DNA from: Octopus vulgaris
Lineage: Eukaryota
Direction of reading: 5' to 3'
NCBI GenBank assembly: GCA_951406725.2
Contig: OX597828.1
Span: forward strand, 52,018,001 to 52,082,000
Length of the DNA stretch: 64,000 nt
A program made the translations under genes and the position numbers. Each line of letters begins with the position of its first letter. The stretch's first letter is position 1. Below, piece after piece: positions 1-64,000 of this stretch. The notes beneath the pieces were generated by a model that made no database searches, was not told the DNA's origin, and worked only from the letters and a program-made list of their open reading frames with translations.

Positions 1-283
1 AAACAATGATTATCAAATCTATTTTATCGATTATGTATTTAGTTTCACCGTAGTACACCGTAAAAGAACACATATTTAGCTGTAAGAACACAAGGACACT
101 GAACGAAATTTCCAGCAAGCTGACGCCACTGTGTTGTATTGATTTTTACTTCTCTGAACCCAACATGTCAAAAATAAATTGAGAGAGAAAATTAAAAAAA
201 AACATTGAATGTTACAAATTCCAGTTCTATTTTCGACCGAAGCCTTAGGCGGTTCCATTAGTTTTAAAGTGTCGAACTTGGTT

Positions 284-668
284 AGGAGTGGCTGTGTGGA
301 AAGTAGCTTGCTTACCAACCACATGATTCCGGGTTCAGTCCCACTGCGTGGCACCTTGGGCAAGTGTTTTCTACTATAGCCTCGGGCCGACCAAAGCCTT
401 GTGAGTGTATTTAGTAGACGGAAACTGAAAGAAGCCCGGCGTATATATATATATATTTATACGTTTGTGTATATGTTTGTCCCCTCAACATCGCTTGACA
501 ACCGATGCTGGTGTGTTTACGCCCCCGTAACTTAGCGGTTCGGCAAAAGAGACCGATAGAATAAGTACTAGGCTTACAAAGAATTTGTCCTGGGGTCGAT
601 TTGCTCGACTAAAAAGGTGGTGCTCCAGGATGGCCGCAGTCAAATGACTGAAAAAATAAAAGAATAAA
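284..668 (+). mobile_element. SINE family A (tRNA-derived head, CORE-like segment, internal TA/TG microsatellite, AAAAGA-type tail)
   Basis: A-box-like TGGCTGTGTGG, B-box-like GGTTCAGTCCC and CORE-like ACCTTGGGCAAGTG; near-identical to many other copies in the window. Confidence 0.9.
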
Positions 669-699
669 AGGGAAAAAAGAAAGAAAGTCAAAAGAAGGC

Positions 700-2639
700 A
701 CGGTAATACGCTAAATATCGTAGAAAGTTCATATATTTTTAAAGAATGTCTCCGTGATGAAATTTCTTTATCGCAAATCTGAGACATGCTTTTCTTCTAT
801 CCCCATTGCATACCGAAGCTGTTATCAAATGTTGCCCCATTCTACTAAACTAAAACATTCTGCTATAGAACGATGAAGTTACATTTTATGAAATGATTGT
901 TTTCTTTAACTATGAGTACAAGATCTTCAATTTCAAGGAGCGGTACCGATGTGTGAAGCATTGGAGTTCTTGCTGTTCTGAAACACGTTAACGAAGTTGA
1001 AATAGTTCAACATGTGAATCAAATATGGGCCATGATAAAGCTGACGTTTGAAGCTAAAGGAACCATATTTTTAGTTCTACAGAAACAATCTACTTCCAGG
1101 AATAACGCTTCCGGCAATCAAATACACTGTAAACATCATTTCCCCTCATATATTATCATTTAAAATAAATGTCAGTGGATGGCATCAATCTCATAAACTT
1201 AGCTTTAAGCAAAGCCGAATAAGTTTAGTGACTAATGATAAATATCTAATTATTAATTTATAGACAATTAATCAAAAATTTTTACATTTTACATTGTTAC
1301 CAAACTTTGTTTCACCTGCACCTCTTCCTTTGACCCAGAATTTCATTATCAGACCACTCAAATTTTTTAACTTGCTTCCTAAAGTACCAAGCTAAACCAA
1401 CTCTTATTACTCTATCCACTTTCGTTCGTCTTCATGTTCTGAGTTCAAATTCAGCCGAGGTCGATTTTGTCATTTATCCTTCCGGGGTCGATAAATTAAG
1501 TATCAATGAAACACTGGGATCGATGTAATCGACTCATCACCTCCCCCAAAATGGCTATCCTTGTGGCAAAATTTGAAACCAGTATTCTATTGTCTCTTAA
1601 GATGGCGAGTTGGCAGAATCGTTAGCATGCCGGACAAAAACGGCTTAGCGGTATTTTGTCCGTCTTGACGTTCTGAGTTTCAAATGCTACCATTTCTGTT
1701 CTATCATTTCTGTTCTATCATTTCTGTTCTATCATTTCTGTTCTATCATTTCGGTAATGATAGAACAGAAAGGCACTGCTACAGGATATAAGCAAAGCTG
1801 CTCGAGGTGCTTGCTGTGCAGTTGTGGATAAGGAGAAAGGAATTATTCTGCTAAGATGGCTTGATAATAACCAAGTAAATCTTGTAACCAATTTGAAAGA
1901 CGAGAAGGTTTTTGATGTTGGTAGCTGTAAATGATGGAAAGAATCTGAGAGAAATCTCAACCAAATATTGTGAGTCTGTATGACAAACAAATGGGAGGTG
2001 TTGACTTATTTGACAAACTGAGAGGTCATTATCGAATTAGAATATGATCAAGAGAATGATATTGACCTTTGTTTAGATTTTACCTCAATGGAATCATTGT
2101 AAATTTATGGATTGTTTTCCACTGTATTCAGAGGAATATTTCTCTACTGGAATTTGAAAGTTACTGCATTGCTTGCTGCTCCAGATTTCGAAAAGAAGAG
2201 AGTGGTACGTCCTAAAACAAAGAAGCAAGTTCCGCAAGTGGCACGATTCGATAACAGACACCACCTCGTCAACAAAATTGAAACTCAAAGGCTTGTGGAA
2301 AATGCATCAAATGCAATGTAGGCCTACATCCTGACACATGCTTTCTTCATTTTCATTAATAAATGATATTCCTCTTAGAAATATTATATCTACTTGTCAT
2401 TAGAAAGTTTTTGTAAAACAAATAACTGAGATTAATTGTTTTTTTTACTTCATCCTTATTTCAAAATTTTAACCCCACATACCAAGCGTATGATATATCA
2501 TACGGGTCTTAAAACCATTTTATTATTATAATATTCACAACATTTTGTTGTGAACTTCTAAAATAGATAAAAGGATACAACGTATGTGGAAGTACCAAAA
2601 AATTCTATTTTTTTGGGGGGGGGGGCATTAATGGCTTAA
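700..2639 (+). mobile_element. Decayed piggyBac (PGBD3/MER85-like) transposon, interrupted by SINE-B copies; left end not located
   Basis: Translated remnants RWLDNNQVNLVT (~1853) and MGGVDLFDKLRGHYRIRI (~1992); C-terminal Cys/His remnant KCNVGLHPDTCFLHFH (~2310-2356); right end GGCATTAATGGC-TTAA (2624-2639) resembles the reverse complement of the MER85-type TIR; 18-bp palindrome CGTATGATATATCATACG at 2487-2504; stops and frameshifts. Confidence 0.75.
1420..1690 (+). mobile_element. Two partial SINE family B copies inside the piggyBac remnant
   Basis: GTTCTGAGTTCAAAT...GAGGTCGA...CATTTATCCTTCCGGGGTCGATAAATTAAGTA core; second copy is head only (1599-1690). Confidence 0.8.
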
Positions 2640-3030
2640 GGCGTCTGGCAGAGTTCTTAGTAGTATTTTGTCTGTCTGTACTTTCTGAATTCAAATTCCT
2701 CCGAAGTCGACTTTGCCTTTCATCCTTTTGGGGTCGATTAAATAAATACCAGTTGAGCACTGCACAAGGATGGATATAATTGATTAACCACCTCCCGCAA
2801 AATTCCAGGCCTCTGTTCTAATGTCTCTTAACGCAGCAAGCTGGCAGAGTCGTTAGCATTCCGGACAAAATGCTTAGTGGGCATTTCGCCCGTCTTTACG
2901 TTCTGACATCTAATCTCACCGAGGTAGTCTTTGCCTGTCGGAGTTGATAAAATAAGTACTAGTTGAGCAATTGGGTCGATATAATCGATTATCCCCTCCC
3001 TACAAAATTTCAGGCCCTGTGCTTATAACA
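2640..3030 (+). mobile_element. Two tandem diverged SINE family B copies
   Basis: GTCGACTTTGCCTTTCATCCTTTTGGGGTCGA core in the first copy; homologous head and tail in the second. Confidence 0.8.
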
Positions 3031-3399
3031 GAAAGGATTATCCTCTTGTCTATTTCTGAAAAGGTTCTTTTGGGGGTTCTTTGCCTAAATAAATGTCACT
3101 GTTTGCTGTGAAATATTTGTCAAATCTTATCCACACACATTTCTACCATTTGTTTATAAAAATTGTTCGTCAGATATTTGTCATTGTTCATTAATATTAT
3201 CGATCTTTGCTAAAAGCTCAATGTGTGTGATTGCCGACATATAATGACTATGATTTTAAATTAAAATAAATGGAAAGAAATATTACACGGTATTCGTTCA
3301 CCAGAAATATTTCTTTTATTGTCAGTTGCACTGTATTAATTTTTTTTTCTTTTACTTTCTTACATTAATCACAACTTAAGCCATTTTGTTCTCTTTGCA

Positions 3400-3900
3400 A
3401 TCTTCTCAGACCGCCTGGAATTCTCTTCATCATTGGTGTAAAATAATTTTAAAGAGCCATCCCACGCAACAATTTCCTCTCTGCTGAACACTTGACCCAT
3501 ACCAACTCTGATTTATGAAAAAGCTTAAGAGAGCCAAAAATAGATCATAATTTGTTTCCTATCGTGTCTATTTTGAAGTACCAATTTTATGCCAGCTCGC
3601 TGGAGTCATCCATTAACTCTATGACGTATTTATGGACGATGACTTTGGTGTCATCTCACTTATTTTCTGGATTAACCAGAATTAAGCTAGACGACTTAGT
3701 TTTACTTCTTTGTAATATTCTCCCGGAACTTAAATTTGTCAGGAATATCTCTTCATTTCGTCCATTTTCTCCTATTTCTCACTGTCCGCAACAGTCATTT
3801 ATCCAACCATGTGTTCTAAAACCATATCAATAGCTAAATATTTAATAATCAGTATTTTGTTTTACCGGAAACAGATCCCATCAACCGTTTACTTCTTTTA
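3400..3900 (-). pseudogene. Possible very old CR1/L2-type LINE ORF2 C-terminal remnant
   Basis: Only weak translated motifs (ELVWV..., MKRIPGGL) resembling the post-RT region; many stops. Confidence 0.25.
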
Positions 3901-5350
3901 TTTCTGCCACAAAGCCATTCACAGAAATAATTCCGGTTCGTCTTGGGACAGCAGGAAATAATCTCTGCCAATTTGGCTCATGCCATCTTCCCTTATCGGA
4001 ACAGACTATAATAGTAGACCAACCCCTCTCCCACTTCTGTTAAATTTGAGCAGAAAGACAGAATTTCGTATTCATAACTTTCCAATCATATTTTGTACCA
4101 TGAACAAAACATTCTCTGAAACATTTATTTTCTGCAACAATTCCCCATCTTTGTCAATGGCGTCGGACGGGTGACAAATTTGCTTCATAAATATGTGGCT
4201 TCAGTTTCAATTCCATTGCACATATCTTTGGGCAAGTATCTTCTAAAATAGATGCATGTTGACAACAGATTTGTAAATGAAACTTGATTAACAGAAACTT
4301 GCACGGAAGCCCTTCAAATATATTTTTTGTGTTACTGTGCAGCAGACATTATCTTTTGCCTGGATTAATATCATCTTCTAGGCTTTGGGTTCATTTAGCA
4401 GAGTCCATTCTGCTAAATTTATGCGAGTAAGTTCTCTTATGTGAGATTAATGCTTCTCTCTCCTTCGAACTTGTCTCAAAAGTCCCTGAAAGTATCAGGA
4501 ACGATGTCCTTACTTCTCTACGCAATAAACTGATATATATATTTTCTCTCTTAGAAACTACAACCGACTTCATGTTATCTTCTCTTTCCCAAGTACCAAA
4601 CTTTAAAACCGTTCAGTTTAAAAGTTTGTACTTGAGTCATCATGTCCAATGCCTCACATACAATTCCATGTAACCAGGAATTGTAGATGGCTCAAGTCTT
4701 GTTTGATTCATGAGTAAATTTTATTACGCGGCACTAGTGTGGTGACTGATCCATCCCTCATTTCTAAACCATTCGTTCTGTGACCTATAATAGAGAGGAT
4801 GCTGAAAGTTTCTGGCTTTAAGGATGTCGTGAAAGGCCTGGTTGCAGTTCCAAACTTCCAAGTTCTTTTGCAAGGCTTAGAAAAACTGTAGCACCACTGC
4901 AATAACTGTGTAAGTCTGACAGGAGAATATGCTGAATAAAATCATAATTAACTGATCCTCCTGTATTTTCTTTTACTCAAAGTCAGCTACTTTTCTGTAT
5001 CCCCCCGTACATCAATTCACCGAGATATTCTACAGAATGTAACATATCGTACAATGCAGGATTAATGCTATGTTTTCTCTTATAATTAATAACAGCGAAA
5101 ACCTTTTCTCTCTTGCCTTTCCCCGTGTTCTCTAAGTTTGGTTTTGTGTTTTTTTTCTTTTCACTTTCTTATTAAAAGGTTGGGCTTTACCTTCCTTTTC
5201 TCTCCTTGATCCTCATTCTACCTTCGCAGTTACTTATATTCATCTGATTTTATATATATATATATATTCATACTGTTTTGGTCTCTTGAATTATTCTGAC
5301 AATCACTAATATTTCCGTTTATTTTTTTTCTCTTCCTCATAATCTGTCTT

Positions 5351-5418
<68 letters not shown>

Positions 5419-5548
5419 GCTGTCATACTCCTTTACATTGTCAGTCTTTCTTTCCATTCTCCCAAGACAGACAGTCCACAGAACAGTATAACTCTGTTGC
5501 TGTGATGACTCGTTAACAAATCTCCAATTATAGATTTTGCTATTATTG

Positions 5549-5990
5549 AGGAGTGGCAGAATCGTTAGAGCATCAGAAAAATTCCGTCGCATTATTTATT
5601 CCGGTATTACACGTTCTTAGTTCAAATATCGCCGAGGTCAATTATGCTTTTATCCTTGCGGGGGCTATTAAATAAAGAACAACTGAAGTCGTGGAATCGA
5701 TGGTATCCACTTAATCCACTGACGGCGAGATGGCAGAAACGTTAGCACGCCGAGCGAAATGCGTAGCCGTATTTCGTCTGGCATAACGTTCAAATTCCGC
5801 CGAGGTCGACTTTACCTTTCATCCTTTCGGGGTCGATAAATAAAGTATCAGTTACGCACTGGGGTCGATGTAATCGACTTAATACCTATGTCTGTCCTAG
5901 TTTGTTCCCTCCATATTTAGCCCCTTGTGGGTAATAAAGAAATAGGTATCCACTTAATCCACCTCTCCGATTCATTGCCCTTCTTCTTGA
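5549..5990 (+). mobile_element. Young SINE-B (5722-5946) nested in an older SINE-B
   Basis: Direct repeat GGTATCCACTTAATCCAC at 5702-5719 and 5945-5962 (TSD). Confidence 0.9.
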
Positions 5991-7279
5991 ATTAGAAACT
6001 AACGTTTCAGTAATTTTAATCTAGCGTTGGGCAATAGAGTTAAATTACATATTTTCTGGGAGTCGGCCGGCACTAAACCTCTCGACGAAAGTAGACAGGT
6101 TTGATACCATACGGCCAGTCAGTGATGTTTCTTTTTTAGAAACATCCCAGTTGCACACTTGATTTTATCCTTATCAAAGTTATTGCTGTGTTTATATAAA
6201 TACATGTTGGGGATATACATCCAAGACATATTTTGTGATTTTATTTGTATCTCTGCCTGTTTTGGATAATATCTTAAATGGAACATCTTCATCCAAGCAA
6301 TGTCACTCATTCCGAAAGTTTTCTTCTCTAATTGAATTTATTTCTACAAGTCAATTTATTTCACAGATCAAATATAGATAGTTAATATTTTAAACAAACA
6401 CCAGTTGCGATATTTAGATTTAGGATGCATTATAAGACCGAGGAAGATATTTTGATAAAGTGTATTAATCTCTCTCAAATAAACATCTTAAAATGTTTTA
6501 ATGCCTGTATGTCTCTGAGAAGCAACTGAACACTTACTGGCAGTATGAACACTTATCGCAAATAATCTAATACTATATTCACATAACCATTTGACTTCTA
6601 CACAATTATCGCAGAATATAATCTGACAGAAGCTAAGCAAAACAAAAAATTTCGGAAGGTGGAAAATGTTAATACGCTTTAGACGGGCTTTAAGGAAATC
6701 CGAAAGAATTAAAGGTCGAATAATACAGTTGAGTCTGTTACGCTTAGCTCTATATCAAAAATTTTGTCTCAGCCATCAAATCATAGGTTTGTACTTGTCT
6801 GCCAAGTAACTTGACCTGAGACATTGAATCAAAACTGGAAATTTTATTTTATTTATTTACAACACACATGTTAAATTGTTAAATTCCTTTTCCATTCATT
6901 TAGTGACATGCCAATATTTTCATCACGCTGTTGTAACTTGGTCACGGACAAACACCCACTGCAACTGTAATTTATCTTTTGTTACTTTCAGACGTGCGTG
7001 TCTGGTGTGTAGACATTTTTGACCTTTTGACACTATAAGTAATGTCTATGATCTATTCTTATGTCTGTTTATAAACTTGTATCGTTATGGTTGTTCTTTT
7101 TATTTTTATCCGCTTTTACCATAATGGCTGGCTGACAATATGCTTACATCGTTCGCTATGTGCCTATATCAAGCATTTTTGGTGTATTTTCTTATTGTAC
7201 GAATCTATAAATACTGGATTCAGGGTGAAAATATTTCATTTTGATGATGTGGTTTGAAGCAATTGGTGGGGTAAATATA

Positions 7280-7470
7280 ATTTCAAATTTTGGCACAAAG
7301 CCAGCAATTTCGTGGGAGGAGTAAGTATCAACTGCAGGGCACAACTGGTACTTATTTTATCGATCTCGAAAGGATGAAAAGCAAAGTCGACCCCGGCAGC
7401 ATTTGAACCCGGAACATACAGACGGACGAACTGTTGCTAAGCCTTTTGCCTAATGTGCTAACGATTCTGC
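7280..7470 (-). mobile_element. Diverged SINE family B
   Basis: CTGGTACTTATTTTATCGATCTCGAAAGGATGAAAAGCAAAGTCGAC is the reverse complement of the B core. Confidence 0.8.
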
Positions 7471-8081
7471 CATTAGGGCTAAATATTAATTTAGAAATAT
7501 GACCAGAGAGGAAATCGCAATCATGTGTGTGTGTCTGTGTGTGCGTGTGTCTGTGTGTGTCTGTGTGTGTGTGTGTCTGTGTGTGTGTCTTTGTGTGTGT
7601 GTGCATGTGTATGTGTATGTGTGTGTTTCTGTGTGTTTGAACATATATGCCCATGTACACATATACACACAGACATGTATTTGAAGCTGATTAAAGGAGA
7701 AACAGGGAAATGTGAACATCTTGGAGTATGGTATATTTGTATTATCCTATATGAACATAGGGTTGTGACTGAGTATGGACACTGGCCTAGAAAAAGATTT
7801 ACTGATCCGCCTTAGCATAGTATCATAACAATGTATGTAACACGTTAACAAAACGTAACGCGTACACTAAGTTTATTAATTGAATCATGAGTTTATTTAG
7901 TGCGTGCTGGAAAAATGTGGAAATAGGATTTTATTCAGGATTCTTGTTCCGGTTCTTTGAATATATTAGTAGCGCTCAGAGCTGCCGAGAGGTAGCGTAA
8001 ATTTCAAAGAAGCTTACCCATGGTATCGTATTCAGAATACTTTCTCACTTCCAAATTGATATCTCTCTTTTATTTTTTTTT

Positions 8082-8483
8082 CTCTTTTACTTGTTTCAGT
8101 CATTTTGACTGCGGCCATGCTGGAGCACCGCCTTTAATCGAGCAACTCGACCCCGGGACTTATTCTTTGTAAGCCCAGTACTTATTCTATCGGTTTCTTT
8201 TTTGCCGAACCGCTAAGTGACGGGGACGTAAACACACCAGCATCGGTTGTCAGGCAATGCTAGGGGGACAAACACAGACACACAAACAAACACACATACA
8301 TATATATATATACATATATACGACAGGCTTCTTTCAGTTTCCGTCTACCAAATCCACTCACAAGGCATTGGTCGGCCCGGGGCTATAGCAGAAGACACTT
8401 GCCCAAGGTGACACGCAGTGGGACTGAACCCGGAACCATGTGGTTGGTTAGCAAGCTACTTACCACACAGCCACTCCTGCGCC
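8082..8483 (-). mobile_element. Full-length SINE family A
   Basis: Reverse complement of the 284-668 family from GGCGCAGGAGTGG head to TAAAAGAG tail. Confidence 0.92.
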
Positions 8484-9459
8484 TATGTGGATTTATGGTA
8501 CATTTTTTTACAACTATTTTCACGCCTGTTATTATCGTAATGGTAGAACTTACAGCAGATCAATTTGATGGATCTTCATTTTTTTTTCTACGAGTTCAAT
8601 GTTGAGTTGTGCTTCTCAGAGGAAACGTTCACATTTGTTAGGTGATAAATTTATTGCGTGCACCTTCTACAAACATAACATTATCATACTTACCGTCACT
8701 GTATCATGTTCGGACTTTGATTATCTTAATGTTTTAATCCAAAAGTTGCTACAATATAACTGGAAAGTTTCTTCGGCAATTATTTTTTTTTTATTTATGC
8801 GCCCTTTTCAAGCCTAGCCAGGCTCATGAGCCCGGTTTCCCGAAAATTTTGATACGTCATGAAATGAATGAAAACTGAATATAAAAGCTTTTGTGTTCTT
8901 TCAAATAGTGATGCATACTCTCCTATTTTAAATAGCATCCAAATATTACTTCATGTAAAATTTTAAATTAATTTATTTAACACCACTCTCTTTTAATCCA
9001 CTCATATAAACTGCTCGTGTGGTTTTTAAAACCTTTAGCTCTACGTCAGCTGAATAACAAGATAAATAAATGCAATGTTTGTGGTTAAGATACAAATTTA
9101 ACGTCAACTGATATCAAACAGTTTTGTTTCATACAAAAAAAAAAAAAGAAAACGTATTTTTCCACCCACGTTAATCACGTGTTATTTGAAGAATCCACGA
9201 GGGGAACATTTTCTGAATGGGCAATGGTAATTGATTTTTATGTTGTGAAATGGATATCTAAATAGTGAAGACATATTTGATTACTGCCGGAAGTGAACCA
9301 ATTCCAATTTATCATCGGATAGAGCCAGAAAATTAATTACTAAAATCTTTCTTCAAAATGTAAATAATTTTCTGCAGTAACGTCTGACTATTAGAAAGCC
9401 GAGTAGGAACACATCAATATTGTTACATGGCTATAGAATTTTAGTGTGCCTTAAACAGT

Positions 9460-9516
<57 letters not shown>

Positions 9517-9531
9517 TTTCTCCTCGCCGCC

Positions 9532-9589
<58 letters not shown>

Positions 9590-9602
9590 TAATAATAATG
9601 AT

Positions 9603-9840
9603 GATAAAAGTGCAAAATATCGTGTTAACTGGAACGACTCATGTACTGAGAAGAGCATTATCGCTGTGATAACAACATCGTTTCCTGAATTTATTTATTT
9701 ATTAATTTTTTTTAAATACATATTTTTACCTGTGAATTTGGGTGTGTAACCTAGGAATGCATACAATGAGCTTCTCTGCACTAGGTCTACCGAAGACACT
9801 CGGCGAGAAATGGAAGAAAATTTGAAGAAATAAGGAAAAT
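9603..9840 (+). mobile_element. R4/Dong-type non-LTR retrotransposon 3' end between (TAA)n tracts
   Basis: Translates VQNIVLTGTTHVLRRALSL*; 3'UTR GAAGACACTCGGCGAGAAATGGAAG matches 50196-50220; flanked by AAT/GAT repeats. Confidence 0.8.
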
Positions 9841-9862
9841 GATGATGATGATGATGATGATG

Positions 9863-9900
<38 letters not shown>

Positions 9901-10149
9901 CGACTTCATGACAAAATTTGACATAGGGCTGATAGAAACATTGAAATCATTACCTGGCCATGAACCAATGGTCTTTTTATCTCGGAAGAAACGAAGTATT
10001 GTCTCTGTGTCAGCTTTGCACAAATCTATGGCTTCAAATCAGCATCTAATTCTCGTCGATTGTTTCAAAATGTAGAGTAATTTTTTTTCTTTTTAGACGG
10101 AAGACTTAAGATTTCACTATACACATACGCTTATTTAATTGCTGGATAA

Positions 10150-10707
10150 GTGTATGTATGTATGTATGTATGTATGTATGTATGTATGTATGTATGTATG
10201 TATGTATGTATGTATGTATGTATGTATGTATGTATGTATGTTTGTATGTATGTATGTATGTATGTGTGTATGTGTGTATGTATATATGTATGTATGTATG
10301 TATGTATGTACGTACGTACGTATGTACGTACGTACGCACGTACGTATGTACGTATGTATGTATGTATGTATGCATGCATGTATGTATGTATGTATGTATG
10401 TATGTTTGTGTGTATGTATGTATGTATGTATGTATGTGTGTATGAATGCATGTATGTATGTATGTATGTATGTATGTATGTGTGTATGAATGCATGTATG
10501 TATGTATGTATGTATGTATGTATGTATGTATGTATGTTTGTATGTATGTATGTGTGTATGTGTGTATGTATATATGTATGTATGTATGTTTGTTGTATGT
10601 ATGTATGTGTGTATGTATGTATGTATGTATGCATGCATGTATGTATGTATGTATGTATGTATGTATGTGTGTATGTATGTTTGTGTGTATGTATGTATGT
10701 ATGTATG

Positions 10708-10741
<34 letters not shown>

Positions 10742-11124
10742 TGTATGTATGTATGTATGAATGCATGTATGTATGTATGTATGTTTGTGTGTATGTATGT
10801 GTGTGTATGTATGTATGTATGTATATATGTATTTATGTATGTATGTATGTATGTATGCATGTGTGCATGTATGTATGCATGTATGTATGTATGTTTGTGT
10901 GTATGTATGTATGTATGTATATATGTATGTATGTATGTTTGTTGTATGTATGTATGTATGTTTGTGTGTATGTATGTATGTATGTGTGTATGTATGTATG
11001 TATGTATGTGTGTATGTATGTATGTATGTATGTATGTATGTTTGTGTGTATGTATGTATGTATGTATGTGTGTATGTATGTATGTATGTATGTATGTATG
11101 TGTGTGTGTATGTATGTATGTATG

Positions 11125-11157
<33 letters not shown>

Positions 11158-11281
11158 GTGTATGTATGTTTGTGTGTGTGTATGTATGTATGTATGTATG
11201 TATGTATGTATGTATGTATGTGTGTGTGCATGTATGTATATATGTATGTATGTATGTTTGTTGTATGTATGTATGTATGTA

Positions 11282-11312
<31 letters not shown>

Positions 11313-11938
11313 ATGTATGTATGTATGTTTGTGTGTATGTATGTATGTATGTGTGTATGTATGTATGTATGTATGTATGTATGTGTGTATGTATGTATGT
11401 ATGTATGTATGTATGTATGTTTGTGTGTATGTATGTATGTATGTATGTATGTATGTATGTATGTATGTGTGTGTGTATGCATGTATGTATATATGTATGT
11501 ATGTATGTTTGTTGTATGTATGTATGTATGTATGTATGTATGTTTGTTGTATGTATGTATGTATGTATGTATGTGTGTATGTATGTATGTATGTATGTAT
11601 GTATGTTTGTGTGTATGTATGTATGTATGTGTGTATGTATGTATGTATGTATGTATGTGTGTATGTATGTATGTATGTATGTATGTATGTTTGTGTGTAT
11701 GTATGTATGTATGTATGTGTGTATGTATGTATGTATGTATGTGTGTGTATGTATGTATGTATATATGTATGTATGTATGTATGTGTGTATGTATGTTTGT
11801 GTGTATGTATGTATGTATGTATGTATGTGTGTATGCATGTATGTATGTATGTTTGTGTGTATGTATGTATGTATGTATGTATGTATGTATGTATGTATGT
11901 GTGTGTGTGTGTATGTATGTATCTATGTATGTATGTAC

Positions 11939-11969
<31 letters not shown>

Positions 11970-11975
11970 TGTATA
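10150..11975. repeat. ~1.8 kb compound (TATG)n microsatellite
   Basis: Direct reading; source of the HTYI/MYVC pseudo-ORFs. Confidence 0.98.
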
Positions 11976-12167
11976 CATACATACTTTATTTGCCTGTTAA
12001 CAAGGCAAATCAACGTTTAAATCTTCACAAATTTTGAAGCATGCTACTTGGAAGTATTGCTAGTCATATCCATCCTGAATCCACCAGTAGAGTATTGAGC
12101 ACTCATCCTCACTGTTTGACAGCGTGTGTGTGCGTGTGTGTGTGTAGATGTATAAATATATACATAT

Positions 12168-12312
12168 CACGTGATCACCACCCCCTGCCAGAGCCTCGTG
12201 GAGCTTTTTAGGTGTTTTCGCTCAATAAACACTCACAACGCCCGGTCTGGGAATCGAAACCGCGATCCTACGACCGCGAGTCCGCTGCCCTAACCACTGG
12301 GCCATTGCGCCT

Positions 12313-12314
<2 letters not shown>
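12168..12314 (-). mobile_element. SINE family C, internally deleted (head fused to terminal TCACGTGATCAC)
   Basis: Head near-identical to 12900-13044. Confidence 0.85.
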
Positions 12315-12358
<44 letters not shown>

Positions 12359-12620
12359 TACGTGATCACGTGACCGACCAGACTATCTGGTATTGTTACA
12401 CATCACTGGTCACAATGCGCTTTGCATTTGTTTTACAAATGACGCCACCCCGCTGGCTAGGTGAGCAGACCAGCGTCCTCCTTTGATCACGTTGCACTGG
12501 AGCAACGTGGAATGAAGTCTTTAGCTTCAGAAAACAGCAGGCTCCCCTGTCTGGGTATCGAACCCATGATCGCGAGATCGTGAGTGCAACAGACTAACCC
12601 CCATTAGGCCACGTGCCTTC
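12359..12620 (-). mobile_element. Older tRNA-derived SINE with the alternative CACGTGATCACGTGACCGACCAG tail
   Basis: Tail shared with 58912-59030; diverged tRNA-like head at 12550-12620. Confidence 0.75.
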
Positions 12621-12652
12621 ATATACATGGGTATTTCCAATCTGATGACGGT

Positions 12653-13044
12653 GTGTGGTGGAAGCACTCCGTCGGTTACGACGATGAGGGTTCCGGTTGA
12701 TCCGATCAACGGAACAGCCTGCTCGTGAAATTAACGTGTAAGTGGCTGAGCACTCCACAGACACGTGTACCCTTAACATAGTTCTCGGGGATATTCAGCG
12801 TGACACAGAGAGTGACAAGGCCGGCCCTTTGAAATACAGATACACCAGAAACAGGAAGTAAGAGTGAGAGAAAGTTGTGGTGAAAGAGTACAGCAGGGAT
12901 CACCACCATCCCCTGCCGGAGCCTCGTGGAGCTTTTTAGGTGTTTTCGCTCAATAAACACTCATAACACCCGCTCTGGGAATCGAAACCGCGATCCTACG
13001 ACCGCGAGTCCGCTGCCCTAACCACTGGGCCATTGCGCCTCCAC
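12653..13044 (-). mobile_element. Full-length SINE family C with TSD
   Basis: TSD CTGATGACGGT at 12642-12652 and 13045-13055; tRNA-like head GTGGAGGCGCAATGGCCCAGTGG...GGTTTCGATTCCC. Confidence 0.93.
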
Positions 13045-13239
13045 CTGATGACGGTACTGGTCAAGTGAAAGCACAAATATGAAGAAGTACTTCGTTCCGT
13101 ATTTGTACGGAATGTCATTCAATGACTTCTCCGATTCCGTCGACTATCGCCGGCTTTGTGCCGGAAACATTATCTCTAAAGTAGTCCCATTAACAAGTTT
13201 AATGGTGTGAGACCTCGACAACAATGGCGGTATTCTACT

Positions 13240-13476
13240 TAGGGCGGCGAGCTGGCAGAATCGTTAGCACGCCGGGCGAAATGCGTAACCGTATTTCGTC
13301 TGCTGTTACGTTGTGCGTTCAAATTCCGCCGAGGTCGACTTTGCCTTTCATCCTTTCGGGGTCGATTAAATAAGTACCAGTTACGCACTGGGGTCGATAT
13401 ACTCGATTTAATCTGTTTGTCTGTCCTTGTTCCTCCTCTCTGTGTTTAGCCCCTTGTGGGTAGTAAAGAAATAGGT
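13240..13476 (+). mobile_element. Full-length SINE family B with TSD GGTATTCTACT
   Basis: GGTATTCTACT repeated at both ends; complete head, core and tail. Confidence 0.93.
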
Positions 13477-13670
13477 ATTCTACTGACCCCGTTGTTACAC
13501 TACTCCTGTTTAGCAAAATCTCATCAAGGCAACTGCTTACATTACTATTGTACAATGGGGGGCGGCTGCTCTAACTTCCTGGGAACATAACTCTACATCT
13601 TCAAATCCTCTTGATTGGTTAGCATGATAGATTGTCACACTGATTTCAAGTAAACGTTATTCGTCAATTT

Positions 13671-13906
13671 ACCTATTTCTTTACTACCCACAAGAGGCTA
13701 AACATAAACGGGATAAACAAGGACAGACAAACGGATTAAGTCGATTACATCGACCCCAGTGCGTAAGTGGTACTTAATTTATCGACCCCGAAAGGATGAA
13801 AGGCAAAGTCGACCTCGGCAGAATTTGAACTCAGAACGTAATGGCAGACAGAATACAGCTACGCATTTCGTCCGGTGTGCTAACGTTTCTGCCAGCTCAC
13901 CGCCTT
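13671..13906 (-). mobile_element. Full-length SINE family B with 17-bp TSD
   Basis: TTATTCGTCAATTTACC on both sides. Confidence 0.93.
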
Positions 13907-14119
13907 TATTCGTCAATTTACCGTCAAAACAAGAATGGTCCAATTAAACATTTTGATGATAATATGTTCTATACTATAATTCCTGGTATATTCACATGAT
14001 GTTCCTTCACAATATGCGGATGTTCGACTCTCCGATGACGGGGTGCAACTGTGGTGGCTAATTTGAGCTAAATGTAACCTCAAAACCCAACACAATTTCT
14101 TTTGGGGAAATCTTTCATC

Positions 14120-14540
14120 GTTTACTTGTTGCAGTCATTACACTGCATCCATGTTGGATTACTACCTTCAAAAATTTTTATTCGAATGAATCGATCCCAA
14201 TACGTTTTAACCGGTTTTTTTTTTCAAAGCCTGGTACTTATTCTTTCGGTTTCTTTAACCGAACAACTAAATTACAGGGACGTAAACAAATCAACACCGG
14301 TTGTCAAGAAGTGGTGGAAACACACACACGTGCACGCATACACTCACACACACACACGATCAACTTCTTTCTGTTTCTGTCTACCAAATCTACTCACAAG
14401 GCTTTGATTGGGCCGAAGTCAACTTTGCCTTTCATCCTTTAGGAATCGATAAATTAAGTACCAGTTGCGTACTGGGGTCTATCTATTCCACTGCCCCTCC
14501 CACCAAATTCCAGGCCTTGTGCCTATGTTAGAAAGGATTA
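14120..14540. mobile_element. Diverged SINE-A 3' part (-) fused to a SINE-B core (+)
   Basis: Homology to family A at 14120-14410 and family B at 14410-14540. Confidence 0.7.
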
Positions 14541-15087
14541 TTTATAATGGCTAAATCTGAAAAGAAATGAAAATAAAGTGAATTAGCAGAAATTTAAAGT
14601 GTGTATATATATATATATATATTTAGGCCTCTCTCTGCTATGTGTTGTGTGTATGTGTATGTGTACGTGCGTGTGTGTGCGCGTCAGTGCTTGTGTGTGT
14701 GTATGTAAGTGTAAAATCGAAAACAATAATCAATATTCTGTCAAGGTTTTACCGGAGAATTTTGTGTTACACACGCGCGCACGCACACACGCGCGCGTCA
14801 TAAATTTACATCATATCACAATATTAACAACAGACAATAAAGAAATAAGTAATGACAAATGTCTTTGTGCTATAATCGAATTCCAAATAAACAACAAAAC
14901 GCCGTATATAACATTTGTACATCTCTCTTTTTCTTGCAGGCTTCCACTCGACACACCACAATTTTAACAACAAACAATCATGGACTATATGCTAGCTACA
15001 GAGGCAGTAATTATACCTCGGAGTATTAATACTACCTCTGTCGCTAATATAGACTTTTCTCTCAAGCCCACTGATTAATCTCTCATG

Positions 15088-15396
15088 GTATCTACCGTAT
15101 GGCTTTCTCTAACAGAGGGTAAAAATGTTAAAGACCCCGCTTCGACCATGAATGACCACGGGATTGCACCTAGAAAGTTACGAGTTACACCCTGACGCAC
15201 AAGTCCGGGTGAGGTTGTTTATGGAAGACCAGCAGTCGCCCATTCATACCAGCCTCCGCTCTCCACACCACGAATGTTATCCAAGTGAAAGGCAAACGCT
15301 GATACATCTGTAGAAGACACTTGCCCAAGGTGCCACGCGGTGGGACTGAACCCGGAACCATGTGGCTAGTAAGCAAGCTACTTACCACACAGTCAC
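15088..15396 (-). mobile_element. SINE-A head joined to a different body/tail
   Basis: 15309-15396 is the family A head; 15088-15308 does not match the standard A body. Confidence 0.6.
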
Positions 15397-16622
15397 TCAT
15401 TAATACTGTATCTGTTGCTAATAGATATCTTTTCTCGAGCTGACTGGCTAATCGCGACACCAACGCCTATTCTGGCACTGTTTTTTTTCTATATATTGCT
15501 GGTGGGGAAACGGTTGTGCGCCCATCATTGAGAAAACTAAGGAAGGTAGATATTAACGTGATCTGGTGGTTTCTGCGCTTGAGGCAGCGGGGATTTACCT
15601 CCCTACTAGCGACATAAACAAGAGTGCACTTTGTGCCAAAAGCCAATATGAGATCTTCTCTGGTGGTATCTACCGCAGTAGGGATTCTTAAAGATTACCT
15701 CTCAATAATGAAATAATTTCATCATAATTCTCATTTTATTTATTTCACTCATTAGACTGCAGACATGCAGAGGCGCAACCTTGAAGAATTTTTGGTCGAA
15801 TGAATCGATCCCAGAGCATTTTTCAAAGCCTGGTACACATTCTATGGAGTTCTTTTGCCGAACCGCTAAGTTACGTTGGTGGGGGACAAAGACACAAAGA
15901 CACGCGCACAAGATATGTAGATATACGATAGGATTCTTTCAGTTTTTCTCTACCAAATCCATTCACAATACTTTAATCGGCCCGGGGCTTGCCCACGGTG
16001 CCATGTTGCTTCTAAACAATTGTACGGTTTTACAACAATACAATATTTCATGATAATTGTACTAAAATGATTCTACGGAACAGCATAATTGCCGCCATAC
16101 AGTGCTTTCCTTTACCAGAGCCATTCACAATGTTTCTATCGGCCTGGGGCTTGCACAATGTGTCACGAAATTGCTTCTAAACATAATTGTACGATTCCAT
16201 GACTGTTGTACTAAAATGATGCTACGGAACACAATATTCATGAAATCAACACAAAAGAACTTGATCACTAATAAAAATGTAAGCAAATTCTTTTACAAAT
16301 TATTTTGCCAAGTTTCTTTCGCTTGGAAACTAAAGTGAAGCTATACTCAATCCTTTCTGCTATTGGCACAAGTCCCGAAATATTTGGTGAGGAGGGAGTT
16401 AATAGATTATATCGACCCCAGTGCAAGACTGGTGCTTATTTTATTGACTGTGAAATGAAAAGGCGACCTCGGCGGAATCTGAACTCACAACGTAAAGTCA
16501 GCCAAAATACCACTAAGAATTTAATTCTGTGTGCAAATGATTCTGCCAGTTCTCAGTCTTGCCGTGAAGCATAATTATTGCTTTCAGATTTATATATATA
16601 TATATATCAATATATATATTAT

Positions 16623-16662
<40 letters not shown>

Positions 16663-16667
<5 letters not shown>

Positions 16668-17447
16668 ATTACGTTATATAATTAGGCTTCAGTAAAATAA
16701 TTTACTTTACCACACACCGAACTTTTATTTTAGCTATTTCCGAAATATTTTAGCTATTTCCTCTACTATAAGAAAAGTCTCCCAGACAATGTTTTAAATA
16801 TACCGTAAATGGTCTTTTTACTTACTGAACACTACTTGGTAAAATTGATAATTAATAATTAATTAATTTTACCCTTTTATTATTGATAATATAATTCTCT
16901 CTCCCTGATAATAAACTACAGATCCCTCTGTAGGGACTTGTTGCTCTATAACTCACGTGGTTGGACGAGGGACGTTACAGAGTCTCATTCGTACTTTTTG
17001 AATTCGTTAGTACTAGCGGTCGAAGATGGTTTGTCTGGGATTACTCATATCATACGGGTATGTTCGATTTTTAGTGCTCTCAAATCCAAACCTAAAGAAA
17101 TCTTGGGCTGATGACGGAAATGTTGATCTCTATATCCAACTAATCCAGAAACGGCGTTCTCAAGTAATCGATGTACGTGTGATCTTTCGTTATTTTTGCC
17201 TCTATACCTGCGTGAATTATTTTTGAGTATACATTGTCTGGGAGACTTTTCTTATAGTAGAGGAAATAGCTAAAATTTTTTGGCTGCTATTTCTAAAAGT
17301 TCGGTGTGTGGTAAAGTAAATTATTTTACTGAACCCTAATTATATAACGTAATGTTTCAAATATACCGTAAATGGTCTTTTTACATACTGAACACTACTT
17401 GGTAAAATTGATAATTAATAATTAATTAATTTTACCCTTTTATTATT

Positions 17448-17449
<2 letters not shown>
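16663..17449 (+). mobile_element. ORF-less Penelope-like/retrozyme-like element with direct and inverted terminal repeats, inserted in (TA)n
   Basis: Inverted repeat 16663-16792 vs 17231-17357; direct repeat 16796-16886 vs 17359-17449; internal hammerhead motif; (TA)n on both flanks. Confidence 0.8.
17102..17164 (+). ncRNA. Type I hammerhead ribozyme motif
   Basis: Stem I CUUGGG/CUCAAG; core CUGAUGA 17108-17114; stem II GGA/UCC plus GUUG/CAAC; GAAA 17148-17151; short stem III AC-GGC-GU; predicted cleavage after GUU (17158). Confidence 0.8.
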
Positions 17450-17483
<34 letters not shown>

Positions 17484-17487
<4 letters not shown>

Positions 17488-17882
17488 AAACAAGTCAAGA
17501 TAGAAAATGCTAAAATAATTTTATAAAAAACATTTCAGTACCGGTTTCGGTCATTTTGAGACCTTTTCAACTGTAACGATTAAATAATTAAATTTAGAAA
17601 AATTAAAAGAAAGGTTTTTTTAAAGGAATATTTGTATAGTGTTCAAATATAAGTGGCATTCTGCCTCTCTCTGTCTCCCTTGTTTGCACTTGTATGTTCG
17701 AGGTCGTTGTATATATGTATATATATTCTGCGTGTATGTATAAATATAATCATTTATTTCGCTCAGTATGTTTAGCTGATGAAGGAAAAGTTTTCATTTA
17801 ACTAGACTAGAAATTGATCGTTCCTAAACTTCCTGAATAATTTATGAATTTCTATATGCCCGCTTCCTCGCTTTCAACAAAT

Positions 17883-17890
<8 letters not shown>
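17484..17890. mobile_element. Second Penelope-like pLTR remnant carrying hammerhead-like motifs on both strands
   Basis: Minus-strand minimal hammerhead 17532-17577; truncated plus-strand CTGATGA-AGGAA...TTCCT-GAA at 17776-17837; bounded by (TA)n. Confidence 0.55.
17532..17577 (-). ncRNA. Minimal type I hammerhead variant with U3-A8 core
   Basis: Minus strand reads GUUACAG-UUGAAAA-GGUC(UCAAAAU)GACC-GAAA-CCGG-UA-CUGAAAU: 4-bp stem II, palindromic ACCGGU stem III, 6/7-bp stem I. Confidence 0.7.
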
Positions 17891-17956
<66 letters not shown>

Positions 17957-18088
17957 TGTATGTATGTATAATAATTTATGAATTTCTATATGCCTGTTTC
18001 CTCGCTTTCAACAAATGTGAAATATACATATCTATGTATGTATGTATATATATATATATATATATACATACACACATACATATTTGAA

Positions 18089-18149
<61 letters not shown>

Positions 18150-18643
18150 ATAGAAAGAGAGAGAGAGTGCATGTGATAAAATCCATTATTAGAATATAAA
18201 ACAGTCAAAACCAAACTCTCTGGTTAAAGAAAATATAATTTAAGATTATAAACACCTGCTTTCTTGTTTTATTAATTTCGCCTATTACTTAATGCTTAGG
18301 AATACATTTCTTCGGATAGTTTTATTTATGTGTGTGCGTGTGTGTGTTTAAGAGAAGATATGCGTGTGTGTGTGAGAGAGAGAGAGGGGGGGGAAGAAAG
18401 AAACAGAGAGAGAGGCAGAAAGAGAAAGAGAAACTCACAACATCAAACATTATGAAACCGTAAACCCTAGAAGAGTGTATATAGTTATAAACATGTACTT
18501 TGGTGGGGGGGGGGGGCTTGAATAATGGCCCTCCCCACTTATTAATGCTTCAGATCCCCCCACAGCTGTTATCCCCCTCTCCTTATTGATATAACAGCTG
18601 GAAATCTAATAATTATTGTATTTTACGTTAAAATATATATATA

Positions 18644-19765
18644 CTAGCAAAAATCACCTTCCTGGCGATTTTTGCAAGTCACTTGATATTAATTTCACAT
18701 TTGATTTCCAATTCTTATAATTTTAAAGATAATTTACGTCCAATTATTTCTTTGTATAACAGTACCCATTTGCTTAGTAAGTATTGTTTTCATTATTTTA
18801 TCACAGTCATAATCTCTCTTTTTTAAGCAAACATCAAGGTAGTCCCACTACAGAGGGGAGGCAGTTTGTTAAGTTTAACTTTCCTCTCAAAACAACATAG
18901 AGATTTCAGTTCAGCAGCCCTTCTATACGCTTTGCAGTGTGTGTGTGTGTGTCTGTGTGTTTGAAAGAGAGGGGCAGGAAGAGAGAACATTGCAAACAGT
19001 AAATGAAATATACATGAAATGAGAAAATAGTATAAATAAAAAGACATAACTACACATGTATACACCCTCGACATTGTTGCCTCACAACATCCAGAAAAAT
19101 AGATTCTTTTTAATTAAATTTTCTACAAATACCGCTTAGATGTTGTAGCTTCAGAGTATATAGGGATTTATCAGAAATATTTTTTCGAGGGGGCGGGGAG
19201 AGAAGACTTTGGTAAAATTCACGCGATCCGACGTTTTTCCCTCATAACTTCCAGGAAACTTCCAGGTATTTTTTAATGCAAATTTATACAAATACCTTTC
19301 AAACTACATAAATTACGATTATAAAGAAATTTGTGGGGAAAATCTTTTCCGCGGGTTTGGAAAGAGTAGTTTCTGATCAGGAAGATCAATTAAGTTACAA
19401 CTATGTTTTGACTGGAATTTTCTCCATTTTTTTTTTAAATCACAGCCTTCGAAATGGTGGGGCTGGGGGTATCTTTGTATGAGAAAGTTTTGAAATCTTT
19501 TTTTTAGAACTTCATCTCCCTTATCATCCCACTCCGGATATATTTTGGTCAATTTTTGTTGCACTTTAAAACCATGGGTGTAGCCGTTTCGGTAAGAAAA
19601 AACAGAAAAGAAATTGTTAGAAATTGTTTTCAGAGGGAAATCAGAGTGATTTTATGGGAGATTTGGCTGTCGTTTCTAGCGCATCCCAAGACAACCCTCC
19701 ACGTTTCTCTATCACTATTGATGTTTTTCAATATTTTTCTCCCCATAAATACATTTATATGCTAA
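18644..19765 (-). mobile_element. Probable non-autonomous Helitron-type element (5' boundary uncertain)
   Basis: Terminal CTAG (18644-18647) directly next to hairpin GCAAAAATCACC-TTCCT-GGCGATTTTTGC (18647-18675), inserted in an AT run. Confidence 0.45.
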
Positions 19766-20881
19766 AGAAAAGAAAATTTGAAAACTTATGAAGTTTTTGC
19801 AACCTGCCCCCGGTTGCTTCTGTTTATAGATTAAAATATGGGAAAGCCTGAGAAACTCGTTGCTGGCATTTATCCACAGTGGTTTAAAGAAAAGCTACAT
19901 AAACGATAATTCATTTTAATACCATAATTTTCTGTTAGAAAATGTCTTTTCTTACACACACACACGGCTTCGCTTGCCCGAGGTGCCATGCAGTGGGACT
20001 GAATCCAGAGCTATGCGGTTGGGAAACAGGCTTCTTACCACGCAGCCACGCCTGCGTCTGGTATTACTTGTAATGTTCTGTCTTTCTTTTTTTTTTGTCA
20101 TATCTATATTATATTCCACCAATGGAGCACACGTGTGTTACTTCGGCATCATCATTCTATAAAAGGTGTTTAATAGGAGAAAAATATTGAAAAAAAAAAC
20201 ATCAATATATGTGAGAATGAAAATTTGGGGTGGTTTGGACTGTGCTAGAAACAACAGCTAAACCTCACTTGAATTTTTCACCTTTTCCTCTGAAAATATT
20301 ACAATTTTGTTTTAAACCAAAAAGGCTCCTCCCATGGTTTTTAAGTTAAAATGTATTGGCCACAATCGGTCCGGGTAGTAATTATTGTAAGGCTCATAGC
20401 ATTCCAACCAGCCATAACAACAATATCATTTCTTTATTTTTTTTTAATTATTCCGGTATATTAAAAAATTATTTTTTTATAAAAAATATTCATTTGACAA
20501 ACTCCGGAAACTGAAAATATTCTTGAAATTGTGCTTCGTATCAAAGTTATACAGCTATTTTATCTAATAGCATACATACATTCAACACAAAATCACTTAA
20601 AAATTATACTTGTATAAAAATTATACTTGTATATCAAAAAGTTTTCACTTTACCAAAAATATTCATGTAACAAACTCCAGAAACTGATCATATTCATGAA
20701 ACTGTGCCTCGAATTAAAGTTATATAAATATTAATAAATTATTATTAATGAAAGTAGAGGCGAGAGAGACTGTTGGAAATGAAAACGGAAAATATCGCCT
20801 GCAACGAATTAATATTTTTTATTGTTAAAGCATTAAAATCTTCTCTGAAGTGAATGCAATGAATATTTAATTTTTTGAATA

Positions 20882-21152
20882 ATTGGACGCAGTGAAGGCA
20901 AAAATGTGGTCAATGAAGAGAGTAGAGGTGATACCAATAGTAATTGGTACATTTGGAAGTATCAGCACTCAACTACCTGCATGGCTGAAAAAGACTGGTG
21001 CAAGTGTGAAGGTAGAACACCTACAAAAATCAGCATTGCTTGGAACTGCAAGAATTCTTCGCAGGGCTTTTGAAGCATGTCCAGTAAGTAAACAAGTGTC
21101 ACCTTAGTCTGCTGGCTGTGAGCAGTTGACACAATAAGCTGTGAGTTTTCAT
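20882..21152 (+). mobile_element. R4/Dong-type retrotransposon 3' end (end of restriction-like endonuclease domain plus 3'UTR)
   Basis: WSMKRVEVIPIVIGTFGSI...LQKSALLGTARILRR motif followed by a TAA/TAG tail. Confidence 0.85.
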
Positions 21153-21165
21153 ATAATAATAATAA

Positions 21166-21210
<45 letters not shown>

Positions 21211-21311
21211 GGTCAGCTAGGATACTTAGGCGGGTTCGTGGGATCGAATGTTACTTGTTGTAACATGATACTAGGCATTTTTTCTTTTCTAATAGTATGA
21301 TCTGTTGTGTG

Positions 21312-21313
<2 letters not shown>
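21211..21313 (+). mobile_element. Short 3' end of a second R4/Dong family
   Basis: Homologous to 46138-46240 (GCTAGGATACTTAGGCGGGTTC...TTACTTGTTGTA...TCTGTTGTGTGTAT) followed by (AAT)n. Confidence 0.75.
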
Positions 21314-21376
<63 letters not shown>

Positions 21377-21377
<1 letters not shown>

Positions 21378-21858
21378 TCTGATCTTAACTGATTGGAAGT
21401 TTTAACATGTACATTGTCTTGTCTTAGTGTAAAAGATGGGCTACAGCTTGTCCGTTGTTTGACCTTAACCAATTGAGCATGTCCCTTATTGGCTGACGAT
21501 ATGTGCATCTCTGATCACGAGCAGAAGTAGTGGAGGGGGGGGCATCATAGCCATGTGTTGAGAGGAATTCTTTGGAGTTTGAATAATTCACTTCTGAAAA
21601 CATGGGTGTTTCATTCAACATCCTAAACAACCCTTATTCAGGGACCTTTTTAACAGGATGGGTTACACGACCAGAAGAAATTTCTAACTGGGCCCCACCT
21701 GCAAGGTCATATGCTGTTTATCTTGATATGTCGCGCACATATAGTTGTGATGCATGTGCCTGGTATATCCTTATCAGACGGTTAGTCAAGATGAGTATGC
21801 TGGGCTTTGTATATTTTACCCCAGTGTCACTTTGATGGCATGAACCGCTCTCTCACTC
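21377..21858 (+). mobile_element. TAA-embedded ~555-bp non-coding element (slightly 5'-truncated copy)
   Basis: Colinear with 49217-49771; ends CTCTCTCACTC + AAT tail. Confidence 0.85.
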
Positions 21859-22020
21859 AATATAATAATAACTACAGCAACAATAACTACTACTACTACT
21901 ACTACTACAAATAGAAATCTATTAAAATCTGTATTCAATAATTAAGATAAAAATACCAATTTTCAAACATTTAAATAATTGCTGATGAAACGACTGAAAG
22001 TTCGATTTCACGTTAATGAC

Positions 22021-22255
22021 AAAGAAGAAGAAGAAGAAGAAGAAGAAGAAGAAGAAGAAGAAGAAGGAGAAGGAGAAGGAGAAGAAGAAGAAGAAGGAGG
22101 AGGAGGAGGAGGAGGAGGAGGAGAAGGAGGAGAAGGAGAAAAAGAAGAAGAAGAAGAAGAAGGAGGAGGAGGAGGAGGAGGAGAAGGAGGAAAAAGAAGA
22201 AGAAGAAGAAGGAGGAGGAGGAGGAGGAGGAGGAGGAGAAGGAGAAAAAGAAGAA

Positions 22256-22286
<31 letters not shown>
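22021..22286. repeat. Polypurine (GAA)n/(GGA)n compound repeat
   Basis: Direct reading. Confidence 0.97.
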
Positions 22287-23232
22287 CGGTTATTTCGGGT
22301 GATAATGAAGCAAAAACCCATTTAATGATGGTTTCCTATTTTCATATCAGAAAAATTTTCTTAACCTCATCTTGGAATTAAGATAAATCTAGAATTAGTT
22401 ACTCTTAATAATTCTGTAATAATTATATTTAAGATGCAAAATTACTAATTCTTAAAATAGATTTAAGACTATTTAAAGGCAGAGCTAATGTTTCGAATAA
22501 AAATATGTTCAACCATCGAATGAATTTCAGCGCGCATAAAATAGTCGCCAAAGACCCTCAACTTATATTTGTAGTGTTTTTAAAAGGATGTATAGATTTG
22601 AATACGAGTGTACATGGACTTCCCAGAAACACGGATTATTTATCATTTTTTTTTTCATCACATCCATAAAATAATTCTAAATGCATAATAAAATATAATT
22701 CGGTACGGAGAATTAGCGTTGAAAGGGCAATAACTCTTGAACACTAATGAAAATAGATATACAAAAGTTATTTCCCTTGATAATTTGGTGGTTTCGTTTA
22801 AATCAGATTTGTTTGTGTAAAGCACGATCAGGTTCGATTTTTATACCTGTGAACCAGCCATGTGATACTGATTCTGCGGAATACTCAGTCACTAAAACAT
22901 CCACACGTTGATGGAATGATATCATCAGTTTTACAATTTTATTACAGGCGAAAAGAAAAAGACAGAAAAAAACAGGAAAATGTGAATCACGATTAAAAGG
23001 AAATAGCTAAGATTAGCAAAGATTATTGTTGTTGTTGTTATTGATGAGCTGGAAGAATCGTTAGAAGTATAGCGTCCGTCTTTACGTTCTGAGTTCAATT
23101 TCCGCCTAGGTCGAGTTTGCCTTTCTTCATTTCGGGATCGATAAATTAAGTACCAGTGAAACACTGGAGTGGATGTAATCTACGGGTTCCCCTCCCCACA
23201 AAATATCTGGTCTTGTGCCATTAGTAGAAAGG

Positions 23233-23792
<560 letters not shown>

Positions 23793-23793
23793 T

Positions 23794-24975
23794 AAAGGCG
23801 GCGTCTGGCAGAGTCGTTAGCACGCCGGGTGAAATGCTTAGCGGTATTTCGTCTGCTGCTACGTTCTGAGCTCAAATTCCGCCGAGGTCGACTTTGCCTT
23901 TCATTCTTTGGTAGTCGATAAATTAAGTACCAGTTACGCACTGTGGTCGATGTAATCGACTTAATCCGTTTGTCTGTCCTTGTTTGTCCTCTCTGTGTTT
24001 AGCCCCTTGTGGGCAGTAAAGAATTAGGTATTTCCCCACTTATTCCGTTCTAAGTTCAAATTCCGCCGACATTTACTTTGCTTTTCATACTTTCGGGGGT
24101 CGATAAAATATATATCAGTCGAACACTGGGGTCGAGGTAATCGACTCATCCCCTTCTCTAGAAATGCTGCCCCTGTGGCAAAATTTGAAACAATTATTCA
24201 AGGCCGCAGAGCTGGAGGAAATGCTTAACGGTTTTTCGCCCGTCGCTACATTTTGCGTTCAAATTCCGCCGAGGTCGATCTTCTCTTTCATCCTTTCGGG
24301 GTCAATTAATTAAGTACCTGTTGCGTACTGGGGTCGATATAATCGACTTAATTCGTGTGTCTTTCCAAACAAGGACAGACAAACGGATTAAGTCAATTAC
24401 ACCCACTCCAGTGCGTAACTGGTACTTAATTTATCGACCCCGAATGGATGAAAGGCAAAGTCGACCTCGGCGGAATTTGGACTCAGAACGTAGCGGCAAA
24501 CGAAATACGGCTACGCATTTCGCCCGGCGTGCTAACGTTTCTGCCAGCTCGTCGCCTGAATTGATTAGAAGTAATGAGTCAATGAGCTGTGAGAATCGTT
24601 AGCTACACTGGTCACAATGCTTGGCTGCATTTATTCCAGCTTTTCTTTCTGAGATCAAAGGTGACGTCCGAGGTCACCTTTGCTTTCATTCTTTCGTAGC
24701 CCATAAAATGAGTATAAATTACAATCTTAGCCCCTCGCCTTAAAAACTGGTTGCTTTGTGCTATATTTAGAAAAAATGACAAATATTAAATTATATAATA
24801 TTAAATCATATAATAATGATAAATATTAAATTAAAATTTAGATCAATATACAAATTCATTGATACTGGTTTCAAATTTTCGAGGTGGGGTTTAAGACAAT
24901 TACATCAACCCCGGCTTTCAACTGGTACTTCTTTTATCGACTCCAAAAGGATGAAAGGCAAAGTCGGCCTTGGCG
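23794..24975. mobile_element. Cluster of about six SINE-B copies in both orientations
   Basis: + copies at 23794-24028, 24030-24195, 24200-24355 and 24590-24770; - copies at 24367-24556 and 24865-24975. Confidence 0.85.
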
Positions 24976-25331
24976 TAATAAATTCATTGATCGTAAATGG
25001 TCTTCTGATGTATGTATGATATGGAGTATATTGGCTTGCTATGAGAAACGATAAGTGTACAATCAAATAAGAAACGTTATGAATTTGTTCTATGAAAATG
25101 CAGACAGTGTAATTTCGGTTAAACGTTCATTAAATTACAGATTTAAAGTAATATATGATGTTAGACAAAGGTATATTATATCACGTAGCCTATTAAGCAT
25201 TTCGCTCGGTATGCTAACGTTTCGGCCAGCTTACCGCCTTTTCCTTGCCTCGTTTCCTTGCCTGGGAGAAAACGTTTAGCGGCATTTTTGCGACTGTTAT
25301 GTGTGTGTAAGTATGAATGCATGTGTATAAG

Positions 25332-25413
<82 letters not shown>

Positions 25414-25434
25414 GTGTGTATATATACATGTATG

Positions 25435-25480
<46 letters not shown>

Positions 25481-25485
25481 ACTAT

Positions 25486-25538
<53 letters not shown>

Positions 25539-26321
25539 CCTATATACATACATATATATATATATATATATTTATATACATATACGTGTGTGCGTATGTG
25601 TATTCATACATATATGGATGAAGACAGTTTGATTCAAAATCGTTGGTACTCCGAGTTTCAAGAGTGATGGTAATTTGAATTAGAGAAATTATTAGCGGAA
25701 GATAAGCTGTGATTGGTCAAGGATGGTCATTCGGTGCCGTGGCTTCATGTTGATATACCAGCGGCAACACTTACTCGGGGAACAGGAAATCGACTACATG
25801 GTGGACAAGAAATTGACCGCGTGGTGGACAGGAAATCGGTGGCGTTGTTGAAGGGTAAGTAAGAAGACGTGGTGTGTGCAATTATATAGATGTATATGTG
25901 AATGCGTGGAGACGCTCCTATGTTTTCATACGAGCAAGCGCATGTGTACATGAGCCCTCACGCCTCCCCCGCAAGCAAATGAACGACCATGCGCGCGAGC
26001 GCTGATACACATACATGCGTACACACATACACACATGCATTAGACATGCGTGCACGCGCACACATACACATGCATGTTTGTATTCATTCATATGTATATA
26101 TACATGCATGCATGTACGCGTGCATATTTGTGTGCGCGTGTATGCATGAGTACACAAGCGCATAACAAACGCTGGGGATCGGTTATTAGTGGTCCTGCTC
26201 ATGGTGTTGCTTGGTGACGGTGACCTTGGTGCAGGTGGTGCAGGGTCACAGCAGGTACTAAGGTGGTATAACATGGTTTGTCGGCGGTCAGATGCTCGAA
26301 AATTTACCAGAAATGCATACC

Positions 26322-26794
<473 letters not shown>

Positions 26795-27453
26795 TCCTAC
26801 GCACCAATAACCTTAACATAAGAAATATTTTCAGTATCAAATTCGATGCATTTCTTAAATATCTCTGACCAGCCTTATGAATATTCATTGCTTTCTGCTA
26901 TATTCTGTTCTTTATGACAAATTTCTGCACCTTTTAATACCACGAATAACATATATTTACTCCGACGTTGATGATTCCACCATTATAATCATTTTGGGCT
27001 ATTTTTGTTTATTCTCTGTTTATTATTTGCAGCATAGTTAGCGCAGGCTTGGCTGTGCGGCAAGAAATCTGCTTCCCAAACACGTCGTTCTGGATTCAGT
27101 CCCAATGCGTGGCACCTTGAGCAAATGTTTTCTGCCTCTTGAGGTTCCATGCCAAGTTCCTCTCTGAGGCACCCCATATTTACGACTTTCCTTTATATGC
27201 TAAGAGTAGACTCAAAACTTCACCATTTTTTTTTCATTTTCTGTGTAACACAATAAGATATCTGCAGCTCTTTATAGCATTCATTTTGAAAGAGAACATA
27301 GCTTGAAGCACCCTCTACGTCGAGCAGTATCAGATGCGTTGCTATGACAACAGATAACAATGAATGGCACCAAACGAAACCCAGTGACGTCATTCCTACA
27401 AGTCAACGATTTCTGAATTTATTTATTTTTGGAATTTATTTTTCCCTTTTTTT

Positions 27454-27690
27454 TTTTTACTTGTTTCAGTCATTTGACTGCGGCCATGCTGGTGCACCGC
27501 CTTTAATCGAGCAACTATATATAAATATATACGACGGGCTTCTTTCAGTTTCCGTCTACCAAATCTACTCACAAGGCTTTGGTCGGCGCGAGGTTATAGT
27601 AGAAGACACTTGCCCAAGGTGCCACGCAGTGGGACTGAACCCGGAACCATGTGGTTTGTAAGCATACTACTTACCACACAGCCACTCCTC
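27454..27690 (-). mobile_element. SINE family A, internally deleted
   Basis: Head and tail present, middle missing. Confidence 0.85.
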
Positions 27691-28182
27691 CTATCTTATC
27701 CAAAAAAAACTTACAAAAATTTGAAATTGATAGACTGCTTTAGATTAAAGGGCCCTCTACACGAAAACGATAATGTATCTCGTGAAAATTTCCTCTGATT
27801 CATAACACAACTACACCAATTTTCAGACAAACTAAAATTCAAAATAAATATGTCGGCTACGCGAGAAGTAGTATATGGGAGGTAACTCTTTAACACTTAC
27901 AAAGAGTTACTTCCCCTGAAGATTTTATATGTATGTATTTTAATGATATAATTTATATATTGATTTTATATTTCTTTTAGCCTTTTATTATCTTATCTGT
28001 TTCAGTCATTTCACTGCAGCCATGATGGAGCAAATCAACTCCAGGATTTATTCTTTGTAAGCGTGGTACTTATTGTATCGGTCTGTCTTTTTTTGAACCG
28101 CTAAGTTATGGGAACCATGTGGTTGGGAAGCAGGTTCCTTACCACACGACCACATCTGCACCTATACATAGCTACGTGTTTT

Positions 28183-28551
28183 TTACCTACTCCTTAGCGA
28201 AGGCGAAGGTATTGTTTCAGTTGCGTATGTTTGTTTGTTTGTCCGTGGACAAGATATCACAAGAATCGTTCGATGGATTCGGATGAAGTTTTCAGAGATG
28301 TTTGGCCTCATGACTGGCACGAACTGATTAGATTTTGGGATCAATCCGCTACTAGAAAAAAATTATGGATTATTTTTCCTGTTCTTTTACTTAATTTTTA
28401 AGAGCGATCGGGTTCATTTTTAGTATTCTCTTTTGTGAGAACAGTCGAGTGTATTTCAGATATTCTCATTTTAAAAATCATCTCCGGCTAATCATTGAGA
28501 GGACGTTGGCACTGCCTTGGCGAACGTTTGCGCTCTCTGAGTGCTCTTGTT
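28183..28551 (+). mobile_element. Helentron-associated non-autonomous element (HINE/DINE-1-like)
   Basis: 5' TTACCT...GAAGG followed by (GTTT)n; 3' GCCTTGGCG sub-terminal repeat, hairpin GCGCTC-TCT-GAGTGC (28530-28544), T-rich ends. Confidence 0.7.
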
Positions 28552-28905
28552 TTTATATTGCTATATATTTTGTTTTATATTGCTTTATATATATATATTA
28601 TTTACTTCATCCAGTCATTACACTGTAGCCATACTGTGGTACTGCCTTGAAGAGAATAATCAAATACACCAGATACACTACTTATCTTTTAAAATCTGGT
28701 ACTTATTCTGACTATTCTATTGATCTACGACGTCACGGTGGCATAACCAAACTAACACCGATGACTGGCACTTATTTTATCGATCTTGAAAGGATGAGAG
28801 GCAAAGTCGATCTCAGAGAAATTTGAGTTCACGAGGAAGCAATGTGCATCATAACACTTCCAATCAATTAAGGGCAAATGCCATGAGAGCTACTACCCGG
28901 TACTG

Positions 28906-29024
<119 letters not shown>

Positions 29025-29026
29025 TT

Positions 29027-29565
29027 GAGTGAGAGAGCAGTTCATGCCATCAAAGTGACACTGGGGTAAAATATACAAAGCCCAGTATACCCATTATGAC
29101 TACCCGTCTGATAAGAGTACACCAGGCACATGCATCACAACCACGTGCGTGTCATGGTGATCTCATATCAAGATAAACAGCACATGACCTTGCAGATGGG
29201 GCCCAGTTAGAATTTTCTTCTGGTAGAGTAACCCATCCCGCTCAAAAGGTCTTTGAATAAGGGTTGTTTAAGGATGTTGAACGAAACACCCATTTTTCCA
29301 GAGGTGAATTATTCAAACCCCAAATGATCCCTCTCAATACAAAGCTATGATGCTCTCCCACTACTTCTGCTCATGATCAGAGATGCACATATCGTCAGCC
29401 ACTAAGGGACATGCTCAACTGGTTAAGGTCAAACAACTGACAAGCAAATCTGTGGTATTGAGCAGAATATTTGCTGTAGCCCATCTTTTATACCAAGATA
29501 AAACAATACACATGATAACACTTCTAATCAGTTAATATCAGAAGCCATGGTACTGCATCAGGGCA
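29027..29565 (-). mobile_element. TAA-embedded ~555-bp non-coding element (near full length)
   Basis: Reverse complement of 49217-49771, same 5' start TGCCCTGATGCAGTACC; (TAT)n and (TAG)n flanks; a separate 5' fragment lies at ~28846-28888. Confidence 0.88.
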
Positions 29566-29623
<58 letters not shown>

Positions 29624-29624
29624 T

Positions 29625-29800
29625 GATGAAAAACTCACAGCTTATTTACTGGGTATGGTGGAAAGTGTCAGCTGTCCACAGCCAGCAGACTAAGGTGACA
29701 CTTGTTTACTGGTGATGCTTTAATAATCCAGTGAAGGATTCTTGCACTTTCAAACAATGTTAATTTTTATAGATGTTCTACGTTTACATTTGTATCATTC
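29625..29800 (-). mobile_element. R4/Dong 3' end, same family as 20882-21152
   Basis: GTAAACAAGTGTCACCTTAGTCTGCTGGCTGTG...AAGCTGTGAGTTTT shared. Confidence 0.8.
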
Positions 29801-29859
29801 TTTTTCATAATAATGATAGATTTTTCAAAATGATAGGATTCCTGAATCCTATCATTATT

Positions 29860-31950
29860 TTCTTGTTTCCCTGTCTATTTTGATTAGTTCATTTAGTGTC
29901 CAGTAAAGGATATTGTAGCTGTAACTTGGACGTCTAAAGTGTTGTTACCTATTATCTTGTTTTTAGCATTGAGCTCTGTTTTTAATATTGATCTAACTCG
30001 TCTATAGCATTCTTTTTTATTTTCTCTTTCATTTGTGTGTGTTGTATCGTATCTAGTTCATGATTCCGAAATATTTGTATATCCGGCTTTGGTTTAATTC
30101 TCTTATTTCATTTGCTTTATCTAGTGTGATGTTGCTACTCTTAACTAGTTTTCCTCTTTTCAAGGTTGCTTTGGCATATTTTTCTAAGCCAAATTTCTTA
30201 TTTATTTCTTTGGCAAATCCATGTACTGTATGTACAAATGTTTCCAGCTGTTTATCATTTGTAACGTAGTTTTAGGTCATCCATATGTAAGAAGTGGCTG
30301 ATTGTTTTGCCGTAACAGTTGTATCCGCATCCAGTTCTGTTTAGCATATCAGATAAATGTGTCAGTGCTAAGCAGAAAAGGAGTGGAGAGAGTGTGTCTC
30401 GCTGGAATATTCCTCTTCTAATGGAAAAGCCTTTGGTTTTTATGAGTCCCTCTTTTGTCTGAAGCTGTAGCCCTGTCTGCCATTTATTCATAGAGTATTG
30501 TACATATTTTCTGGTTATTGGTGCTACCTTGTTCATGGTTAGTGTTTCTAAGATCTACGTGTGGGTAATTCTATCAAAAGCCTTTCGGTAATCAATCCAG
30601 GCCATAATTAGACCTTTCTTCTTTCTGTGGCTGTCTTCAGTTATGGCTTTATTGATCATTACTTGATCTTTACAGCCGTATGAGTCCTTGCAGCATCCCT
30701 TCTGCTCTTCTGGAAACGGGTTGCTTTCTTCCAGATGATTGCTCATCCTCTGTAATATTATTGCAGTAAAGGCTTTGTAAATTGTAGGGAGACAATTGGT
30801 TTGTAATTTTGTGGGTTTGCTGTTACAGTGGGTATGGGAATTAGGATAGTTTTCCCTTTCATGAGCCATTCAGGCATTATCTCTGGCTCTGCTAGTATGT
30901 CGTTAAAGTTTTCAGTCAGTTGTTTTGTGTATTCCTGTCAGATATTTTAACCAGAAGTTGGGGATCTTGTCGTGTCCAGGTGCCTTCCAGCTGCTTAGCT
31001 TTTGCAATGCCTGGATGACCTCTTCAGTTGTTATAGGGGTCCATAATTGTTTAGGTTCTAAGTTCGTTGTTTTAATAGTCCTTTTCGCCGACCATATTTC
31101 TTACCAAAATTCTTTCACTTCTGCTGTTGGTGCTGCATTGATGTCAATTTTATTTTTGCCAAGTTCTTGGTAGAATTTTTGGGGGTTGGAGTTGAACTGT
31201 TTGTTTTGTTCAAAGAAACGTTGGCGTTTCTCATACCGGCGGATCCTTTGTGCTTTGGCAAATATATCTTGTTTTAGCTTTTCGTTTACCTCAGGTAAAT
31301 CTGTTTCCGTAATGTTGTATTTGCACAGTATTTTTGTTTTCTTCTTGCTTAATAGTGTTGATTATCTACTAATTTCGTTAAGAATTGACAGACCTTTTCT
31401 CTTATTTTTTTTTATTTATTTATCCACAGGTTTGTTTGGGTCGTGGTACTCCTGTTTGGATGGGTTTGAGAGTATCCAGCTTCTTTTGTGGCTGCAGTGA
31501 CTGCTGCTTATATTATGTAATTTAGCTCAGTGATATGTTTGTCTGTAGTGTTCTAGATTGGTGCTTTTTGTACATTATTATACATCCCTACAGTCTGAGT
31601 TTGTTGTTTTTTGTTTACTTCATTTTTGTTGGAACTGTTACGTCTGTCTTCGTGTTTTACTATCTCAGTGTTTATATTATTTGGCATTGCTGTGTGGCTA
31701 CTATCTACATTTTCCCAATGTATTTTTCCTTTTAAATTTCTATTTCTATTTCTGTATTTTTTTTTTGATTTGAGAATATATCTTCGTATGTTAGCTAATT
31801 TATTAGGGTTCATTGTTGTATCCAAGTCTTTATTTAGGTTATTTTTCTTCCAGATTTTATATGTATATGTAATTCCGACCATGGAAATGCGGAGTAGGGA
31901 TTCTTTTCTCTGGTTGGCAGTTCTTGTTCGGAATTCATGAGCACTCTCAA
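29860..31950 (-). pseudogene. Decayed R4/Dong-type ORF (N-terminal domain plus reverse transcriptase)
   Basis: Motifs CLPTIYKAFT, PEEQKGC...GCKDQVMI, AWIDYRKAFD, RRGIFQRDTLSPLLFCLAL, SHFLHMDDLKL; frameshifted. Confidence 0.9.
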
Positions 31951-31959
31951 GTGCATTTT

Positions 31960-34084
31960 TGCCAAATCCTACTGCGCTAGCAGCATGCTATAGTAGGTCT
32001 TGTTTGCTGCTTACCTAATATTCTGCCATGTTTCTTCTTTCACTGTTGAGGCAGTCCCGTACGCCAATCAGCCCATGTCCACCTTTACCCCTCTTCATGT
32101 AGAGCCTGTGTACATTCACCTTACGGTCGAGGGCACCATACATTGCCATTGTCTTTCGGGTAGTGCTATCGTGTTGGTTAATCTCCGCTTGTATACATTT
32201 CAGGATGGGTGCATTATAGCAGACTACAGCAACCGCTCATATGTTGGCGGCAGTTACAAGGATCCTTGATTTGAGTTTTATTCAAAGAGAAGTTTAAGGC
32301 GCTTGAAATATGCAGAGATGACATTGTCTTTCATTTCTTTATGCATGACACTGTCCAGCTCCAGGATCCCAAGGTACTTGTACTCATCATCATCCGGGTT
32401 TTCCATTCTCTCTCAGTTTGGCAATTCTATGACCCTACAATTTATTCTTTTCCCCCGTTTCAAAGTAAGCACCGCACACTTCGCGATACCGAATTACACC
32501 CTTAAATCTTTGCGGCACATTTGCACAGTCTCACCCAACCTCTCAATCTCAGGCTCTGCTTTTGCAAACAGTTTTAAATCACCCACAAAGAGAAGGTAGT
32601 TGAGACAAAGTCCATTCTTTCTCAGCTCAGTACGCGTCGACTTTGCATAGGACTACAGAAAATGAGATCAAGACTATAACAAATAACAGAGGTGAACAAG
32701 AGTGTCCTTGGAAGATAATTCGTTTGATTGTTGCCTTGGCTAAGTGCTAGTTGTCGCAGGAAATACGTGTTTTCTAACTAGGCATGCAGTTCTTAAACAG
32801 TGCACACACGTTCTCAGCTATTCCGCACATGTCGAATGTTTCCAAAATCCACGAATGCGGCAACGTGTCGTAAGCCGTTTTGAAGTCTATCCAGGTCATG
32901 CATAGGGTTTTGGTACCGTCTACAGTTCTTCCTTATAACCTTGTCTGTCACAAGGTGGTCCTTGGTGCGTGGAGGCGCAATGGCCCAGTGGTTAGGGCAG
33001 CGGACTCGCGGTCGTAGGATCGCGGTTTCGATTCCCAGACCAGGCGTTGTGAATGTTTATTGAGCGAAAACACCTAAAGCTCCACGAGGCTCCGGCAGGG
33101 GATGGTGGTGATCCCTGCTGTACTCTTTCACCACAACTTTCTCTCACTCTTACTTCCTGTTTCTGTTGTACCTGTATTTCAGAGGGCCGGCCTTGTCACT
33201 CTCTGTGTCACGCTGAATATCCCCGAGAACTACGTTAAGGGTACACGTGTCTGTGGAGTGCTCAGCCACTTACACGTTAATTTCACGAGCAGGCTGTTCC
33301 GTTGATTCGGATCAACCGGAACCCTCGTCGTCGTAATCGACGGAGTGCTTCTTCAAGGTCCTTGGTGCCCTTGGATCCTTTCCGGCATCGTTTGTTCTAC
33401 CAGCAGTAGATTATTTTGGGCAAGGAACGTATATATTTTCCCTGAGAGGATACCTGTTAATACTTTCTATAGGAAGTTAAGACAACCAATGAGTCGGTAA
33501 CCGCCAACCTCATTGCCTTTTAACCAATCTTTCATTAACAATATTGCTTTTCCCTCTGCCATCCACTCCGGAACTGCGCCGCTCTGTAAGCAATTGTCTA
33601 ATTGCAACACAATTCTCTTGTGTGTTGACCTAAACCACTTGAGCCAGTAGCCTTGAATTCCGTCTGATCCTGCAGCTTTCGAGTTTGACAGTTTTGATAC
33701 TTATGCAATGACATCTTCCGTTGTTATTCGCACATGGTCCTGTTATGGAGCCTCCGGGTGACGGAGTATGGATCTCACAGAATGAATCCACTCAGCACGG
33801 TAGTTGTGGGAAACTTTTAGCCCCCACCCCCGATATTATTCCAAAATTAGTGGATTTATCTTGCCTCAGGAGGAGTATATATTCTGTATTTCCCGCTAGG
33901 CCCTTAAAAAACTGCCTCTGGTTATTTGAGAATAACTGGTTTTGCTGGAACTGCGATATGCGATCAGTGTAGCACTGCACCTTTAATGATTTTTCCTGCA
34001 CGCGCTGTTTTAGGGTTTCGATGACAGCTTTGGACCATTTCTTTTTTATTTAGTACTTCATGAACCCTTTCTTTTCTATTTTTG
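31960..34084 (-). pseudogene. Second decayed R4/Dong-type RT ORF, interrupted by a SINE-C
   Basis: Motifs QFQQNQLF, TWIDFKTAYDTLPHSWI, LLFVGDLKLFA, YKYLGILE, LYMKRGKGGHGL. Confidence 0.85.
32969..33356 (+). mobile_element. Full-length SINE family C with 12-bp TSD
   Basis: GGTCCTTGGTGC at 32957-32968 and 33357-33368. Confidence 0.93.
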
Positions 34085-34092
34085 TATTATTA

Positions 34093-34139
<47 letters not shown>

Positions 34140-34163
34140 GTCATTATTATTATTATTATTATT

Positions 34164-34579
34164 GAGTGAGAGAGGAGTGCATGCCATCAAAGTGACACTG
34201 GGGTAAAATATACGAAGCCCAGTATACCCATCACGACTACCCATCTGATAAGGATACACGAGGCACATGCATCACAACCATATGCACGCTACACGGTGAT
34301 CTCATAACAAGATAAACAGCGCATGACCTTGCAGGTGGGGCCCAGCTAGAATTTTCTTCAGGTCGAGTAGCCCATCCCGCTCATGGATGCACATATCATG
34401 AGACAGCGAGGGACATCCTCAACTAGTTACGGTCAAGCAACTGACAAGTAAATCTGTGGTATTGAGCAGAATATTTGCTGTAACCCATCTTTTACACCAA
34501 GAGAAAACAATGTACATGATAACACTTCCAATCAGTCAAGATCAGAAGCCACGAGAGCCACCGCCTGGTACTGCATCAG
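34164..34579 (-). mobile_element. TAA-embedded non-coding element with internal deletion
   Basis: Same family as 49217-49771; deletion at ~34383; (TAT)n on both sides. Confidence 0.85.
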
Positions 34580-34620
34580 TATTATCATCATTGTTATTGT
34601 TACTATTATTATTGTTGTTA

Positions 34621-34671
<51 letters not shown>

Positions 34672-35109
34672 AACTGTCTGTTACATACTTTCCAATTTAG
34701 TTCGCAACTTACCCTTCTCACTCACCCTAAGTATGTATGTATGTATGTATGTATGTATGTATGTATGTATGTATGTATGTATGTATGTATGTATGTATGT
34801 ATGTATGTACGTACGTACGTACGTATGTATGTTGGTACAAAAACAAATATATATATTCCTCGAAATTTTTCGTTTTCAAGACATTAATCTACCAATTTTG
34901 AAAATATGAATTTTCTTCATTTAAAAGAATTAACTTGTTATATGATTGGAAAAAGGTTTAGATCTCTTCTCTCTTTACATTTCTCTTTCTTTCTCCCTTT
35001 GTCTCTCACTCTCATTCTATCTCTCTTTTCATTTGTCTTTCTTAGTGTGTACAATTGTACGTCTATATACTTATACAAAGGCACATATATATACATGTCT
35101 ATATGTATG

Positions 35110-35143
<34 letters not shown>

Positions 35144-35157
35144 TGTATGTATGTATG

Positions 35158-35214
<57 letters not shown>

Positions 35215-35329
35215 TCCGGATATTAAAGTTAGAGGTTTCGAAGTAGTTGTATATAACTATCTCCTTTCTTTTTGATTTTCAAAGAGATATTCACGTCAGC
35301 AGGACAGTTGGCATCTATGACAGTACATA

Positions 35330-37330
35330 CCGTATATTTCTGCGTATGAGACGACCTTTAAATAAGACGAGGTCAAAGTATGTAAAACAATTTCATGTGT
35401 TTACCTCATATCTGTAGTATAAGACGACTGCTAAATTACAAAACCATTTGTAGAGGCTAGCTTTTGCAACACCAAATATCTTTAGAAATATTGTTCGTGT
35501 AAAGATGATGTTATTACAAGTGTTTTTATTACTTACTGTATCCTTAGAAATTAAAATAAACGAAACAATAAATCCGTTTCTATGTCATGTTTTTTCATAC
35601 ACACGTCGCCTAAAAGGGAACCTGGTCCTTCTTTATCGAAACTTTATCGCTTTCATAACAACCGCGAACAGCGATACGAGAATGGTGGTTATATGCATGA
35701 AGTATTCTAAACAGTTACATTCAACCTGGTGTGTTAATGACCTATTTCTTTACTACTCACAAGGGGCTAAACACAGAAGAGACAAACAAGGACAGACAGA
35801 TGGATTAAGTCGCTTATATCGACCTCAGTGCGTAACTGGTACTTAATTTATCGACCCCGAAAGGATGAAAGGCAAAGTCAACCTCGGCGGAATTTGAACT
35901 CAGAACGTAGCGATTGACGAAATACGGCTACGCATTTCGCCCGGCGTGCTAACGTTTCTGCAAGCCCACCGCCTTCCGGTGTGTTAATAACCATTTACTT
36001 ATACTTCATATCAAATCACAAACTGTCCAGTCAAGTGATAATCATTTTATACCCATCCCAATATGCAACCACCAGCCCAAAGAAGAAGAATTGAATGTTA
36101 TAGCAGCTGTCAAGAGTTCGAACAAGTGTGCAGTTACCGAGAAGATGGCATAAGAATGGAGGAGGAATGAGGAAAAATTAAGATAAATGCACAAACAAAA
36201 ATGTGCAATGAGGAGAGGAAGCAGTCGTTGGCCGAAGTTGGAAAATGATGTAGCAGAATGGGTCCTCGAGCAGAGAGAAGATGGCTACATTGTAACACGA
36301 AATAAAATAAGATCTTATGCCCTAAAATGGGCTAAATCATATAAAGAAGAAAGTAAAGATTTTTAAAGCAACAGTAGGCTGGTGCAATCATATTATGAGC
36401 AGAAAAAATTTGGTAATAAGGGAGAAAACAAAAATCGACCCAAAACTCCCGAGAGATTTCGATCACAAAGTAATCAGTTTTCACCCGTTTATCATTCAAC
36501 TGAGAAAAAGGCATCAGTTTCCATTGTCTTATATTGGAAATATGGATGAAACTCCATTGAACTTTGACATACTGGCTAACAAAACGGTAGATTTGAAATA
36601 AATAAAAGCAGTGCACGATAAAAGCACAAAATACCAGAAAACGAGGTTTATGGTGATATTATCTTACATGACTGACGGCACAAAATTAAAACCCTTGGTT
36701 ATTTTTAAACGTAAAACAAAGCCCAAAATAAAGTTTCTCCTGGCGTTTTTGCTCATTTTCCCGAGAAAGGGTGGATGGACGAGAATGATGTGATATTATG
36801 GATTGGGAATGTTTGGAACAGGCGGCCAGGTGGCATACGAAACGAACGCAGTTTATTGTTTGGGGATGTTTCGTAGGCACGTAACGGCAAATACTAAAAC
36901 CGGGTTATCCAAAACGATACTTATATTGCTGCTATTTCTGATGGTTTGACTTCTATATTGCAGCCACTTGATATCAGTTTAAATCAACCATTTAAAGATT
37001 GTGTAAGAGTGCAATGGAATGATTGAATGACAAATGGAGAAAAATCTTTTTTCAAATGGTGGAGCTATGCGTACTGCATCACTTGATGTTCTCAGTGATT
37101 TCGTTATAAAGGCATGGATAAAGTTAAAGTAGAAAATGTGATAAAATCATTTTTAAAATGCAGTATCTTTAATGCCATGGATGGTACCGAAGATGATATT
37201 CTGCACAATAGCGACGACGAAGTCGAAATCGATTCACCAGAAACCAGGCTGGAAACCTTAAGATGACGGCATATGTGATGAATCTTGCGATATGTATGAG
37301 AAACTTTTAGAAACATAGAGTGATGATTGT
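35330..37330 (+). mobile_element. Decayed pogo/Tigger-type transposon (CENP-B HTH plus DDE_1 transposase pseudogene, ~36060-37320); right TIR not found
   Basis: IGNMDETPLNFD, RFMVILSYMTDGTKLKPLVIFKRK, GWMDE, GLTSILQPLDISLNQPFK; left end TA|CCGTATATTTCTGCGTATGAGACG with repeated TAAGACGA sub-terminal motifs; several stops. Confidence 0.85.
35741..35975 (-). mobile_element. SINE-B inserted in the pogo element
   Basis: TSD GGTGTGTTAAT(G/A)ACC at 35728-35742 and 35978-35992. Confidence 0.92.
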
Positions 37331-38281
37331 GAGGAATTTGGTGAGTTTTAGACAAATTCATGTGGCAGGTTTGATGTTTTATTAACATTATTTATCTTGC
37401 TAGGAAATTTTAAAAAATATATCATGTCTAATGTTTTATTTGCAACTACTGTAAAATAATTTTATTTAAAAATAAAGGTTATGCGTAATCTAAATTGTGT
37501 TATTTATCACTAAATGATAATAGTTATTTTATGAAAAGTATAAATATGTTAGTCTAAATGTTATTACTACAGTTATACATTACCATTAAAATTTTTGAAA
37601 TGTTAGCGAAAGATAAACGTTACTGTGAGCGCAACCATAATTCGATGTTTAAATTTCCTTAGCCGAGCTGGCATAGATAAAAGTTGATTTCAGTGATATA
37701 GAATTATCTCTCGAAAAGGCTATTTATTATGAAGATATGCCAATAATATATAAAGTAAAAATGTTTTAATTTATAATTTTGTAATTTTTAATTTTTTTCT
37801 TATTTTGTTAATCTGTTCACGTCTGTCTGTGGTTATCGCACCGAGGTCGAGGTTAGCTTACTGGTAAAATCACTTAGAATCGTGGTGTTTAATATCTCAC
37901 GGATCAAAGAGTATCGAAATTTAAATGGAAATTTAAGAAGGGCGTGATACAATAATGAATCAGACGAATGGATATTATGGTATTTATACACATGTACCAT
38001 TAGGAAATTTTACTGTGATACAATATAATACAAGCAGGTATTATAAACGTGCAATATTGATAAGATTATGCAATGCGTTATGTAGGTTTTCCCAAATCTT
38101 CCGGTTATACAATAATTAAAACAGGAAAAAAAATTGATATGCTCATATGTTGAAGTATTTCACAACATAAGACAAAACAAAACAAAGAGTATATCGCTAA
38201 TTCAAATATGAAAGTGGACTGGTATACAATCAACCAATCAGGAACGAAGGCAGTTTGAGATGTTTAGAAAATTAACATCAT

Positions 38282-38664
38282 GGAAGCACTCCGTCGGTTA
38301 CGACAACGAGGGTTCCGGTTGATCCGATCAACGGAACAGCCTGCTCGTGAAATTAACGTGTAAGTGGCTGAGCACTCCACAGACACGTGTACCCTTAACG
38401 TAGTTCTCGGGGATATTCAGCGTGACACAGAGAGTGATAAGGCCGGCCCTTTGTAATACTGGTACAACAGAAACAGGAAGTAAGAGTGAGAGAAAATTGT
38501 GGTGAAAGAGAACAGCAGGGATCACCACCATCCCCTGCAGGAGCCTCGTGGAGCTTTTAGGTGTTTTCGCTCAATAAACACTCACAACGCCCGTCTGGGA
38601 ATCGAAACCGCGATCCTACGACCGCGAGTCCGCTGCCCTAACCACTGGGCCATTGCGCCTCCAC
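38282..38664 (-). mobile_element. Full-length SINE family C
   Basis: TSD TAACATCAT; near-identical to 12653-13044. Confidence 0.93.
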
Positions 38665-38796
38665 TAACATCATAGAGAATAAATAAAAATAGTAAAAAAT
38701 AAATTGTATAGTTTTATAAGCTAAAATATTTATTTCGCATTTGTCTTAGTTATTATGTAAAACATCATTTTACATACGACGTATCACCCTTCCCGT

Positions 38797-39098
38797 GAAG
38801 GCGGGTGGCTTAATGGTTACGGATATTCAGTTCACAATCGTAAGCTCATGAGTTCGATAACCGATGGAGCGTTGCGTCCTTAAGCAAGATACTTTATTTC
38901 ATGTTGCTCCTGTCAACTCAGCTGGCAGAAATGAGTTGTACCCGTATTTCTGTGTCTCGCTGAATCTTTCTGCGAACTACGTTAAGGGTATGCTAGTTTG
39001 TGATGCTCAGCCACTTGCACGTAAATTTCTCGATCAAGTTGTTCCGTTGATCGGATCGATCAACTGGAACACAAGTCATCGTAACCGACGGAGTACCA
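38797..39098 (+). mobile_element. Older diverged SINE-C-related copy
   Basis: Shares GAACTACGTTAAGGGT...CGTAACCGACGGAGT tail; CORE-like GTTGCGTCCTTAAGCAAGATACTT. Confidence 0.75.
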
Positions 39099-39859
39099 GT
39101 TATCTTACCACTTTTTCTACTTTAGAAATGATGCATATGTAATTTATTTAATGATTTTATTAACTGATTTTTTAATAGTTAATTTATAATCTATAATAAA
39201 TGTGTTGTTATAGTTCAGATTCGGAATATTATAATTTCATAATTAATCAAAATATATTTTTTAGCTTGACAATAGATTCTATTTCTACATATAAATTACG
39301 GTTATTTTCATTCATTGCATCAAAATAACCTTTCCAGAGAATTCAATTTGAAATTTTAATTCCTGTAATTAAACAAGAGTATATTTATGAATTGGGCGCC
39401 ATTTAAAGCTAAGAACCCCCTGTCTATGCCTAAATTGTACATACGTCTGGGTCTATCTGACGAATCAAATTTATCTCAATCTACATTTCCCTATGTTTTA
39501 AATTCTTTTCTCTCATAGTTTACTATTTTTACAATTGTTGTTCAGTGTATTGTAAATATAGCTATTTCAGTCTCTTAATTTTTTTCTCTCTATGCCATTT
39601 TTTCCAAGCCTCTTTATTAATTTGATATTTCTCTCGTATTGCTATAGTTCAGTCATTTTATTTATTCTACAGTAATTAAACTAAAAATATTCGGGTATTT
39701 TAAAACTTTATGAACACGAATTTAAGCGCTTATCAAATTATTTATGATCAAAAATGCATCACACATTACGCAATATAGTTATATATATTGTCTGTTTGGC
39801 AAATGGAACCAGCGGCACAGTTCAAAGCATTCACAGAATTTGGATTCGATCGTTGACGC

Positions 39860-40117
39860 CAATTTTAGACCCCCAAAACATGTAAGACAAAGTCGAGCTC
39901 GATAAAATTTGAATACAGGACGTATAAATTGACGAAATACCTATTTCTTTACTACCCACAATGGGCTAAACACAGAGAGGACAAACAAGGACAGACAAAC
40001 GGATTAAGTCGATTATATCGACCACAGTGCGTAACTGGTACTTATTTAATCGACCCCGAAAGGATGAAAGGCAAAGTCGACCTCGGCGGAATTTGAACTC
40101 AGAACGTAGCGGCAGAC
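39860..40117 (-). mobile_element. 5'-truncated young SINE-B (39940-40117) inserted into an older SINE-B
   Basis: Young tail GAAATAGG abuts TATTTCGTC of the older copy. Confidence 0.8.
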
Positions 40118-57543: not shown

Positions 57544-58018
57544 CATATATACATCTGTATATGTGTGTATATGCATGTATTTATATTTGTATGAACAGGT
57601 GCGTGCACACACACACACATAAATACAGAGAGAGAGGAGGGAGAGATTTGAAAAGAGAGAGAGAGAGAGATCGTGGGAGAGTAAGTGTGAAAGAAAACAT
57701 AAAAAAAGATTGTTTTGCTCAAATAGGAGCGATAACAATAACCACTAGGTATTTTATAGAACAAGAAGTGTCAATTAATTATTCTTTAATCAATGGATCA
57801 ATCATTCATTTAATATCTTAGTCTTTCATTCCATTCTCTTGACCTGTATTGATTTATCACTTTCTATTATTTTTTACTTTTCGGAGCTTTTTTTCTCTCT
57901 CTTTTTGGTATTTTTTCTTTATCTTTTCTGCTTCGATCGACACTTTTGTTTCATGTTCAGAAGCAATCACACGCACAAATACACGGATATTTTATTTCGC
58001 AAGCTAGCTAGTTTCCGC

Positions 58019-58095
<77 letters not shown>

Positions 58096-58295
58096 CCTCT
58101 CTTTCTCCACACACATACACACACAAACTCCACACTCATACACGCATATATATATATATATATATATACATATATATATACATACATATATATACATATA
58201 TACATATATATACATATATATATATATACATATATATACATACAAATATATACATATATATATATATACATATATACATATATATACACATATAT

Positions 58296-58348
<53 letters not shown>

Positions 58349-58421
58349 TATATGCATATATATATACATATATATATACATATATATATACAAATACATA
58401 TATATAATATAAATACATATA

Positions 58422-58492
<71 letters not shown>

Positions 58493-58911
58493 TATATATA
58501 TATTTATATATATGTTTATTTATTTATATATGCATACATACGTGGCAGCGGATGGTGGTTTCACACTGGTGTGAAGTGCAATTCAGCGAAAGCGGTGTTC
58601 AATATCGTTCGGCAGATCGATAATAGTTAAGAACTGTTCGTGAGAAAAGACATCCCTGCATCATATGTTCACATGTGACAGTGTTTCTCAGCCCCTTTTT
58701 TTGCATACGGACCGCTTTGATTCCCATTTATTTCCATTGGACCTCCATAACCATTCCTTGTTTAAAAAAAAACAGAACGTCAAACTATTTTGTTTGTTGT
58801 AGATGTGTAAACAATTTATTACACAAAAGCTTTAACAACAAAATCTTAAATGGACATTCAAGGTTCATCTGGACCTCGGGTGAGAACCACTAGCATATGG
58901 GCATAGATATA

Positions 58912-59200
58912 TCACGTGATCACGTGACCGACCAGGCTATCAGATGTTGCTACATATCGCTGGTCACAATGCGCTTCGCATTGTTTTAGCCTTCAAATGA
59001 CGCCACCCCGCTGGCTTAGCGAGCAGGCCAACAGAAGAAAGAGTAGGAGAAATTTGTGGCGAAAGAGTACAACAGGGGTCGCCACCACCCGCTGCCGGAG
59101 CATCGTGGAGCTTTATGAGTTTTCGCTCAATAAACACAAGCAACGCCCGGTCTGGGAATCGAAACCGCGATCCTCCGACCACTGGGCTATTGCACCTCCA
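58912..59200 (-). mobile_element. SINE-C head with alternative tail
   Basis: 59040-59200 matches family C; 58912-59030 matches the tail of 12359-12475. Confidence 0.85.
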
Positions 59201-59203
59201 CGC

Positions 59204-59246
<43 letters not shown>

Positions 59247-59249
<3 letters not shown>

Positions 59250-59476
59250 GCGGCGAGCTGGCAGAAACGTTAGCACGCTGGGCGAAATGCGTACCCGTAT
59301 TTCGTCTGCCGCGACGTTCTGAGTTCAAATTCCGCCGAGGTCGACTTTGCCTTTCATCCTATCGGGGTCGATAAATTAAGTACCAGTTACGCACTGGGGT
59401 CGATGTAATCGACTTAATTCGTTTGTCTGTCCTTCTTTGTCCTCTGTGTGTAGCCCCTTGTGGGTAAAAAAGAAAC
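59247..59476 (+). mobile_element. Full-length SINE family B in (TA)n
   Basis: Complete family B sequence. Confidence 0.92.
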
Positions 59477-59774
59477 ATATATATATATATATATATTATA
59501 CAAAATGGGACAAGAACGCAAAACATACGGACAATTAGGTGATACAAAAAGGGACAACAAAACATCCTGAGAGACGATACAATGAAAACAAGGACGGGTC
59601 TTTCGAAGTTTTCTTTCATCAGTCAAGTACCAGATTATCTTCGCAATGTGTGTGCGCGTGTGTGCGTATGTATGTATGTGTAAATACATGTACATATATT
59701 CACGCCCATACACACATACACGCGCACACGCACAAACACACACGCACGCACACACATACACACAGATATATATA

Positions 59775-60190
59775 GACGCAGGCGTGGCTGTGTGGTAAGA
59801 AGCTTGCTTTCTAACCATATGTTTCCGGGTTCAATCCCACTGCATGGCACCTTGGACTAGTGTCTTCTACTACAACATTCGTGCGGACCAAAGACCTGTG
59901 AGTGGATATTGTAGACATATATATATATATGTATGTATGTATGTATGTATGCATGCATGTATGTATGTCTGAGTGTGTGTTTGTGTGTCTGTGTTTGTCC
60001 CCCACTTTTGACAACCGATGTTGGTATGTTTACGTTCTCGTAACTGAGCAGGTCAGCAGAATAGACCGATAGAATAAGTACTAGGCTTACAAACAATAAG
60101 TCCTGGGGTCGATTTGCTCGACTGAAGGCGGTGTTCCAGCATGGCCACAATCAAATGACTGAAACAAGTAAAAGAGTAAAAGAGTAAAAA
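59775..60190 (+). mobile_element. SINE family A
   Basis: Family A homology. Confidence 0.88.
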
Positions 60191-61019
60191 GGAGAAAGAT
60201 TAAAGAATTACTGCGAGTTACATTTGGATAAATAACGGCTCTGTTTCTACGCTCTGACGAAGCAGATGAAATCTTACCAGAACTGACACCTAAATCTCTT
60301 CCCCTCTGCGTAGTTGCGAGTGACTTGATATCTGATCGTGTGTAATTTTCTAAAGAATTATATAATTTACTTAAGCTCCCTCTAGCAGATGGCAGTAAAA
60401 CAAAATATTTATATAATACATCCTGAATATCGATAAAATAAAGCGTAGCAACATTCAAGAACTCAGAAAGGCGTATTTTTCAAAGGCGTATTTTTCAAAG
60501 GCATAATCAAAAGATGAAGAGCAACGTCCGTGAACATTTCCTGGACTTCTATGACTAGCTGAAGTAAGGGAGAATATTTTCTTCAGTCCTGAGACATGGT
60601 CCAAATGTCTACAACAAAACAGACTCCGTTCAATGTATCCAAGAACCAGGCTGTTCTTCGGAATCACCAGATAAACTCAGCCTGTCACCCCAAAACTAAC
60701 TAGGTTTAAGCGACAGAGCTCAACTCTTGTAGTCTCTGCCTCTTAGAATTATACACAGAAGGATTTTTTCGGCCTATACACAGCGAAACTGAATTCACAA
60801 AATGTCGTAACCAATCATTCACACATAGGTCCATATAAAGTATCAGCGAGAAATTGCCGTCAAATATCCCCTAATTATTACAAAGTGATATTTAGAAAAA
60901 AAATGGAAAGCTATAATGGATTATATAATCGCAGCTGTCTGCATAAAATACAAGCTGTCTTCGGTTAAATGCCTTACAATATGCCAATTCAAATATATCT
61001 GGAATATAAAGGTTTATAA

Positions 61020-61207
61020 TCCTTTCTACTATAGGTACGAGGCCTGAAATTTTGGGACGGGATATTATATTATATCGACTGGTGCTTATTTCATTTATAC
61101 CGAAAGGATGAAAGTGAAAACCGACTCCAACAGAATTTCAACTTAAGAACGGACAAGATACTGCTATTTTCCCCAGCGAGCTAATGATTCTGTCAGCTCG
61201 CTGCCTT
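61020..61207 (-). mobile_element. Diverged SINE family B
   Basis: CCGAAAGGATGAAAG core and GCTAATGATTCTGTCAGCTCGCTGCC head. Confidence 0.75.
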
Positions 61208-61252
61208 TACAAATGTTTATGATATTAACAGTTATAAGGTAGATTGGTCTAT

Positions 61253-61615
61253 GTGAAGGTGCAATGGCCTAGTGGTTAGGGCAGCGAACTCGCGGTCGTG
61301 GGATCGCGGTTTCGATTCCCAGACCGAGTATTGTGAGTGTTTATTGAAGGCAAACACCTAGAATCTCTGCGAGGCTCCGGTAGGGTGTGGTGGCGAACTC
61401 GGCTGTACTCTTTCACCACAACTTTCTCTCACTCTCTTTTCCTGTTTCTGTTGTACCTGCATTTCAAAGGACCAGCCTTGTCACACATTGAATCATGCTA
61501 AATCTCTCCGAGAACTATGCTAAGGGTACACGTGTCTGTGGAGTGCTCAGGCTGTTCCGTTCCGTTGAGCGAATCAACTGGAGCCCTCATCGTCGTAACC
61601 GACGGAGTGCCACAA
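61253..61615 (+). mobile_element. Diverged SINE family C
   Basis: Family C homology with a small deletion near the tail. Confidence 0.88.
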
Positions 61616-62336
61616 CGACGCCATTGGTCTTTTATAAGACACTTGTCTACCTACATTATTGTTCCTAGGCAGAACATTTTATTTCTGTGCATAATATTTT
61701 ATTTCAGCCTTTAACAGTTAAAATAAAACATGTTAGTACTTGGTAAACTTTTGCAAGACATTTCTATTACTATTTATTGAGGCCTGCCCTACCAATGAGA
61801 GCGCGAAATTAATTTATTTCCGACATAACGGATTTTCCCAACTTTGAAAGATGCTACTCCTTTTCAAAAGCTATTCTTTTGCGCCTCATCCAAAAGATTT
61901 TATCAACAAAAAGAACCATTCTCGGTCGTCTGATTTTTTTCTTTCTTTCTGTAAATGGCAATGAAGATAAAAAAAAAAAATCCCGTGTTTTCTAACAGAG
62001 GAAATTGTCATGATTTTCCGTAAATGTTATGAATAATTCTCAACGAAATGCGTTTTTCTACGGAAAATTTAAACAACCAATCAAACCGTAGTTGAAGTCA
62101 ATGGCGATTTCATTAAATAGATTTACTATTTAGTATTTCAAGATTTTATGTAATTTCTTTAAAAATATATCTGTTAAAATGAGATGTTATTTTCAATTTT
62201 GCGAAATTATGACGACAGTTTATTCACCGCAGACTGCATTTTCCCAAACTCGTATATACATGCCCTTTATGCTGCACTTTGTGTAACCTTTATCTTATGC
62301 AATAGTAGTGGCAACAGCAGCAGCAAAAGCAGCACC

Positions 62337-62393
<57 letters not shown>

Positions 62394-62671
62394 TGTTGTT
62401 GTTGTTGTTGTATATACCTAACGCTTTGTTCATCTCATGTCTGCAACTTGTAAGTCTTTCGGCTGGAGGACAGCACAACATAACATCCGCTATCGCTTTT
62501 AATGGGATTATGATATGCACACACAAACACACACACTCACACACACACAGAAACATGTATAGATATACATACAGATATATATACATACATGTATATATAT
62601 GTATATATATATATGCATATATAAACACACTCACATATATATGTATATATGTATATATATATATATACATA

Positions 62672-62737
<66 letters not shown>

Positions 62738-62741
62738 CATA

Positions 62742-62778
<37 letters not shown>

Positions 62779-62789
62779 TGTATATATTA

Positions 62790-62857
<68 letters not shown>

Positions 62858-63247
62858 TATGTATGTGTGTGTGTATATATGTGTATACATTTTCGTGAGT
62901 AAATGTGCGTGGTAGTAACTGAGAGAAAACAAACTTGGTACCAGTTCTAATAGGATTGAGTGCTATTCGAACGCATTAAAGGTTTGTTACGCAGCTTTTT
63001 AATGGGGTTGGGGTGGAATAATAACCGCATCAAACAAAAACGTGTATTTCGAATTCTTATTTGTTATCAGTATCAGATACTAAAAGAGAAGTAACTTTGC
63101 ACTCACTAAGGGACAAATCTTCTGTTTTAAACATATCAATCAAAATTATTGAATGGTGGCGCACATACAGAGTAGTAATACCTTTAGATCTTACTGGTGG
63201 TTGTGGTAGTGAGAACTAATTAATTTGGTCAGCTTTGAAAAGTTTAT

Positions 63248-63535
63248 ATTCTTCTACTCTAGCTTCGGGCCCACCAAAGCCTTGTGAGTGAATTTGGTAG
63301 ACGGAAACTGAAAGAAGCCCGTCGCATATATTTATGTGTATGTGCGTGTGTTTGTGTCGCTTGACAACCGATGCTGTGTTTAACGTCCCCGTTACTTAGC
63401 GGTTCGGCAATAAGAGACCGATAGAATAAGTACTAGGCTTACAAAGAATACGTCCTGGGGGTCGATTTCTCGACTAAAAGCTGTGCCCCAACATGGCCAC
63501 AGTCAAATGACTGAAACAAGTAAAAGAATAAAAGA
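63248..63535 (+). mobile_element. 5'-truncated SINE family A
   Basis: Family A body and tail. Confidence 0.88.
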
Positions 63536-63540
63536 ATATA

Positions 63541-63600
<60 letters not shown>

Positions 63601-63615
63601 CATATGCATATACAT

Positions 63616-63703
<88 letters not shown>

Positions 63704-64000
63704 ATGTGTGTGTATGTATATATACATACTTGTATACGTACATACATACATACATACGTACAAACGCATGTTCTACGTTCTCGTTTATTATCTTCGAATC
63801 GAAAATTAAGTGTTAACGATTGCCTGCGGTTCAAATATTTAAAAATTTATACATAGTAAATAAAAAATAAGCATTACAAAAAATATATATATAAGAAATA
63901 TAAAATATTAATATGATCCCCACCCCACTCGCACCGCTCGTCAGTCCTTCCCCGTTTTTTCTTTAACTTTCTTTTTAATCCCTCTTCTTCTCCTCTCTCA

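Follow-up and report, generated by a model that had tools for sequence, protein, structure and literature searches.

The main finding of this work is the identification, in Octopus vulgaris, of an ORF-less 563-nt repeat of the non-LTR retrozyme type that was probably pasted into (TA)n runs by a Penelope-like enzyme with reverse transcriptase (RT) and GIY-YIG domains acting in trans. The repeat was recognised in the window, that is, the whole 64,000-nt stretch of DNA that was analysed (contig OX597828.1, positions 52,018,001 to 52,082,000 of the forward strand). The features of this copy, in window coordinates, are as follows.

16626..16662, no strand: left-flanking (TA)n microsatellite, the likely target (from the sequence)
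16663..16792, minus strand: inverted arm, a copy of 17231-17357, with its outer end at 3' start site 1 (from repeat comparison)
16788..16792, no strand: 5-nt overlap common to both arms, a junction of the microhomology type
16788..17449, plus strand: direct arm, made of the 563-nt monomer and a second tail copy; its outer end is 3' start site 2
16788..16886, plus strand: tail copy 1 (repeat B), the end of an upstream partial monomer, 97/99 identical to 17351-17449
16887..17449, plus strand: the one complete ORF-less monomer; four related monomers of 556-602 nt are colinear with it
17102..17164, plus strand: hammerhead motif of type I; stem III is palindromic and 2 bp long, and the cut is predicted after 17158 (GUU)
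17257..17450, plus strand: the most conserved 194 nt, a predicted multi-hairpin fold containing both start sites
17346..17366, plus strand: 3' start site 1, the terminus of 23/47 copies, its exact base blurred by likeness to TA
17351..17449, plus strand: optional tail of ~100 nt between both start sites; its far end (site 2) is the terminus of 23/47 copies
17452..17483, no strand: right-flanking (TA)n microsatellite
17487..17712, minus strand: a separate neighbour, the 5'-truncated 3' end of an autonomous Neptune-type Penelope-like element

The layout inv(A)-B-C-A-B given in a preliminary description of this DNA is present, since the inverted arm matches 17231-17357 at 117/130 positions (E 2e-44 to 4e-46) and the direct repeat (16788-16886 and 17351-17449) recurs at a 563-nt period. 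Repeat B, described there as 91 bp long, is indeed repeated and measures 99 nt, while the hammerhead at 17102-17164, the lack of an ORF (the longest stop-free frame is 73 aa) and the (TA)n on both flanks were all confirmed. Differences between the arms fall mostly inside one rearranged patch of the inverted arm (~16723-16761), a 16-nt duplication located exactly at the first conserved hairpin, which is suggestive of an RT slip at that hairpin. Just past start site 2, a pyrimidine tract followed by AG (16895-16920) resembles a splice acceptor and has equivalents in subfamilies B, C and D; a GT..AG spliced joint at this tract was not seen in the assembled contigs searched. Elsewhere in the window, positions 46178-49390 and 10106-12037 are occupied by very long microsatellite arrays of the (AAT)n / (TACA)n type, 2-3 kb in length.

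In our preferred model, which we hold to be likely, a Penelope-like enzyme, probably a dimer, would cut both strands of a TA run and bind the RNA at its conserved 3' fold; the two DNA ends would then prime cDNAs at different internal start sites, and these cDNAs would stop at variable points and be joined through a few matching bases. The window copy would combine a cDNA of 1.18 monomers started at site 2 with one of 130 nt started at site 1. Available text on the anole Poseidon protein describes an enzyme, predicted to be a dimer, that cuts and extends both strands, and a tail that corresponds to the stretch from one of two internal RT start sites to the other (PMC11167929). An inverted arm, a one-sided tail and a microsatellite bias have been described in Penelope-like insertions in general (PMC8557442, accessible portion).

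Copies, subfamilies and tandem arrays

A search of the 2.8-Gb genome with the window unit returned 2,459 first-look candidates, and the 40 that were scored are 89-100% identical to it. Exact matches to three motifs of the unit numbered 44, 83 and 275, with none for the controls, so that the family comprises at least 275 dispersed matches; the many ORF-less copies anticipated in the preliminary description are thus present, dispersed in the genome. A motif of the shared 3' region gave 8,847 matches (control 0) and delimits a superfamily, and weaker matches led to subfamilies B, C and D and to a long variant whose loop II is 20 nt longer. Altogether five monomer types of 563, 583, 556, 602 and 593 nt were obtained, which are colinear, 55-93% identical and ORF-less. 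The longest stop-free frames in the four related monomers span 62-106 aa, and a tblastn comparison of the monomers with three Penelope-like (PLE) proteins gave no match at E<=1.

Tandem copies occur in several of these lineages. The long variant, which is 93% identical, is represented by a dimer (L232) with two cores 583 nt apart, and subfamily B by a trimer (L123). A C-like array (L391-L395) is TA-flanked and 5'-truncated, contains four full units of 592-594 nt that lie 0-2 mismatches apart, and ends at site 1. Spacings of 557-594 nt are numerous among the first 100 of the 8,847 shared 3'-region matches; for the short variant, no same-strand pair 563 nt apart was present among the 44 exact hammerhead matches. 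Such arrays fit rolling-circle copying, and they also fit a homogeneous multimeric transcript or local amplification. Judged in silico, the family qualifies as a retrozyme, given its hammerhead, its lack of an ORF and its tandems with one ribozyme per unit. The window copy taken alone lies outside that definition, as it has one hammerhead only; with 1.18 monomers it is a monomer-class copy, in line with the earlier claim that somewhat more than one monomer had been copied. Assembled contigs of five runs, presumed to be RNA, span the unit, the tail-to-monomer junction and the cut site, and are uninformative on strand, ends and circles.

Two other repeated arrangements were noted. At L171 (C26:37556455-37557017), three subfamily-D 3'-region matches are spaced by ~197-200 nt, far below the monomer period. 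At L297-L299 (C4:129456000-129481999), a 5.2-kb segmental tandem duplication has at least 5 units that are ~98% alike; every unit contains a truncated two-armed copy together with a Poseidon-like ORF fragment that bears its own hammerhead-like motif. This C4 tandem was considered as a lead to a partner element and rejected, being a segmental duplication around a truncated copy.

The hammerhead motif and the nature of the template

The motif in the window consists of stem I (17102-17107/17159-17164), CUGAUGA (17108-17114) and GAAAC (17148-17152). Its 6-bp stem I, short stem II and 2-bp stem III with a palindromic loop are like those of known motifs, for which action as a dimer and low activity are expected; it differs from them in that GUU and an unpaired 10.1/11.1 are fixed in the window lineage and in the U3-A8 core of subfamily B (PMC4209133, as far as its accessible text goes). 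An Rfam scan did not report 17102-17164 at E<=5, and in the isolated motif the hammerhead is not the minimum-energy structure (z 0.32; +0.4 vs -10.6 kcal/mol). Such poor folding alone is expected, because a 2-bp palindromic stem III works in dimers (PMC4209133, same portion). Support for the motif comes from covariation across subfamilies and not from folding energy. Over 10 subfamily rows, 90.7% of cells are paired and 8/14 pairs have changed on both sides, namely five of the six stem I pairs, two in stem II and the C3-G8 pair, so that the conserved, covarying hammerhead looked for in the preliminary description is present in these 10 hand-picked rows. None of 500 shuffles reached the observed paired fraction or covariation score, a result that is not a probability since the rows are hand-picked and related, and structures slid along the alignment pair at 29-39%.

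The C.A mismatch at 17115/17147 is inherited as a subfamily state. It had been read as the product of CpG decay of a C-G pair, an explanation that had to be abandoned: 17147 is A in 49/49 subfamily-A hammerheads and in 34/34 subfamily-B rows, and is never G. At the opposite base, 17115, 40 of the 49 have C and 9 have A; in this set 30 loci were selected with C fixed. The equivalent pair is G-C in subfamily C and mostly A.C in subfamily D. The cleavage triplet also varies, being fixed as GUU in the window lineage, GUC in B and C, and mostly GUA in D, and the hammerhead core of subfamily B is U3-A8. Cleavage at GUU is comparatively weak, and a hammerhead with a U3-A8 core is viable; a literature search on GUU and C3-G8 hammerhead variants gave nothing useful. 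On the model we prefer, the hammerhead most likely acts as a dimer in multimeric transcripts, from which it would release monomers.

The template would have to exceed one monomer and to be continuous across the cut site, as would a ligated circle or an uncleaved multimer. Between these two the matter is close to even, and we lean slightly to the circle. It is quite conceivable, if somewhat less than probable, that the same enzyme with the same two sites always copied a linear, uncleaved read-through of a tandem master, the hammerhead being a passenger or acting late. In the accessible text of two studies, uncleaved RNA is the main in vitro substrate of the anole Poseidon protein (PMC11167929) and 8/9 Xenopus retrozyme dimers failed to cleave (bioRxiv 10.64898/2026.07.22.740005). 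A linear template is also favoured by GUU and the C.A or A.A mismatch, which are fixed in the young window lineage, and by the discordance of some arms at diagnostic sites. Against it, stems I and II and C3-G8 show compensatory changes between subfamilies of only 55-70% identity, which implies that the ribozyme has been under selection within a non-coding lineage, and the four-unit array is near-identical from unit to unit. A circle of this kind would not be strongly structured and viroid-like: folded as a whole circular unit, the repeat gives z -1.9, with 4/60 shuffles as stable.

Fixed 3' ends and two-armed insertions

Over 47 distinct sites, 23 3' ends fall at site 1 (~17346-17366), 23 at site 2 (~17449-17456) and one elsewhere, while 5' ends are scattered; 14/47 copies are longer than one monomer (the longest is 894 nt), and these are dispersed and TA-flanked. 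Since 46/47 copies end at either of two fixed 3' sites, repeat B is an optional Penelope tail lying between them and not an arbitrary overlap. For the same reason, the circularly permuted starts expected earlier were not obtained, as only the 5' ends scatter. The interval from site 1 to site 2 measures 101-105 nt in all five monomer types, and the tail in the two-armed insertions 99-105 nt. TA runs follow most 3' ends, as counted at family copies.

Both sites are included in the 194 nt that are most conserved, with 54% of positions invariant vs 20% upstream of the ribozyme. The consensus of this segment folds into several hairpins, with 6/50 pairs changed on both sides, and an ACCCT motif at a stem base precedes each start site. 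Modelled in this way, the 194-nt 3' fold is likely to be the structure on which the RT docks. In subfamilies C and D (L139-L198), many 5' ends gather at the first hairpin's base, which lies ~30 nt before the conserved anchor; this may be a site where the RT stalls.

Neither the 5' nor the 3' ends of the copies are set by the ribozyme cut, and the hammerhead is not needed for defining insertion ends. Of 83 5' ends in a set chosen to begin at the cut, 5 lie within 0-3 nt of it, and one copy (L235) is joined there. In a set anchored 55 nt downstream, 0/98 5' ends lie within 2 nt of the cut and 72/98 run past it; these 98 rows come from the first 100 of the 275 matches, and a few of them are affected by indels or segmental duplication. 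A pile-up of 5' ends at the cut is likewise absent in subfamilies B, C and D (28, 46 and 51 arms). One pile-up that lies 33 nt upstream of the cut is explained by the 20-nt loop II indel. Cleavage by the hammerhead was also not required in vitro by the anole Poseidon protein, according to the text available for it (PMC11167929).

We retained 75 two-armed insertions that have TA-rich flanks and both outer ends at a start site, leaving out complex inner rearrangements. The two outer ends lie at opposite start sites in 73/75; site 2 was used twice in the other 2, and site 1 twice in none. By group, opposite sites were found in 38/38 insertions of the window lineage, 5/5 of B, 14/15 of C and 16/17 of D; the window-lineage queries were without the tail, whereas those for C and D contained it, so that in the latter only the second arm is informative. 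The tail is carried by one arm in 32/75 insertions vs the other in 41/75. A tail at one end only of insertions was described previously (PMC8557442, portion available), and the 73/75 count turns this known one-ended tail into a near-strict rule. The two-armed layout probably records the way in which a Penelope-type enzyme copies the RNA onto each of the two ends of a DNA break.

With some exceptions, the two arms of an insertion were mostly copied from one RNA or from closely related RNAs. Across 29 window-lineage insertions, the arms agree at 198/220 non-CpG subfamily-diagnostic sites; the 22 discordant sites compare with 88 that random pairing would give and ~4 that an identical template would give. 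No discordance was found in 17/29 insertions, whereas 4/29 are discordant at two or more diagnostic sites, including L257 with 7/23. Since the 22 discordances exceed the ~4 expected for a single template, and 4/29 insertions show at least 2, some arms were copied from different RNAs or from unlike units. Raw divergence between arms is less clear, being below the family median in only 27/44.

It is improbable that the inverted arm arose by fold-back self-priming or by twin priming of the L1 type instead of priming by the second DNA end. Self-priming has been proposed for rotifer Penelope inversions (PMC3846280, accessible text), some junctions are near-palindromic, and 8/22 inverted pieces begin away from the start sites. 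Fold-back, however, would copy the first arm and so give it the same or a shorter outer end, whereas here either arm may bear the tail and the ends are opposite. L1 twin priming yields a non-overlapping 5' continuation, whereas the arms described here overlap on the template. At most arm junctions the arms also share 1-6 nt. Priming by both DNA ends remains the preferred reading of these insertions.

The mobiliser and relation to known elements

Candidate enzymes are abundant in this genome, in which intact 781-aa ORFs with RT and GIY-YIG domains and a CX4CxxC linker are numerous; autonomous elements of this type end in minimal hammerheads and have TA flanks and optional tails. The CX4CxxC linker was tied to the microsatellite targeting of Neptune elements by Craig et al. 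(PMC8557442, available portion). A young Neptune-type family with intact 781-aa ORFs, a coding-like region upstream and a repeat-rich 3' UTR was observed at L095:1445-3788 and many other places. The neighbour at 17487-17712 (minus strand) carries its own minimal hammerhead (17519-17584) with a U3-A8 core, and belongs to a family with ~65% protein identity to the 781-aa type and 1,995 candidates, the best copies being 97-98% identical. The optional tail of this neighbour family is ~37 nt long and ends in CACCCT, as at site 2 of B and C.

The window unit is without an RT and GIY-YIG ORF, and hence is not an autonomous EN+ Penelope-like element. Mobilisation in trans by a Penelope-type enzyme, already advanced in the preliminary description, is supported by the fixed 3' ends, the two arms, the TA flanks and the ORF-less monomer. 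An autonomous element sharing the 3' end of the unit was not found among 42 GIY-YIG loci (30 + 12) or in the flanks of family copies; scoring covered the best 150 of 6,136 GIY-YIG candidates, a small sample biased to Neptune-type elements. Family-like pieces beside GIY-YIG loci were considered as possible partner ends and discarded, as they are separate insertions in TA runs.

A different relationship, in which an autonomous Penelope-like element gave rise to the copies as mere truncated 3' ends or solo pseudo-LTRs, with local amplification in tandem, is very unlikely and largely refuted for this family. Their insertion footprints are identical to those of Penelope-like elements, a truncated end of just this kind lies next door at 17487-17712, and the same route was proposed for vertebrate retrozymes in the accessible text of a recent study (bioRxiv 10.64898/2026.07.22.740005). 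Yet at the 30 best loci, copies that pass the monomer start enter another monomer and never an ORF, and a tblastn search upstream of the family copies examined detected no Neptune-type ORF with matching orientation. The whole monomer is colinear in five types, and the dispersal and TA flanks of copies exceeding one monomer also speak against truncation with local amplification. The sequence upstream of the subfamily B trimer is single-copy. An ultimate origin from an autonomous Penelope-like element is nevertheless likely. Finally, movement by a LINE-type RT or a DNA-level mechanism can be all but set aside: LINEs have been named as alternative mobilisers (PMC7229834, available part) and a matching Penelope-type partner was not found among the loci examined, but the unit is without a poly(A) or simple-repeat tail of its own, has two internal 3' ends, and its head-to-head arms and TA targeting match Penelope-like elements of the literature and of this genome.

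The class of element is already known, and the comparisons that follow refer to the accessible portions of the sources. Like metazoan non-LTR retrozymes, the octopus unit is ORF-less and AT-rich, carries a type I hammerhead and occurs as monomers and tandems, and its size is inside their range of 51-972 bp (PMC7229834; bioRxiv 10.64898/2026.07.22.740005). Unlike them, it is mostly dispersed, 5'-truncated and often two-armed, the window copy has one predicted ribozyme, and loop II is long (26-55 nt). With EN+ Neptune-type insertions it shares the partial tandem, 5' truncation, the inverted 5'-truncated copy, the one-ended tail, two RT start sites, AT-rich or (TA)n targets and a hammerhead in the repeat (PMC8557442, PMC3846280, PMC11167929). 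It differs from these in that there is no ORF and the entire monomer acts as the pseudo-LTR, and its tail is ~100 nt long vs 30-40 nt described for Neptune-type elements. Pseudo-LTRs (pLTRs) and head-to-tail multimers are also found in non-autonomous Chlamys elements such as MRC1; in contrast to the octopus unit with its hammerhead, these usually share 3' sequence with an autonomous family and are mostly without hammerheads (PMC8557442). A cephalopod or octopus retrozyme, this family and the opposite-site rule are not described in the main texts of the openly accessible literature searched.

Penelope-like elements have been proposed as mobilisers of metazoan non-LTR retrozymes, and in the available text the case for this hitchhiking is made from co-occurrence and phylogeny rather than from insertion anatomy (PMC7229834; bioRxiv 10.64898/2026.07.22.740005). 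More tentatively, as a reading less likely than not, we suggest that the ~9,000 motif matches, with identity down to 55%, could represent a long-lived superfamily of circular-RNA parasites that has kept its covarying 194-nt fold for docking a Penelope-type dimer; this dimer would write the two ends of a TA break together, mostly from a single RNA and beginning at two sites 100 nt apart. If so, the octopus insertions would record how Penelope-like elements build inverted, one-tailed insertions, and would also show which class of enzyme copies the circles of animal retrozymes. The second half of the Penelope insertion process still awaits validation, and here a short non-coding RNA displays a countable rule (73/75) together with a compact conserved 3' fold. 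With the intact 781-aa elements that this genome also contains, the unit would be a ready minimal substrate for studying how two DNA ends are primed and how circles are copied.
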